A DNA stretch of 64,000 nucleotides from Dehalococcoidia bacterium (lineage in GTDB: Bacteria > Chloroflexota > Dehalococcoidia > Bin125), in assembly GCA_963663235.2 (NCBI GenBank), contig CAXXNO010000001.1, positions 53,762 through 117,761 of the forward strand. Reading direction: 5' to 3'. Position 1 is the stretch's first letter; every line of letters starts with the position of its first letter. The notes beneath the pieces are model-generated. The model ran no database searches and had not been told where the DNA came from. It worked only from the letters and a program-made list of their open reading frames with translations. Position numbers and translations under genes: made by a program. Shown here in pieces: positions 1 to 64,000 of the stretch.

Positions 1-53
1 CTCGCCGCAACAGTCGCGCCAACGATACACTCGACGCACTGAGTCGTTCGCCC

Positions 54-1019
54 ATGACCGATCCATCGTCCCAGCCTGCCGTCGCCTTGAACGGCGCCAC
101 CTTCTTGTACGAGGGCGGCCGCGGCGTTCACGACGTCACGCTGTCCCTCGCTCCCGGGACGATCCTGGGGTTGCTCGGGCCCAACGGCTCCGGCAAGAGC
201 ACCATCCTCAGCATGGTGGCCGGGTTCCGCACGCCTGCGAGCGGCTCGGTGCGCGTGCTGGGGGCGCACTTGACGTCCCAGGCGCGCGCGCGCATGGGAC
301 TCCTCTTTCAGGAGTCGAGTCTGGACCCCCTCATGACCGTGCAAGAGACGCTGTGGCTGCACGGCCGCCTCTTCGGGCTGGGCGGCGGCGCGCTGCGCGC
401 CCGCTCGCGCGAGCTCCTGCGGCTCGTCGGCCTCGACGATCGCCACCACGATGCGGTCGAGACCCTGTCCGGCGGGCTCAAGCGCCGCCTGGAGCTGGCC
501 CGCTGTCTCCTGCACCGGCCCACGCTGCTCCTGCTTGATGAGCCCACGATCGCCCTGGACCCGGACTCCCGGGTCCAGCTCTGGGACCTGCTCCAGGCCG
601 TCAACGCCGAGGGCGCCGCCCTCCTCCTGGCCACCAACGACGTAGCCGAGGCGGAGCGCTACTGCCACACCGTCGCCTTCCTCGACCGCGGGCGCCTGGT
701 TCGCGAGGGCGCGCCCGCCGACCTCAAGCGCAACCTGCGCCGCGACTCCGTCCGCATCGACTGGCCCCAGCCGCCCCCCGACATCGACGGCGCGCTGATG
801 GGCTGGGACGGCGTCGGCGGCGTCACTTGGGCCCCGCCCATGCTCCACGTCACGGTCGACGACGCCTCCACTTTCGTGCCGGCGCTGTTCGCCGTCTCCG
901 GGGGCGGCATTCGCGGCCTGCGCATCCACGAGTCGACGCTAGAGGACGCCTACTTCCAACTGGTCGGCGCCCCCTTCTCGCCCAACGGGGCCGCGGGCGG
1001 AACGGACCCGCCGGAGTGA
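54..1019 (+). CDS. ABC transporter ATP-binding protein (DrrA/ABC-2 exporter type)
   Basis: Walker A GPNGSGKS, signature LSGGLKRR, Walker B LLLLDEPT, C-terminal TLEDAY motif. Confidence 0.93.
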   Translation: MTDPSSQPAVALNGATFLYEGGRGVHDVTLSLAPGTILGLLGPNGSGKSTILSMVAGFRTPASGSVRVLGAHLTSQARARMGLLFQESSLDPLMTVQETLWLHGRLFGLGGGALRARSRELLRLVGLDDRHHDAVETLSGGLKRRLELARCLLHRPTLLLLDEPTIALDPDSRVQLWDLLQAVNAEGAALLLATNDVAEAERYCHTVAFLDRGRLVREGAPADLKRNLRRDSVRIDWPQPPPDIDGALMGWDGVGGVTWAPPMLHVTVDDASTFVPALFAVSGGGIRGLRIHESTLEDAYFQLVGAPFSPNGAAGGTDPPE

Positions 1020-1816
1020 GCGGCGTCGTCGCCACCGCCGTGGCTTGCAGCGCACTCTTGCAGCGCGACCTCCGGGCCTTCGTGCGCTCCCGCTCGCAGC
1101 TCTACTCGTCCGTGCTGCTGCCCCTGATGCTGCTGGCGATCTTGGGGACGGGCGTCTCCGATGGCCTCGACCCCGCGTCCGAGATCATTCGCGACGGCGA
1201 CTACGTCTCCTACCTCGCGCCGGGCATGATCGCGCTGACGGCGCTCTTCTCCTCCACCTTCTCCAGCGCCTCCTTCTACCGCGACCGCGACAGCGGCATG
1301 CTGCGCACCTTCCTCGCCTCGCCCCACGGCCCGCGCACGATCTTGCTCGGCAAGGCTCTCGCGGCCGTGGTCATCGGAACGGTGCAGGCGCTGCTCATCC
1401 TGGCGGTGGCGGTGGTGATTCCGGGCATCGATCTGGGCTGGCAGTACGGCTGGGTGGGCGGTCTGGGGATGGTGATCGCGGGCGTGCTCGCCCTGAACCT
1501 TTTGCTTTCGGGGCTCGCCCTGCTCCTCGCCACCCGCATCCGCACCATGCAGGGCTTCCACCTGGTCATGAACCTGGTGCTCTTCCCCCTCTTCTTCCTC
1601 TCGGGAGCGTTCTTCCCCTTGCAGGAACTGCCCGATTGGCTCTACGTGCTGGGCTTGATCAATCCGCTCACGTACGCGGTCGATCTCCTGCAGACGGCAG
1701 CCTATGCGGAGAACACGCGCGGCTTCATCGGCCCGGCGATCGACTTCGCGGTACTGGGTGGGCTCGCCTTGCTGCTCTTCACGGTCGGGCTCCGGCGCCA
1801 TCCGCGCCTCATCTGA
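1016..1816 (+). CDS. ABC-2 type transporter permease
   Basis: GTG start overlaps the ATPase stop (GTGA); six hydrophobic segments; FLSGAFFP and NPLTYAVD motifs. Confidence 0.9.
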   Translation: MSGVVATAVACSALLQRDLRAFVRSRSQLYSSVLLPLMLLAILGTGVSDGLDPASEIIRDGDYVSYLAPGMIALTALFSSTFSSASFYRDRDSGMLRTFLASPHGPRTILLGKALAAVVIGTVQALLILAVAVVIPGIDLGWQYGWVGGLGMVIAGVLALNLLLSGLALLLATRIRTMQGFHLVMNLVLFPLFFLSGAFFPLQELPDWLYVLGLINPLTYAVDLLQTAAYAENTRGFIGPAIDFAVLGGLALLLFTVGLRRHPRLI

Positions 1817-1823
1817 GCCGCCC

Positions 1824-2780
1824 CTACAGCACCACCTCATCGACGGCGGCCGCGATGAACAGCAACGGCAAGTAGATGATCGAGTACCAGAAGAGGGTCA
1901 TCGGCGCGATACGGCCTCGCCACAGGCGTCCCGCCAGCGCGATGAAGAGCAGGCCCAGCGCGATCGCCACGCCCAGATAGAGCCACCCCGCCGCTCCCAC
2001 CGCCACCAGCAGCACCGAGGCGACCATCAGCGCGACGGAATACCACAACATCTGACGCTTCGTCGCCGCCTCGCCGACGGCCACCGGCAACATCGGGATC
2101 CCGGCCCGCGCGTACTCATCCTTGTAGCGCAGCGCCAGCGCCCAGAAATGCGGCGGCGTCCAGAGGAAGACGATCAGGAACAGCAGCAGCGGTGCGACCT
2201 CGATGTCGCCGCGCACCGCCGCCCAGCCCACCAGCGGCGGCACCGCGCCCGCCGCGCCACCGATCACGATGTTCTGCGGCGTACGGCGCTTCAACCAGAC
2301 GGTATAGACCAGCACGTAGAACGCGACGGCCGCCAGCGCCAGCGCCGCACTCAAGGCGTTGACGGCCAGCCCTAACTCCACGCCGCCCAGCGCCGCCAGC
2401 GCCAAGCCAAACAGCAGCGCCCGCCGCGGCGTGATCCGTCCCTGCGGCAGCGGCCGTCGGCGTGTGCGTGCCATGACCGCGTCGATGTCGCGGTCGAACC
2501 ACTGGTTCATCGCGTTCGCCCCACCCGCGGTCAGCATGCCGCCGACCAGCGTCAGCAGGACCAGACCGGTATCGGGCCAGCCCTCCGCCGCCAGCACCAT
2601 GGCGGGGACGGTCGTCACCAGCAGGAGCCACACGATCCCCGGCTTGGCCAGGGTCGTGTAGGCGTGCAGCGTGCGCCGGGCCTCTACGACCCAGCCCGCC
2701 CCCTGCGCCGCCAGCGGCGCCGGGAGCTCCGCGCCCACCGTCGCGGACGGCGACCGCATCTGCGCCGGCTTGCTAGTCAT
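1824..2780 (-). CDS. ctaB: Protoheme IX farnesyltransferase (heme O synthase)
   Basis: NQWFDRDIDAVMARTRRRPLP, LKRRTPQNIVIGGAAG, WTPPHFWALA and DEYARAGIPMLP motifs; start placed at ATG 2780. Confidence 0.95.
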   Translation of the reverse strand: MTSKPAQMRSPSATVGAELPAPLAAQGAGWVVEARRTLHAYTTLAKPGIVWLLLVTTVPAMVLAAEGWPDTGLVLLTLVGGMLTAGGANAMNQWFDRDIDAVMARTRRRPLPQGRITPRRALLFGLALAALGGVELGLAVNALSAALALAAVAFYVLVYTVWLKRRTPQNIVIGGAAGAVPPLVGWAAVRGDIEVAPLLLFLIVFLWTPPHFWALALRYKDEYARAGIPMLPVAVGEAATKRQMLWYSVALMVASVLLVAVGAAGWLYLGVAIALGLLFIALAGRLWRGRIAPMTLFWYSIIYLPLLFIAAAVDEVVL

Positions 2781-3828
2781 TGGCCCGTCTCTCCGCCATC
2801 CGCGGCCGCCACGGCCGCAGGCTGGGCCGCGGCCCGGTCCGTGCCACGGAGGGGACCCAGGCCGCTCGCTCCGCCGCCCACGCCGCCAGCACGGTTGCGC
2901 CGAGCCAGAGCGACGCCGCCACGGCCACGTGAAGCACGCGCGCCCACTCCGTGAGTGTGGTCCAGATATTAGCCGCACCGATAAACACCTGCGCCAGGTA
3001 CAAGGCCCCAACCACGACCGCCAGCAGCAGGAGGCGCGGCTCCGTCCGCCGGCCTCGCCAGGCTGCGATCATCGTCGCCAGCACGACGAGTCCCACGCCG
3101 GCCGCAAGGTAGCGGTGCGCCATGTGCAGCGCCGGCCGATCGCCCGCGGGCAGGAGACTGTCGTTGCACAGCGGCCAGCCGCCGCAGGCGAAGCCGGCCT
3201 CCGAACCCGAGACCCAGGACCCCACCAGCATTAACGCCAGCACGCTCACCAGCGTCGCGGCGGCCAGTCGCGCCGTGACGACGGCGGGCCCGCCGCCTAC
3301 CCGGAGAGCGGGCCCGGCCCGCCGCGCCGAGGGCGTCGCGAAGCTGGCAAGCAATCCCACGGTGAGGAGCAGCACCAGCACGAGCGCCGTGCCCAAGTGC
3401 GCCGTCACGATCTCCGGCGGAAGATTTTCCGTGACGGTGAGCCCGCCCAGGATCACCTGCACCCCCAGCACCACCAGCGCCGCGGTGATCGGCAAGACCA
3501 CCCAGGCCCGGTCCCGATGCGCCCTCCACGCGCCGATGACGAAAGCGACGATCGCCAGCCCTACGATGCTGGCCACCAGCCGGTGCGTCCATTCGATCCA
3601 CACGTGGTAGTCGCCCCCGGGTACGAGCTTGCCGTTGCAGAGCGGCCAGTCCGGGCAAGCCAGGCCGGAGTCGGTGACGCGCACGGTCGCCCCCAGTGTG
3701 ATCAGGGCGACCGTTCCTGCCAGTGTGGCCATCCCCCACAACTGGAACACGCTGGGGCGTCGCCGCCTTACGGCCCCGCTCACCGCGGTGGACCCGTCAC
3801 GCTCGCGCGCCGCTCCGCGATCACGCAT
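2773..3828 (-). CDS. ctaA: Heme A synthase (CtaA/COX15)
   Basis: SGLACPDWPLCNG, EWTHR, a second CGGWPLC and HMAHR repeat; located in the oxidase operon. Start uncertain. Confidence 0.92.
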   Translation of the reverse strand: MRDRGAARERDGSTAVSGAVRRRRPSVFQLWGMATLAGTVALITLGATVRVTDSGLACPDWPLCNGKLVPGGDYHVWIEWTHRLVASIVGLAIVAFVIGAWRAHRDRAWVVLPITAALVVLGVQVILGGLTVTENLPPEIVTAHLGTALVLVLLLTVGLLASFATPSARRAGPALRVGGGPAVVTARLAAATLVSVLALMLVGSWVSGSEAGFACGGWPLCNDSLLPAGDRPALHMAHRYLAAGVGLVVLATMIAAWRGRRTEPRLLLLAVVVGALYLAQVFIGAANIWTTLTEWARVLHVAVAASLWLGATVLAAWAAERAAWVPSVARTGPRPSLRPWRPRMAERRAND

Positions 3829-4768
3829 GCCGCTTTGCCAAGTCACGCACCAGGTCGCCCCGCCGCCCTTTGAAGTGTTCGTGTTCCGCCCAGTAGTACA
3901 CGGTAGTCAGGATTGCGAGGAAGAACATCATGGTGCCCGGGACCCACATGACGCCGGCGCCGATGCGCTGGTCGGTGAGAGCGCTCGGGCCCCAGTCACG
4001 CGCGACATCCACGTAGATAGCGTACAGCGGGTCGTCTGTGCCGCTCAGGATCAGCGCCAGCGCAATGGTCTGCAGGACCGCCGCGATGAGCAACGCAATC
4101 CGTCCGATGTGCGCCGGTCGCAGCCGCGTGGCGTCCACCGCGACGATCAGCCACCAGAAGAGCGCCGCCGTGACGACGAAGCTGCCGTGCTCCACGCCAT
4201 GGACCACTTCGTTGCGCACGGCCGCCTGGTAGGCGCCGGGCACATGCCAGACCGAGATAGCCACGACGAACAAGACCAGCGCCACCGGCGGATAGGTGAG
4301 GACGCGCAGCGCCCGGCTCTCCAGCAGCGGGATGAAATAGGTGCGCCGCACCCGCGTCGACGCCGACCGCAGCGCCAGCGTGGCCGGCGCTCCCAGCAGC
4401 AGCAGCGGCACGACCACCATGACCATCACCATGTGTTGCACCATGTGCACCCAGAAGAGGTCGTCGCCGTAGTTGTCGATGGGCGAGACCTCCACCAGCA
4501 GCAGCAACAGCGCCCCCGCCCCGAACGCCGCCACATGCCAGGCCGGAAAGTGGAACGTCGGCGCGCACCGCCGCAGCCGCACATATCCCCAGCCGTACAG
4601 CCCCACGAGCACCGCGACGGTCACGAATCCGACCGGGGCCAGCGACCACTCCGCCAGCGCGTCGGGAAAGCGGCCGCTCACCGCTGCTCCGCCGTGCGCC
4701 AGCGCGACGCTGGGCGTCAGCGCCAGGGCAGCCGCAGCCGCGATGATCCATGTTCGGCGCCTCAGCAC
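3821..4768 (-). CDS. ctaG: Cytochrome c oxidase assembly factor, caa3-type CtaG
   Basis: HMVQHM, WHVP, HGVEH and DQRIGAGVMWVPG motifs; multiple TM helices. Confidence 0.9.
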   Translation of the reverse strand: MLRRRTWIIAAAAALALTPSVALAHGGAAVSGRFPDALAEWSLAPVGFVTVAVLVGLYGWGYVRLRRCAPTFHFPAWHVAAFGAGALLLLLVEVSPIDNYGDDLFWVHMVQHMVMVMVVVPLLLLGAPATLALRSASTRVRRTYFIPLLESRALRVLTYPPVALVLFVVAISVWHVPGAYQAAVRNEVVHGVEHGSFVVTAALFWWLIVAVDATRLRPAHIGRIALLIAAVLQTIALALILSGTDDPLYAIYVDVARDWGPSALTDQRIGAGVMWVPGTMMFFLAILTTVYYWAEHEHFKGRRGDLVRDLAKRHA

Positions 4769-4824
4769 GTCCCATTCCTACCGGCGGCGCCATGGCCCAC
4801 CCACTGCCCCGCGCGCACGCAAGT

Positions 4825-5436
4825 TTAGACGATGAAGAGCAGCGAGAAGAGCAGGATCCAGACCACGTCGACGAAGTGCCAGTACATCGACGCGGCCTCC
4901 ACCGCGGTGTTGCGCTCGGCGTCGAAGTGGCCCAGGTAGGTCCGCAGCCACAGCGTGAAGATGAACAGCAGCCCACCGAGCACGTGCGCGCCGTGGAAGC
5001 CCGTCAGCAGGTAGAACGTGGCCCCGTACGGCCCGTCGCTGATGCCAAAGTCCAGCGCCGCCCATTCCAGCCCGGTGTTGATGATGAACGCCGTTCCCAG
5101 CACCAGCGTGAAGAGCAGCCCCCAGCGCAGGGCCCGGCGATTGCCCGTGCGGATCGCCACCGCCGCCCACTGCATCGGGATGCTGCTGGCCAGCAGGAAG
5201 ATGGTGAAGAGGATCGGCCGGAAGCCCACCTCCAGCGTCTCCCCCCCGTTGGCGGGCGCCCACACCAGCGCGTCGTTGCGGAGCGCCAGGTAGGCGGCGA
5301 TGAGGCCGGAGAAGAACATCACCTCCGAGAAGATGAAGAAGACCATCCCCCAGAGCCCTACGGTCATGGGCTCTTCGCCCACAAAGATGCGGCGCAGGAA
5401 GTGGGGCTGCCGGGCGGCGTGCGCTTGGGTTGTCAT
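4825..5436 (-). CDS. ctaE: Cytochrome c oxidase subunit III (short, ~5-TM form)
   Basis: FIFSEVMFF, LTGFHGAHV and YWHFVDVVW motifs. Confidence 0.95.
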   Translation of the reverse strand: MTTQAHAARQPHFLRRIFVGEEPMTVGLWGMVFFIFSEVMFFSGLIAAYLALRNDALVWAPANGGETLEVGFRPILFTIFLLASSIPMQWAAVAIRTGNRRALRWGLLFTLVLGTAFIINTGLEWAALDFGISDGPYGATFYLLTGFHGAHVLGGLLFIFTLWLRTYLGHFDAERNTAVEAASMYWHFVDVVWILLFSLLFIV

Positions 5437-5446
5437 GCCGCCCTCC

Positions 5447-7147
5447 CTACCCATCCTTCGGCGTCGCGGGCGGCGGCTCCGACCCGTCGCTGTGCGCTTC
5501 GGCCTCGTGAACGCCCCAGCGTTGGTCGAACAACGGCCGATCGGAGCGGATCTCCGGCAGGGAATCGAAATTGTGCGGCGGCGGCGGTGACGTGGTGGCC
5601 CACTCCAGCGTGTTGGCCTCCCACGGATCGTCCGGCGCGCGTGGCCCGTAGATGGCGGAGTAGATCAGGTTGAAGAGGAACGGCAACACCGCCACCGCCA
5701 CGACGAACGCGCCGATGCTGGAGATCATGTTCATGAGCTCCCAGCCGCCGTTGGCGGCGTAGTCGTTGATCCGCCGCGGCATGCCGTCCAGGCCCAGCAT
5801 CAGTTGCGGCCAAAACAGCATGTTTGCGCCGAGGAACGTCAGCGCGAAGTGCACCTTGCCCAGCCCCTCGTTCATCATCCGGCCGAACATCTTGGGATAC
5901 CAGTAGTACACCGCGGCGAAGACACCGAAGGCGGAGCCGGTCGCCAGGACGTAGTGCAGGTGGCTCACCACGAAATACGTGTCGTGCAAGGCGAAGTCCA
6001 CCGGCACCGCCGCGAAGAACACGCCGGTGATGCCGCCGATGAGGAAGAGCATCAGGAAGCCCACCGCGAACAGCATGGCGCTGGTCAGCTGCACGGCCCC
6101 CCGGAACATGGTGGCCATCCAGTTGAAGAACTTCACGCCCGTGGGAATCGCGATGAGGAAGGTGGACGCCATGAAGAAGGGGAGGAAGACGCCGCCGGTG
6201 GTGAACATGTGATGTGCCCACACGATGAACCCCAGCAGGCCGATCGCCACCAGCGCCAGCACCATGGACGTATACCCGAACAGCGGTTTGCGGCTGAAGA
6301 CGGGGATGATCTCGGAGACCGCTCCCATCGCCGGCAGCACCATGATGTAGACGGCCGGGTGCGAGTAGAACCAGAACAGGTTCTGCCACAGCAGCACCTG
6401 CCCGCCCCGGCCCGTGGGGTCAAAGAAGGCGCCCCCGGCGCCGTTGCGGTCCGCGAACAGCAGGATCAACGTCGCCGCCAGCACCGGCGTCGCCAGCAGG
6501 ACCAAGAACGATGTCACCAACGTCGTCCAGGTGAACAGCGACAGCCGGAACATGGTCAGCCCGGGCGCGCGCATCTTGAAAATCGTCGTGAGGAAGTTGA
6601 TCGCCCCGGCCGTCGACGCCGCCCCCAGGATCACCACCCCCACCAGCCAGAGGTCCACCCCGATTCCGAGCGGTTGGGCATTGTTCCCCGTGTTGCTGGA
6701 CACCGGCGCGTACGAGGTCCAGCCCGCCGACGCGCTCCCGCCGTCGAAGGCAAACGAGCTGATCAGCAGCACGCCGCCGAAGGCGAACATCCAATAGGAA
6801 AGCGCGTTGATACGGGGGAACGCCATGTCCGCCGCCCCCAACTGCAGCGGCACGATGTAGTTCATGAAGCCCGCCGACACGGGCAGGATGAACAGGAACA
6901 GCATGATGGTGCCATGCATGGTGAAGAACTGGTTGTAGAGGTGCGCGTCGAGGATCGCGCCCGTCTCCGCCAGTTCGGTGCGCATCACCAGCGAGAACGC
7001 GCCGCCCACCATGGCGAAGGCGAAGGCCGAGACGATGTAGAGGATGCCGATCTTCTTGTGGTCGGTGGTAGTGGCCCAGTCCAGCACGGCACTCACCCAG
7101 CCCACGCCCGCGTAGGGGGTTGCCGCCGGTGGTGCTACCGTCGCCAT
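5447..7147 (-). CDS. ctaD: Cytochrome c oxidase subunit I, type A2
   Basis: DHKKIG, TMHGT, WFYSHPAVY (A2 YS signature rather than GHPEVY), WAHHMF, HDTYFVVSHLHY and GMPRR motifs; start at ATG 7147. Confidence 0.97.
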   Translation of the reverse strand: MATVAPPAATPYAGVGWVSAVLDWATTTDHKKIGILYIVSAFAFAMVGGAFSLVMRTELAETGAILDAHLYNQFFTMHGTIMLFLFILPVSAGFMNYIVPLQLGAADMAFPRINALSYWMFAFGGVLLISSFAFDGGSASAGWTSYAPVSSNTGNNAQPLGIGVDLWLVGVVILGAASTAGAINFLTTIFKMRAPGLTMFRLSLFTWTTLVTSFLVLLATPVLAATLILLFADRNGAGGAFFDPTGRGGQVLLWQNLFWFYSHPAVYIMVLPAMGAVSEIIPVFSRKPLFGYTSMVLALVAIGLLGFIVWAHHMFTTGGVFLPFFMASTFLIAIPTGVKFFNWMATMFRGAVQLTSAMLFAVGFLMLFLIGGITGVFFAAVPVDFALHDTYFVVSHLHYVLATGSAFGVFAAVYYWYPKMFGRMMNEGLGKVHFALTFLGANMLFWPQLMLGLDGMPRRINDYAANGGWELMNMISSIGAFVVAVAVLPFLFNLIYSAIYGPRAPDDPWEANTLEWATTSPPPPHNFDSLPEIRSDRPLFDQRWGVHEAEAHSDGSEPPPATPKDG

Positions 7148-7197
7148 CGCTTGTCCTTCCCCGCTCTCCGGCGGACTCTGTCCGCCGCGCGGATGGC

Positions 7198-7434
7198 CTA
7201 CTCCAGCGTCCGGAGCCAGGCGTGGATATCGGCCACGTCCCTGTCCGGCACGCTGTCCGCCGGGAACGCCGGCATCTGATCCCGCGGGTTGCGGTACTGA
7301 CGGATCTCTTCCTCCAGCGTCAGCGCCGGCGGCCCGATCTTCGGCCCGATGCCGCCTTGCCCTGTGTCGCCGTGGCACACGTTGCAGCCGTTCTGGAAGA
7401 ACAGTTGCTGGCCCCGCGCCGGGTCGCCCCTCAC
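7198..7434 (-). CDS. Class I cytochrome c domain, probably the frameshift-separated C-terminus of subunit II
   Basis: GDPARGQQLF..CNVCHG..GP..MPAF; GTG 7434 overlaps the subunit II TGA; no signal peptide. Confidence 0.8.
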   Translation of the reverse strand: MRGDPARGQQLFFQNGCNVCHGDTGQGGIGPKIGPPALTLEEEIRQYRNPRDQMPAFPADSVPDRDVADIHAWLRTLE

Positions 7435-8546
7435 GGGCCCTCCCCCGCCGCTTCCGCTGCCATCCCGGGGGCCGCCGCTTCTTCCTCCGTCACGGGAGGC
7501 GGCGCAGCGCCCAGCGCCGCCGCCAGCCTCTCCAGCCGCCAGGCCTCGTATTCGTCCGGCTCCAGGGCGCGCACGGTGAAGATCATGCGGGCGTGATCGC
7601 GCCCACAGAACTCGGCGCACTGCCCCTCATAGAGTCCCGCCTCGGTCACGTTGATCCACATCGACTGCACGCGCCCCGGCACGACGTCCAGCTTGTAGAG
7701 GAACTGCGGCGTGTAGAAAGAGTGGATGACGTCCTGCGACGCCAGATTGAACCGCACGGTGATGTCCGTCGGCACGGTCACGATCGGCGTCGGCCGGATG
7801 ACCTCTTCGCCCGTCGCCGGGTCGACGCTCACCAGGCTATCCAGCCGCCCCGGCTCGACGGCGGTTTCGGTGCCGTCGAAGATCAGGTCGATCGGCGTGC
7901 CCGCGTCGTGCTGCTCCGCCACCGTCCCATCGACGGCTCGATCGACGGTGATGGCGCCCCCATCGATCGCGGTCACCCGCATGTGCTCCACATCCAGGCG
8001 GATCACCGTGCTGAAGGGCGCCAGGCCCTGGAACGCCCCCGCGTCGCTGACGGTCAGCACGCTGCTCACGGCGCCCTCGGCGACCGCCTCGGCGACCGTG
8101 ACGTCCAGCCGTTCGGAGTAGCGGAAGGCCCAGGTCCACTGCCGCCCCAGCACATCGACCGTCTCCACCCGCTCATCCTCCGGCGGCGACGATTCGATGT
8201 CGTCCAGCACCATGAACGTCACCACGAACAGCGCGATGACGATCGCAGCCGGCGTAGCGGTCCAGATGACCTCCACCAGTTGGTTCCCGTGCGTCTGCTT
8301 GGGCAGCGCGTCGCCCCGGCGACGGTACCGCAGCACGATGTAGATGATCGCCGCCTCGACGGCCACGAACACCACCGCCGCCACCACGAACACGATCATG
8401 TACAGCGCGCGGATGTCGTCGCCTTGCTCGCTCTTGGCCTCGGGCGGGAACACCTGCGCCCCCGCCACGCCCGCCGTGACGGTCAGCGCGAGGAATACAG
8501 CCACCAGTGCGACGTTGAGTCGCATGAGCCCAGACCTCCACGCCAT
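7431..8546 (-). CDS. ctaC: Cytochrome c oxidase subunit II with a ~100-aa insertion
   Basis: HGNQLVEVIWT, QWTWAFRY, DVIHSF and CuA motif CAEFCGRDHARM; start could be 8561, 8546 or 8525. Confidence 0.93.
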   Translation of the reverse strand: MAWRSGLMRLNVALVAVFLALTVTAGVAGAQVFPPEAKSEQGDDIRALYMIVFVVAAVVFVAVEAAIIYIVLRYRRRGDALPKQTHGNQLVEVIWTATPAAIVIALFVVTFMVLDDIESSPPEDERVETVDVLGRQWTWAFRYSERLDVTVAEAVAEGAVSSVLTVSDAGAFQGLAPFSTVIRLDVEHMRVTAIDGGAITVDRAVDGTVAEQHDAGTPIDLIFDGTETAVEPGRLDSLVSVDPATGEEVIRPTPIVTVPTDITVRFNLASQDVIHSFYTPQFLYKLDVVPGRVQSMWINVTEAGLYEGQCAEFCGRDHARMIFTVRALEPDEYEAWRLERLAAALGAAPPPVTEEEAAAPGMAAEAAGEGP

Positions 8547-8594
8547 ACCGACCTCGCGCATGCGCGCCCCTGTCTGTCTCGCGGCCGCCTGGGG

Positions 8595-9599
8595 CTAGTG
8601 GCCCGCGGCGAACTGTTGAATGTCTTCGCTCAGCCAGCCCAGCGTGCCCAGCACGGTCAGCGCGATCCCCGCGCCCAGCAGCTCCGCGGGGAACACCACG
8701 CCGAAAGCGCTCAGCATGATACCAAGGGCCAGCACGATGGGGCTGGCGGACGGCGGCGCCACGTGCCCCGGCGCCCCCTCCGCGGCCGCCCCGTGAGCAC
8801 CGACGGTGATCGCACCGCCGAACGCCAGGACGTCCTCCCACAGCCAGCCCAGCGTGCCCGCGATCGTGATCGCCAATCCGGCTCCCAGCAACTCCGCCGG
8901 AAACACGACGCCGAACGCCGTCACCGCCGCGCCCAGGCCGATCAGGATGGGGAACGGGGATCCGTGCGCCTCATGCGCAGGGGCGTGCTCCGCCCCGGCT
9001 TCCAGGAGCGGCAGCGCCGCCTCGGTCGGCGCCGCCAGCGCGGCGGCCCCTTCTCGCCCTGCGGCACGCGGTGTCCCATACGCCGTCTCCATGCCCCGGC
9101 GCGCGGGACGGTAGACCCGCGGCCGCAGAACCGGCGGCAGCAGCATCATCAGCGCCCTCAGGACATCCGGCCCTGAATACGCGTCGATCACCTCAAAGCC
9201 GAACCGCGGCGTCCATTTCCAGACCCGCAGGCCCGCCAGTTTGATCCCGAGTTGCTGGCAGAGGCGGTTGGCGCGCCCCCCCTGGCCGGCCGGCACGTAG
9301 AGGTGCAGGGGGCCGGCCAGCGACAGCGGGAGCCAGTGCTCCCGCGCCATCTCCTCCGTCACCTCGTCCCGCAGCGTCACCACGCCGAGCATCACGATAA
9401 AGTGTCCCGGCTCTTGCACGGCCAGAATGTCTGGGTAAATCCAGCCGCCGCTGCGGACCTGGATGCCCATCGTCCGCTCTGGGGCGTTGGTGACCGTCTG
9501 CCAGTTAGCGTGGGCCTCGTCGGGGAAGGCGAACCGCGCGCCCGCGATATGCTCGACGACATCGGCGAGCTTCGTGCGTTCCGCTTCGACCGTCGGCAT
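8595..9599 (-). CDS. Oxidase-operon protein: soluble N-terminal domain plus two tandem 2-TM subunit IV/CoxIII-N-like repeats
   Basis: First gene of the cta operon; two internal repeats containing FGVVFPAELLGAG...GTLGWL.ED. Confidence 0.75.
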   Translation of the reverse strand: MPTVEAERTKLADVVEHIAGARFAFPDEAHANWQTVTNAPERTMGIQVRSGGWIYPDILAVQEPGHFIVMLGVVTLRDEVTEEMAREHWLPLSLAGPLHLYVPAGQGGRANRLCQQLGIKLAGLRVWKWTPRFGFEVIDAYSGPDVLRALMMLLPPVLRPRVYRPARRGMETAYGTPRAAGREGAAALAAPTEAALPLLEAGAEHAPAHEAHGSPFPILIGLGAAVTAFGVVFPAELLGAGLAITIAGTLGWLWEDVLAFGGAITVGAHGAAAEGAPGHVAPPSASPIVLALGIMLSAFGVVFPAELLGAGIALTVLGTLGWLSEDIQQFAAGH

Positions 9600-9779
9600 G
9601 CGCCCGCGCCCCCCGCCCTTCTTTGGACGTCGTGTGATGCCGAGACTCAGTCTGCGCGATAGTGCACCCTGGCACAAGCCCGGCAGGCACCCCCAAGCAA
9701 CACGCCCATCGGCCGGGGTCAACGCTCCCGGCTGAGGCCGGCGCTTCGCGGTTTGGGGACGCGAGGGCGGTTGGGGGGT

Positions 9780-10946
9780 CTAGGGCAAGGAGCGGCACGG
9801 CTGGTTCATGGGGACGTACTTGGGCCGGTAGATCGCCACACCCTTGCGATTCCGGAAGCTGAGCCGCTCATCCACGATCTGGGCGCCGATCCCGGCGATC
9901 CGCGCCCAACCGAAGAACGTGGTGTAGTACTCCGGGTCGTGGAAGCCCACGGCGTTCAGCAGGCTCCCGGACACCAGGTCCACGTTGGCGTAGGGGTCGG
10001 CTATTTTCGGGTTCTCGTGCAGGATCGGGGGCACGACCTTGCGCAGCGCCTTGACGATGCGGAACTCGGGGTTATCCGGCGCGATCTCTTCCCCGACGGC
10101 AATCTGCACCTGCGCCCGCGGGTCCTCTTTGCGCAGCACGGCGTGTCCGAAGCCGAAGATCAGCCCGCCCGACGCGATCCGCTCCCGCACCCAGCGCTCC
10201 ACCTCGGCTTCGTCGGACGTGTTGACCTCCCGCACGAACTCCAGGCAGTCCTGGTTGGCCCGTCCGTGCCGCGGCCCGGCGAGGCCGTTCATCGCCGACA
10301 CCATCGACTGATACGTGTCGGCCAGCCCGGACGCCACCGCTTTCCCCACGAACGTGGACAGGTTGCCGCCGCCGTGGTCCATGTGCAGCACGTAGAAGAC
10401 GCGCAGGAGGCGCGTGAGCTTCTCGGGGTCCGCCCCCGGCATCCCCAGCATGTGCACGAAGTTCTCGACGTAGCCCAGCGCGGGATCCATCGCGATCGGA
10501 TCGCCCCACTCTTCCCGCAGCCGGTAGATCGCCGCCAGCACGGCCGGGATCCGCGCCACGAGGTTGAGCGCGTCTTCCCGGTAGTCCCCCGTCTTCCCCG
10601 TCATCCCCAGGAGATGGATCCCGATGGCCAGCATCTCCATGGGGTGGCCGCTGCGCGGCAGCGATCGCAGCACCTCGAACACCGGCGCGCCGACCGTCGA
10701 GCGATCTTGCAGCTCACGGCGGAACGCGGCGGCCTCCGCCTCGCTCGGCAGCGCCTTGTTGTAGAGCAGGTAGATCACCGACTCCGGCGGGAGGTGGGCG
10801 ATCTCCGCGATCGGGTAGCCCACGTACGACACCCCGACCTCCGGGTCGACCCCGCTGGTCCAGCACGTGCCGACCGGGTAGCCCCGCAGGCCGGTGTCCA
10901 GTTGCTTTGGGGTGATGTGGAAGTCGGCTGCCGGCGGGTCACTCAT
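9780..10946 (-). CDS. gltA: Citrate synthase
   Basis: LHMDHGGGNLS, GPRHGRAN, FGFGHAVLRKEDPR and NVDLVSG motifs. Confidence 0.93.
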   Translation of the reverse strand: MSDPPAADFHITPKQLDTGLRGYPVGTCWTSGVDPEVGVSYVGYPIAEIAHLPPESVIYLLYNKALPSEAEAAAFRRELQDRSTVGAPVFEVLRSLPRSGHPMEMLAIGIHLLGMTGKTGDYREDALNLVARIPAVLAAIYRLREEWGDPIAMDPALGYVENFVHMLGMPGADPEKLTRLLRVFYVLHMDHGGGNLSTFVGKAVASGLADTYQSMVSAMNGLAGPRHGRANQDCLEFVREVNTSDEAEVERWVRERIASGGLIFGFGHAVLRKEDPRAQVQIAVGEEIAPDNPEFRIVKALRKVVPPILHENPKIADPYANVDLVSGSLLNAVGFHDPEYYTTFFGWARIAGIGAQIVDERLSFRNRKGVAIYRPKYVPMNQPCRSLP

Positions 10947-10994
10947 ACGCTTGCTGTACCTCGTCCCTGCGCCGCGCGCTCCGCGACGGGAGGA

Positions 10995-11825
10995 TTAGTC
11001 GGCCACCGATTCCACCCGGAAGCGCAGCACGCCGGAAGGCGCCGTGACTTCCACTTCGTCGCCCGCGCCGCTCCCCATAAACGCCCGTCCAACCGGGCTC
11101 GCCACCGAGATCTTGCCCGCTGTGGCGTTGGCCTCGTTTTGGCCGACGAGAGTGTACTCAACGGTCCTACCCGAGACAAGATTGGTCGCGGTCACGCTGC
11201 TCCCCATGTGCACCCGCCCGCTCACCTCGCTCCCGTGCTGCTCGAAGATGACCGCCCGGTTGATCTGCTGCTCCAGGTTCCGGATCCGCGCCTCTAGATG
11301 CGCCTGCGTGTCGCGCGCCGCGTCGAGCGGTGCGTTCTCGCGAAAATCCTTGTCGGCCATCGCCAGCTTGAGCGCCTCGGCGATCTCCGGCCGCTGCGCC
11401 CGCAACTGCTCCAAGTCCTCCTTCGCGGCGATCAGCCCCTCCGGCGTCATGCCCGCCGCTTCGTCGCGCGACGGCGCAGCGGAAGTCGCGATGGCGGAGC
11501 CAGCGCCGTCGCGCCGCGCGCGCGACACCTTCCTGACCCGCAGGTGCACGCCGAGGTTGGTCGCGGTCCACGTCTTCTTCTTCGCGTAGGCGAAGAACGC
11601 CTTCACCGGCAGGATGCGGTCGACGACCCCCACGCCTGTACCCAACGCCTCCTGATACTGCGTCAGTTCGTGCCCGGTGACGCTGCTGAGCACGCGGCCT
11701 CCCCCATACCAGGAAACGAAACGATGGATCTCCACCCGCCCGCGCTGGTCGATGGCCTTCGCCTCGGCGTCGAGGTAGGCGGTCGCCGCAGCCTCGAGTG
11801 TTAAGCCCTCATCACTCTCCGCCAC
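10995..11825 (-). CDS. greA: Transcription elongation factor GreA with N-terminal extra domain
   Basis: C-terminal Gre fold with RPEI..DFRENA..ISVASPVGRA; GTG 11825 follows GAGGGGAG. Confidence 0.88.
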   Translation of the reverse strand: MAESDEGLTLEAAATAYLDAEAKAIDQRGRVEIHRFVSWYGGGRVLSSVTGHELTQYQEALGTGVGVVDRILPVKAFFAYAKKKTWTATNLGVHLRVRKVSRARRDGAGSAIATSAAPSRDEAAGMTPEGLIAAKEDLEQLRAQRPEIAEALKLAMADKDFRENAPLDAARDTQAHLEARIRNLEQQINRAVIFEQHGSEVSGRVHMGSSVTATNLVSGRTVEYTLVGQNEANATAGKISVASPVGRAFMGSGAGDEVEVTAPSGVLRFRVESVAD

Positions 11826-11948
11826 GTCCGCTCCCCTCGTCCGCCGGCTGATCTCGCACTCTGCATTATCCATCGTATGGGCGAGGCGGATCGCGGTTCA
11901 AACGCACCCTTGCCCGCCAGCGCCTCAGCGCCCCACCATGGACCCAAC

Positions 11949-12722
11949 ATGGCCCGCTCTCCCGATTCCACCCCATTCGATTCCATCGCGTTGCCCGCGG
12001 TCAACGCGGCGCTGGCTGCCGCCGGTTTCGATCTGCCGGGGGAGCAGCAGCGCCGCCTCGCGGCCTTTCTCGATGGCCTCCTCCAGGCCAACGTCCGCCT
12101 CAACCTCACGCGCATCACCGACCCGGCCGACGCCATTGTGCGCCACGTGATCGAGCCGCTCGCCGGCTGGCTCCTCCTCCGGGACCGCCTGCCTTCCGGC
12201 GCCGTCCTGGACGTGGGCAGCGGCGGCGGCGCTCCCGGCCTGCCGGTGGCCATCGTCCAGCCGGACCGGACGATCCTGCTGATCGAGACGCGGGAGCGCA
12301 AGGCCCATTATCTGGAAGAGCAAGCCCGCGCCCTGGGCCTGACCAACGTCCGCGTCCTGTGCGACCGCGCCGAGCGCGTCGGCCGCGGCCCTGCCCGCGA
12401 GTCGGGCGCCGCCGCCCTGACGCGCGCCCTGGCCCCGCTCCCCGAAGCGCTGGAGATCCTTCTGCCCCTGGTCGCGGTCGATGGGGTCGCCGCCGTGTTC
12501 TCCGGCCCGGGCCTCCCCGCGCAACTCGACGCCGGCCGCGGCGTCGCGACGCTCCTCGGCGGCGCTCCGCCCGAGACGCAGCGGGTCGACTGGCCCACCG
12601 GCGACCGCACGGTCCTGCTCGCCACGGTCCGCAAGGTCGCCCCCACGCCGGAGCGCTTTCCCCGCGGCACTCGCGCGATGCGCCGCGGCCCCCCTCAGGC
12701 GACCACCTCGCGCGCCCGGTAG
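11949..12722 (+). CDS. rsmG: 16S rRNA (guanine(527)-N7)-methyltransferase
   Basis: NLTRI, RH, LDVGSGGGAPGLP, RAE, TRALA and PTPERFPR motifs. Confidence 0.9.
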   Translation: MARSPDSTPFDSIALPAVNAALAAAGFDLPGEQQRRLAAFLDGLLQANVRLNLTRITDPADAIVRHVIEPLAGWLLLRDRLPSGAVLDVGSGGGAPGLPVAIVQPDRTILLIETRERKAHYLEEQARALGLTNVRVLCDRAERVGRGPARESGAAALTRALAPLPEALEILLPLVAVDGVAAVFSGPGLPAQLDAGRGVATLLGGAPPETQRVDWPTGDRTVLLATVRKVAPTPERFPRGTRAMRRGPPQATTSRAR

Positions 12723-13909
12723 TCGGCGATCGCCGCCTCATCCATGCCGATCGACGCCAGAATCGCGTCGGTGTCCTGCCCCGGGTAGGGGGCGGTATGC
12801 CGGATCGCCCCCGGCGTGGCGGAGAGTTTCGGTCCCACGCCCACTTGCTTGACCGGCCCCACCCCCGGCGCCTCCAGCTCCACCACCATCCGCCGGTGCA
12901 GGTTGTGCGGGTCCCCGAACGCCTCCGCCAGTGTGTAGACCGGTGCGACGCAGATGTCCTCGTCGAACAAGAGGCGGAACCATTCATCGCGCGTCTTCGT
13001 TTTGAACGCCGCGGTGAACGCCTCCGCCAGCTCCCGTTTCGTCGCTTCGTCGTCCGTGTACTGGTGTTCGGTGAGATCGTCCCGGCCCAGCACCTTGCAC
13101 AGACTGGCGAAGAACCACGGCTCCACGGAGCCGATGCTGATCCACTTCCCGTCCGCCGTCTCGTAGACGTTGTAGTAGGGCCATCCGCCGTTGAGCCGGT
13201 GCGTCTCCGGCGCCATGACATCCCCGTCCGCGAAGGAGGCGGCCGCCAGCCCCGTCAGCAACGACATCACCCCGTCCGACATCGCCACATCGACGGATTG
13301 CCCCCGCCCCGTCTGCGCCCGCGCCAGCAGCGCCACGCAGATGCTGAACGCGGCCATCAACCCCCCACCCGCGTAGTCCGCGATGATGTTCACGGGGATC
13401 GCCGGCGGCGTCCCCTTGCGGCCGATCATGCCCAGCGCGCCGGCCATGCTGATGTAGTTGATGTCGTGCCCTACCAGTTGGGCGTAGGGACCGTCCTGCC
13501 CGTAGCCGCTCAGCGAGCAGTAGACCAGCCGCGGGTTCCGCGCCGCCAGCGTCCCGTAGTCCACGCCCAGCCGCTGCGTCACGCCGGGCCGGTAGCCCTC
13601 CAGCACCACGTCGGCGTCGGCGGCGAGCCGGTAGAAGATCGCCCGTCCCTCTTCCGTCTTGAGGTTCAGGCGCAGGGAGCGCTTGTTGCGACCGAAGACG
13701 TTGTAGGCCGTGCGGCGGCGTCCCTCGGGGGTCTCGTTGTCGCCCCGCATGTCGGGCCGCTGCCGGCCGGCCCGTCGGCCGCGGGGCGCGCCCGCCTCCT
13801 CCACCAAGATCACGTCGGCCCCCATGTCGCCCAGCAACATCGAGCAGTACGGGCCCGGCGCGAGCCGCGACAGGTCCAGCACCGTGATCCCCTCCAACGC
13901 CGCCTCCAT
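12695..13909 (-). CDS. CaiB/BaiF class III CoA-transferase
   Basis: LDLSRLAPGPY, RNKRS, EGYRPGV, GHDINY and DYAGGG motifs. Confidence 0.93.
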   Translation of the reverse strand: MEAALEGITVLDLSRLAPGPYCSMLLGDMGADVILVEEAGAPRGRRAGRQRPDMRGDNETPEGRRRTAYNVFGRNKRSLRLNLKTEEGRAIFYRLAADADVVLEGYRPGVTQRLGVDYGTLAARNPRLVYCSLSGYGQDGPYAQLVGHDINYISMAGALGMIGRKGTPPAIPVNIIADYAGGGLMAAFSICVALLARAQTGRGQSVDVAMSDGVMSLLTGLAAASFADGDVMAPETHRLNGGWPYYNVYETADGKWISIGSVEPWFFASLCKVLGRDDLTEHQYTDDEATKRELAEAFTAAFKTKTRDEWFRLLFDEDICVAPVYTLAEAFGDPHNLHRRMVVELEAPGVGPVKQVGVGPKLSATPGAIRHTAPYPGQDTDAILASIGMDEAAIADYRAREVVA

Positions 13910-13938
13910 TGTCGCTTCCCTTCTCTCTCGACTCGCCG

Positions 13939-15162
13939 TCAGGCCACGATCTCGCGCGCGCGGTAGTCGGCGATGGTGGCCTCGTCGATCCCATGCTCCC
14001 GCAAGATCGCATCGGTCTGCTCCCCAGGGTACGGGGCGCTGTGACGGATCTCGCCCGGTGTCTCCGAGAACTTGGGGGCGATCCCGATCTGTTTCACCGG
14101 CCCCACGCCCGCCGCCTCCACGTCCACCACCATCCGCCGGTGCAGGTTGTGTGGATCGGCCGACGCCTCCGCCAGCGTGTACACCGGCGCGACGCAGACA
14201 TCGAGAGCGGCGAGATCACGGAACCACTCGTCGCGGGTCTTGCGCTTGAACGATGCACGCAGGAACTCGGCGATCTCCCGGCGTTTGGCCGGATCGTCGC
14301 TCCACTGGTGCTCGGCCAGCTCTTCGCGGCCCAGCTCGCGGCACAGATCGGCGAAGAACCACGGCTCGTTGGCGCCGATGCTGAGCCACTTGCCGTCGGC
14401 CGTCTCGTAAACGTCGTAGTTGGGCACGCCGCCGTTGAAGCGGCTCGTCTCCGGCGCCAGGTTCTCGCCCGTGTTGAAGTGGGTGCCCGCCAGCCCGGAC
14501 AGCAGCGACATCACGCCGTCCGACATGGCCGTGTCGATGTACTGCCCCTGTCCCGTCCGCTCCCGCGCCAGCAGCGCCACGCAGATGCTGAACGCGGCCA
14601 TCAGCCCCCCGCCCGCGTAGTCCGCGATGGTGTTCATCGGGATCGCCGGCGGCGTCCCCTTGCGGCCGATCATCCCCAGCGCCCCGGCGATGCTGATGTA
14701 GTTGACGTCGTGCCCCACCAGTTGGGCGTAGGGACCGTCCTGCCCGTAGCCGCTCAGCGAGCAGTAGACCAACCGTGGATTCCGCGCCGCCAGCGTCTGG
14801 TAGTCCACGCCCAGCCGCTGCGTCACGCCGGGCCGGTAGCCCTCCAGCACGACGTCCGCCGCGTCGGAGAGCCGGTAGAAGATCGCCCGTCCTTCTTCCG
14901 TCTTCAGGTTGAGGCGGATCGAGCGCTTGTTCCGTCCCAGCGCGTAGGCCGCCGCCCGCCGACGCCCCTCGGGGCTGGCGTCGCCCCGCAGGGAGACGGT
15001 GGGCGTCTTGTGCACCTGGCCGCTGCGGCGCCCCGCCGCCAACCCCGCCTCCTCCACCATGATCACGTCGGCGCCCATGTCCGCCAGGAGCATGGAGCCG
15101 TAGGGACCGGGCGTGAGCCGTGATAAGTCGACGATCTTGATGGCCTCCAGCGCCAGCGTCAC
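13939..15162 (-). CDS. CaiB/BaiF class III CoA-transferase (tandem paralog)
   Basis: Same motifs and long identical stretches with the neighbouring gene; GTG 15162 follows GAGGAG. Confidence 0.92.
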   Translation of the reverse strand: MTLALEAIKIVDLSRLTPGPYGSMLLADMGADVIMVEEAGLAAGRRSGQVHKTPTVSLRGDASPEGRRRAAAYALGRNKRSIRLNLKTEEGRAIFYRLSDAADVVLEGYRPGVTQRLGVDYQTLAARNPRLVYCSLSGYGQDGPYAQLVGHDVNYISIAGALGMIGRKGTPPAIPMNTIADYAGGGLMAAFSICVALLARERTGQGQYIDTAMSDGVMSLLSGLAGTHFNTGENLAPETSRFNGGVPNYDVYETADGKWLSIGANEPWFFADLCRELGREELAEHQWSDDPAKRREIAEFLRASFKRKTRDEWFRDLAALDVCVAPVYTLAEASADPHNLHRRMVVDVEAAGVGPVKQIGIAPKFSETPGEIRHSAPYPGEQTDAILREHGIDEATIADYRAREIVA

Positions 15163-15320
15163 GGCATCGACTCCTCTTCGCGGATCCCGCGATCGCGCGG
15201 GCCGATCGGCATGATCGAGAGCGGCTGGCCCGGCGTCAAGGCTGCGCCTCCTGCGGCGGGCTGATCCGGGCATTGCCGCCGCCGAACCGCCTTGCCTACG
15301 ATGACGGAGTTGAATCTCGT

Positions 15321-15396
15321 GGGGCTGTAGCTCAATTGGGAGAGCGTTTGACTGGCAGTCAAAAGGTAGGGGGTTCGAATCCCCCCAGCTCCACCA
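15321..15396 (+). tRNA. tRNA-Ala (GGC)
   Basis: GGGGCTG/CAGCTCC acceptor stem with G3:U70, anticodon arm TTTGA-CTGGCAG-TCAAA, TTCGAAT T-loop, encoded CCA. Confidence 0.97.
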
Positions 15397-15520
15397 GCCG
15401 CTCAATCGCGTCCACTGTTCCCACGCACCGAGCAGGCAGCGAACTCCCCACACAGGGGTCCCCGTCGCCCCCGCCCGCTCCGCGGCCGACGGGAAGCGGC
15501 TTGGCTGCCGCCCGTTTGGG

Positions 15521-17743
15521 TTAGGTGGGGACCTCGATCTCCAACCCCGTGTTCGTGACGATCCAGAGCACCACTCCTTGGCTGAGCGCGAAGTTGGTCA
15601 CCCCCAACGCCGGGATGAACGAGATCCAGCTGACGGCGGCCGGGTCGAACAGCCAGGCGATCTTGACGGCGCCGAACACGTCCGCCGCCAGCGCCGGCCC
15701 GAACGCCCAGAAGACGAACTGCCCGCCCGCCACCAAGGACAGCGTCTCGCCTCCGCCGATGGGAGGCTGCTCCTCCGGGGGCGGCTCCTCCTCCGAGGGC
15801 GCGTCCACGTCGATGCTGGCCGTTGCCGTGTTGTTGCTCGGGTCGATGTCTTCGTTCGCCGCGGTCGCGGTCGCCGTGACCGTGACTGTCCCCGCTTCGA
15901 GAGGCCGCACCGTCACGACTGCCTGCGCCGACGCGCCGGCCGCGAGATCCCCGAACTCACAGCGCACTTCCCCGTCCGCCACCTCGCAGCCCGGCGACAC
16001 GGACTCGAACTCGACCTGATCCGACAGCGTGATCGTCACCATCACGCCCGCCGCATCGTCGGGGCCGTTGTTGGTCACCTCGACCTGGAATTGCACCGCC
16101 GGCACCAGGCCCGCGGACACTAACGCCGTTGGTGGCGCTGATTGATTGGCCACGCTAATGATCACGATGAGGTCGATCAGGCTGCGCTCGAAGGCGCCGA
16201 TGTCACAGAAGGCCGCGGGCCGCGCGACGCCACGCTGGTCCTGAGGCAAGCAGAAGGATGCCGCCGCGGCGTTGATCGCCGGGCTGGCCGGGTCCAAGGC
16301 GTGGGTAAAGGTGGGGCCGCCGTTGCCCTGAAGCGATCCCAAGATCGGATTCACCCCGGAGAGCGACGCTCCGCAGCTCGTGTCGCCGTCCAGGTTGTTC
16401 CCCAGCACCGTTATCGTGCCAGAGCAGTCGCCCCCGGTGTTGTCGGCGACGATGGTGTTGGTCACGGTAACGGCGGTGGCGAGGGCCTCGCGGATGCCGC
16501 CGCCGCTGCCGCCGGCATTGTTGTTCGCGATCGTCAGGTGCGTGAGATCGGCCGTGCCGCTGCCGGCAAACAGCGCTCCGCCGTCGGCGGCGGCGCTGTT
16601 GCCGCTGAGCGTGCTGTTCTCCACCGTGGCGGCCCCGCTGTTGAAAATGCCGCCGCCGTCGTCCAGAGCGGTGTTGTCGCGGATTGTGGAATCGGTAATC
16701 GTGACGACGCCGAACGCGCCGATCCGGATTCCCCCGCCGTCGTCGGCTTCGTTGCCGCTCAGCGTGCTTCCCGTGATGGTGACCTCGCCGCCGATGACGT
16801 TGATCCCGCCGCCGTCGGCGGAGCCGGTGGCGACGTTGTCGTCCACCGTGCTGGTCGTGATCGTGAGCGTTCCATTCGTGGCGATGCCGCCGCCGCCGGT
16901 TGCGCCGCCGCCGGTATTCTCGCGGACGATCCCGTTGGTGATCGAGACGGTCCCGCCGCTGACGTTGTCGATGCCGCCGCCGTTCGTCGCGGCGGTGTTC
17001 GCGGTGACGATGCTCGCGCCGGCCACATTGCCGACGATTGTCAGGTCGCCGCCGCTGTTGAAGATGCCGCCGCCGGCGTCACCGCTGTTGCCGCGGACCG
17101 CCGTTCCGTCGAGCGTCAGGGCGCCGCTGCTCAGAATGCCGCCGCCGTCGTCATCGGCGACGTTGTCGCGGACCGTGCTGAGGGTGAGCGTGAGCGACCC
17201 TCCGCGGTTGATGATGCCGCCGCCGCTGAAGCCGGTATGGCCGTTCGTCATCGTCACGAACTCGATCTCCACAACCGCGGAGTCATCGATGTCGAAGATT
17301 CGGTCGAGGCCGCCCCCGTCGATGATCGTGGTGGGCATCGCCCGCAGGCCGCCGGCGGCCGTAATGGTCAGATCCGTGACCAGCGGATCGCCTTCGCCAA
17401 AGATCTCCAGATCGCCATGCACGACGGTGGCGGCTGTGTCCGGGTCGATCGTGGCGGGTGGAATGGTGAGGGTATGAGTGCCCTCCGGCAGGGTGAGCGT
17501 GTCGGGGCCGGCGAGCTCGTTCGCCTCCTGAATGGCCGCGCGCAACGTGCAGACGCCGGCCGCGTCGGCGCAGGTCCCATCACCGGGCGCCGCGTCCGGT
17601 GCGTCGGTGTAAGGCGGGCTGGCCACGGTGAAGGCCGCCGCCTGCAGCGGCTGGGGACTCCCCGCCACGATCGCGACGGCCAGCCCCAGCGCGACCAGCG
17701 CACTCCAGATGAAGGCGGATCGGTGTGACGCCCGTTGCAACAT
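15521..17743 (-). CDS. Secreted CSLREA / beta-helix / choice-of-anchor Q / DUF11 surface protein with a C-terminal ~75-aa domain
   Basis: Signal peptide, CTLRAAIQEAN, many N.A..GGGI repeats, NGGPTFTHAL..SPAINA..DQRG..CDIGAFE, and VTNNGPDDA..DPSNNTA. Confidence 0.88.
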   Translation of the reverse strand: MLQRASHRSAFIWSALVALGLAVAIVAGSPQPLQAAAFTVASPPYTDAPDAAPGDGTCADAAGVCTLRAAIQEANELAGPDTLTLPEGTHTLTIPPATIDPDTAATVVHGDLEIFGEGDPLVTDLTITAAGGLRAMPTTIIDGGGLDRIFDIDDSAVVEIEFVTMTNGHTGFSGGGIINRGGSLTLTLSTVRDNVADDDGGGILSSGALTLDGTAVRGNSGDAGGGIFNSGGDLTIVGNVAGASIVTANTAATNGGGIDNVSGGTVSITNGIVRENTGGGATGGGGIATNGTLTITTSTVDDNVATGSADGGGINVIGGEVTITGSTLSGNEADDGGGIRIGAFGVVTITDSTIRDNTALDDGGGIFNSGAATVENSTLSGNSAAADGGALFAGSGTADLTHLTIANNNAGGSGGGIREALATAVTVTNTIVADNTGGDCSGTITVLGNNLDGDTSCGASLSGVNPILGSLQGNGGPTFTHALDPASPAINAAAASFCLPQDQRGVARPAAFCDIGAFERSLIDLIVIISVANQSAPPTALVSAGLVPAVQFQVEVTNNGPDDAAGVMVTITLSDQVEFESVSPGCEVADGEVRCEFGDLAAGASAQAVVTVRPLEAGTVTVTATATAANEDIDPSNNTATASIDVDAPSEEEPPPEEQPPIGGGETLSLVAGGQFVFWAFGPALAADVFGAVKIAWLFDPAAVSWISFIPALGVTNFALSQGVVLWIVTNTGLEIEVPT

Positions 17744-17932
17744 GCGCTCTCGCCCCTTATCGCTGCCCCACGCGGCCGCGCCCCGGCCGGGGCGGCCCGT
17801 CTCGACGGGGAGAGGATACCGCAGCCTCACGCCGGGGAGCCGTGGCGCGAGATTTCGCCCGCCAGCCGTCACGTCCAGATCGTTCAGCGGTCCTATACAT
17901 GCGCGCGATTGAGCCGTTGCAGGAGTAACCCG

Positions 17933-18130
17933 ATGCGATCTGTGATGCTGACTTGCCTCATCAAGGCGCGAGATAAGCGCCAGCGCACGCTCCGCGAGGA
18001 AGAGGGCGCAGGAGCCCTGGAATCCGCCCTGGCCGCCGTGCTGACGACGGCCACCCTCGTCGCCGCCGTGGCGGCGTGGGTGGTGGACATCCCCGCCGCC
18101 GCGGAGGCCGCGCTCAACGCCGTGATCTAG
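17933..18130 (+). CDS. Flp/type IVb prepilin-like small protein
   Basis: AGGAG then ATG; basic leader, EEEG/AGALESAL, then a hydrophobic helix; 65 aa. Confidence 0.6.
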   Translation: MRSVMLTCLIKARDKRQRTLREEEGAGALESALAAVLTTATLVAAVAAWVVDIPAAAEAALNAVI

Positions 18131-18216
18131 TCCGCACGGGATAGAGTCCCGTCGGGCGTCAGCTCCTCATCCGGCCCGATCTGCCCGTCGGACACGCCGC
18201 TGCGCCCCGACGCCCC

Positions 18217-18945
18217 TTATGCGCCGGCTCGCTCTCGCTGCTGGCGTTCCCAATTCCTCTTGGTTGGGCGAGGCCGGCGGATCCTTCACGCGCAGGTCGT
18301 AGTAGAGCGGGACGTAGGGCTTGTAGATCTCGTAGGCCCGGCGCAACTCCGTCACGGCATCGTCGAGCACGTCGACCCGCAGGTCGATGAGCGCGTACGG
18401 CTCCCACTCGTGGACGATGAGCGCCGCCGACCGCTCGTTCAGGCGTCCTTGCCCGCCGGCCTCCCGCCCGGCCTCCACGGCGCGCATCAGCCGCTCCGCC
18501 AGATCCTCCTCCGGCGCGGCGCTGTACGCCTCGGCCATGGCTCGGACAACCGACTCGCCGGCCAGCACGTTCCCCATGGTCACGAAACCGTCGCCCACGA
18601 TGTGGCCGGCCCAGGGACGGGTCTTGAGGCCGCTATGGGCGGCGGACTCCCCATCGCGATCGACCACGCCGACCTGCCGGTAGTCGAAGTAGCTGTCGCT
18701 GGTCGCCAGCTCCTGGATGACCTTGGGGGCGGAAACCCCATCTCCAGCAGGCTCATCGCCGGAGGGAGGAGGCGTGGATCGGCGAAGGCCTGACTCGACA
18801 CCGCCCCCACGTTGGCCCGGACGGCGGGACAGTAGCCTCCCACGGCGAGCGAGTAGGTGGCGATGCCCACGCCCAGCTGGCGTGTCCGGGGGCAGCGCCC
18901 AAGGACCGTGAAGGTGTTGCGCTCCACTCCCATACGGAAGGTCAT
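18217..18945 (-). pseudogene. DUF1028 (Ntn-hydrolase-like) protein with two apparent single-base frameshifts
   Basis: N-half TFTVLGRCP..LGVGIAT..AVG..SQA in one frame; RQVGVVD..GNVL..LAERLMRAVEAG..GG..SAAL..DLRVD in another. Shifts lie near 18733 and 18252. Confidence 0.8.
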
Positions 18946-19135
18946 CCGGCTGTCCTCTCCATGCGCCGCTGTCTTGCGAACACGTGACCGCGGCCGTCCA
19001 AGCCCGGCCGCCGGGCAGTGTAACCGCCGCGACTCGTATCCCGCGCGTGGGCGATTCAAGGTGCGCCGCACGCAACCGCCGTATCGAAATGCCCGACGGG
19101 ACCACGGTCCGCGCTCCGCCTCCGCTTCGCGCGCC

Positions 19136-20170
19136 TCAGATCATGAGCGCAATCCCGCCGACCACCAGCAACGCGCCCACCAACAGCCACATCGTAATCC
19201 GCTCGCGCAAAAAGATCGCGGCCAGGATCATGCCGAACAGCGGCGACGTGGAGAACAGCACGGTGAACTCACCCGCGCTGATGTGCTGCACCGAGATCAC
19301 GATCAACAGCCCCAGCACCCCAGTCCCCAGGGCCCCCGAGACGGCGAGGGGAATGTGGCTATTCCGCGGCAGCGTCCACCGTCGGAGATCGGTGCCGGGC
19401 TGGGACATCGTCAGGACCAGCAAGAACAGGACGACGGCGGGCATCCGCACGGAGCTGGCGGCGGCGGCCTCGAATCCTTCGGAGGCGCTGCGCAGCCACA
19501 CCGTCGCCCCGCCCCACAGCATGCCCATGACGACCGCCAGCGCCAGCCCCACCGTCTGCGCCTGCGCGGTCGGGCGGCCCGCGCGGGCAGCCTTGTCGAG
19601 AATCGCTATCCGCGACGAGTGCGCCTCCGGCGGGCCGCTCCCTCCCGCGATCGGCGGGTCCCGGCGCAGCAGGGCACGCAAGCCTGAGAACCGTCCATCG
19701 CGTGTCCCCTCCACACGCTCCGCCGCTCCGTCCCGCGGCCGGCCGTAGATCGCGACCACGTAGACCCCCAACACCACCACCGCCGACCCCAGCCCGATCC
19801 GCCAGGTGACCTCGTCGCCGATCAAGATCGCGCCGAAGACGAAGGCGAACACCACCGTGCCGCCGGTGGTGATCATGAACGTGCGATTCAACCCGATCAG
19901 CGGGATCGTGATGGCGTACAGCGTCTGCGCCAAGCCGGTCGCCAGGAAGCCGGAGCCCGCCAGTTGCGCGATGTCTCCGGCGCTCATCCTCCCGTAGTCG
20001 GCGTCCGCCCCCAGCACAAAGGCGGCCGCAAAGAGGAAGAGCAGCGCCCAGAGGGCGCGCACGAGGCTGAGCGAAAACGGATCGATCCGCGACGCCTGAC
20101 TCGCGATCAGTGCGCTGGCCACCGCCCAGACGACGGCGGCTCCCAGGGCCGCGGCGATACCCACGCCCAT
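19136..20170 (-). CDS. DMT/EamA family transporter
   Basis: Two 5-TM EamA repeats; FLRERIT C-terminal motif. Confidence 0.9.
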   Translation of the reverse strand: MGVGIAAALGAAVVWAVASALIASQASRIDPFSLSLVRALWALLFLFAAAFVLGADADYGRMSAGDIAQLAGSGFLATGLAQTLYAITIPLIGLNRTFMITTGGTVVFAFVFGAILIGDEVTWRIGLGSAVVVLGVYVVAIYGRPRDGAAERVEGTRDGRFSGLRALLRRDPPIAGGSGPPEAHSSRIAILDKAARAGRPTAQAQTVGLALAVVMGMLWGGATVWLRSASEGFEAAAASSVRMPAVVLFLLVLTMSQPGTDLRRWTLPRNSHIPLAVSGALGTGVLGLLIVISVQHISAGEFTVLFSTSPLFGMILAAIFLRERITMWLLVGALLVVGGIALMI

Positions 20171-20320
20171 GCCAGACGCCCCGCTTCACTTCGGCGACGC
20201 CCTATCAGCGCCGCCGTCGTGAGCATCGTACGCAACAGCCGTGCGTCCGGGACGCCGTGTTACGGCTCGGTACCGAGGCGATGGGGCGGCCCCCGTCGCT
20301 CCGCCGAACCCTCCTGAGCC

Positions 20321-20605
20321 CTACGCCTGCGCGAAGAACTCTCGCAGCGCCTCCAAGGAGATGATCGGGTGTGTCTCGATGCGTCCGAGATCGCTGACCT
20401 CGTTCAAGAGGCCTGCGAGCTCTTCGGCCGAGTCGACGTTGAAGACAAAGAAGCCGCCGCGCGCATCGGCGAAGATCCCGCTCGTCTCCAGCTTCCCCGA
20501 CGCCTCCCACTCCCCCGTCTGCTCCCCGAACGTCTGCTGTGCCCGGACGATATCATCCGGTGAGATCGATGTCTCGAACGCCTCGATCCGCACGAAGATC
20601 CGCAT
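20321..20605 (-). CDS. Small muconolactone-isomerase/DUF3303-like dimeric alpha+beta barrel protein
   Basis: GKL..G..A..RGGFFVFNVDSAEEL..L....IETHP pattern; preceded by GGGAG. Confidence 0.7.
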   Translation of the reverse strand: MRIFVRIEAFETSISPDDIVRAQQTFGEQTGEWEASGKLETSGIFADARGGFFVFNVDSAEELAGLLNEVSDLGRIETHPIISLEALREFFAQA

Positions 20606-20856
20606 TGCGCCCCACTCCCTTTCAGTGCTGCCGCCGAAGGTTACGCCAGAGCATAGCCACCGTCACGCGCCGCCGGGGCGGGCACAGGAGGCGGAAGCAT
20701 TCTCCGTGGCCTTGCAACTCAGCGCGACCCGCGGGACCGGGCCGCTTCTCGTCCAGGCGTTCGACCGCTCCGTCGGCGCGGAGAGTTGGCGCTGGACGCC
20801 GACGCCTCCTAGCGATCCGCTACGCTCGTGCAGGCTCTCGCGCTCATGGAGGGTGG

Positions 20857-22125
20857 ATGCACCTTTCGTCTCTTCCTCTGCGCGCGCGCATCGCGCGCCG
20901 TTTCGCGCTCGTCGCGCTGCTGGCGCTGATCGTGTCGGCCACGGCGCCCGCCGACCTGCGAGCCCGGCAGGACGACGGCGATGCTGGCGCAACTCTCACC
21001 CTCAGCGACGGCGGCCAGTTCGTCTTCTGGAGCGCCGGAGATACCACCGTCTCGGCCGTCTTCCGCAGCGTCAAGATCGCTTGGCTCTTCGACGAGGGAA
21101 CATGGATCGCCTTCAACCCCATCCTCGGCTCTGTGGACTTCCCCATCTCCGACGGCACTGTCCTCTGGGTCGTCTCCGTCGGTCCCCAGACGATCAACAT
21201 CGGCGCGCCCGCGGAGGACACCGACGATGAAGCGCCCGCGGAGCCGCGCTGGCTCGTGCTCGCGTCGATCGCCGGTGGCCCCCGCCAGGAGACGGGGGGC
21301 GTCGCGTTGAACGGGGAGATCTACTTGATTGGCGGCTTCGACGCCGATAGCCGCGTCGTGGCCACCGTCGAAGCCTACGACCCGCAAACCGACCGCTGGC
21401 GCCGCACCGCCGACCTTCCGCTGCCGCTGCACCACGCCAACGTCGCCGTCGTGGACGGCGCGCTCTACGTCGTCGGCTTCCTCAGCGGCGGCGGCTTCAC
21501 CGCCGACGGCCGCGTCTTCGCCTACGACCCGGCCGCAGACGTCTGGACGACGAGAACGTCGATGCCGTCCGGAACCGAGCGGGGCGCGTCGGCCGTGGCC
21601 GTGGTGGACGGGAAGATCTACGTGGCCGGCGGCTTCCGCAACGCCGCCGTGCGCGATGTCTCCGCCTACGACCCCGCCACCGACACCTGGGAGATCCTCC
21701 CGGACCTCCCCGCGCCGCGCGATCACGTCGTCGGCGGCGCGATCGATGGCGTCATCTACGTCGCCGGCGGCCGCGACTCTTCCATCTTCGCCGTGAGCGG
21801 CGCCGTCTACGCGTTCGACCCGGCCGCCGGCCGCTGGCAGGAGCGCGCTTCGATGCCCACGCCCCGGGGCGGGGCCGCTGCGGCAGTGCTGGACGGCCGC
21901 CTCTACCTCTTCGGCGGCGAGGGCGACCGCAGCGTCGCCTCCGGCGTCTTCGATCAAACCGAGGCCTACGACCCGCTGACCGATCGCTGGGAGTCGCTGC
22001 CGCCCATGCCCACCCCCCGACACGGCACCGGCGCCGCCGCGCTCGACGGCCGCATCTACGTCCCCGGCGGCGCCGACGTCCAGGGCTTCGCCGCCGTCGA
22101 CACCAGCGAGGCGTTTGTTCCCTAG
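20857..22125 (+). CDS. Secreted Kelch-repeat beta-propeller protein with an N-terminal ~75-aa domain
   Basis: Signal-like hydrophobic N-terminus; six Kelch repeats (IYxxGG..YDPxxxxW). Confidence 0.9.
   Translation: MHLSSLPLRARIARRFALVALLALIVSATAPADLRARQDDGDAGATLTLSDGGQFVFWSAGDTTVSAVFRSVKIAWLFDEGTWIAFNPILGSVDFPISDGTVLWVVSVGPQTINIGAPAEDTDDEAPAEPRWLVLASIAGGPRQETGGVALNGEIYLIGGFDADSRVVATVEAYDPQTDRWRRTADLPLPLHHANVAVVDGALYVVGFLSGGGFTADGRVFAYDPAADVWTTRTSMPSGTERGASAVAVVDGKIYVAGGFRNAAVRDVSAYDPATDTWEILPDLPAPRDHVVGGAIDGVIYVAGGRDSSIFAVSGAVYAFDPAAGRWQERASMPTPRGGAAAAVLDGRLYLFGGEGDRSVASGVFDQTEAYDPLTDRWESLPPMPTPRHGTGAAALDGRIYVPGGADVQGFAAVDTSEAFVP
22061..22123 (+). repeat. Direct repeat copy 1 (3' end of the Kelch gene)
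   Basis: 60/63 identical to 22833-22895. Confidence 0.92.
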
Positions 22126-22145
22126 CGCGGATCGTCCTCGCCGCC

Positions 22146-22562
22146 CTACGCGGGCAACAACGTCAGCGCGTCGACGTGTCTGGGACGCATCATGCTGAAG
22201 TGGCGCCGGTCCAGCGTCGCGAGCTTCAGCTCGTTCAGCCGTTCCACCACGGCAAGCACGGCCGCATCGACGAAACCGATATCGGCATCGGCGTACCGAT
22301 CGCACAACTGGCGCACCCGCCGGTAATCGTCGGGCTCCAACTCCGCTACCACGTACGCCCCCGCCGCCACGTCATCGAGCAACGCCACGAGCACGCCGGC
22401 GTGCAGGCGGCGTCCGATCCAGTAATCCACCTCGACGATCACGGGCGCCGGGATGACCAGCGCCTCCGCCGCTCCCTCGATGAGCTCCCGGCAGGCCGCG
22501 TGGTCCGCGTCGCTGCGATCGAGCGAGGCGTAGAGAGGACCGGTATCCAGCACTAGCGCCAC
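22146..22562 (-). CDS. vapC: VapC PIN-domain toxin
   Basis: LDTG, VEVDY, FVDAAV and TLDRRHF PIN acidic residues. Confidence 0.93.
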   Translation of the reverse strand: MALVLDTGPLYASLDRSDADHAACRELIEGAAEALVIPAPVIVEVDYWIGRRLHAGVLVALLDDVAAGAYVVAELEPDDYRRVRQLCDRYADADIGFVDAAVLAVVERLNELKLATLDRRHFSMMRPRHVDALTLLPA

Positions 22563-22777
22563 GACCGCGGCTCCGGTCGCTCCTCCCCGACCCGCCGGGC
22601 GGTGTCGAGCCGGCCCGAAGCCCCGATGCCGAGGCTGCGAGGCCGGGGCCGGGCGCCGTGCGTCTTCTCCTCCAGCGCCTCACGGATCAGCGTGGCCATG
22701 GACGTGCGCCGTTCGGCTGCCAGCGCCCGCAGGCGCCTCAGCAGATCCTCGGGCAGCGAAATGGTGGTGCGCTCCAT
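22553..22777 (-). CDS. vapB: VapB ribbon-helix-helix antitoxin
   Basis: MERTTISLP..L..LA....SMATLIREAL; overlaps vapC; TATCAT 6 nt before ATG suggests a leaderless transcript. Confidence 0.9.
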   Translation of the reverse strand: MERTTISLPEDLLRRLRALAAERRTSMATLIREALEEKTHGARPRPRSLGIGASGRLDTARRVGEERPEPRSWR

Positions 22778-22832
22778 AGCATCATGATAGCAGCCGTAAC
22801 ATCATCTCCTTCCCCCCGCCCGCAGCCCCACA

Positions 22833-22895
22833 TCCCCGGCGGCGCCGACGTCCAGGGCTTCGATGCCGTCGACACCAGCGAGGCGTTCGTTCCCT
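22833..22895 (+). repeat. Direct repeat copy 2 (stranded Kelch gene 3' end)
   Basis: Encodes (I)PGGADVQGFDAVDTSEAFVP-stop, matching the Kelch C-terminus. Confidence 0.92.
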
Positions 22896-22980
22896 GACCG
22901 CAGCGGCGTCGCGCCTCGTCCCGCCTACGGATCGCCGCTGCTATCCTCGAAACAGCGACTCAAAACGGAGCGATCGCGGC

Positions 22981-25455
22981 ATGCCCAGCAACGATCAGGC
23001 GGCCATTCCGCCCTACCGCCCGCAAGAGATCGAGCCCAGGTGGCAGGGCCGCTGGGAGGCCGACGCCCTCTACCGCACCTCCGACGACGATCCCCGCCCC
23101 CGCTGGTACATGCTCACCATGTTCCCCTACACCAGCGGCGACCTGCACATCGGCCACTGGTATGCCATCGCGCCCTCGGACGTCGCCGCGCGCTACCAAC
23201 ACATGCGGGGCAACAACGTCCTCTTCCCCATCGGCTTCGACGCCTTCGGCCTGCCGGCGGAAAACGCCGCCATCAGCGAGAACATCCATCCCCACACCTG
23301 GACCTACCGCAACGTGGAGCGCATGCGCGCCCAGCTCCGCCGCATGGGCGCCTCCTTCGACTGGACCCGCGAGGTGATCACCTCCGACCCCGAGTACTAC
23401 AAGTGGACCCAGTGGTGGTTCCTGCAACTGTTCAAGCACAACCTCGCCTATCGCAAGCAGGCCCCCGCCAACTGGTGCCCCTCCTGCCAAACGGTGCTCG
23501 CCAACGAACAGGTGATCCGGCACGAAGGCGAGGCCGGCCGCTGCGAGCGCTGCGAGTCGGTGGTCGAGACCCGCGACCTGGAGCAGTGGTTCTTCCGCAT
23601 CACCAACTACGCCGATGAGCTACTCGACTTCAGCGCCATCGACTGGCCCGAGCGCATCGTCACCATGCAGAGCAACTGGATCGGCCGCTCCGAGGGGGCG
23701 GAGATCCACTTCCCCTTCGACGCGCCCGTCGCCGGCGTCGACCGCATCCGCTGCTTCACCACCCGCGCCGATACCGTCTTCGGCGTCACCTACCTGGTGC
23801 TCGCCCCGGAGCACCCGCTCGTCGAGCCGCTCACCGCCCCCGACCGGCGCGATGTGGTGCAGGAATACGTGCGCGCCGCCCGCGCCGCCACCGAGATCGA
23901 ACGGCAGTCCATCGTGCGCGTCAAGAGCGGCGTCTTCACCGGCGCCTCCGCCCGCCACCCCCTCACCAACCGGCTCCTGCCCATCTGGATCGCCGACTAC
24001 GTCCTGCCCTCCTACGGCACCGGCGCGGTCATGGGCGTGCCCGCCCACGACGTCCGCGACTTCGCCTTCGCGCGACAGTTCGATCTGCCCATCCCCACCG
24101 TAATCGCCCCGCCTGACTGGGACGGCGCCCCGCTGCCCGAGGCCTACGTCGGCGACGGCCGCATGGTCAACTCCGGCGACTTCGACGGTCTGTCGGTCAA
24201 GGAGGGCCAGGCCGCCGTGGCCGCCCGTTTGCAAGAGATGGATCGCGGCGGCCCTGACGTCAGTTACCGCCTCCGCGACTGGCTCATCAGCCGCCAGCGC
24301 TACTGGGGCGCCCCCATCCCCATCATCTACTGCGCCGCCTGCGCCATCGTCCCCGTGCCGGAGGAGGACCTGCCCGTGCTCCTGCCCGAGGACGCCGAGT
24401 TCCTGCCCACCGGCGAGTCGCCGCTGGCCGGGCATCCCACCTTCACCCAGGTCGCCTGTCCCCAGTGCGAGGCCCCCGCCCGTCGCGAGACGGACACCAT
24501 GGACACCTTCATGTGCTCCTCCTGGTACATGTTCCGCTACCTCGATCCCCACAACGACCGAGAGCCCGTCCGTCGGGACCTCGCCGAGAAGTGGCTCCCC
24601 GTCGACCAGTACACCGGCGGCGCCGAGCACGCCGTGATGCACCTGCTCTACGCCCGCTTCTTCACCAAGGCGGCCCGCGACATGGGCGTCCTACCAGTGG
24701 GGGAGCCGTTCGCCCGCCTCTTCAACCAGGGCATCATCCTCAAGGGCGGGCAGAAGATGTCCAAGAGCCGCGGCAACGTCGTGGCGCCCGATGTGTGGGT
24801 CGACAAACTCGGCGCCGACGCCGTCCGCCTCTACCTCATGTTCCTCGGCCCCTGGGACCAGGGCGGCGACTGGGACGACAGGAACATTCAGGGTCTCTCG
24901 CGCTGGCTCAACCGCGTCTGGACCCTGGTCCTCCGGCCGCCCGAGCGCGCGCCCTCAGAGGAGAGCGCCCGCACCATCCGACGCCTCACGCATCAGATGA
25001 TCCGCCGGGCCACGGAAGACGTGGAGCGCTTCCGCTTCAACACCATGCTGGCGGCGATGATGGAGTGCACCAACGCGCTGGCCCGCGAGCGCGACGCCGG
25101 CCCCGTCGACGGCGCCGCCTGGGACGAAGCCGTCCAGGCTCTAATCCTCTGTCTGGCCCCCTCCGCGCCGCACATCGCGGAAGAGCTCTGGCAGCGGCTC
25201 GGCCGGCCCTACTCCGTGCACCAGCAGGCCTGGCCCGCGTGGGATCCGGAACTGGCGGCCTCGGAAACGGTGACGCTGGTCGTGCAGGTCAACGGCAAGC
25301 TCCGCGACCGCCTCACCGTCGCCGTCGGCCTGCCGGAGTCGGAGGCCCGCGCTGCTGCGGAGGCGTCGGCGAACGTCGCCGCCCACCTCGCCGGCGCCGC
25401 CGTCCGCAAGGTCGTCTACATCCCCGACAAGCTGATCAACTTGGTGGTGGGCTAG
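22981..25455 (+). CDS. leuS: Leucine--tRNA ligase
   Basis: MFPYTSGDLHIGH, editing domain FTTRADT and GTGAVMGVPAHD, KMSKS. Confidence 0.98.
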   Translation: MPSNDQAAIPPYRPQEIEPRWQGRWEADALYRTSDDDPRPRWYMLTMFPYTSGDLHIGHWYAIAPSDVAARYQHMRGNNVLFPIGFDAFGLPAENAAISENIHPHTWTYRNVERMRAQLRRMGASFDWTREVITSDPEYYKWTQWWFLQLFKHNLAYRKQAPANWCPSCQTVLANEQVIRHEGEAGRCERCESVVETRDLEQWFFRITNYADELLDFSAIDWPERIVTMQSNWIGRSEGAEIHFPFDAPVAGVDRIRCFTTRADTVFGVTYLVLAPEHPLVEPLTAPDRRDVVQEYVRAARAATEIERQSIVRVKSGVFTGASARHPLTNRLLPIWIADYVLPSYGTGAVMGVPAHDVRDFAFARQFDLPIPTVIAPPDWDGAPLPEAYVGDGRMVNSGDFDGLSVKEGQAAVAARLQEMDRGGPDVSYRLRDWLISRQRYWGAPIPIIYCAACAIVPVPEEDLPVLLPEDAEFLPTGESPLAGHPTFTQVACPQCEAPARRETDTMDTFMCSSWYMFRYLDPHNDREPVRRDLAEKWLPVDQYTGGAEHAVMHLLYARFFTKAARDMGVLPVGEPFARLFNQGIILKGGQKMSKSRGNVVAPDVWVDKLGADAVRLYLMFLGPWDQGGDWDDRNIQGLSRWLNRVWTLVLRPPERAPSEESARTIRRLTHQMIRRATEDVERFRFNTMLAAMMECTNALARERDAGPVDGAAWDEAVQALILCLAPSAPHIAEELWQRLGRPYSVHQQAWPAWDPELAASETVTLVVQVNGKLRDRLTVAVGLPESEARAAAEASANVAAHLAGAAVRKVVYIPDKLINLVVG

Positions 25456-26045
25456 CCCGACGCGTCAGTATCGCGGCGCTGGTCGCGGATGCGGGCGTTC
25501 CGCGACTCCACCTCCCACTGCCCCTGCTCGCGCTCCAGCTTCTTATCCAGTTGCTCGATGCCCGCACGGATGCTGCTCAGCAGCGCCGCGAGCTGTTCCT
25601 CCAGCCGCCGCAGCACATCCAAGGAGTAGCGGTCCGCCTCAATCGCCTGCTCCACCGCTTGGCTGGTGGCGCTGCCCCGGATCGCCGCCGCTTCGTTGCG
25701 CGCATCCTCGGCGACTGTCTTCGCCTCCGTGGTCACCTGCGTCATGATCTCGGTCGCGCGGCGCTGGGCATGGCGCACCAGCTCGTGCCCGCTCAGTTGC
25801 GCCTCCGCCTCCCTTTTCGCCTGCGCGACGAGCAGCCGCCCCTCTTCCTCCGCTTCCTTCATCACCCGTTGGCGCTCTTGCAGCACGGCGCGCGCATCCG
25901 CGATCTCCGCCGGCACCGCGGCGCGGACCTGATCGATCAAATCGAGCAGCCGCTCCCGGTCCAGCACCATGCCACCCCGCAAGCGGGCCTTGCGGCTCGA
26001 GAGGAGCGTCTCCTCCAACTGATCGATCAACTCCAGGATGTCGAT
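25452..26045 (-). CDS. Conserved coiled-coil protein downstream of coaD (ATP synthase b/DivIVA-like)
   Basis: Helical A/E/R-rich protein; probable ATC start 8 nt after GAGGAG giving (M)DILELIDQLEE. Confidence 0.8.
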   Translation of the reverse strand: MDILELIDQLEETLLSSRKARLRGGMVLDRERLLDLIDQVRAAVPAEIADARAVLQERQRVMKEAEEEGRLLVAQAKREAEAQLSGHELVRHAQRRATEIMTQVTTEAKTVAEDARNEAAAIRGSATSQAVEQAIEADRYSLDVLRRLEEQLAALLSSIRAGIEQLDKKLEREQGQWEVESRNARIRDQRRDTDASG

Positions 26046-26075
26046 GACGGCAGCTCCTCGGCGCGACGCGGGCGC

Positions 26076-26561
26076 CTAGGCCGGGCGGCCCGGCCCCAGC
26101 TTGGTGCCCAGCGCCTTGGCGACGTGGGCCGGCACCAGGTCATCCACGGCCCGCCCCAGCCTCGCCAGTTCACGGATCCGGCTGGCCGAAATATACAGGT
26201 GCTCCAGGCTGGCCATCAGGTACACCGACTCGATCTCCGGCGCCATCTTCTGATTCATCAGCGCCATGTCGAACTCGGCTTCGAACCCCGTGACGGCGCG
26301 GATCCCCCGCACCAGCGCCGTCGACCCCACGGATCGCGCGAAGTCCACCACCAGCCCGTCGAACCGCGACACGCGCACGTTGGGGAACGCCCGCACCGCC
26401 TCCCGCAGCAACGCTTCGCGCTCATCGATTGCGAACAGCTGCTCGTCGCGCGCGTAAATGGCGACCACCAGCTCATCGAAGAGCGTCGACGCCCGCGACA
26501 CGATGTCCAAGTGCCCGTTCGTCACCGGGTCGAACCCCCCGGGATACACCGCGATGGTCAC
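26076..26561 (-). CDS. coaD: Phosphopantetheine adenylyltransferase
   Basis: YPGGFDPVTNGHLDI, RGIR and YISASRIRE motifs. Confidence 0.96.
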   Translation of the reverse strand: MTIAVYPGGFDPVTNGHLDIVSRASTLFDELVVAIYARDEQLFAIDEREALLREAVRAFPNVRVSRFDGLVVDFARSVGSTALVRGIRAVTGFEAEFDMALMNQKMAPEIESVYLMASLEHLYISASRIRELARLGRAVDDLVPAHVAKALGTKLGPGRPA

Positions 26562-27127
26562 GCTGCCCCCCCGACGCCGTACGTGTCCAGGACGCCGTCA
26601 CCGTAGCGACGCGTCTCCCTGCGTGCCAGCGCTCCCAGGCGCTCCGGCGCCGGCCGTTTCAGCGGGTGCCGCCAGAGCAGCAACCCCGTCTCCGCCAGGA
26701 TCTCGGCCTCCGCCAGCCGCTCCAGCGCCGTGACGGCATCCTCCTCGTAGGGTGGATCGGCGAAGCACAGCGCGTAGGGCCCGCGGAGCCGCGACAGAGC
26801 CCGGCCCACGTCCAGACAGAGCACCCGCGAGCGCTCCCGCCCCTCCACCACCTCGACGTTCCGACGGATGACCGCGCACGCCGCCCGCCCACGCTCCACG
26901 AAGTCTACCCACTGCGCTCCCCGGCTCAAAGCCTCGGCTCCCAGCAAGCCCGCCCCCGCGTACAGGTCCAGCACCCGCCCCTCGGTCACTGCCTGAACGT
27001 CTGGACGGTTGAAGATCGCGGCCCGCAACCGCGCCGTCGCCGGGCGGGTCCCCGGCGCGGCTCCATGCAGGTGGCGGCCCGCGTAGCGGCCGCCGGTGAG
27101 GCGAACGACCGGCCCCGCCGCGCTCAG
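26558..27127 (-). CDS. rsmD: 16S rRNA (guanine(966)-N2)-methyltransferase
   Basis: VRLTGGRYAGRHL..TRPAT..LRAAIFN, LDLYAGAG, EALSRGA, FADPPY and YGD motifs; the frame is open upstream of the tracked TTG, so the start is non-canonical. Confidence 0.9.
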   Translation of the reverse strand: MSAAGPVVRLTGGRYAGRHLHGAAPGTRPATARLRAAIFNRPDVQAVTEGRVLDLYAGAGLLGAEALSRGAQWVDFVERGRAACAVIRRNVEVVEGRERSRVLCLDVGRALSRLRGPYALCFADPPYEEDAVTALERLAEAEILAETGLLLWRHPLKRPAPERLGALARRETRRYGDGVLDTYGVGGAA

Positions 27128-28863
27128 GGCTCCACCGCGATGGTCAGCCCGTGTCCCACGCGCACGTCGCCGTCGCTGACAATCAACCGCACCTCGTAGT
27201 CATCCGGGATCGTCGGCGTCTCCCACACAACCCAGCCGGCCCCGCCGGAGCCGCTCAGCTCCCCGACGTCCGCCTCCCACACCGGCACCAGCAGCTCCGG
27301 GTTGGGCATCACCAACAGCGCCTCGCCCGATTCCAAGAAACTGGTGATGACCTCCCAGAGATTGGCCGTCTCCTCCGTGCCGGACACGTCCTCCAACGCC
27401 AGCCCGCCCAACTCGTACTGCGCCACCACCTCCAACTTGAACGCGATGCTGAAGCGGTTCTCCACCCATACCGTCACTGGCTCGTCCGTCTGCTGCGGCG
27501 CTACGAACGACACCATGTTGGCGAACCGGTCCCAGAACAGGCCGCTGGCCCCCGCGTCCAGAAAGATGTTCTCGCCCACCAGCGTCACCCGCTGGTTCGT
27601 CAGGATCGGGCCCGCCTCGCGCACGCTCAGCTCGCTCGCCAGCCCCAGCGCTTCGCGCTGGCTCAGCAGCCGGAACCCTTGCAGGCTCTTCTCCACGCTG
27701 TACGGCGAGAGCGTCAGCAGCACCTTCTCCGAGGGCACCCGCTCCAGCACCCGCGGCATCCCCGCCGCCAGCGTCTCCGCCCACACCGACTGGTCCCGCG
27801 GCACCACCAGCTTCAGCAGGTCGGCGGCCGCGCCGAGCGCCGTGAAGTTGTAGGCCCCTTCATCCACCCCCGAGGCATCGCGACGTGGCAGCGGCACCGT
27901 GAGGCTCAGCCCGCGTCCGTCCCGATGCAGTTGATCGGCCAACTCCGTGATGAACTCACTGAACGCGTCCCGCAGTGCGGTGCTGATCACCTGGTAGTCG
28001 ATGTCGACGCCGTCGTGCCGCCCCGTCTGCACCATCAGCAGGATGTTGTTGATGTGCTGGCGCCGCAATTGCGACGACGCGATCACCGTGTTGATGATGT
28101 CGGCCTCCGGTTCGCCCGCGAACACCACCGGGTACACCGGCTGCGTCACGTCGGGCGGGAGCGCCTCCACCCGCCCCAGCAGCGATGCGTCCTCCGCCGG
28201 GGTGAAGCCCACCGGATTGATGATCGTGAGCACGTTCAGCGCCTCCACGGCGATCTCCGCCCCGGCCGGCAGGCGGCCGGTCACCGTATCCTGAAACTGC
28301 AGCCGCCGCAGGATGGCCAGGTTGGACGGCACGACTTCCAGTTCCACCCGGGCGCCGGCGCCTTCGTCGGTCAGCAGCGCCGCCGTGATCCGCTCCCAGG
28401 CCCCGTCCCGGTAGGTGTAGGCCCCCAGGTTGCGCTGGTCCTGCGTCGGCTGGATCAGCCGCAGCGTGATCGCGAAGGGCCCCGGCAGTATCGGGGGCAC
28501 GCTGAGGTCGTAGAGCAGGCTGGCGGCGCGCAGATGCTCGGGCACGTCCGGCATGCGCGATCGCGTGCTGGCCGCGATCTGGCGGCCCCGGTCCTCCTCG
28601 ACGGCCGTGGCCAGCGTCGCGTCCGCTTCGTCGTCGTTCCCGCCGATCAGCGCGATCGGCGGTACGAACAGGATCACCAGCAGCAACGCCAGACCCAGCC
28701 CGGCCAGCGCGACCAACACCAGCAGCCGGCGTCCGCTCCCCTGCCCGTCGCCCCCCCGCGCGCGGCTCTGGCGCCGCACGGGGCGCCGCCGGTCCGGCGG
28801 CTCCGGCGCTCGACCCGTGATCCGCCGCGGCTCGCGCGGTTCGAACGGGCTCTCGTCGCTCAC
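27124..28863 (-). CDS. Membrane-anchored GH18-like protein (catalytic Glu replaced) with a C-terminal Ig/PKD-like segment
   Basis: One N-terminal TM; HDGVDIDYQ, YNFTALGAAAD, KVLL, VWVEN..S..FKL and LGGLA GH18 landmarks. Confidence 0.75.
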   Translation of the reverse strand: MSDESPFEPREPRRITGRAPEPPDRRRPVRRQSRARGGDGQGSGRRLLVLVALAGLGLALLLVILFVPPIALIGGNDDEADATLATAVEEDRGRQIAASTRSRMPDVPEHLRAASLLYDLSVPPILPGPFAITLRLIQPTQDQRNLGAYTYRDGAWERITAALLTDEGAGARVELEVVPSNLAILRRLQFQDTVTGRLPAGAEIAVEALNVLTIINPVGFTPAEDASLLGRVEALPPDVTQPVYPVVFAGEPEADIINTVIASSQLRRQHINNILLMVQTGRHDGVDIDYQVISTALRDAFSEFITELADQLHRDGRGLSLTVPLPRRDASGVDEGAYNFTALGAAADLLKLVVPRDQSVWAETLAAGMPRVLERVPSEKVLLTLSPYSVEKSLQGFRLLSQREALGLASELSVREAGPILTNQRVTLVGENIFLDAGASGLFWDRFANMVSFVAPQQTDEPVTVWVENRFSIAFKLEVVAQYELGGLALEDVSGTEETANLWEVITSFLESGEALLVMPNPELLVPVWEADVGELSGSGGAGWVVWETPTIPDDYEVRLIVSDGDVRVGHGLTIAVEP

Positions 28864-29969
28864 GATGTCCGTGCCTCGGGCGTCACGCTGACGCGGCGCT
28901 CGCGATCATCCTGGACGTAGACGACTTCCACCGCCACCCCAGGCTCCAGCCGCGCCAGCACGTTCAGATAGGGCAACTCCGGCGTGATCGCCAGGCCGTC
29001 AATGCTGAGCACAATGTCCCCGGGACGCAGTCCCGCCACGGCCAGCGGCCCGTCCCGCCTGATCTCCAAGAGGAAGCTCCCGGTCGTCGTCGGCAGATCC
29101 AGCTGCTCGGCGGCGAACTCCGTCACCGATTCCTGCCGCACCACGCCGAAGTCGGGCCGCGGATACCGGCCCGCGCTGATGATCTGCCGCGCGATCGGCA
29201 GGATCACGTCCATCTGCAACGCGAAGCCGATCCCATGGACGATATCGCCCGTCTCCGTTGTCCGCACCACCAAGGAGGTGAGGCCCACCACTTCGCCCGC
29301 GCGGTTGACCAATGCGCCGCCGCTGTTGCCCTGATTGAGCGCCGCATCGGTCTGAATGAGGTGCTCCTGCAGGACGCCGCCGTCCCGGAGAGTCCGCGTA
29401 TCGGTCTGACTGACGACCCCCACGGTAACCGTCGGCTCCTCCTGTCGCAGCGCATGTCCTACCGCGTACACCGTATCCCCCTGCCGCAGCGACGACGACG
29501 AGCCGATCGGCACCGCCGTCAGTCCTCCCCGCACCACCCGCAGGACGGCGACGTCGTTGAAAGGGATGTCGCTTCCCACCACCACTGCGCGACGGACCTC
29601 GCCGCTCGGCAGCACCACCTCAATGTCGCCCGACACCGCTCGAATGTTATGTTCGCTCGTCAGAATATAGCCTTCGCGATCGATAACCAGGCCGGTCCCG
29701 GTCAACTCAGTCTGGACCAGATTCCCCTCGGGATCGGGCGTCACCCCCAGGTCGACGATCACGGCGACCAGCCCGGGGATGACGCGCGCCACCGCCTCGC
29801 CCACGCTGAGGGGGTCGCGAGCGGCCCGTCCGGGCTCTGCCTCCGAGACCGCGGGCGCCTCGATAACGGCGGCCGGCCCGCCGTTATCGTCAAGCAACGC
29901 GACGAGCACACCGCCGATGGCGCCACCCAGGACGCCGGCCACCACCGCCGCGAGTATCGTCTGTCTCAC
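28860..29969 (-). CDS. HtrA/DegP-like serine protease with PDZ domain
   Basis: TM anchor, TSEHN, DVAVL, QTDAALNQGNSGGAL and PDZ AGLRPGDIV. Confidence 0.92.
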   Translation of the reverse strand: MRQTILAAVVAGVLGGAIGGVLVALLDDNGGPAAVIEAPAVSEAEPGRAARDPLSVGEAVARVIPGLVAVIVDLGVTPDPEGNLVQTELTGTGLVIDREGYILTSEHNIRAVSGDIEVVLPSGEVRRAVVVGSDIPFNDVAVLRVVRGGLTAVPIGSSSSLRQGDTVYAVGHALRQEEPTVTVGVVSQTDTRTLRDGGVLQEHLIQTDAALNQGNSGGALVNRAGEVVGLTSLVVRTTETGDIVHGIGFALQMDVILPIARQIISAGRYPRPDFGVVRQESVTEFAAEQLDLPTTTGSFLLEIRRDGPLAVAGLRPGDIVLSIDGLAITPELPYLNVLARLEPGVAVEVVYVQDDRERRVSVTPEARTS

Positions 29970-30044
29970 GCAGCGTCCCTGGATCCCGCCCGCCAGCGGC
30001 GTCCTCCCCGCCCGGGCCAGTTTATCACCACCCCTTTGGGCGCG

Positions 30045-30074
30045 TTTACGCCGCCTCGTCGCAAGTCCTATAAT
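30045..30074 (+). promoter_or_regulatory. Putative sigma70 promoter of greA-lysS
   Basis: TTTACG-18 nt-TATAAT in a GC-rich background. Confidence 0.65.
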
Positions 30075-30103
30075 GGGGCCGAGCCGACGAGTTTGAACCT
30101 CAT

Positions 30104-30137
30104 GACTGGGGGCGCGACAGCCTCCGGTCGATTTTTT
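30104..30137 (+). terminator. Intrinsic terminator/attenuator in the greA 5' leader
   Basis: GACTGGGGGC-GCGACA-GCCTCCGGTC stem followed by GATTTTTT, between the promoter and the start codon. Confidence 0.7.
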
Positions 30138-30195
30138 ACGCACCGACTCGATCGCGCGCCGCCAGCGGCCGCGAGAGGGAAAGGAGCCCGCGCGG

Positions 30196-30672
30196 ATGGC
30201 CGTGCAGAAGCCGGTCCCCATCACCCAGAACGGGTTGGAGCGCCTGCGCAAGGAGCTGCACGAGCTCGTGACCGTAAAGCGCCCGGCGACGGCCGAGCGC
30301 ATCCATGAGATCCGGGAGCTCTCCCCCAACACCCAGGGCGACGGCGAGTACGAAGACGCCAAGAACCAGCAGGCGTTCGTCGAGGGACGCATCCTCACCC
30401 TGGAGAAGATCCTGGCCAACGCCGAAGTCATCGACGAAGATGCCGCCCACAACACCGACACCGTTCATCTGGGCGCCACGGTGACCGTGCAGATCGGGGA
30501 AAAGTCGCAGGAGCTCACCATCGTCGGCATGCCCGAGGTGGACCCGGCCCACGGCTTCGTCAGCGATGAGTCGCCCGTGGGCAGGGCGCTCTTGGGGCGC
30601 GCCGTGGGCGACACCATCGAGGTGAGCGCTCCCGCCGGCACCATCGAGTACAAGATCAAGGCCATCCGCTAG
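30196..30672 (+). CDS. greA: GreA-family factor with an atypical coiled-coil tip
   Basis: ITQNGLERL..KRP..EYEDAK.QQAFVEGRI..VSDESPVGRALLG; upstream of lysS. Confidence 0.9.
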   Translation: MAVQKPVPITQNGLERLRKELHELVTVKRPATAERIHEIRELSPNTQGDGEYEDAKNQQAFVEGRILTLEKILANAEVIDEDAAHNTDTVHLGATVTVQIGEKSQELTIVGMPEVDPAHGFVSDESPVGRALLGRAVGDTIEVSAPAGTIEYKIKAIR

Positions 30673-30698
30673 CGCCGCCGACCGTACTGGCGACCGTT

Positions 30699-30724
30699 AA
30701 CGGGCGTCCCGCGGGGCGCCCGTT
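30699..30724 (+). terminator. GC hairpin between greA and lysS
   Basis: AACGGGCG...CGCCCGTT stem followed by a weak U tract. Confidence 0.5.
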
Positions 30725-30762
30725 CTACTATGGCGAGCGGCCTACCTGGAGGGATGCGCCGC

Positions 30763-32259
30763 ATGGCGGACCAGCCTAGTGAGCGTCTGCGCGAGTTGTT
30801 CGAGCAGCGACGGCGGAAGGCCGACGCCTTGCGCGAGCGCGGCATCGACCCCTACCCGCCCCGCACGGCCGCGAAGCTGACCCCCGTCGCGACCGCCCGA
30901 GCCCGCTTCGAGCGCTGGGAACAGGGCGCGCTCAAGCGCCAGCCGTCGGTGCACGTCGGCGGTCGCATCACCAGCGTCCGCGACTTGGGCAAGCTGGCCT
31001 TTCTCGACCTGCGAGACGGCTCCGGGGTCATCCAGCTGTTGTGTCGTCGCAATCGCCTCGGTGAGAGCGGCGCGGCCGTGCTGAAGGCGCTCGACCTGGG
31101 CGACTTCGTGGAGTCGAGCGGACCGCTGATCCGCACCAAATCCGGCGAGATCTCCGTGGAGGCCCGGGACCTCCGGCTCCTGGCCAAGGCGCTACGGCCC
31201 CCGCCGGAGAAGTTCCACGGCCTGCAGGACGTGGAGGCGCGGTACCGGCAGCGCTACCTGGACCTCCAAGCGAACCAGGACTCCCGCGACCTCTTTATTA
31301 CCCGCTCACGGGTGATCTCGGCCCTGCGCCGCTGGATGGACGACCGCGGCTTCCTGGAGGTGGAGACGCCGGTGCTGCAGCCGGAGGCGGGTGGCGCCGC
31401 CGCGCGACCCTTCGTCACCCACTTCAACGCGCTGGATGAAGAGCGCTACCTCCGCATCGCGCTGGAGCTGCACCTCAAGCGGTTGATCGTCGGCGGCTTC
31501 GACAAGGTCTACGAGGTCGGCCGCATCTTCCGCAACGAGGGCACCTCCACCACGCACAACCCCGAGTTCACGATGATGGAGTCCTACGAGGCCTACACCG
31601 ACTACCACGGGGTCGCCGCGATGGTCGAGGAGCTCGTGGCGCACCTCGCGCAGACCATCCTCGGCGCCACCACCATCCCCTGGGGCGACGCCACCATCGA
31701 CCTCGCCCCGCCCTGGCGCCGCCTCACCATGCGCGACGCCCTCATGCAGTACGCCGGCATCGACTTCCTGGAATACCGCACGGCGGACGCCCTCCACGAC
31801 GTGCTCCAGCGGCACGGCATCCCCATCCCGCCGGATGCCTCCTGGCACAAACTGCTGGGCGATCTGCTGGCCCACGCGGTCGAGCCCCACCTGATCCAGC
31901 CCACCTTCTTAATGGACTGGCCCGTGGAGATCTCGCCCCTGGCCAAACGCACCCCCGACGACGACCGCCTCGTGGAGCGCTTCGAGGCGTACGTGGCCGG
32001 CTGGGAGATCGCCAACGCCTACAGCGAGCTCAACGACCCCATCGACCAGCGCCGGCGCTTCCAGAACCAGGTCGCCCTCCGCGCCGCCGGCGACGAGGAG
32101 GCGGAGCTGATGGACGAAGACTTCCTCGTCGCGCTGGAGCACGGCATGCCGCCCACCGGCGGCCTCGGTATCGGCATCGACCGGCTGATCATGGTCCTCA
32201 CCAACTCCCGCTCCATCCGCGACGTCATCCTTTTCCCGCAACTGCGGCGGAAGGAGTAG
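30763..32259 (+). CDS. lysS: Lysine--tRNA ligase (class II)
   Basis: OB fold, RYRQRYLDL, FRNEG..HNPEFTMMESY and GMPPTGGLGIGIDRL motifs. Confidence 0.98.
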   Translation: MADQPSERLRELFEQRRRKADALRERGIDPYPPRTAAKLTPVATARARFERWEQGALKRQPSVHVGGRITSVRDLGKLAFLDLRDGSGVIQLLCRRNRLGESGAAVLKALDLGDFVESSGPLIRTKSGEISVEARDLRLLAKALRPPPEKFHGLQDVEARYRQRYLDLQANQDSRDLFITRSRVISALRRWMDDRGFLEVETPVLQPEAGGAAARPFVTHFNALDEERYLRIALELHLKRLIVGGFDKVYEVGRIFRNEGTSTTHNPEFTMMESYEAYTDYHGVAAMVEELVAHLAQTILGATTIPWGDATIDLAPPWRRLTMRDALMQYAGIDFLEYRTADALHDVLQRHGIPIPPDASWHKLLGDLLAHAVEPHLIQPTFLMDWPVEISPLAKRTPDDDRLVERFEAYVAGWEIANAYSELNDPIDQRRRFQNQVALRAAGDEEAELMDEDFLVALEHGMPPTGGLGIGIDRLIMVLTNSRSIRDVILFPQLRRKE

Positions 32260-32264
32260 CCGAC

Positions 32265-32287
32265 GTTCGTCCTGAGCCCGTCGAAGG
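32265..32287. repeat. Single half of a widespread REP-like palindrome family
   Basis: GTTCGTCCTGAGCCCGTCGAAGG resembles the CCTTCGACAGGCTCAGGAC-type repeat (recognised from memory). Confidence 0.55.
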
Positions 32288-32311
32288 GGCAGCGGCTACC
32301 ATCCGCACAAG

Positions 32312-35233
32312 ATGCCCAACAACGCCACCACTCCGACGCTGACCGCCGCCGAGTTCGCCGCCAAGTGGCTCGGCAGCAGCCTCAAAGAGAGCGCCGCCTC
32401 CCAGTCTCACTTCAACGACCTCTGCCGCGTGCTCGGCGGCCCCACTCCGACTGAAGCCGACCCCGCCGGCGATTGGTACACCTTCGAGAAGGGCGTCGAG
32501 AAGACCGGAGGCGGCAACGGCTTCGCCGACGTCTGGAAGCGGGGCCATTTCGCCTGGGAGTACAAGGGCAAGCACAAGGACCTGACCGCCGCCTACGACC
32601 AACTGCTCCAGTATCGCGAGGCGTTGGAAAATCCACCCCTCCTCGTCGTCTGCGACCTGGAGCGCTTTGAGGTCCACACCAACTTCACCGGCACCCCCAA
32701 GCAGGTCTACGCCTTCGACCTGCACCAACTCCGCGACGACCCCGCGGAACCGCTCCGCATCCTGCGCTCAGTCATGCGCGAACCGGAGGCCCTGCGCCCC
32801 AAGCGGACGCGCGAGCAGGTTACCGAAGAGGCCGCGCGCCAGTTCGCCGAACTCGCCGGCCGCCTCCAGAATCGCGGGCATGAGCCGCACCAGGTCGCCC
32901 ACTTCCTCAACAAGTTGCTCTTCTGCTTCTTCGCCGAGGACACCCGCCTGCTCCCGCGCGACCTCCTCTCCAAACTCATCGCCGGCACCCGCAACAAGCC
33001 CGCCGATTTCACCGAACGCCTAGCGGAGCTCTTCCGCACCATGTCCGACAAGGACGGCTGGTTCGGCGCCGAACGGATCCAGTGGTTCAACGGCGGTCTT
33101 TTCGACGGTTCGGCAGTCCTCCCGCTTGAGGCAGACGACCTTGAGGTGATCGCGGCAGCCTCTCGCCTCGATTGGGCCGAGATCGAGCCCTCCATCCTGG
33201 GCACCCTGTTCGAGCGCGGTCTCGACCCCGACAAGCGCGGACAGCTCGGCGCTCACTACACCGACAAGGGCTCCATCATGCGCGTCGTCGAGCCCGTCGT
33301 CCTCGTTCCGCTTCGCCGCGAGTACGCCGCCATGCAGTCCGCCGTCGAGACGCGGCTCGCGGGCCGCACGCCATCTCCGCTTACGCGGGACGGCCTCCCC
33401 CGCAAGAAGCGGCCTCGGTGGGAGCGCGATGCCGAGGCGGAGTTCTTCCAGTTCCTCGATCGCCTTCGAGATCTACGCATCCTGGACCCCGCCTGCGGGT
33501 CCGGGAACTTCCTCTACGTCGCCCTCCAGTGCGTCAAGGACCTAGAGAAAGAGACGACCCAGTGGGGCTGGGAGAACCTCCACCTGATGCGGCCCTTCCC
33601 AGCAGTTGACCCCTCCATCGTCCACGGCATCGAGATCAACGACTACGCCGCCGAACTCGCCCGCGTCACCGTCTGGATCGGCGAGATCCAGTGGATGCTC
33701 AACAACGGCTTTCACTACCGCGACGACCCCATTCTCCGTCCTCTCGACAACATCGAGCGCCGCGACGCCATCATTGATCTTTCGGACCCCGAGCACCCTC
33801 GCCCAGCCGACTGGCCGGAGGCCGAGTTCATCATCGGCAACCCGCCGTTCTTGGGCAGTCAGCTCGTCCTGACTCACCTGGACGACCAGTACGTCGAAGA
33901 CCTGAGAGACGCATGGAGAGATCGGGTGCCCGCATCAGCGGATCTCGTCTGCTACTGGCACGAGAAGGCCCGCGAGGAGATCGAGCACGGGCGCGCGAAG
34001 CGGGCCGGCCTGCTGGCGACGAACAGCATTCGTGGCGGCGCGAATCGCCGGGTGCTGGAGCGCATCAAGCAGACCGGCGACATCTTCATGGCCTGGAGCG
34101 ACGAAGAATGGGTCGTCGAGGACGCTGCCGTGCGCGTCTCGATCGTCGCGCAAGACGACGGCTCGGAGACAACGCGGACGCTCGACGGCGAGCCTGTTGG
34201 CGTCATCTATTCCGACCTGACGAGCGGGATCGACCTCACGATCGCTCGCCGTCTGCGAGAGAACGTGAGCGTCGCATTTCAAGGACCCGTCAAGGTTGGT
34301 CCATTCGACATTCCGCGCGAGACGGCACGTCAACTGGTACAGCAGCCGAACCCGAACGGGCGATCGTCCATTGAAGTGGTCCGTCCCCTGGTGAACGGGA
34401 CGGACATCGTTCGTCGCTCACGGGACATGTGGATCATCGAGTTCCCGGACCATCTGTCGGAAGCGGAAGCAGCGCAGTTCGAGGCACCGTTCGAGTATGT
34501 CCGGGAGCACGTGCGGCCGATCCGCGCCAAGAACAAGGACTCTCAGCGACGGACCTACTGGTGGCGTCTCGGGCGAAGTGGCGCGGATCTTCGCACCGCT
34601 GTGAACGGCCTGTTCCGTTTCCTCATGACGCCGCGCGTGTCCAAGCACCGCGTGTTCGTCTGGGTGCATCCTCGCACGCTCGCCGACTCAGCCACGATCG
34701 CCATCGCCCGCGACGTTGACTACACGTTCGGTGTCCTCCACTCCCGCGCGCATGAACTCTGGGCGCTACGCACGGGTACCTGGCTCGGGAAAGGCAATGA
34801 CCCGCGCTACACGCCCACCACCACCCTTGAGACCTTCCCCTTCCCTTGGCCTCTCGACACGCCGGACGACGCCCTCACCCCGGAGCAGCGCGCCCACCGT
34901 GACACCATCGCCGCCGCCGCTTACGACCTCAACGAGATCCGCGAACGGTGGCTCAACCCGCCGGACCTCGTCCGCGAGGAGCCGGACGTCGTTCCATCGC
35001 TGCCGCCCCGTCTGATCCCCGTGGATGAAGAGGCGGCCAATATCCTCAAACAGCGCACGCTTACCAAGCTCTACAACGATCGTCCGCAGTGGCTTGACAA
35101 CCTCCACCGGGACCTCGACGCCGCCGTCTTCGCTGCTTACGGTTGGCCCGCGGACATCTCGGATGAAGACATCCTCCGCAACCTCCTCGACCTCAACCTC
35201 CAGCGCGCCGCCGTCCAGCAGCCCCGGAAGTAG
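32312..35233 (+). CDS. Type IIL (MmeI-like) fused restriction endonuclease/N6-adenine methyltransferase
   Basis: N-terminal FADVWK..FAWEYK nuclease motif, GAHYT, LDPACGSGNFL, IIGNPPFLG, C-terminal TRD with RTLTKLYN and LDAAVFAAYGW. Confidence 0.9.
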   Translation: MPNNATTPTLTAAEFAAKWLGSSLKESAASQSHFNDLCRVLGGPTPTEADPAGDWYTFEKGVEKTGGGNGFADVWKRGHFAWEYKGKHKDLTAAYDQLLQYREALENPPLLVVCDLERFEVHTNFTGTPKQVYAFDLHQLRDDPAEPLRILRSVMREPEALRPKRTREQVTEEAARQFAELAGRLQNRGHEPHQVAHFLNKLLFCFFAEDTRLLPRDLLSKLIAGTRNKPADFTERLAELFRTMSDKDGWFGAERIQWFNGGLFDGSAVLPLEADDLEVIAAASRLDWAEIEPSILGTLFERGLDPDKRGQLGAHYTDKGSIMRVVEPVVLVPLRREYAAMQSAVETRLAGRTPSPLTRDGLPRKKRPRWERDAEAEFFQFLDRLRDLRILDPACGSGNFLYVALQCVKDLEKETTQWGWENLHLMRPFPAVDPSIVHGIEINDYAAELARVTVWIGEIQWMLNNGFHYRDDPILRPLDNIERRDAIIDLSDPEHPRPADWPEAEFIIGNPPFLGSQLVLTHLDDQYVEDLRDAWRDRVPASADLVCYWHEKAREEIEHGRAKRAGLLATNSIRGGANRRVLERIKQTGDIFMAWSDEEWVVEDAAVRVSIVAQDDGSETTRTLDGEPVGVIYSDLTSGIDLTIARRLRENVSVAFQGPVKVGPFDIPRETARQLVQQPNPNGRSSIEVVRPLVNGTDIVRRSRDMWIIEFPDHLSEAEAAQFEAPFEYVREHVRPIRAKNKDSQRRTYWWRLGRSGADLRTAVNGLFRFLMTPRVSKHRVFVWVHPRTLADSATIAIARDVDYTFGVLHSRAHELWALRTGTWLGKGNDPRYTPTTTLETFPFPWPLDTPDDALTPEQRAHRDTIAAAAYDLNEIRERWLNPPDLVREEPDVVPSLPPRLIPVDEEAANILKQRTLTKLYNDRPQWLDNLHRDLDAAVFAAYGWPADISDEDILRNLLDLNLQRAAVQQPRK

Positions 35234-35349
35234 GCTAAGGCTCCGCCAACGTCGTCAACCCCCGCGTCTCTCGCCCGCGCCCGTCCCGTCACCCGACGCG
35301 TACGATCCGCCCCCTACAATGAACGGCGTTCGAGCGCGGTTAACGAAAA

Positions 35350-35865
35350 ATGAAACGCCACTTCACCGTTACGGCCTTCATCTCCGCCGAGGGGCACACG
35401 CTCCTGCACTGGCACGCCAAGAACCGCATGTGGCTGCCCCCCGGCGGGCACATCGAGCCGGACGAAGACCCGCCGCAGGCCGTCCTGCGCGAGGCCCGCG
35501 AGGAGACGGGCATCGTGGTTGCCGTCCTCCCGGCCGCGACGCCGTTCCCCTACGACGCCCCGCCGCAGCTCCCGCCGCCCGCCACCATCATGGTCGAGGA
35601 GATCCCCGCGACGGACGACGAGCCCGCCCACCAGCACCTGGACCTGATCTACTTCACGCGTCCCGTCGACCCCGGCCTCCCCACCGCTACGCACGACGGC
35701 TCGCACCCCGGCTGGCGCTGGGTCTCGGCGAAAACGTTGCAGGCCGCTGAGCGCATCGCCATCGGCGAAGGCGCGCCCGCCGTCGCTCCCCCGCAGGACG
35801 TGCGCGTGCTCGGCCTGGCCGCCATCGCCCGGGCCGACTCCGAACCTCCGCCCCAAGACGACTAG
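35350..35865 (+). CDS. NUDIX hydrolase
   Basis: PGGHIEPDEDPPQAVLREAREETG Nudix box; HQHLDLIY. Confidence 0.93.
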   Translation: MKRHFTVTAFISAEGHTLLHWHAKNRMWLPPGGHIEPDEDPPQAVLREAREETGIVVAVLPAATPFPYDAPPQLPPPATIMVEEIPATDDEPAHQHLDLIYFTRPVDPGLPTATHDGSHPGWRWVSAKTLQAAERIAIGEGAPAVAPPQDVRVLGLAAIARADSEPPPQDD

Positions 35866-35965
35866 CGCTACTTCGACGTTGGACACCGAATCGAGCACCT
35901 CGGCAGTCCGGTGACTGTCAGGCCTTCAAAGGCTGAGTTGCACCACCCGCCTGTGCAAAATTGTT

Positions 35966-36005
35966 GACAAGGAGACTTGACATGACGACAAGTGTCCTTT
36001 ACATT
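35966..36005 (+). promoter_or_regulatory. Sigma70 promoter overlapped by two palindromic operators
   Basis: TTGACA(35977)-17 nt-TACATT; GACAAG-N4-CTTGAC and GACAAG-N4-CTTTAC with starts 21 bp apart. Confidence 0.75.
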
Positions 36006-36050
36006 CCTCCCTGGAAGGGGTTGCGATAGCCCCAGAGGAAAGGAATCGCC

Positions 36051-36479
36051 ATGACGAAAGTAATTCACGCGTCGAGCAGCCTCTGGCGTCGCATCAGGCT
36101 CTATTCCGGGGATGGGCGGTATGGTCGCGAGTTGGTCGCCGCCCTTGTGGCGTACGCGGCCGTCTTGGTCCCGACGATCGTCGTCGTTAACGCAAATCAA
36201 GACGCGGCCTGGCGCTTCCCCGTTGCCGTGCTCCCCATGATCCCGCTCGTCTTTGCACTGTTCGCTTGGGTCCGATTCTTCCGTCGCATGGACGAGCTGC
36301 AACAACGGATCGCCTTGGAGGCGCTCGCCTTCGCCTTTGGCGGCACCGCGTTGATCACCTTCAGTTATTGGTTCCTCCAGGATGCCGGCTTCCCGGACCT
36401 CAACTGGTTCTACGTCTGGCCGATCATGGCTGGGCTCTGGACCATCGGCGGCCAGCTGGCGAAGCGGCGCTGGCTGTGA
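36051..36479 (+). CDS. 4-TM membrane protein (DE.Q..I..EA type, XRE-associated)
   Basis: Hydrophobic helices flank MDELQQRIALEALA; translationally coupled to the XRE gene. Confidence 0.85.
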   Translation: MTKVIHASSSLWRRIRLYSGDGRYGRELVAALVAYAAVLVPTIVVVNANQDAAWRFPVAVLPMIPLVFALFAWVRFFRRMDELQQRIALEALAFAFGGTALITFSYWFLQDAGFPDLNWFYVWPIMAGLWTIGGQLAKRRWL

Positions 36480-36676
36480 GGAATTCACTGCGCGTCCTGC
36501 GCGCGGAGCGCGATTGGTCCCAGAAGACGCTCGCCGAGAGCCTCGCGGTCTCCCGCCAGACCATCAACGCCATCGAGACCAGCAAGTACGACCCCAGCCT
36601 ACCGCTGGCGTTCAAGATCGCCGAACTGTTCGATCGCCCGATCGAGGAGATCTTCCGGCCGGACGGGACCGGGTAG
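36476..36676 (+). CDS. XRE-family HTH transcriptional regulator
   Basis: LRAERDWSQ..LA...VSRQTINAIE..KYDPSLPLAFKIA; GTGA overlap with the upstream gene. Confidence 0.93.
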   Translation: MRNSLRVLRAERDWSQKTLAESLAVSRQTINAIETSKYDPSLPLAFKIAELFDRPIEEIFRPDGTG

Positions 36677-36768
36677 CCTGCCACGTCGCCGCCATCGACC
36701 GGGCGGCGGAGCACGAGTAAAAGCGCCCGCCCTACCTCTCGCCGATCCTGCACGCAATAATGGCGGCG

Positions 36769-38037
36769 ATGCTCTCCATCCAGCTCATCCGCGAGCACCC
36801 CGACGAGGTCCGGCGCGCCCTCGCGCTCCGGCGAGCCGACGCTCCGCTGGACCAAACGCTCGCGCTGGACGAGCAGCGCCGCAAGATCCTCGTCGAAGTC
36901 GAGCAGTTGAAGGCGGAGCGCAACCGCGCTGGCAAGGCCATCGGCAAGGCCAAGGACAAGGCCGAGCGCGACACGCTCATCGGCGCCCAGCGCGCCGTGG
37001 CCGATCGCATCGACGCCCTCGACGCCCAGCTCCGCGACGTCGACGCCCGCCTCCACGACGCGCTCTCGGAGTTCCCCAACCTCGTCGACCCGTCGGTGCC
37101 GGAAGGCAGCGACCCCTCGGCCAACGTCGTGCTGCGGCAGGTCGGCGAGCCACCCCGCTTCGACTTCGAGCCGCTGCCGCACTGGGACCTGGGCGAGCGC
37201 TTGGGCATCATCGACGTCGAGCGCGCCGCCGCCATGGCCGGGACCCGCATGGCCCTGCTCAAGGGCGAGGGCGCCCGTCTTCAGCGCGCCCTCATCGACT
37301 ACTTCCTGCTGACGCACTCGGAGAACGGCTACACGGAGATCTACCTTCCCGCCATGGTCCGCGAGGAAACGATGTGGGCATCGGGGCAGCTGCCCAAGTT
37401 TCGCGACAACCTCTACCACGACGCCGACGAGGACTACTGGTTCATCCCCACCGCCGAGGTGCCGCTGACCAGCCTCCACCGCGACGAGATCCTGGACGAG
37501 GCGGACCTGCCCCTGCGCTACGCCGCCCACACTCCCTGCTTCCGCCGCGAGAAGGTGAGCGCCGGCCGCGACGTCCGCGGCCTCAAGCGCGTCCACCAGT
37601 TCGAGAAGGTGGAAATGTACCAGCTCACCACGCCGGACACCTCAGCCCAGGCGTTCGAGGAGATGATCGCGGCGGCGGAATCGCTGTTGCAGGGGCTGGA
37701 GCTGACCTATCGCGTCGTGCGGCTCTGCGCCGGCGACCTCGGATTCAGCGCCACCGTCACCTACGACCTGGAGGTCTGGTCCCCCGGCGTCGATGAGTGG
37801 GTGGAGGTCAGCAGCATCTCCAACTGCGCCGACTTCCAGGCCCGCCGCGCCAACATCCGCTACCGCCCCGTCGAGGGCAAAGCGCAACTCGTCCACACCC
37901 TCAACGGCAGCGGCCTCCCCACCGGCCGCGTCCTCGCCGCCATCCTGGAGACCTACCAGCAGCCCAACGGCGACGTCATCGTCCCGGACGTCCTCCAGCA
38001 CTGGATGGGGCACCTGGGGCGGATCAAGTCGCCCTAG
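36769..38037 (+). CDS. serS: Serine--tRNA ligase
   Basis: N-terminal coiled coil, IPTAEVP, CFRRE..RVHQFEKVE and HTLNGSGL motifs. Confidence 0.97.
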   Translation: MLSIQLIREHPDEVRRALALRRADAPLDQTLALDEQRRKILVEVEQLKAERNRAGKAIGKAKDKAERDTLIGAQRAVADRIDALDAQLRDVDARLHDALSEFPNLVDPSVPEGSDPSANVVLRQVGEPPRFDFEPLPHWDLGERLGIIDVERAAAMAGTRMALLKGEGARLQRALIDYFLLTHSENGYTEIYLPAMVREETMWASGQLPKFRDNLYHDADEDYWFIPTAEVPLTSLHRDEILDEADLPLRYAAHTPCFRREKVSAGRDVRGLKRVHQFEKVEMYQLTTPDTSAQAFEEMIAAAESLLQGLELTYRVVRLCAGDLGFSATVTYDLEVWSPGVDEWVEVSSISNCADFQARRANIRYRPVEGKAQLVHTLNGSGLPTGRVLAAILETYQQPNGDVIVPDVLQHWMGHLGRIKSP

Positions 38038-38138
38038 CCGACGCGCCACGCAACCACGACGCCAGACCGAAAGACCGGGTGCACTAGACCGTCGAATCGC
38101 GCAGACACCCTCGCCGCGTTGTGACCACGTGCACTCCC

Positions 38139-38309
38139 TTACTGGATCTTCCCCAACGACCCCGACCAGACGCCGCCCAAGCCGTCGCGCACCTCGAAGA
38201 ACGCCGACGTGTCCGTGCGCCCCATAAGTACCACGCTCCACTGCGGCTCCTTTTTCTTAGCGCCCTCGCCCGAGTCCGGGGCCTCGCCCTGATCGCGCTC
38301 TGCGTTCAT
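38139..38309 (-). CDS. Small hypothetical protein (56 aa; below the ORF-track cutoff)
   Basis: GGAGGG then ATG; MNAERDQGEAPDSGEGAKKKEPQWSVVLMGRTDTSAFFEVRDGLGGVWSGSLGKIQ; GC3-rich codons. Confidence 0.55.
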   Translation of the reverse strand: MNAERDQGEAPDSGEGAKKKEPQWSVVLMGRTDTSAFFEVRDGLGGVWSGSLGKIQ

Positions 38310-38525
38310 TCCGCCCTCCCAAACGCGTCGCTTACCGCCACACCTCCACCGCCACTCGATACCGGTGCGCCGCGCTCTCCTGCGTCCGTTCCGGCAAGTC
38401 CGCGTCGATGGTCACGCCGCGATGCTAGCAGCCGCCCGATCCACGGGTGCTACGCTTTCGCCGTCGTGCGTAGTGTGGCCACCCCGCCTCTGCCCTCGCT
38501 GCCCCGGACCTCCGAAGGCTAGCGC

Positions 38526-39164
38526 GTGCTGTTTCGACGCCTGTTCCGGCGCGGACCGTCCGGGCCCCACCGCGTCACCACCCAACTGGTCGAGGCGCTC
38601 ACCGCCGCCGGCCTGCGCGCCGAGCCCGCCGACGCCGACGCGCCCGAGCACGCGGCCGGCCGCCCGCCCGGCGCCCGCTCCCGCGGCCTCATCCGCATCG
38701 CCAACGGTCCGCCCGACTTCCTCAACGTCACCGGCGTCGACGCCGGACCGGGCGATCTGCCCACCGGCGGCGCGACCGGCTTCCACTGCCTCATGCGCAA
38801 CGATCGTCTGAGCGGTCCCTGGCGGGCGGCCCGCCTGGAAGCGAAGCGGGAGTTCGCCGCCAGCGACGTCGGCGCCGCCCGGCGTTTCCGCTGGACCCCC
38901 AGCGATGACGCTCCCCCCTCCCGGGCCGCCGCCGAGGCGCTCCACGGCACGGGCACGATAAATGATCGTGTCATGCGTCTGCTGCGGGAGCCCGGCACGC
39001 TTGCGCTGGAGATCGCGCCGGAGGAGGAGGTGGGCGCGCTGCGCCTCTCCCTCTTCCTCGGCAGTGAGCAGTCGCTGGAGCCGGACGAGATCGCGCTCCT
39101 CCGCGACCTCTGCCGGTCGATCGTCGGGCAGGGCGCGGCCTCGACGCCCGAGCAAGAGACGTAG
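38526..39164 (+). CDS. Hypothetical protein
   Basis: 212-aa ORF with host-like codon usage; no motif recognised. Confidence 0.65.
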   Translation: MLFRRLFRRGPSGPHRVTTQLVEALTAAGLRAEPADADAPEHAAGRPPGARSRGLIRIANGPPDFLNVTGVDAGPGDLPTGGATGFHCLMRNDRLSGPWRAARLEAKREFAASDVGAARRFRWTPSDDAPPSRAAAEALHGTGTINDRVMRLLREPGTLALEIAPEEEVGALRLSLFLGSEQSLEPDEIALLRDLCRSIVGQGAASTPEQET

Positions 39165-39233
39165 CCGAGTCGACGGCGGCGAGTCATCGGGAGCGGGACG
39201 CATACGGGCTATGAACAAGGTGAAAACCAGATC

Positions 39234-39257
39234 CCGTGGCTGTCACCGTGGCTGTCA
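39234..39257 (+). repeat. Tandem 12-bp repeat, integrase arm-site-like
   Basis: CCGTGGCTGTCA x2, perfect. Confidence 0.7.
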
Positions 39258-39277
39258 TTTGGCCCGATCGCGCGGCC

Positions 39278-39358
39278 CGACGTCACCCGGACTGCTGAAA
39301 TCCCGGTACGTTCGCCCGAGGAGGGGTGGCAGAGTGGATGAATGCGGCAGTCTTGAAA
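39278..39358 (+). repeat. Duplicated upstream region plus 5' half of tRNA-Ser (att-like)
   Basis: 77/81 identical to 40396-40476; homology stops at the end of the anticodon loop CTTGAAA. Confidence 0.92.
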
Positions 39359-39460
39359 TCTAAACCGCGGCGTTCAGGCAAGTCTGCCAAGGTCCGCCGC
39401 CAGTTAGAGTCGGCGTTCGTCAGTCCGACTTCGTCTGCCGTCGTCGCTGTCCGTTCATCG

Positions 39461-39484
39461 GCGTTGCTGTCAAAACCGCTGTCA
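39461..39484 (+). repeat. Second GCTGTCA pair with 12-bp period, arm-site-like
   Basis: GCGTTGCTGTCA-AAACCGCTGTCA. Confidence 0.65.
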
Positions 39485-39872
39485 GCCATCGGACACGAAG
39501 GGTGATGCGTTCACTCCTTCTAGTTGTTCGTTGAGCCCGTCACCCACTAGAGGTCGCGCGGGCCTGCCGGTGGCGTTAGCGCGCACGTGGGACGGCATCC
39601 TTCGCACGTCGCGCTTGACGATGACAACCGTCGCCGCAAAGGGAAATACGTTGTGGCCGCCCAAGGGTGAAGCGCCGCACGGTCTTGGTAGCCCGACCTG
39701 GTGATTCTGTTCTCTGACCGCTCGTCGCTGAGCGGCGCGATTACAACCTGGTCCTCAAAGGGGGCTAGCGACCGCGGCCCCGGCCGGCCCGCCTTTCCCG
39801 CGGGGATGGCGAGTGTTAGCTTTCCCTCTCCCATGAGTTCCGACGATCTAGGGTGCAGAGGAAGGATAAACA

Positions 39873-40340
39873 ATGGCTACGGTCGAGCAGCGGCTTCAAC
39901 GGTTGGAGGACATCGAGGAGATCCGCACGCTCAAGCAGAAGTACGCGAAGCTGTGTGACCAGAGCTACGAACCGGTCGGTATCTCCAACCTGTTTACCGA
40001 GAACGCGCACTTCGACTCCGACGTGCAGGACGTCCACCTCAAAGGGAAGAAGGAGATCCACGACTTCTTCAAAGATGTCTCCTCAAGCTTCACGTTCGCG
40101 TTGCACTACACGCTGGGGCACATCGTCGACGTGAACGACAACGGCGTCGACGCGAAGGCCACCTGGTACATCTGGATGCCGGCGACGGTGAACAGCTCCG
40201 CCACCCTCTTCGCGGCCACCTACGAGGACACCTACAAGAAGGTCAGCGGCACGTGGCTGTGCGACACCGTGCGCATCCACCTGGGCTTCTTCACCCGCTA
40301 CGAGAACGGCTGGGTCAAGGAGCGCGTGGCGGAGCTCTAG
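39873..40340 (+). CDS. SnoaL/NTF2-like protein (LinA/BaiE-like)
   Basis: RLQRLEDIEEI..LK.KY...CD, LFTENA, HY, YEDTY.KV.GTW pattern. Confidence 0.88.
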   Translation: MATVEQRLQRLEDIEEIRTLKQKYAKLCDQSYEPVGISNLFTENAHFDSDVQDVHLKGKKEIHDFFKDVSSSFTFALHYTLGHIVDVNDNGVDAKATWYIWMPATVNSSATLFAATYEDTYKKVSGTWLCDTVRIHLGFFTRYENGWVKERVAEL

Positions 40341-40437
40341 TCACCCGCTTCTGGGGACGCGCGGCCTCCGAGGCAGTGCTGTGGCTCGTGCGGGACGACG
40401 TCACCTGGGCTGCTGAAATCCCGGTACATTCGCCCGA

Positions 40438-40527
40438 GGAGGGGTGGCAGAGTGGATGAATGCGGCGGTCTTGAAAACCGCTAGGTCCGCAAGGGCCTCG
40501 TGGGTTCGAATCCCACCCCCTCCGCCA
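40438..40527 (+). tRNA. tRNA-Ser (TGA)
   Basis: GGAGGGG/CCCCTCC acceptor stem, GCGGT-CTTGAAA-ACCGC anticodon arm, long variable arm, TTCGAAT, G73 and CCA. Confidence 0.97.
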
Positions 40528-40730
40528 GATCGCCCTGGCTCTGTCAGATCTCAGACCACGAAAGGAATCTCGCGCGAGGCTGTGAGGCACGAATCATCCA
40601 TCGGTTCCGTTTTTCGGCGTGATCGACTGGCGGAGTGCGCCTCATCAGCACCCGAAACTAGAATAGCTGTAGTTTTGGCGCCCCACAGGCTCAAATCCAG
40701 CGTTGATTGCGCAACGAAGGAAGCGGAGCG

Positions 40731-42155
40731 ATGACGACCAACAGGGAGACCCGCACCGTAGCGGCGATCGCGGCCGGGCTGGCGTCCGGCGAATATTCAA
40801 GCCGGGAGATCACGCAGGTCTTGTTGGATCACATTGAGCGGACGGACGGCACGATCAGGGCCTTCAATCGGCTCACGCCGGAACGCGCACTGCGCGCGGC
40901 CGACAGCGCGGATGAGCGCCGGCGCGCCGGCCGTCCGCTTGGCCCACTGGATGGGGTGCCGTATGTAGCCAAGGACCTGGTCGAGACCGCCGGGATCGAG
41001 ACGACCTCGTCGTCGAGGGTACTCCAGGGGCACATCCCCGACCGAAGCGCCTCGACGGTGGAGCGGCTCGACGCCGCGGGCGCGGTCCTCATCGGGAAGA
41101 CGAACACACACGAGTTCGCGTACGGGGTGCAGACGCCGCCCACGCGCAATCCCTGGGACAGGGAGACGGCGCGGGTGCCTGGGGGGTCAAGCGGCGGGAC
41201 CGCTGCGGCCGTGGCCGCAGGCCAGGTGCCGGTGGGCCTGGGCACGGACACCGGCGGGTCGATCCGCATCCCGGCCTGTTTGAATGGGATCACGGGACTG
41301 AAGGCGACCTTCGGCCGCATCCCCAAAGATGGCGTGCACGTCGCGTCGTATTCAATGGACCACATCGGGCCGTTGTGTTGGACGGCAGAGGACGCCGCCC
41401 TCGCGCTGAACGTGCTCGCTGGGTACGACCGGCGCGATCCGAACTCGTCCAGGCGGCCCACAGAGGACTACGCCGCGGCTCTCGATGGGGGCGCCAAGGG
41501 ACTGCGCGTCGCTGTGCCGCGCAACTACTTCGTCAGCCACTTCCCGGGCGTGGCCACCGTCTTCCAGACCGCCGTCGCGCAGCTGAAGGCGCTGGGCGCC
41601 GACGTGTTCCCGGTGACCGTGCCCGAGCGCATCGAGGCGATTGGGCCCGCAGGCTTCGCCCTCTCGCTGTCGGAGTCCGCAGCGTGGCACGCTGGGCGGT
41701 TGCGTCGTCAGGGGCCGGATTACCAAGCCGACGTGCTGGGCTTCCTGAAGATGGGCGAGGGCATCCTGGCGACGGACTATATCAACGCGCGGCGCTTCCG
41801 GTCGCGCTTTAACGCGGAGATGCGCCAATTTTGGCAGGAGGAGCGGATCGACGTCATGGTCACGCTGACCCTGCCGGTCACGGCGGCCCGCCACGGCCAG
41901 ATGGAGTACGAGGCGCCCGACGGCTTCGAGGAGAGCCTGATGTCGGCCTCCATCCGCTGCACGTTCCCCTTCAACCTCACGGGACAGCCGGCCCTCACCG
42001 TGCCTTGTGGTTTTGACGAGCAGGGACTCCCAGTGGGGCTGCAGATCATTGCGCGGCCGTGGGCCGACGCCCTTACGCTGCGGGTGGGGCACGCCTACCA
42101 GCAGGCGACCGACTGGCACACAAGGCGTCCGGCGCTTGCAGCGACCGGCGCCTGA
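40731..42155 (+). CDS. Amidase signature family enzyme (GatA-like)
   Basis: [31 protein letters not shown] and GLPVGLQ motifs; no gatB/gatC adjacent. Confidence 0.93.
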
Positions 42156-42240
42156 AGGGCTACCCCGCGTGGCCAGCGCCTGTTGTTGCTGTAGTTGGCG
42201 TCTCACATCGCAAGTGCACACGATCCGTCGGCCGTATGCG
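42084..42240 (+). repeat. Repeat copy A (amidase 3' end plus 3' hairpin element)
   Basis: Coding part is ~62/72 identical to 55862-55933; weaker homology continues ~85 bp past the stop. Confidence 0.85.
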
Positions 42241-42324
42241 GTGATATAAGTGCAGCGAGATAGTGGGCGCGCGGCCTGCCGGCGCCGAAACGCGAGGCCA
42301 GGGCACCGGGGATAGGCTGTTGGC

Positions 42325-43014
42325 ATGTGCGGCCGATTCACGCTGACCCGACGAAACCGCGAGGAGCTGGCGCGCGAGCTGGGCCTGCAGGCGGACGCCT
42401 TCAGCGAGGAGTACCGCCCCCGCTACAACGTCGCCCCCATGCAGCGGCACTGGATCGTGCGGATGGAGCGGGAAGATCGAGAACTCCTGCCGGCGCGCTG
42501 GGGACTCGTGAATACGTGGGCCAAGGACAACAAGCGCGCGGCGCAGCAGATCAACGCCCGCGCCGAGACGGTCGCCATCCGCCCGGCGTATCGGGCGGCC
42601 TTCAAGGGGCGCCGCTGCCTCGTCCCGGCCGATGGCTTCTACGAGTGGACGGGGCCCAAGGACAAGCGCCGCCCGCTCTGGTTCCACCGGTCGGACGGCG
42701 AGCTCCTCCTCTTCGCCGGACTGTATGAGGCGTGGTTCCCGGAACCGGATCAACCGGAGCTCACGTTCACCATCATCACGACGGACGCGAACCCCTTCAT
42801 GGCGCCGGTGCACAAGCGCATGCCGGTGATCGTGCCGGATGAGGCGGCGGACGTTTGGCTGCTGCCTGAGGCGAGGGACGCGGAGCGCCTCCAGGAACTC
42901 CTTGTCCCGCCGCCCGACGACCTCCTCTTGGCCACACCGGTCTCGCCGCGCGTGAACGCCGTGAAGAACGATGACGCGAGCTTACTCGAGGAGGCGGAAG
43001 AGCCCGCTTCCTAG
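42325..43014 (+). CDS. SOS response-associated peptidase (SRAP/HMCES abasic-site protein)
   Basis: MCGRF N-terminus, RYNVAP, INARAET, GFYEW and HKRMPV motifs. Confidence 0.95.
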   Translation: MCGRFTLTRRNREELARELGLQADAFSEEYRPRYNVAPMQRHWIVRMEREDRELLPARWGLVNTWAKDNKRAAQQINARAETVAIRPAYRAAFKGRRCLVPADGFYEWTGPKDKRRPLWFHRSDGELLLFAGLYEAWFPEPDQPELTFTIITTDANPFMAPVHKRMPVIVPDEAADVWLLPEARDAERLQELLVPPPDDLLLATPVSPRVNAVKNDDASLLEEAEEPAS

Positions 43015-43366
43015 CGATGCATCAGTGCTGAGACGGCACGCAGCATGGGTTTGCATCGGGAATTCGACCGATTACTGCGTGCGGCGATCGTTCCCCCATC
43101 ACCATCGGATCATAGTGTCCGGCGGTTCCCAGAGGCCAAAGTAAATGGGGCGAATCATCGACCACTCGTTGCGGCGCACTCTTGCACGCACTCGTCGGCG
43201 ATGCCGGCAAAGGCACGACGCGCGCCAGTCGCCGCGTCCGAGGTGATTTCTGGAGAACGCATGGAGCGTTCATGATCGACTCTCGGGGCGGAGCCGCCGG
43301 CTCGTTTTCGCGCGTGCCCACACGTTTGGATTCTCAGGCCGCGTTCACGGTACAGCGAAAGGACTC

Positions 43367-44920
43367 CTACGCAGCGCTCCCCTTGTCGCCGCGCCGCACT
43401 GAGCGACCGACCGCGGTGAGGAACATCACGGCCTTGCCGTCTGCGTGCGGTCCAAAGAACGCCGTGACGTCATCGTCGAAGAAGGTCAGCCCGGTAGCCC
43501 CCAGCCGCTGGGCATAAGCGCCCAGGTAGATCCTGCCGCCCAGGATTCCGCCCTCCATCTGCGCGGCGCGGTATCCGCGATTCCCGAAGCGGTCCAGCAC
43601 GGCGGGGAGGTCGCAGAGCATGTACATGTTCACACTCGCATCGGCGGCGAGCTCTTGGCCGAGGTCGAGCTCCCCCGCCTGCGCGCGGAAATCGCCCTCG
43701 CGAAGCAATTCCAGCGCCCGAAACTCTGGGTGATAGACGTAGCTGCCGGACGCGAGACCGTCTACCGCGTGAACGATGAGGTAGATGTCATTCAGTAGAC
43801 CGCCGCCTGCTCGCAGAAAGTCCGCCGGAATCACGCCGGTCGCGCAGTCCAACATGGTAGCGAGCTGAGCGAGCGAGATCGGGAGCCGTGCGAACTGGCG
43901 TGTCGATCCTCGCCGGGCGATCACCGCCTCGATCGGATCCGCGGGGCGCTCCGAGCCATCGAGCGAGGCCAACCGGATGAGCGGTCCGGCCGATGGCGCG
44001 CGTGGTCGAGGTGCCGCACCGTCCCTCCACGCTCGCACTTGCGCCCCCGTCTCCAACGAGGACGCCACGTGCATCTCGCGGATGAGTGGGTAGTCCACTT
44101 CCGAGGGCGAGAGGGGCTCCGTCTCATATCTCAACGCCGCCGGCTCTCCATGCGGAGATGGGATTGAGGATCCGTCCCGCCCCAGGGCGAACAGCGCCAC
44201 GGCGGCTTCCCGATCGCTATCGATGTCCAGGAGTCGGTTCAGCGCCTGATCCGCGAAACCGAGGAGAATTCGCGCCGAAAGACCGTACGTCGACGCACAC
44301 GCGAGCGCGTTCGCGAGCATGGCGCCACTGTCCCAGAACGCGTGGCGGTAGGCACGGGCCTGGTACTTCCAGCTATTCCGCCAGAACGTGCTGGTGAGCG
44401 CGAGCACAACCGGCGCGGCCGCCACGGCGGGCTCACCGCCGGTCGCCTCGACAAGAGCTCCTCGCCAATCCCCCGCCCGAAGCCGCCGAAGCGCAGGGTC
44501 GTATGGGGCGAAGTGGTACAGCCCGGCCGGCAGGCCTGCAAGGCTGCCGCAGGCGAGGTAGACCTCCACGTGATAGAGCGCCCCCGTGCACGCTGCGGCA
44601 CGCAGGGCGATCTCGCCGCCGGCGGAGCGCTTGATCTTCGTGATCCCCGCCGTGAAATGGAGGAGCGCCGCGAGAGTGGAGAAGTCGAGTCTTTGCACGC
44701 TCTCCGCGTCGGGCTCGCGGCCGGCAAGGGCGTCGAGCGCAGGCACGCTCGACGGTTCTATCTGGCGCGGCAGTGAGATAGGCTCAAGCGAGCGATACGT
44801 TTTGAACGGCTGCGGCTGATTGGTCCAATCGAGCGCGTGCTGGCTTCCGGTCACACTGGCATACGAGTGTTTTGTGCCGTCGTGGTAGCGTTTCGCCGCC
44901 TGAACGTCCGAGTTCGCCAT
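43367..44920 (-). CDS. SagB/ThcOx-type double nitroreductase-domain protein
   Basis: YHDGTKHS, LDWTNQP, RAAACTGALY, WKYQARAYR, RRGSTR and GATGLTFFDD motifs. Confidence 0.9.
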   Translation of the reverse strand: MANSDVQAAKRYHDGTKHSYASVTGSQHALDWTNQPQPFKTYRSLEPISLPRQIEPSSVPALDALAGREPDAESVQRLDFSTLAALLHFTAGITKIKRSAGGEIALRAAACTGALYHVEVYLACGSLAGLPAGLYHFAPYDPALRRLRAGDWRGALVEATGGEPAVAAAPVVLALTSTFWRNSWKYQARAYRHAFWDSGAMLANALACASTYGLSARILLGFADQALNRLLDIDSDREAAVALFALGRDGSSIPSPHGEPAALRYETEPLSPSEVDYPLIREMHVASSLETGAQVRAWRDGAAPRPRAPSAGPLIRLASLDGSERPADPIEAVIARRGSTRQFARLPISLAQLATMLDCATGVIPADFLRAGGGLLNDIYLIVHAVDGLASGSYVYHPEFRALELLREGDFRAQAGELDLGQELAADASVNMYMLCDLPAVLDRFGNRGYRAAQMEGGILGGRIYLGAYAQRLGATGLTFFDDDVTAFFGPHADGKAVMFLTAVGRSVRRGDKGSAA

Positions 44921-45291
44921 GCTGCCCATCTTAATAGGCAAGATTGTGCGGGCCCAAACAGTTTGGCCGGCGCCGATGGTCCCTCCGCCTCCTTGATCCG
45001 TGCTCTGAGCGGAGCGCAGATCTCCCCTCGACGAGCTCCCACCGTCTGACGAACCTGTTTTCGCAGAGGGCCCGCATGTCGCTGGAGCTCGCCGCCGATC
45101 AGTCGCTGGAACCGATGCTGCCCATCGAACTCGTGGCCACACAGCCGGGCGAATACCGGTTCCTTGTGCTCATCGACGGCGAACGGGCGTATCACGCCCT
45201 GCTCCGGGTCGTCGAGCAGACTTAGCCGCCGCCAACTCTCCTGCGGCAGGGGCGCTCCAACGAGAACGTCGGGCGAGGTGACGCGAGCCCG

Positions 45292-45717
45292 TTACCGATT
45301 CGCGTACAGACCTGCGGCCTTCGCCTCGTCTGTCTTCCAGAAGGCGTCGGCGATCTGCTCAATCAGGGTCACGAGCTCGCGCGCCTGGGCGGCGTCCGTC
45401 GTCTTCTTTGCTTCCCCTGCGGCTTTCCCGGCACGCCAGAACAGATCGTGCAGCTCGGGGATCAGTTCCAGGTGGTGCGGCTTGAAGAAGTCGGTCCACA
45501 GCACCGAGAGGTGATGTTTCACCAGCTCGGCCCGCTCTTCCTTGATGGCCACACATCGCTCGCGAAACACAGGGTCCTCAGAAGCCGCGTATTTCTCACA
45601 GGCTTTGAGGACCGATTGCGCTTCAATACGCGCCTGGGCCGGATCGTAGACCCCGCACGGGAGGTCGCAATGCGCGTGCGCCACCTGAGTAGGCCTGAAG
45701 AGACTAAACCATTGCAT
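45292..45717 (-). CDS. sodN: Nickel superoxide dismutase precursor
   Basis: Leader ending AHA followed by the Ni-hook HCDLPCGVYDPA; KHHLSVLWTDFFK. Confidence 0.96.
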   Translation of the reverse strand: MQWFSLFRPTQVAHAHCDLPCGVYDPAQARIEAQSVLKACEKYAASEDPVFRERCVAIKEERAELVKHHLSVLWTDFFKPHHLELIPELHDLFWRAGKAAGEAKKTTDAAQARELVTLIEQIADAFWKTDEAKAAGLYANR

Positions 45718-46123
45718 GTGATCCTCCGAACTTGCATCGCCACTGAGCAGTAGAAATGGCCCTTGCCCTCTTCCGCGCGATAGAGCCGCCGGACCGTCGA
45801 TACACACCATCCGCGCCTGGACCGCGTCACGCCAGCCCCCGCAGGCTAGTGAGCCGACCTGTACCTCGTCAAGATTGAGGCCGCGCGGGCGCTCGCGTAT
45901 GAATCGACGGTGCCCCAGGCTTTCCACGACGCTGAGGCTGGCCGTGGATTCCCGCGCGGAGTGCACTGGACCCGTTAGCGGACGCGCCACGATGATGGTG
46001 CGCTGCTAGATTGGCCGCTCGGCGGCAGCGCAGGACCGAGTCGAGCGTCCTGACACATCGCTCGCGTGGATCGGGCCCGGTGCGTCGAGGGCCTCGGTGC
46101 AAGCACGACGAGGAGATCGCCCA

Positions 46124-47941
46124 GTGGCACCGAGCAATGTGAGCGTCATGGGATCCATGATCGACCCAGTGCAGCTTCTCGTCATGGCCAACCGCATCGA
46201 CGGCATCACTCGGGAGATGACCAACACCCTCATCCGCACCGCCCGCTCCGCCACCCTCGTCGCCCGCGACTTCTCCACCTCCATCGCCACCGCCCAGCAC
46301 GAGCTCCTCGCCGCCGCGGAAGGCCTCCCCGTGCACGTCTACGGCTCCGGTCCCCTCTGCGAGGCGATGGCCGCGCTGCACCCCGACTTCCAAGAGGGCG
46401 ATGCTTTCCTCCACAACGACCCCTACCTGGGCAATACCCACGCCGCCGACCACTCGATCCTCGTCCCTGTCTTCGTTCAGGGAGAGCACATCTTCACGAC
46501 TTGCATCAAAGCCCACCAGGCCGATTGCGGCGACGCCCTCCCCACCACGTACATGCCCAAGGCCGTGGATGTCTACGCCGAAGGGGCCCTCATCTTTCCC
46601 TGCGTCCGCATCCAGCGAGACTACGAGGACATCGGCGACATCGTCCGCATGTGCCGCAAGCGCATCCGCGCCCCCGAGATCTGGTACGGCGACTACCTCT
46701 CCATGCTCGCCGCCGCCCGCGTCGGCGAAGCACGCCTTCGAGAGTTCTGCCGCAAGTTCGGCCTGGCGACGGTGAAAACCTTTGTCCGCGAATGGCTCGA
46801 CTACACCGAACGCCTCGCTGAGGCCGAGGTCAAGCGGCTTCCCAAAGGCCGCGTCCACGCCAGCACCGCCCTCGATCCATTCCCCAACCTGCCGGACGGC
46901 CTCGCCTTGCAGGCGGAGATCGAGGTCGATCCCGAGGCCGGCTACGTGACGATCGACCTGCGCGATAACCCGGACTGCACCCCCACGGGGCTGAACCTCA
47001 GCCGCGCGACTGCCACGAACTCTGGGATCACGGCCATATTGACCGTCATCAATTCCAAGCGAGATGCCAAGCAGACGATCGTCCCCAACAACGCCGGCAG
47101 CTTCCGGCGCATCCGCGTCCTCCTGCGCGAGAACTGTGTCGTCGGGTTCCCAATTCATCCCACGTCCTGTTCCATGGCCACCAACACGGTCGCCGACCGG
47201 GTGGTGGGCATGATCGAGGCAGCCTTCGGCCGGCTGGCCGACGGCATCGGACTCGCGGAGCCCGCCAGCGGGCTACCGCCCTATCACGGGGTGGTGTCCG
47301 GCTTCGACCGGCGGCGCGGCGCGCCTTACGTGCTGCAACTCTTCAGCGGCAGCGCCGGCGGCCCCGGTAGCGCGGAGACGGACGGCTGGCTGACCATGTT
47401 GGTGGCGAACGGCAACGGGCTCATGTACATCGACGAGACCGAGGTGATCGAGCAGAAGTACCCCTTCGCCGTCTTCGAGATGCGGGTGCGGCCCGACTCC
47501 GAAGGCGCGGGCCGCCAGCGCGGCGCACCCGGGTGCATCACTGTGTTCGGCCCCCTGACGGACCCGCAGCAGGTCTACTACTCGCTCGATGGCATGATCA
47601 ACGTCCCGCAGGGCGTGCAGGGAGGCGGCCCGGCCCGGGGACCGGCGGCGCAGCTCATCGACCGCCAGGGCACGACGCGCGACCTGCCGGAGATCGTCGG
47701 TGAACAGACGCTGCAAGCCGGAGAGCGCATCGTCTCGCTCTCGTCGGGCGGGGGCGGCTACGGCGATCCCTTCACGCGGGATGCCCACGCCGTCCTGCTC
47801 GACGTGGTGGAGGGCTACATGTCGGTTGAGCGTGCCCGCGCCGCGTACGGGGTGATCAGCACCGGAGACCCCCATCGCGTCGAGACCCTCGCAATCGATG
47901 CCGAGGCCACGGCAACCCGCCGAACGCATCGCCCTCACTGA
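46124..47941 (+). CDS. Hydantoinase B/oxoprolinase family protein
   Basis: REM..TL.RTARS, DFS, HNDPYLGNTHAAD, HQAD, EVIEQKYP and GGGGYGDP motifs; start 46124 or 46148. Confidence 0.93.
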   Translation: MAPSNVSVMGSMIDPVQLLVMANRIDGITREMTNTLIRTARSATLVARDFSTSIATAQHELLAAAEGLPVHVYGSGPLCEAMAALHPDFQEGDAFLHNDPYLGNTHAADHSILVPVFVQGEHIFTTCIKAHQADCGDALPTTYMPKAVDVYAEGALIFPCVRIQRDYEDIGDIVRMCRKRIRAPEIWYGDYLSMLAAARVGEARLREFCRKFGLATVKTFVREWLDYTERLAEAEVKRLPKGRVHASTALDPFPNLPDGLALQAEIEVDPEAGYVTIDLRDNPDCTPTGLNLSRATATNSGITAILTVINSKRDAKQTIVPNNAGSFRRIRVLLRENCVVGFPIHPTSCSMATNTVADRVVGMIEAAFGRLADGIGLAEPASGLPPYHGVVSGFDRRRGAPYVLQLFSGSAGGPGSAETDGWLTMLVANGNGLMYIDETEVIEQKYPFAVFEMRVRPDSEGAGRQRGAPGCITVFGPLTDPQQVYYSLDGMINVPQGVQGGGPARGPAAQLIDRQGTTRDLPEIVGEQTLQAGERIVSLSSGGGGYGDPFTRDAHAVLLDVVEGYMSVERARAAYGVISTGDPHRVETLAIDAEATATRRTHRPH

Positions 47942-48148
47942 CCGCGCACCTGCCGAGCGGTGACGGCCACCTGTGGCGCATCAGCGACCGCCGCTTGTCG
48001 GTGCCGAATGGCGCTCCTCGTCCGCGCGTCGTCCGCGCGTCCTCCGCGCCTGCAAACTCGTCAACTAGCGAGCAAGTCACTTCAGCCCCTGCTAGACTGC
48101 CCTCCCGCGACCGCCGCGCGACTTCCGCGAGCTACGACAGCAGGGAAG

Positions 48149-48246
48149 AGACGATCAACGGATCGTCTGCGCTCGCGATACGCGACGGCGCTTGCAGCCG
48201 TAACAGGCTGGCGGTCGCGGGGAGCGGCGCTTCAGGCGCCCGTCGC
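48149..48246 (-). repeat. Repeat copy C (inverted hairpin element)
   Basis: Reverse complement of 48151-48238 is 82/88 identical to 55927-56014. Confidence 0.92.
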
Positions 48247-48406
48247 CGTCCAGGTCGTCGGGGTGCAAAACTCCATCCGTACCGGCATCGGACGGTCATT
48301 TCCACAGAAGGATCGGGCCTCACACTCCCAGGACCTTTAGCGGCGTGCACGATCCGAGACGCCGCAATCTCGCTTGGCCCGAATGCGCCGTCCGAGGTGG
48401 CCTGTC

Positions 48407-49003
48407 TCATGCGGGGCGGCTGGCGGCCCTCTGGTGCACGGACACCGCGTAGTCGTTCCCAACCTCCCAAGCGTCGCGATCCCAGGTTGACCATCGCTCG
48501 TCGAGCGCCAGCCCCGCGTTGGCGGCAATCTCGTCGTATCGTTCGACGGTCAGTCGATCCCGCATGATCTGAAAGCCCGCGATCAGGACCCCGCCCGGTT
48601 CCAGGTGGCGCGCCATGTTCGCGACGACGGCGCTCTCCGTTCCCGGCTTCGCGAAGATCATCACATTGCCGGCCATCACGATGGCGTCGAACGTACGGGA
48701 GAGGTCAACGGTCGAGAGGTCGGCGACGTGCCAGTCTCCGCTGGGCGCCTTGCGCCGCGCCGTCGCGAGCATCTCTGGGTCGATGTCGACGCCGACGACG
48801 TCCAGGCCGCGACGGGCAAGCTCGCGCCCGACGCGACCCGTTCCGCAGCCGGCATCGAGCACGGACGCGGGCGCGAACCGCTGGACGAAGTCGGCTTCGC
48901 CGTGGACGTTCTCGCCGGCAGCGGCGCGTCGCTCGTACGTCATGTCGTAGGCGTCGCCGGACACGCTCCGCGCCTGCCGCCGACGGTCCAAGGCATCGGT
49001 CAT
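48407..49003 (-). CDS. Class I SAM-dependent methyltransferase
   Basis: HGEADFV, VLDAGCGTGR, GVDID and FDAIVMAGNV motifs. Confidence 0.92.
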   Translation of the reverse strand: MTDALDRRRQARSVSGDAYDMTYERRAAAGENVHGEADFVQRFAPASVLDAGCGTGRVGRELARRGLDVVGVDIDPEMLATARRKAPSGDWHVADLSTVDLSRTFDAIVMAGNVMIFAKPGTESAVVANMARHLEPGGVLIAGFQIMRDRLTVERYDEIAANAGLALDERWSTWDRDAWEVGNDYAVSVHQRAASRPA

Positions 49004-49055
49004 GCAGGCGACCCTCAGCCAGCACTCTTCTGTTCGCACATATCCGAAATCATAC

Positions 49056-49475
49056 GCCGAGGAGCCGCGTTGCGGGTGGTGGGAAGGGTTCGACTGGTGC
49101 ACCGACGCTTTCGGGTTCGACGGCGAGGACCCCCCTCCGGATCCGCCTCCGGATCTCGATGGCGCCCCCGGCACCGCCGACTTCACCGCCGGCACCTGCG
49201 TTCCACTCGAGTTCAACGACACGCTCATCGTGACCATCAGCACGGCCGAGAACGGCCAGGTCATGGTGGAGTTGGAGCAGCCCTCCACCGGCGACCTCAA
49301 CCGCGGCATCATGCAACTCCAAACCGACGGCTCCTGGACGTTCTTCGCCGAGCGCGAAGGCGGCGGCGAGAACTACGGCGGACGCTTCACCCAGAGCGCT
49401 GACGGACGCTGGTCCTTCAGCGCCGTCAACAACTACAACGACTGCACCTGGGAAGTCATCTGGGTCCAGGCTTAA
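49056..49475 (+). pseudogene. Probable 5'-truncated fragment of an extracellular beta-rich protein
   Basis: Strong coding bias, Pro linker and Cys pairs, but no credible start or RBS; abuts a divergent gene. Confidence 0.5.
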
Positions 49476-49723
49476 TCGCCCGCGCCCGCTCGTTCCGGCT
49501 TTTCTCTCGCACCGCAGACACACGTCTCCGTGAACCCGATCCTCCTCCACGAGACTGTCGAAAATCGATCGCGCCGTACGGTCGCGTTGTCGCCGCGACA
49601 TCTCCGTCGTCGGCTCGAGTTACGCCCTCGGGTCGGCTCATTCGGCGCTATCGATCATTGATCAAACCCTGAACGCGCCACGCTACCGGGGTCCGTTGCT
49701 ACGCTGCGAATCAGCGATCGGGG

Positions 49724-50221
49724 ATGACCGTGGGCTTGTGGACGCGCGTCCGCTCGATGCTTGGCTTTCCTCTGCCCGAGCCGACGCCGCGGCCGCCGGG
49801 CCGCGGCGAGCGATGGTGGACTCGCCCGAGAGCGCCCGTCTTCCGGGTCGAGCCCGTCGCCAGCCACATGCCCGACGGACGCACCGTCCGCCTCCTGATG
49901 ACCTTCCGGCAGACCGCCGGCCACGACGTAGAAGCGAGCCTGCGCGCCCGCTGGCGCGGCGCGGGCGTCGAGTTGCCCTTCGTCGTCCCGCTGATCGACA
50001 TCCGTGAACAGACCTACCAGATGAAGTCGACGATCGCTGATCCGGCCAGCTCCGACGACGCCGACGTTCCGGCGGAACACGCGGCCTTTGAGCTGAGTTT
50101 CGAGTGGGATGGTGGCGAGCGGCACTGCCTCTGGGTCTGGCCCCTGATCCAAGAACGCGACGGGCGCTGGGCCCTCGCCGCGACGGCGGCCGACACGGAG
50201 ACGCCCTCCCGGCAGTGGTAG
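49724..50221 (+). CDS. Hypothetical protein
   Basis: 165-aa ORF with host-like codon usage. Confidence 0.6.
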   Translation: MTVGLWTRVRSMLGFPLPEPTPRPPGRGERWWTRPRAPVFRVEPVASHMPDGRTVRLLMTFRQTAGHDVEASLRARWRGAGVELPFVVPLIDIREQTYQMKSTIADPASSDDADVPAEHAAFELSFEWDGGERHCLWVWPLIQERDGRWALAATAADTETPSRQW

Positions 50222-50313
50222 CGTCGACTACCGCGGCAGCGAAGCAGCTACCACCGACGAACGTTAATGGGGCAGACGGAGTGCGAAGGCGTGCGGCCAC
50301 CGTAGGGGCCGGA

Positions 50314-50904
50314 TCAAAGCATGACCAACCCTCGACGGGCTGCGATGGCCACCGCCTCGGTCCGCGATTGTGCATGGAGCTTGGCCAAGATCGCGCTGAC
50401 GTGCGACTTGACCGTTTGATCGCTCACGCCGAGCAGCTCCGCGATCGCTTTGTTGGGTTTGCCCTGTGCCAGGAGGCGCAAGATCTCCTGCTCACGCGGC
50501 GTGAGCCGTTCCGCCTCACCCGCGACGGCCGGCTCAGGGTGGACGTCGGCGACGAGATCCCGCACGGCCAAACCCTGCGCGGCCGCGTGAATCGCGGCAG
50601 CTAGTCGTTCCCTGCGAGCCGGCACGGCCACGGCCGAGGCCTCCCGATCAGGGCGAGGCACGATAGCATTGCCGGTCGGGAGCAGCACCAGCACCGGGAT
50701 GTCCGCTGGCAGATTCGATTGAATCGCGTTGAGGTCCCACCCCTCCAGAATCACGAGGTCCGCCCAAGCGACGTCGGAGGCGCGCAGCGGGGCTGACCGC
50801 AGACGCAGATCGATTCCATCAGGCGCGCCGACGTCGTCGAGATATCGCTCAGCCGGCGCGGCCACGAGGGCGTGAATCGGCATCGTGTGGGCGGACAGGA
50901 TCAT
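50314..50904 (-). CDS. LuxR/NarL-family regulator with degenerate receiver domain
   Basis: LTPREQEILRLLAQGKPNKAIA..VKSHVSAILAKL..SRTEAV. Confidence 0.9.
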   Translation of the reverse strand: MILSAHTMPIHALVAAPAERYLDDVGAPDGIDLRLRSAPLRASDVAWADLVILEGWDLNAIQSNLPADIPVLVLLPTGNAIVPRPDREASAVAVPARRERLAAAIHAAAQGLAVRDLVADVHPEPAVAGEAERLTPREQEILRLLAQGKPNKAIAELLGVSDQTVKSHVSAILAKLHAQSRTEAVAIAARRGLVML

Positions 50905-51466
50905 CGAGCACCTCGGCGGCGACCTCCGTCAGGAAACGACGCACGCTGTCCGCAGGGATGCCGGCAGCGACGCCACTCCAGATGAGCGTACTAAGCGCCA
51001 GCACGCGGCCCTCCGCATCCACCATGGGACCCCCGGAGAAGCCCGGCGCCAGGCGGAGATCACTCGAGAGGAGGCGCTGTTGCGGAACCGGAAGGCAACC
51101 GTCTTGGTCGGCCCCGACGATGATGCCGGTGCTGGCGGCGATCGCCCCGCCGCTCGGGTGCCCAACGGCGATCATGAGCTGCCCTGGCCGCCCGGACCCG
51201 CGCGGCGCGAGCGAGAGGGGCGGCGCTTTGAGGTGGGGCGCGGCCAACAGCGCGAGATCCCGGCCGCGATCCAGCGCGAACAGTGACGCCGGATGGACCG
51301 CGCCATCGGCCGCCTCCGCGGCGAGGGGACCGACCGCCGCCACATGCGCGTTGGTTAGAATGAACCCGCCCTCGCCCAGGACCGTGCCGGCTCCGCTCCC
51401 TTGGCCGCTGGTGATCCGGACCACACTGCGACGAGTGCGGGCAACGACCTCCTCGAACGATCGCAT
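50849..51466 (-). CDS. Trypsin-like S1C serine protease without PDZ
   Basis: LTNAHV, DLALL and LAPGFSGGPM motifs. Confidence 0.88.
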   Translation of the reverse strand: MRSFEEVVARTRRSVVRITSGQGSGAGTVLGEGGFILTNAHVAAVGPLAAEAADGAVHPASLFALDRGRDLALLAAPHLKAPPLSLAPRGSGRPGQLMIAVGHPSGGAIAASTGIIVGADQDGCLPVPQQRLLSSDLRLAPGFSGGPMVDAEGRVLALSTLIWSGVAAGIPADSVRRFLTEVAAEVLDDPVRPHDADSRPRGRAG

Positions 51467-51467
51467 C

Positions 51468-52364
51468 TCAGTCGCGCTCTCCCGGCGTAATGCGCAGGTC
51501 CCGCAGCGTCCCAGCTCGCAGGACGCGCAACGGCAGCTCGACCTCGATGCGCTCGGCCCCGAGGCTCCCGAGAAGTTCATCCGTGTCTTCGAGCTCCGTG
51601 TCCCCCAACGCGAGGAGCACGTCGCCGAGGAGCAAGCCGGCGCGCGCGGCCGGTCCGCCGGTATCGACGCTCGTCACGAGCAGCCCGTGCTCCTGGGCGA
51701 TGCCAGCCGGTGCGCCCGCCTGCGCAATCGCGATGGGTTGGGTCGCGACGCCGAGGAAGGCGCGGCGGACGCGACCGTGCGCCAGCAGGGACTCGACGAG
51801 CGGCTGCAGCGCCGCGTGCGGAATCGTGAAGCCGCCGTCCCGCGCGAGAAGCGAGGTGTTCATGCCGAAGACCTCGCCCCTTGCGCTCACAAGCGGACCG
51901 CCGGAGAAGCCGGGCAGCATCCGCGCGTCCGTCCGCAAGTAGCCGCTTACGGGAACCCCCAGCCGCGTCCGCCAAGGTCCGCCAACGGCACTCACGATGC
52001 CCAACGACGCGGAGATCCCTTCCGCAGACGGCCGTCCGAGAGTGAGCGCAAGTGCGCCCACGTCGGGCGGGGCGGCGAAGCTGGGCACGGTCAGGGAGTC
52101 CGCCTCGACGCGCAGCACGGCCACGTCCGCGCCCGCGTCCATGCCGGCCAGCTCGGCGCGCTGGCTGCGCCCGTCGGCAAACCGCACCGCGATGCGCTCA
52201 GAGTGCTCGATCACGTGCGCGGCGGTGATGAGGGTCCCCGGCCCCCAGACGATCCCGCTGGCCCCATAGCGGCGCCGCGCGTCGATGAGCACCGTCGATG
52301 CACCGGCCCGAGCGACTGCCGCCTCCAAGGCGGCGGAAAGTTCCGCGAGTTCTTCTCCTGGCAT
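51468..52364 (-). CDS. S1C serine protease with PDZ domain, no signal peptide
   Basis: ITAAHV, DVAVL, PGFSGGPL and AGLLLGDVL motifs; ATG follows AAGGAG. Confidence 0.9.
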   Translation of the reverse strand: MPGEELAELSAALEAAVARAGASTVLIDARRRYGASGIVWGPGTLITAAHVIEHSERIAVRFADGRSQRAELAGMDAGADVAVLRVEADSLTVPSFAAPPDVGALALTLGRPSAEGISASLGIVSAVGGPWRTRLGVPVSGYLRTDARMLPGFSGGPLVSARGEVFGMNTSLLARDGGFTIPHAALQPLVESLLAHGRVRRAFLGVATQPIAIAQAGAPAGIAQEHGLLVTSVDTGGPAARAGLLLGDVLLALGDTELEDTDELLGSLGAERIEVELPLRVLRAGTLRDLRITPGERD

Positions 52365-52642
52365 GGTCGCGCTCCTTTCGATGCAAAGCGTCGCAGAGTC
52401 GCGGGCCGGGCGGATCACCCAACTGGGGGACCCCCTCGCCGCGGTGCGCCAGAGCAACTTCGGCGCGGGTCTCCCACAGGCTAGAGGGCGCCGCCTGCGA
52501 TACGGCGGCCCGGCAGGTCGCCGGCGCACGCTCGGGCGGTGCTGCTCGGCGTCACCGAAGGGACGCGCACGTTCCACGCAGCGTGTGTACCCGCGAGGGC
52601 TAGTGGCGCAGCGGCTGGGGGCGCTCGCCGAGGCGGGGCCGG

Positions 52643-54340
52643 TCAGTCGGAGGCTCTGGCGGATTCCACGGCGTCGGCGTCATGGACCTCGATCTTCTGC
52701 CGTCGTTGGTTCTCCTGGCGAACCATGTTGATCGTCCCGCCTTCGCCGAATTGGTTGCTCTCCGCGAAGTTCACCTCGCTGAGCGCGTAGTCGAACTTGT
52801 ACTCCTTGGCGATGACACGATCGGCGTACTCGCGCAGGTGAATGAAGTAGGCCAGGTAGGCGACCGTCTGGTGCAGTGTGCGCGGCGCCCGGCGCAGTGT
52901 TCCCCAGAGCATGCGAAACGCGAAGCGTCGATGCTGGCTGCCGCCGGTCAGGTAGTAGCGGAAGATCATCAGGGTCTGCCGGATAAGAAACGGGCGAAAC
53001 CGCCCGAGTGGTTTCTGGATGAAAGGACGGTCCGGGTACTTGCTCCATTGCTCCACGTTCGCCAGCCACCGATCTCCCAGCGCGTCCCATGTGTAGATCC
53101 GCTGAAAGAGCTCGCGGTATCCGGTGATCAGCGCGTCGTACGACATCTGCAACGGTTCGATGTTCGTGAAGCTGAGCGTATTGTTGCCCTGGGCCGCCGA
53201 CCGCAGCCGCCCTTCTTTCTCCAGCCGCTCGTACAGCGGCGTGCGGGGAATCGCTTGCAGGATGCCGAGCATCACGATCGGCGCGCCCGCGAGCTGCAGG
53301 AACTCGTACTGGTCCTCGAAGATCTCTGCATCATCGCTGTCGAAACCGACGATCATCCCGGCCGAGGTGACCATGCCGTAACTCTGGATGGTCTTGATGT
53401 CGTCGACCAGATTCGCCGCCACATTCTGGAACTTTTTGGTCTCGACCAGGCTCGCTTTGCGCGGCGACTCGATGCCGAGGAAGGCCTCGGTGACATTGGC
53501 TTGGCGCATCAGCTCCAAAAGCTCTGGGTCGCGCACACAATCGACGCTCATCTCGACGTACAGGCTCAGAGGCGTGCGGCGGGCTCGATTCCAGTCGCCG
53601 ACTGCCTTGAGCATCTGCTTGGCGTACTTGCGGTTGCCGACCAGGTTGTCGTCGACGAGCGTGACGAAATCCAGGCCGGCATCGGCCCAAGACTGCAGCT
53701 CCCGGAGCACGTTCTCGATCGGTTTCATGCGGACCACTCGACCGTATGTCACGATGATGTCGCAGAACTCGCAGGTGAACGGACAGCCGCGCGTGGTCTG
53801 AACGGCGCCGACTCGATAGGCTTTCGCGTCGAGGAGGTCGAGTCGAGGCGCCGGACTGTCCGTCATGTCGATCTTCTCGGTCTGGATGTAGCGATCCTCG
53901 TGCTCGCCCCGCTCCCACGCGTCCAGGAACGCCTTCCACGTGTACTCGCCCTCCCCCTCGAAAAGAACGTCGCAGTGCGGGCGGCAGCGCTCGGGCACGA
54001 CGTTGCAGATCGGCCCCCCCATGCACACGGTGTAACCGTTCGCCCGGAAGCGGTCGGCCACCTCGAACAGACGCTGCTCCTGAATGCCCATGGCCGATAG
54101 AACGATCAAGTCCGCGGCGACCTCGAAGTCGATCGGCTCGATGTTCTCGTCGACGATGGCAACGTCGTAGCGGTCGGGCGTCAGCGCCGCCACCGTCGCC
54201 AGCCCCAGCGGCGGCATGACCGTCTTGAAACCGCCGATGTCCTTGACGAACCCGAAGCTCCAGAAGGAGGGCGGGAACTTCGGGTGAACCATGACGATTC
54301 TCTTGCGGGGGGTCCGCCCATCGCCGTTTGCTTGCTTCAT
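52643..54340 (-). CDS. B12-binding radical SAM protein (DUF4070-type)
   Basis: PPLGLATVAA, RGCPFTCEFC, DDNL, GIES, GMIVGFDSD and TPLYERL motifs. Confidence 0.92.
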   Translation of the reverse strand: MKQANGDGRTPRKRIVMVHPKFPPSFWSFGFVKDIGGFKTVMPPLGLATVAALTPDRYDVAIVDENIEPIDFEVAADLIVLSAMGIQEQRLFEVADRFRANGYTVCMGGPICNVVPERCRPHCDVLFEGEGEYTWKAFLDAWERGEHEDRYIQTEKIDMTDSPAPRLDLLDAKAYRVGAVQTTRGCPFTCEFCDIIVTYGRVVRMKPIENVLRELQSWADAGLDFVTLVDDNLVGNRKYAKQMLKAVGDWNRARRTPLSLYVEMSVDCVRDPELLELMRQANVTEAFLGIESPRKASLVETKKFQNVAANLVDDIKTIQSYGMVTSAGMIVGFDSDDAEIFEDQYEFLQLAGAPIVMLGILQAIPRTPLYERLEKEGRLRSAAQGNNTLSFTNIEPLQMSYDALITGYRELFQRIYTWDALGDRWLANVEQWSKYPDRPFIQKPLGRFRPFLIRQTLMIFRYYLTGGSQHRRFAFRMLWGTLRRAPRTLHQTVAYLAYFIHLREYADRVIAKEYKFDYALSEVNFAESNQFGEGGTINMVRQENQRRQKIEVHDADAVESARASD

Positions 54341-54438
54341 CGCACCCGACCTCCCCTCGGCTCCAACTCCGCAGATCCTGTTTCGGCTGCGCCTTGCCTT
54401 CCCACGAGGGTGTGCTGTCCTGCCTGCGCGGGACGACT

Positions 54439-54474
54439 AGGTGCACTCTCGGTCACGGGACTGAGAGTGCACCT
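54439..54474. other. Strong hairpin upstream of the radical SAM gene
   Basis: AGGTGCACTCTC/GAGAGTGCACCT perfect 12-bp stem, extendable to 16 bp with one wobble. Confidence 0.7.
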
Positions 54475-54630
54475 GAAGGCTCTTTGAACGGTTCCTCGTC
54501 GGGTTGGCATGGTGACAGTATCGCTGAGGCGAGCCCATAACTCCATCCGAGACTCAGCGCCTCTCCAACCGGTGGAGCAGCGCCGCCGAGACTGACGCGA
54601 TCCTCCGCGTGTCGGTCGCCTGCCGGCACG

Positions 54631-54660
54631 AGCGCCCACGATCTCGCGATCGTGGGCGCT
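54631..54660 (-). terminator. 13-bp perfect hairpin after the DMT gene
   Basis: AGCGCCCACGATC-TCGC-GATCGTGGGCGCT, 13 nt past the stop; no U tract. Confidence 0.6.
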
Positions 54661-54673
54661 GCCACCTCGCGCT

Positions 54674-55711
54674 TCAAGCGAAGGCCGCGATCCCCGCTAC
54701 GGCGACCACTGTCCCGATGACCGCCCAGCGCGTGATCTGTTCGCGCAGGAAGATCACCGCCAGCGGCAGTCCGATGAGCGGGGAGACGGAGAACACGGCG
54801 ATCGCTTGGCCCGCGCCGAGCTCCTGGATGGCGACAATGATCAGCAGGCTGGTGACGCCGGTTCCCAGAATGCCATAGAGCGCCATGGCGCTCATGGTCC
54901 GCCGGTCCACGTTGCCCGCGCGCAGGTGGGAGTTCGGCCACAGCCACGCCCCCGCGCCGATCACGCCCAGGAGGATCGGCATCCGCACGATGGCGGCGGC
55001 GGAGGGGTTGACGTCCACGGCGACGGCGCGCAGCCACACCGTTGCGACCGCCCCGCAGACGCTGGCCGCCAGCGCTAGCGCGACGCCGACCGCCAAGCGA
55101 TGCGCGTACGCCCAGCGCACGAACACCGGGAGCGTCGCCGCCGCGGACCTCCCCATCGCGCGCGAGGAGCCGAGGAAGAGGGCCGGGAGCACGTTCCGCG
55201 GCCGCCCCTGGTCGCAGGCCGGAGCGGCCGTCGCGGATTCCCTCGAGTCGGCGTTCCCGCCGCCGGGCGGGCGAGCGGCGCGGGGCCGGCCGTACAGGGC
55301 CACCATGTAGACCCCACTGAGCACCAGCGCCGTTCCCAACCCGTCCCGCCACGTGACGGCGTCGCCGAGGAGGATCGCCGCGGAGACGAAGGTCAGCAGG
55401 ACGGTCAGGCCCGTGATGATGGCGAACGGCCGCGCCAACCCGAGCAGGGCGATGGAGGCCGCGTAGAGCGTCTCGCTGCACCCGGAGGCGATGAATCCGG
55501 CCAGCGCCAGTTGCCACATGTTGTGGAAGCTCATCGCGGTGAGGTCGTCCAGCCCGCCCAGCGCAAACAGCGCCGCCACGTAGAACGCGCCCGCCCAGAT
55601 CACCCGGATGAAGCTCAGCGTGAGCGTGTCGACGCGCACCGTCTGCGATGCCATGAAGGTGCTGGCCACCGCCCACACGGCGGCCGTACCGAGGGCTGCG
55701 CCGATTCCCAC
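54674..55711 (-). CDS. DMT/EamA family transporter (paralog of 19136-20170)
   Basis: MGIGAALGTAAVWAVAS..LYGRPR..FLREQIT; ten TMs. Confidence 0.9.
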   Translation of the reverse strand: MGIGAALGTAAVWAVASTFMASQTVRVDTLTLSFIRVIWAGAFYVAALFALGGLDDLTAMSFHNMWQLALAGFIASGCSETLYAASIALLGLARPFAIITGLTVLLTFVSAAILLGDAVTWRDGLGTALVLSGVYMVALYGRPRAARPPGGGNADSRESATAAPACDQGRPRNVLPALFLGSSRAMGRSAAATLPVFVRWAYAHRLAVGVALALAASVCGAVATVWLRAVAVDVNPSAAAIVRMPILLGVIGAGAWLWPNSHLRAGNVDRRTMSAMALYGILGTGVTSLLIIVAIQELGAGQAIAVFSVSPLIGLPLAVIFLREQITRWAVIGTVVAVAGIAAFA

Positions 55712-55861
55712 CGTGCTCGCTTTCCGTTCTCACGTCCGGGCCGCAGCCGCGACGATCGCGTCCCGGCATCGTACTTGCTGCGATTCCATCGGCCTCACCG
55801 AGGGGGCGCGTTGCCGCTCGCGGACACTCCGCCACCGCTCCGCGGCCTCTCCCGGCTGATC

Positions 55862-56018
55862 GTGGGGCACGCCTACCCGCAGGCGACCGACTGGCACACG
55901 CGGCGTCCAGCGCTCGCGGCGCTCAACGCCTGAAGCGCCGCTCCCCGCGACCGCTCACCTGTTACGGCTGCAAGCGCCGTCGCGTCTCGCGAGCGCAGAC
56001 GATGCGTGGATCGTGTGG
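55862..56018 (+). repeat. Repeat copy B (stranded amidase 3' end plus hairpin element)
   Basis: Encodes [23 protein letters not shown]-stop with no upstream amidase body. Confidence 0.9.
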
Positions 56019-56091
56019 GCGGAGTCCGGCCGCCTTTGGCGCAGACCTCGGCGCCGTACGCGCACCGGGTTCGGGCGGCTCCCCGTCGGTT

Positions 56092-57012
56092 TCAGATCTC
56101 AAGTTCTTCCGCGGGGTTGAATTCGATGAACTCCTCTGCGACGACGATCGGCTCGATCTTCGTCGCGCCGCGCTGGCGCAGGTCTTCGAGGATTGGCTCC
56201 ATCAATTCCTCCGGCGCGGAGGCGCCCGACGTCAAGCCGACAATCTCCACGCCCTCGTACCATGACGGATCGATGTCCGCGATCCCATCCACCCGGTACG
56301 CGGTGGTCCCGCTACGGCGGGCGACCTCGACGAGCCGGAGCGTGTTGCTGGAGTTCTGGGAGCCGACGACAATCACGAGTTCGGCACGCTCCGCGATCGC
56401 CTTGACCGCCGCCTGCCGGTTGGTGGTCGCGTAGCAGATGTCGTTGCGGACTTGGGCGTCCCCGAACCGTCGCCGGATCGCCGCGACCGTGTCCGCCGTG
56501 TCTTCGACGGACAGCGTTGTTTGCGTGACGACGAGCACGGGCCTCTCTCCGTCCGGCAAGCGGGCGACATCCTCGGGGGTGTCGACGACCGTTGTCGCCT
56601 CTGGCGCCACCCCCTTCGTTCCCTCAACTTCATCGTGCCCCTCGTGACCGACGAGAACGACTTGGTAGCCGTCCTTGGCGGCTTTGATCGCTTCGAGGTG
56701 CACCCGCGTCACGAGCGGACAGGTCGCGTCGATCACGCGGAGCCGCCTCCGGCGCGCCGTCGCCAGCTCTTGGGGTGAGACGCCGTGCGCGCTGATGACC
56801 ACCAGGGAATCCGTCGGAACGTCGTCCAGCGAATCAACGAACCGTGCCCCGCGCCGCTCAAAGCGCTCGACAACATAGCGGTTGTGCACGATCTCGTGGA
56901 AGACGTACACGGGAGGCGATTCTCGGTCCAGAATGAGATCGAGCGCATCGATGGCGCGGACCACCCCCGCGCAGAAGCCACGAGGTTGCGCCAATAAAAC
57001 AGTGTGCGGCAT
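56092..57012 (-). CDS. ispH: 4-hydroxy-3-methylbut-2-enyl diphosphate reductase
   Basis: PRGFCAGV, IVHN, AHG, DATCPLV, HDEV, QTTLS, ICYATTNRQ, SSN and SGASAP motifs. Confidence 0.97.
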   Translation of the reverse strand: MPHTVLLAQPRGFCAGVVRAIDALDLILDRESPPVYVFHEIVHNRYVVERFERRGARFVDSLDDVPTDSLVVISAHGVSPQELATARRRRLRVIDATCPLVTRVHLEAIKAAKDGYQVVLVGHEGHDEVEGTKGVAPEATTVVDTPEDVARLPDGERPVLVVTQTTLSVEDTADTVAAIRRRFGDAQVRNDICYATTNRQAAVKAIAERAELVIVVGSQNSSNTLRLVEVARRSGTTAYRVDGIADIDPSWYEGVEIVGLTSGASAPEELMEPILEDLRQRGATKIEPIVVAEEFIEFNPAEELEI

Positions 57013-57309
57013 GTGCGATCTCCGCCCCTCGCCGGAGTCGGGCTGCGGACCAGCCCAGCGTCATCATAGAGCCATCGCGCCGGGGGCGATGCGGTCCCTG
57101 TCGAGGCCAGGCACAGCGCGCAGTACGTCCAGTCGCGCCTGCCGCCGGCCGGTCAGGGTACGGGGCGAGCCGCCTCGTCTCTGCCTCCACGGTCGAAACG
57201 CGCTGAGATGCTCCACCGGGCAAGGCGCTCGCTCGGCGGTGCGGCGCGGGAGACTGTCTTCCGGGCGAGCCCCCGCGATCTCGTCACTGTGCGGGCGCCG
57301 AAATGTCTG

Positions 57310-57726
57310 CTACCCGCGGTAGCGGACGATTTCAACCTCATTGCCATCGGGATCGTCAACGTAGAACGCCTCGACCGCCATGAACGGATGCTCCCCTTCA
57401 CGAGTCGCGAGGCCGAGATCGACGAGCGTCCGGCGGAGCGTGTCGTAGTCGTCGCTCGCCACTTCGAGCCCGATATGATGGAGCACGCGCTCGCTGCGGT
57501 CCACGCCCGCGCGCTGCACTCCCGTTGGCCGCGGCACGAGGACGATCTGCTGCGGAACGCCACGTGCCCCGCCGGCCCCACCTTGCTCCCCCACCTGGAG
57601 GAACTTGCCGGGCAGGTGGGGCGGCGAGAAGAGCTGCAGTCCCAGAGTATCCCGGTAGAACGCAATCGCACGATCCATGTCGTCTACGAACAACACGATC
57701 TCAGCGAGACTGCGAAACTTCGCCAC
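57310..57726 (-). CDS. VOC/glyoxalase family protein
   Basis: VDDMDRAIAFYRDTLGL, HHIGL and YVDDPDGNEVEI motifs; GTG follows GGGAGG. Confidence 0.9.
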   Translation of the reverse strand: MAKFRSLAEIVLFVDDMDRAIAFYRDTLGLQLFSPPHLPGKFLQVGEQGGAGGARGVPQQIVLVPRPTGVQRAGVDRSERVLHHIGLEVASDDYDTLRRTLVDLGLATREGEHPFMAVEAFYVDDPDGNEVEIVRYRG

Positions 57727-57945
57727 TGTTCGCCTCCCATCATTTGCGGCGCTTTCGGGGACGGCATCCCTCAACGCGGTCGGGGCCTGTCCCCAGTCTT
57801 TGTACCACTTACGCGAGCCACGCCGTGCCCTACCGGCGCAGAAAGAGGCGGCGCTGGCTTCCCCCGTCGGTCGAGCCGCCGGGGAGCGCAGAGCGCCGGG
57901 GTGACCCCGCCCACGCCCATCGCTTCCGGCCGCCGGCGACGTCCA

Positions 57946-59019
57946 TCAAGAGAAAACCGCGGTGATCGGCTGGGATGCCGCCAGCGACTCTTCGCGGTAG
58001 AGGCCCAGTGCCTGGAGCACGGGCGCATCGTTGATAGAGAAGAGGTCACTCGGTTCGTGCGCCGTGTGGTCGACCGCGACCCACGACGGGACGACGAGCA
58101 TGTCGCCGGCGCTCCAGTCGAATCGCTGGCCATCCATCACCGTGGAGCCCGATCCGCTGTAGACCACCCAGACGCTGCTGCCTGTCCGCCGCACGGAGGC
58201 GGTGCGCTGCGCCGGGCGGAGTCGGTGCATGTGGCATCCCATGGTCGGGAGTGCCGGGCGGCTGGTGGTGGGGTCGACGAACTCGATCGTCACCATCGGA
58301 TCGCCGCGCTCTTCCAGCAGCCCGGACAGCGAGGCGTCGGTGTCCGCCCAGCGGTACACGAGCAGCGGCGAGTGGCGACGGCCAGGGTCCGGCGTGCCCA
58401 GCGGCAGCAGGCCCGGGGCGCCGTACAAGCGCTGCGAGCGATTGTGTTGCCCTTCGACCGGCTGCAGCAACTCGTCCGGGTAGTTCTCGAAGAACATGGC
58501 GTCGAGCATGGAGACGAGCGGGATGTCCAGCCCGTCGAACCAGATCATGGGCGCATCGCTGCCGCTGTTGTGGTCGTGCCAGGTCCAGTTGGGCGTGAGC
58601 ACCAGGTCGCCGGGGGCCATGTCGCAGGCGTCACCATTGATCGTGGTCCACACGCCGCTCCCTTCCAGGACAAACCGGATCGCGCCGGGCGAGTGGCGAT
58701 GCGCGGGCGCCGACTCCCCGGCGTTGAGGTACTGCACCGCTCCCCACAGCGTGGGACTGGCGAACGGCTTGCCGTCCAAGCCGGGGTTCGCCAGCGACAG
58801 GACCCGACGATCGCCTCCGCGCGCGATCGTGATCAACTCGCCCGCGCGCTGGGCCAACGGCTTGAGAGTTTCCCAGCGCCAGAGCCAGGGGACCGCCGCC
58901 GGCGTGGGCGCGCGCGGCATGAGGTCCATGCTCTGCGGCCAGAGCGGCTGGAGCTTGCTCTTGGCCAGGTCGGCATAGAACTGTTCCAACGCGGTGTCGA
59001 TATCGGAGCCCGTCATCAC
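57946..59019 (-). CDS. Gentisate 1,2-dioxygenase-like bicupin
   Basis: RRVLSLANPG, APAHRHSPGAIRF, LTPNWTWHDH and WFDGLDIP motifs. Confidence 0.92.
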   Translation of the reverse strand: MMTGSDIDTALEQFYADLAKSKLQPLWPQSMDLMPRAPTPAAVPWLWRWETLKPLAQRAGELITIARGGDRRVLSLANPGLDGKPFASPTLWGAVQYLNAGESAPAHRHSPGAIRFVLEGSGVWTTINGDACDMAPGDLVLTPNWTWHDHNSGSDAPMIWFDGLDIPLVSMLDAMFFENYPDELLQPVEGQHNRSQRLYGAPGLLPLGTPDPGRRHSPLLVYRWADTDASLSGLLEERGDPMVTIEFVDPTTSRPALPTMGCHMHRLRPAQRTASVRRTGSSVWVVYSGSGSTVMDGQRFDWSAGDMLVVPSWVAVDHTAHEPSDLFSINDAPVLQALGLYREESLAASQPITAVFS

Positions 59020-60665
59020 GATCCCTCCCCGCGTAACTTGTCGGCGATATCCTCGCGCAGCGCCGTCTTGCTAATCTTGCCGACGCTGGTGAGCGGAAAG
59101 ACGTTCACACATTCCAGCCGCTCGGGCAATTTGTATGTCGCCACGCCGCGGTCACGCAGGAAGGCTACCAGCTCCTCCAGCGCCAGCGTCGCGTCGTTGT
59201 GGAGCACGACGTAGGCGCAGGTGCGCTCCCCCAGCATCGGGTCCGGCATAGCGACCGCGGCCGCGTTCGATACAGCGGGATGCGCCAGGATCAGGTTCTC
59301 CACTTCCTCCGCTGAGATCTTCTCGCCGCCCCGATTGATCATGTCCTTGGTGCGTCCCTCGACCACGAGATGGCCCGACGGCAACAAGCGCACGACGTCG
59401 CCGGTGCGGTAGAAGCCGTCGCGGGTGAACGCCTTGGCATTGTGCTCGGCGGCCCGGTAATAGCCGCGGAGGGTGTACGGGCCGCGGGTGAGCAGCTCCC
59501 CCGGCTCCCCCTCCGGAAGCGGCCGGTCGTTGGCGTCGACCACGCGGAGCTCGTCGGCGGGCGACATCGGTCGGCCCTGGGTCTCCACGATTAGATCCTC
59601 GGGGTCGTCGAGTCGGGTGTAATTGAGCAAGCCTTCCGCCATCCCGAACACCTGCTGAAGCGCGCAGCCGAGGGTCGGCCGCACCCGTCGGGCCACCTCC
59701 GGGTTGAGTCGTGCCCCGCCGACTTGGAGCAACCGCAGGCTGGAGAGGTCGAAGCGCTCGCGCTCGGGTGCCTCCATCCAGCGGATGGCCAGGGTCGGCA
59801 CGAGCGCCGTGGTCGTCACCCGCTCCCGCTCGATGATGGGAAAGGCAGTGGGGGCGTTGGGGTTGGCGGTCAACACCACCCGGCCACCCACGTTGAGGGT
59901 GCCGAGGACTCCCGGGCAGCCCAAGGGAAAATTGTGCGCGATGGGCAAGGCAACCAGGTAGGTGGTCTCCGCATCGAAGCCGCACACCATGGCCGCCTGA
60001 CGCACGTTATAGACGTAGTCCTCGTGACTGCGCGGGATCAGCTTGGGAACTCCGGTGGTGCCGCCGGAGAGCAGGAACAGCGCCACCTCGGAGGGCTCCA
60101 CGACGAGCTCCGCGACCGCCGCCCCGGCGTCACGCTCGATCGGCCGCTGGAGGAGCGCCTCGAGTTGGACAAACTCGTTCCCTTCGTAGTCCCCGGCAAC
60201 CAGGACGTGGCGCAGCGCAGGGATGGACTCGCGCAGGCTGCGGGCCAAGGCCAGACAGTCGAAGCGTCCGAACGCGGACGGGGTCACGTAGGCGACCGCC
60301 TGAGAGAACTCGCACAGGTAGCGGATCTCGTGCTCCCGATGTGCCGGCATCGCGAGCACCGGGAGTGCGCCGATGCGGAACAGCGCGAAGCAGAGCACCA
60401 CGAACTCCGGCACGTTCGGCAGGTGCACCACCACACGGTCGAGCGGCCGAATCTTGAGCCTGAGGAGCTGCGCCGCCAGGCCGTCGGCGGCCGCGTCCAA
60501 CTCGTCGTAGCTCAGCCGCTTCTCATCGTGGATCAGCGCCGTGCGGTCGCCATACTGTGAGGCCCAAGCGCGCGGCAGGCCTCCCAGGGTCACTCCCTGC
60601 CAGTAGCCCTCGCGGCGGTAGCGCTCGGCAAACTCCTCGGGCCAGGGAACGCACCCATCCAACAT
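59016..60665 (-). CDS. Aryl (salicylate/2,3-dihydroxybenzoate)-AMP/CoA ligase, DhbE/SdgA-like
   Basis: LSGGTTGVPKLIPR, HNFPLGCPG, QQVFGMAEGL, YRTGD and RGGEKI motifs. Confidence 0.92.
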   Translation of the reverse strand: MLDGCVPWPEEFAERYRREGYWQGVTLGGLPRAWASQYGDRTALIHDEKRLSYDELDAAADGLAAQLLRLKIRPLDRVVVHLPNVPEFVVLCFALFRIGALPVLAMPAHREHEIRYLCEFSQAVAYVTPSAFGRFDCLALARSLRESIPALRHVLVAGDYEGNEFVQLEALLQRPIERDAGAAVAELVVEPSEVALFLLSGGTTGVPKLIPRSHEDYVYNVRQAAMVCGFDAETTYLVALPIAHNFPLGCPGVLGTLNVGGRVVLTANPNAPTAFPIIERERVTTTALVPTLAIRWMEAPERERFDLSSLRLLQVGGARLNPEVARRVRPTLGCALQQVFGMAEGLLNYTRLDDPEDLIVETQGRPMSPADELRVVDANDRPLPEGEPGELLTRGPYTLRGYYRAAEHNAKAFTRDGFYRTGDVVRLLPSGHLVVEGRTKDMINRGGEKISAEEVENLILAHPAVSNAAAVAMPDPMLGERTCAYVVLHNDATLALEELVAFLRDRGVATYKLPERLECVNVFPLTSVGKISKTALREDIADKLRGEGS

Positions 60666-60728
60666 CGCTGCCGCCTCCGACGCTCTCCGTGCAGCGCAGC
60701 ACGCCGATCCTAGGCGTGCTCCCGATCC

Positions 60729-62678
60729 TTAGCCAGGGCGCGATGGCGCCGGCAAGGCTCCCACACTGCACACGTCCGCCCGGCCCGACAGCACCGCGGT
60801 GTTCGCTTGCGCTTCTCCCATCGTGCCCCCGACCAGCATCGTCGGGAGACGGATCTCCCGGCGCACCCGCTCGCTGATCAGCAGCAGCCGCCAGCCGCCC
60901 TCGCCCACCACCGCCTCCGGCGCGTCTTCCTCGACCGACAGCGCCAGCAGGTCACAGCCGTGCGCCTTCAGCTCCTTCGCCATCGTCAGGTAGACCATCT
61001 CCTCGACCAGTCGCCCTTGGGTGACCAGGGGCAGTTCCGCAATCACCACGGTGTTCTCCGTCGGCCAGGCCGCGCGCGCGGCGTCAAAGAGCTCGAGCAA
61101 AGCGGAGGCGCGCTCTGCGCTTGGAAAGACCAGCCGCAGCGCGTCGAACCGCGCCGCGCCCGCCCGCACAGCCGCCTGCCGGTAGGCGTCGACAAGAGCG
61201 CGCTGCTCCGCTGGCTTGGGTGGGAGCACAGCCGGGAGAGCAAAGGTCGCTCCGATCTTGGCCACGGACGTCGCATGCACCTCAGTCGTGAGGTGGCGCC
61301 ACGCCTCCGTATTGTCGGGGCGCCCAGCCACGGGAAGCGGAGCGGTCAGGAGCAGGCCCGTCCCGGCGCGGGCATGGTCGACGAGCTGCCCCCTCATGGC
61401 ATCGTCGTCTGCAGTTGCCGCGAAGGCCGACCGATTCGGCAGCGTCAGGCGACCAAGGGTGAGCGGCGTCGAGAGGGGCGAGAAGGAGCCGGCCTGCTCG
61501 GAATCGCCCGCCTGGGCGTTCTTTTGGTGCCACCACGATCGGAGCTCGCCGATCAGGCCGGGATCGCGCTCGTTCAGTTTGCGCAGGGTGACTCTCGGGG
61601 TCCGCGTAAGAAAGTGAAAGATGAACGGCTCCGGCTCCATCCGCATGTGCGACCGGTAGCGCTCCCACCACAGCAGGCTGGGCGCGGCGGCCTCCTGGAT
61701 CCGCTCCACCGCTGGACGCCGCCGCTCCTCATAGGCCTCCAGCGACCCCTCGATCTCCGCGCTATCCTGCAGCGCCTGGTTCAGCGCGCTGGCGTCCTCC
61801 ATCGCCATCGTGGTTCCCGATCCGACAGAGAAATGTGCGGTGTGCGCGGCGTCGCCCAACAGCACGACGTTGCCGTCGTGCCAGGTGGCGTTGCGTACCG
61901 TGCGAAAGCTCAGCCATTTGGAGTTGTTGCCCAGCAGTCGCTCACCCTCCAGGTGCGGGGCGAACAGCGCCTCCAGGTACTTCATGCTTGCGAGGTCACT
62001 GCGGCCCGGCGCCCGCACCTCGTCGACCGATCGATGCAGGCCTGCTGCACGCCACGACTTCTCGTCCGTTTCCACGAGGAACGTGCTGGTCCGGTCGTCG
62101 AAGGGGTAGGCGTGGACCGCGAAGACGCCGTGCTCGTTCTCGACAAAGACGAAGCGGAACGAATCGTAGCGCTTCGTGCTGCCGAACCAGATGAACTTGG
62201 CGCTGCCCACCTCTTCGCGGAAGCCGAACTCCCGCGTCACGCTCTGTCGCACAAGGCTGTTGGCGCCGTCGGCGCCCACGAGCAGGTCGTAATCGCCGAG
62301 TTGCGCCACATCCGTGACATCCCAGCGGAAGCGAAGGTCCACGCCAACGCTCTGTGCGCCTTGCTGGAGGATCTGGAGAAGACGTTGTCGAGAGATGGCG
62401 GCGAAGCCGTGTCCCACCGACCGCAGTCTCTTGCCGCGGTGCCATACCTCAATGGCGTCCCAGTGCACGGCGGCCTGGGCGACGGCGTGGGCGGTCTGGG
62501 GATCGCGCTCCGCGAAGCTTCGCATGGTGCCTTCGGAGAAAACCACGCCAAAGCCGAAGCTCGCGTCCGGGGGGTTGCGCTCCAGCACGGTCACTTCGTG
62601 CGCCGGATCGGCTCGCTTCACCAGTTGGGCGAAATACAGGCCCGCCGGCCCCCCGCCAACGATCCGGATCTTCACCAT
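60729..62678 (-). CDS. Salicylyl-CoA 5-hydroxylase-like FAD monooxygenase with a degenerate C-terminal OYE-like domain
   Basis: GGGPAGLY, FGFGVVFS, ADGANS, HAYPF and GDAAHTAHFSVGSGT motifs; shortened TIM-barrel remnant at the C-terminus. Confidence 0.88.
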   Translation of the reverse strand: MVKIRIVGGGPAGLYFAQLVKRADPAHEVTVLERNPPDASFGFGVVFSEGTMRSFAERDPQTAHAVAQAAVHWDAIEVWHRGKRLRSVGHGFAAISRQRLLQILQQGAQSVGVDLRFRWDVTDVAQLGDYDLLVGADGANSLVRQSVTREFGFREEVGSAKFIWFGSTKRYDSFRFVFVENEHGVFAVHAYPFDDRTSTFLVETDEKSWRAAGLHRSVDEVRAPGRSDLASMKYLEALFAPHLEGERLLGNNSKWLSFRTVRNATWHDGNVVLLGDAAHTAHFSVGSGTTMAMEDASALNQALQDSAEIEGSLEAYEERRRPAVERIQEAAAPSLLWWERYRSHMRMEPEPFIFHFLTRTPRVTLRKLNERDPGLIGELRSWWHQKNAQAGDSEQAGSFSPLSTPLTLGRLTLPNRSAFAATADDDAMRGQLVDHARAGTGLLLTAPLPVAGRPDNTEAWRHLTTEVHATSVAKIGATFALPAVLPPKPAEQRALVDAYRQAAVRAGAARFDALRLVFPSAERASALLELFDAARAAWPTENTVVIAELPLVTQGRLVEEMVYLTMAKELKAHGCDLLALSVEEDAPEAVVGEGGWRLLLISERVRREIRLPTMLVGGTMGEAQANTAVLSGRADVCSVGALPAPSRPG

Positions 62679-62829
62679 CGGCCTCGCATACACTCGCTCA
62701 TCGCGGTGCGATAGATGTAACAGTAGTGTGTTGGACACTGGGCCGGCCGATTCGACGACGTTCGGGGCTTCGGCTGGTCGGCAACTGGGGCACGATCCAG
62801 GAACAGCGAAGATGAGGCGGGAGATCGCG

Positions 62830-63771
62830 ATGCCGTCACCAACAACGCCGGACCCCATCCCGTTTGGCTTTGCCATCCCTCAGATCTTTCCCGGGCAGGC
62901 GATCGACCTGCCCTTGATCCGGCGGGCGTGCCAGCGCGCCGAGGCGCTCGGATTCGAGAGCTTATGGACGCTCGACCAAGTCCTGGGACGGGCTCCCAGC
63001 CTCGAAGCCCTCACCCTTCTCGCCCATGTCGCGGCGCTGACCACCAAGCCGCGCCTCGGCGTCTCCGTGATCGTCTTGCCGGAGCGGAATCCGCTCCCCC
63101 TCGCCAAGGCCTTGGCGACCATCGACGTCCTGAGCGGAGGCCGGCTCATCGTCGGAGTCGGCTTGGGCGCAGGCGGGCGAGAAGCGGCCCTTGGTCTCCC
63201 CGAGGGTGAGCGCGTGCGGCGCTTTGTGGAGGGCCTCGACGTGATGCGGGCGCTCTGGCGCGAGGCCAAGCCAACGTTTGCGGGGTCCCTCTACCGACTC
63301 TCCGATGTCGCGATGGAGCCCAAACCGGTCCAGCAGCCCGCGCCCCCGATCTGGTTCGGAGGACGGAGCGACGGCGCGCTGCGGCGGGCCGTGCAGCACG
63401 GCGACGGGTGGATGGGGGCGGGCTCCTCCAGCACGGACGAGTTTCGCGGCGGCGTGCAACGCATTCGACAGTTCCTGGAAGAGGCCGGCCGGGACCCGGC
63501 GACGTTCGCCATTTCCAAGCGGGTCTACGTGGCCATCGACGGCGATCGCCGGCGGGCCGAACGCCGCGTGGCCGACTGGTTCGGCCACCTCTACGGCGAT
63601 CCCACGATGGGTCCGCGGACCGCCGTCTACGGCCCGGCCGATGAGTGTTCCGCGCGGATCGACGAAGTCGTCGACGCCGGCGCGCAGCACATCCTGCTCA
63701 ACCCCATGTTCGATGTCGAGGAGCACCTCGAGGCGTTCGCCGGCTACGCGCAGGGGACCCGGCCGCGCTGA
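62830..63771 (+). CDS. LLM-class (luciferase-like, possibly F420-dependent) oxidoreductase
   Basis: AEALGFESLW, LAKALATIDVLSGGRL, PKPVQQPAPPIWFGG and GDGW motifs. Confidence 0.92.
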   Translation: MPSPTTPDPIPFGFAIPQIFPGQAIDLPLIRRACQRAEALGFESLWTLDQVLGRAPSLEALTLLAHVAALTTKPRLGVSVIVLPERNPLPLAKALATIDVLSGGRLIVGVGLGAGGREAALGLPEGERVRRFVEGLDVMRALWREAKPTFAGSLYRLSDVAMEPKPVQQPAPPIWFGGRSDGALRRAVQHGDGWMGAGSSSTDEFRGGVQRIRQFLEEAGRDPATFAISKRVYVAIDGDRRRAERRVADWFGHLYGDPTMGPRTAVYGPADECSARIDEVVDAGAQHILLNPMFDVEEHLEAFAGYAQGTRPR

Positions 63772-64000
63772 TCGGGCTTCCCAAACCGCGCGGCGTGACC
63801 TTCTCGGTCCCTCACGAGATCGCCACACACACCATCCGGTGATCGTGTGCGGGGCGATCGCCGGCGCTTCTCCTATCCACTGGGAGAACGGCTGGTCCAC
63901 TCACGATCTTCAATGGCCCGCGGGGGTCGAGATACCAATGAGCACGTAGTCGCAGTGCCGAGGGCTTGCCGCGAGATGCGACGTCAGACGAGCGTGATGA

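Follow-up and report, generated by a model that had tools for sequence, protein, structure and literature searches.

A GreA-family protein of a Dehalococcoidia bacterium carries, ahead of its two Gre domains, a folded basic domain of the tyrosine-recombinase core-binding (SAM-like) type. Its gene lies in the window, which is the whole 64,000-nucleotide stretch of contig CAXXNO010000001.1 analysed here; all coordinates below are window positions. The Gre and core-binding families are both known, and their combination is apparently undescribed, no account of a GreA-core-binding fusion having been found in the literature searched (main texts without supplements, with incomplete coverage). The reading that we favour, at a probability of roughly 0.5, is that the working GreA of this lineage may be tethered through its core-binding-derived N-terminal domain (N-domain), which would bind DNA as judged from its ancestry and charge, and that tethering would raise the occupancy of the RNA polymerase secondary channel by this factor.

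The fused protein is encoded by a single open reading frame on the reverse strand (10995..11873; 292 aa plus stop), and the two database proteins closest to it (99% and 92% identity) have the same length. From N- to C-terminus the frame comprises a variable, often acidic tail, the core-binding-like domain, a linker and GreA. Its longest form opens at an ATG at 11873, and an in-frame GTG at 11825, corresponding to V17 and with GGGGAG 5 nt upstream, is an alternative start; the choice between them leaves the folded N-domain and Gre domains unaffected. A preliminary description of this DNA had given the span as 10995-11825. Its lower end stands, while its upper end is the GTG of V17, beyond which the longest frame reaches to 11873. 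The peptides quoted there (TLEAAATAYL, IHRFVSWYG, LSSVTGHELTQYQEAL, RILPVKAFFAYAKKKTW, NL and DFRE) are all present in the 292-aa translation. Comparison of gene neighbourhoods between loci showed a divergent rsmG and a downstream citrate synthase gene recurring in some loci and varying in others, and no functional operon around the fusion gene emerged from it.

Four segments can be laid out along the reverse strand. The N-terminal tail (residues 1-23, 11805..11873) is variable and often acidic among homologues in a 23-protein alignment, and its first two 10-residue blocks are modelled at pLDDT 58 and 48; as a speculation, this acidic tail might mask the basic surface of the domain that follows. 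A GreA of Dehalococcoides mccartyi is reported to be acetylated at K17 (PMC7918482); if that GreA is a fused form, the modified lysine would fall within the N-domain or shortly ahead of it. The core-binding type four-helix domain occupies residues ~24-115 (11529..11804). A flexible linker follows at residues 116-141 (11451..11528), and across 30 homologues it is 14-25 aa long (median 18 aa) with a median charge of +1.5. The remainder is the Gre part. A full-length model from a 44-sequence alignment shows two confident modules, with pLDDT below 50 at linker residues 119-137 and poor definition of residues 1-23; its pTM is 0.55, so no fixed packing between the N-domain and Gre modules is predicted.

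In the Gre part, Pfam detects GreA_GreB_N (PF03449) at residues 142-209 (11247..11450; E 3.3e-18, 66.1 bits against a cut-off of 24.5), the N-terminal coiled-coil domain, with model helices at 144-173 and 181-206, and GreA_GreB (PF01272) at residues 218-291 (11001..11222; E 8.5e-23, 80.6 bits against a cut-off of 26.9), the C-terminal globular domain. The closest solved structure is E. coli GreA (1grj_A, E 2.1e-20), residues 141-289 aligning with chain positions 5-154. This places the coiled-coil tip D176-F-R-E179 (11337..11348) such that D176 and E179 are in register with D41 and E44 of 1grj_A. Retention of this acidic pair had been claimed from the DFRE motif and is borne out, with D176/E179 invariant in 44/44 aligned family members. 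NCBIfam GreA models match residues 139-291, and none of the GreA equivalog cut-offs (NF001263, NF001261, NF001264, TIGR01462) is reached by the fused protein; the best score is 132.4 against 145 for NF001263, and TIGR01462 gives 123.3 against 139. These naming models mark the protein as a divergent GreA; by its domains and tip residues it is a member of the Gre family, with a Gre activity that is predicted.

The region upstream of the Gre part is a conserved domain in its own right. A word-indexed search with residues 1-140 returned 23 proteins of 235-310 aa that are 45-99% identical over the N-part, and 22 of these carry both Gre domains according to a precomputed Pfam column. A scan for related loci with the single protein recovered one relative only; a six-frame search matched residues 20-120 in 88 of 401 phylum genomes, and N-domain identity across the phylum is 26-57%. 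The N-domain and GreA share one open frame in all 29 of the other loci fetched (frames of 263-470 codons). When a profile built from 30 N-domains was run against a library of 1.84 billion proteins, it matched 561 cluster representatives at E<=0.001, 339 of them at E<=1e-10. A full Gre part was detected in 81 of the 149 best new representatives and a truncated one in 22, which leaves 46 with no Gre part detected. Most of the 46 are short fragments, and a Pfam search of ten longer ones gave matches reaching a cut-off in two, sub-threshold matches in two and none in six. The two cut-off matches differ from each other (half an MTHFR domain in one and an upstream thioesterase domain in the other). 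We considered the Gre-less representatives as alternative architectures and rejected them as such, reading them as gene-call or assembly artefacts.

Could the 141 upstream codons be an over-extended frame, or the remnant of a decayed integrase, with the true product a 151-aa GreA translated from M142? The window has a G+C content of ~65-72% throughout, and long spurious frames are common in such GC-rich DNA; a start at M142 would moreover give a GreA of standard length. Against this, 19 of 30 homologues have Leu and 5 have Met at position 142, therefore there is no conserved internal start from which a separate 151-aa GreA would be made. The protein-level conservation of the N-domain at 26-57% identity and its matches in 561 representative clusters also speak against an artefact, as does the predicted fold, which AlphaFold2 models confidently from the alignment of 30 N-domains (mean pLDDT 86.9, pTM 0.79). 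Assembled metatranscriptome data contain a contig inside the N-domain (11619-11789, 2 differences), and a close relative's contig bridges the domain junction (11332-11562) with 14 differences in 231 bases, ~94% alike. Such contigs, which in three runs cover small parts of the gene only, come without strand, ends or level and may reflect DNA carry-over; they are a weak hint that the fusion gene is expressed, and the one crossing the junction is a correspondingly weak argument against the artefact. We reject this explanation and give it almost no credence.

The N-domain model consists of four helices and a short fifth helix. Compared by VIA-align with 48,161 representative chains, it finds tyrosine-recombinase or integrase-like core-binding/N-terminal domains at every one of ranks 1-23 (Z 6.7-12.8), among them 3nrw (12.8), lambda Int (12.5 for 1z1b, and 11.3), XerD (10.7), Tn1549 Int (8.9), XerA, XerH and the integron integrase. 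From Z 6.5 downward the list turns to unrelated helical domains. Helical domains may reach Z ~13 through a common arrangement; our fold assignment therefore relies on all of the top 23 rows belonging to one family, together with the sequence evidence, and not on Z alone. Foldseek, which the preliminary description had suggested for comparing the N-domain with recombinase families, likewise returns core-binding domains of the same families as its best rows, led by 3nrw with a TM of 0.79 (E 7e-3); no Foldseek row for the N-domain passes E 0.001.

Sequence profiles point the same way. The best match among solved structures is again an integrase N-domain, 3nrw_A, at E 0.021 over positions 6-93 of the 100 in the profile. 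For a direct comparison, PF02899 served to locate core-binding domains of the XerC/D type in relatives, and 30 of these were aligned independently of the GreA N-domains. Alignment of the two sets by hhalign gave a probability of 96.5% (E 7.2e-10, 86 columns) and a score of 54.1, against at most 2.1% and 16.4 in 30 column shuffles of the XerC/D alignment and 0.3% with the alignment reversed. Cross-matches of the profile built only from GreA N-domains lead to recombinases too. In 31 relatives this profile gives five weak secondary matches (E 4.5e-6 to 8.8e-3), all five coinciding with PF02899 matches in frames of ~300-350 codons. Eleven genomes of the phylum have weak matches only, and of the five that were checked with PF00589, four have a recombinase catalytic domain directly after the match and in frame with it, which G171 does not. 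A feature search of the ESM Atlas, taken as a lead only, gave Phage_int_SAM families as the nearest named clusters (scores 0.89-0.91).

Current Pfam models do not capture this relationship. Residues 1-141 of the fused protein have no Pfam match at E<=10; the one of 23 family members that matches a SAM-like model, Phage_int_SAM_4 (PF13495), does so at E 0.082 and stays below the gathering score; and a PF02899 search of the organism's own genome hits five places, the fused gene not being among them. The N-domain is a divergent branch of the SAM-like superfamily outside these models. By fold and sequence profile, on four independent lines, it is related to the tyrosine-recombinase core-binding domain, and the fusion of GreA to a core-binding-like helical domain, as originally proposed, is confirmed by VIA-align, Foldseek, hhalign, the profile cross-matches and the match to 3nrw_A. 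The fused protein is not a recombinase: the catalytic domain with its tyrosine nucleophile (PF00589) is absent from it, and only the two Gre domains follow the N-domain.

The hhalign register shows which parts of the recombinase domain have been kept. A hydrophobic core is common to the GreA N-domains and XerC/D (Y33, L34, L37, F52, W55, Y73, L77, F93), and both sets have basic residues at the helix-4 positions R86 and K91 in 87-100% of their sequences. The turn after the last helix reads N106-L in GreA N-domains and D/N-P in XerC/D. In helix 2, XerC/D have a signature of invariant T and Y with conserved N, R and D; this is lost from the GreA N-domains, which retain only its acidic position (E48). 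The GreA N-domains have conserved features of their own, namely an invariant W55, further family-specific invariants at G57 and F52, basic residues at positions 42, 51, 54, 60, 98, 99, 112, 114 and 115, and a conserved basic end motif, N-L-G/A-x-H-L-K/R-x-K/R-K/R, whose K/R-x-K/R-K/R tail occupies residues 112-115. Across 30 homologues the N-domain has 11 conserved basic columns, a median net charge of +4 and a median pI of 9.75, with a pI of at least 8.2 in 29 of the 30 (the other is acidic, pI 5.9). The corresponding medians for the Gre part are -4 and 5.4.

A survey of the phyletic distribution of the fusion had also been suggested for this gene. At E<=1e-5 the N-domain profile matches 104 of 401 sampled genomes of the phylum; 93 of these matches are strong (E<=4.5e-11), and the other 11 are weak matches of the integrase type only. 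The strong matches include the window's genome and the sole genome of the same family in the 401-genome sample, and are found in 40 of 44 genomes of the same class and in 51 of 355 genomes of other classes. The remaining four of the 44 class genomes, in which the fusion's N-domain is unmatched, have a completeness of 95-100%. Of 31 relatives sampled separately, G000 among them, 29 match, including 18/18 of the same family. These tallies describe the sampled phylum, the representative library being without taxonomy, and they include genomes flagged as unpublished: G227, which has the fusion, and G344, which has a weak match only. Named records with the fusion are labelled 'Chloroflexi/Chloroflexota bacterium', 'Dehalococcoidales bacterium' or 'Dehalococcoidia bacterium', and public annotation calls the fused proteins plainly 'transcription elongation factor GreA'. 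The fusion is old and conserved, and we propose that it has been present since early in the evolution of the phylum.

Gre proteins as such are nearly universal in this sample, PF01272 matching 396 of 401 genomes (a tally that also includes the unpublished-flagged G038, G272, G145 and G173). PF01272 matches once in 24 and twice in 16 of the 40 same-class genomes that carry the N-domain; in 10 of the 24, the fetched loci identify the single match as the fusion itself. In many small genomes, then, no Gre-family gene other than that of the fused protein was found.

The window holds a second, short Gre paralogue of 158 aa on the forward strand (30196..30672), and a lysyl-tRNA-synthetase-like ORF lies closely downstream of it. 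The paralogue shares 31% identity with the Gre part of the fused protein and has N and G at the positions of E. coli GreA D41 and E44. To survey the tip more broadly, 30 short paralogues from the class were aligned with 30 fused forms. The fused forms have D in the D41 column and E in the E44 column in 30/30 cases each, and both together in 30/30; the short paralogues are acidic in 1/30 at the D41 column and in 6/30 at the E44 column (Asn in 19), and have both acidic residues in 1/30. By these tip residues, it is the fused protein and not the ordinary-length paralogue that is the predicted canonical cleavage factor. The short paralogue falls just below the NCBIfam GreA equivalog cut-off (141.9 against 145); it matches the same GreA naming models, and the names may hide which protein cleaves.

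Gfh1, the Thermus anti-GreA factor (2f23, 2eul, 2etn), is a Gre-fold secondary-channel factor without cleavage-stimulating function, and is of interest here for the short paralogue, whose tip lacks the acidic pair. The fused protein differs from Gfh1 in keeping the GreA-type tip, and it matches GreA better (2.1e-20 against 2.2e-17). The short paralogue too matches E. coli GreA (E 3.6e-24) better than the Gfh1 chains (E 3e-14 to 8e-14), and because of this we offer a Gfh1-like role for it only as a hypothesis.

How might a core-binding domain serve a Gre factor? We suppose that the N-domain descends from the core-binding (SAM-like) DNA-binding domain of a tyrosine recombinase and would have been carried since early phylum evolution. 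The Gre C-terminal domain would dock at the rim of the RNA polymerase secondary channel, as in E. coli, and the coiled coil would bring D176/E179 to the active site and so stimulate cleavage of backtracked RNA. The N-domain, basic and without a recombinase catalytic domain, would most likely bind duplex DNA with little or no sequence specificity. In solved Gre-polymerase complexes the N-terminus of the Gre coiled coil sits at the channel mouth; given this position and the ~14-25-residue flexible, slightly basic linker, the N-domain could hold DNA near the polymerase. Alternatively, it may keep the factor on the nucleoid. Contact with DNA would in turn raise the local concentration of the factor and its occupancy at the secondary channel. 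The putative tethering draws on the role of the parent domain, the basic charge and the two shared basic helix-4 positions, and the pairing of a basic N-domain with an acidic Gre part makes it plausible. Isolated recombinase core-binding domains are weak DNA binders alone. Pointers to specific loci for the tethering were not found in this analysis.

Other ligands have to be weighed against duplex DNA. The N-domain may instead be a protein-protein module. Its target would be RNA polymerase at a site away from the secondary channel, a different transcription or repair factor, or a second copy of itself, and it would set which polymerases, or which of their states, receive the Gre factor. The replacement of the helix-2 recombinase signature by the family-specific invariants W55, G57 and F52 would fit such a switch, the lower structure matches include helical protein-binding domains (e.g. 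MRG/Eaf3, Z 5-6), and the N-domain persists also in genomes that have no Gre factor besides the fusion, as would be expected of an obligatory contact. The consistently basic character of the domain, with a pI of at least 8.2 in 29/30 homologues and 11 conserved K/R columns that include the K/R-x-K/R-K/R tail, argues the other way, as do the retained basic helix-4 positions common to XerC/D, and the variable gene neighbourhood suggests no partner. We regard a protein-binding role as a minority possibility. Quite improbable in our judgement, though drawing on the same basic surface, which argues equally for it as for DNA, is the binding of another nucleic acid, be it nascent or extruded backtracked RNA, the single-stranded non-template strand, or branched or R-loop structures; the Gre factor would then be directed to stalled or conflict-prone complexes. 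A remodelled helix 2 would suit a changed ligand, and the parent domain acts on bent, branched DNA in recombination synapses, a lambda Int-Holliday junction complex being among the structure matches. The known ligand of the parent domain is, however, duplex DNA.

The preferred reading of a DNA-tethered GreA can be extended to a two-factor secondary-channel system in this Chloroflexota group. Here the sole factor with an intact tip would be the one tethered to DNA by its domesticated core-binding domain, and the ordinary-length 'GreA' without the acidic pair would be a non-cleaving competitor or regulator. The tethered factor would travel with elongation complexes or wait beside them, for instance on duplex DNA close to the mouth of the channel. 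We consider this extended form unlikely as it stands. If it were true, DNA tethering would be a previously unknown way to decide which secondary-channel factor wins.

Comparison with known systems delimits what is distinctive in the fusion. It shares both Gre domains and the acidic pair with E. coli GreA (1grj_A), and differs from it by 141 extra N-terminal residues that include a folded basic domain. With XerC/XerD, lambda Int and the Haloarcula integrase fragment 3nrw it has in common the four-helix fold (~93-98 residues, Z 10.7-12.8), the hydrophobic core, the two basic helix-4 positions and the N/D-P/L turn. Unlike in the recombinases, the N-domain is followed by GreA instead of a catalytic domain, the helix-2 signature is gone, and W55 and the basic tail are its own. 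Two NCBIfam models, NF004969 ('transcript cleavage factor/unknown domain fusion protein', 718 positions) and NF011309 (906 positions), also describe GreA at the C-terminus behind an extra N-terminal region; these long GreA fusions we take to belong to chlamydiae and spirochaetes. The fused protein matches only their Gre portions (positions 564-702 of NF004969 and 761-899 of NF011309), scoring 35.1 against 697 and 66.4 against 714, far from a full-length match, and their N-terminal regions, several hundred residues long, have no match to the 100-residue N-domain.

Re-use of a recombinase domain has a eukaryotic parallel in the plant ALOG proteins. The ALOG domain carries a zinc-ribbon insert, and an ALOG-DNA complex (8p5q) appears in the VIA-align results of the N-domain at Z 4.8, only a distant similarity. 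ALOG proteins have been described as a domesticated N-terminal DNA-binding domain of a recombinase (PMC3537659), and no mention of a Gre factor was found in that paper. They differ from the N-domain in being eukaryotic, in standing alone or being fused to defence domains, and in acting as transcription factors. No mention of fusions was found in a 2015 review of secondary-channel factors (PMC4598747).

With this fusion family, bacteria offer a clean case of a recombinase core-binding domain put to new use in the absence of the catalytic domain. The fusion matters for transcription biology mainly through its great age, its frequent status as sole Gre factor and, in larger genomes, the presence beside it of a short paralogue that has lost the catalytic residues. 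In the general view, Gre factors are free soluble proteins that diffuse to stalled polymerases, and their affinity and abundance decide the competition for the secondary channel. If the N-domain gives a Gre factor nucleic-acid binding of its own, this would add a further principle, recruitment through the template.

A second gene of the Gre family in the window (30196..30672, forward strand) encodes a protein of ordinary length, 158 aa, and lies directly 5' of a lysyl-tRNA-synthetase-like ORF (30730..32259). In alignment, the coiled-coil tip of its product carries N and G at the positions of D41 and E44, the acidic pair of the E. coli GreA tip, and its tip loop is longer by one residue. Among 30 such short Gre paralogues of the host's class, just one is acidic at both positions. 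The product may be a non-cleaving factor resembling Gfh1, the anti-GreA factor of Thermus, which has the Gre fold without stimulating cleavage; against this, it scores 141.9 bits with the NCBIfam GreA models, just short of the cut-off of 145.

The Gre fusion itself (292 aa, 10995..11873, reverse strand) is divergent from an rsmG/gidB-like methyltransferase ORF (11877..12722, forward strand), with 3 bases between the start of that ORF and the ATG of the fusion at 11873. Because the GidB domain does not start until residue 57, the real methyltransferase start is probably further downstream, e.g. at the Met at 11949; if so, divergent promoters would have space between the two genes. In at least two loci from other genomes (L013 and L016), the Gre fusion likewise has an rsmG-like ORF beside it in divergent orientation. 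Beyond the methyltransferase ORF is a CoA-transferase family III ORF (12695..13909, reverse strand; PF02515, E = 2.9e-111), and the adjoining ORF (13939..15453, reverse strand), whose open frame has a long N-terminal extension, looks by eye like its paralogue. On the other side, a 375-aa ORF (8595..9722, reverse strand) adjoins a COX2 gene. Over its last ~50 residues it has a weak match to cytochrome c oxidase subunit IV (E = 2.3e-7), and this segment seems to be present as two tandem copies. Its N-terminal 250 residues have no match in Pfam.

Alignment of the Gre fusion with 23 database homologues shows, in the columns of residues 1-23, a variable tail that is glutamate-rich in many homologues (pattern like E-x-E-x-I-E) and directly precedes the basic N-domain, of tyrosine-recombinase core-binding type (residues ~24-115). 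The tail of the window protein is less acidic than theirs. The acidic tail might act as an intramolecular mask over the basic surface of the N-domain.

A proteome and acetylome study of Dehalococcoides mccartyi CBDB1 reports that GreA (cbdbA743) is expressed, and that its K17 is strongly acetylated in stationary phase (PMC7918482). If cbdbA743 is the fused form, the acetylated K17 would fall in or just before the N-domain.
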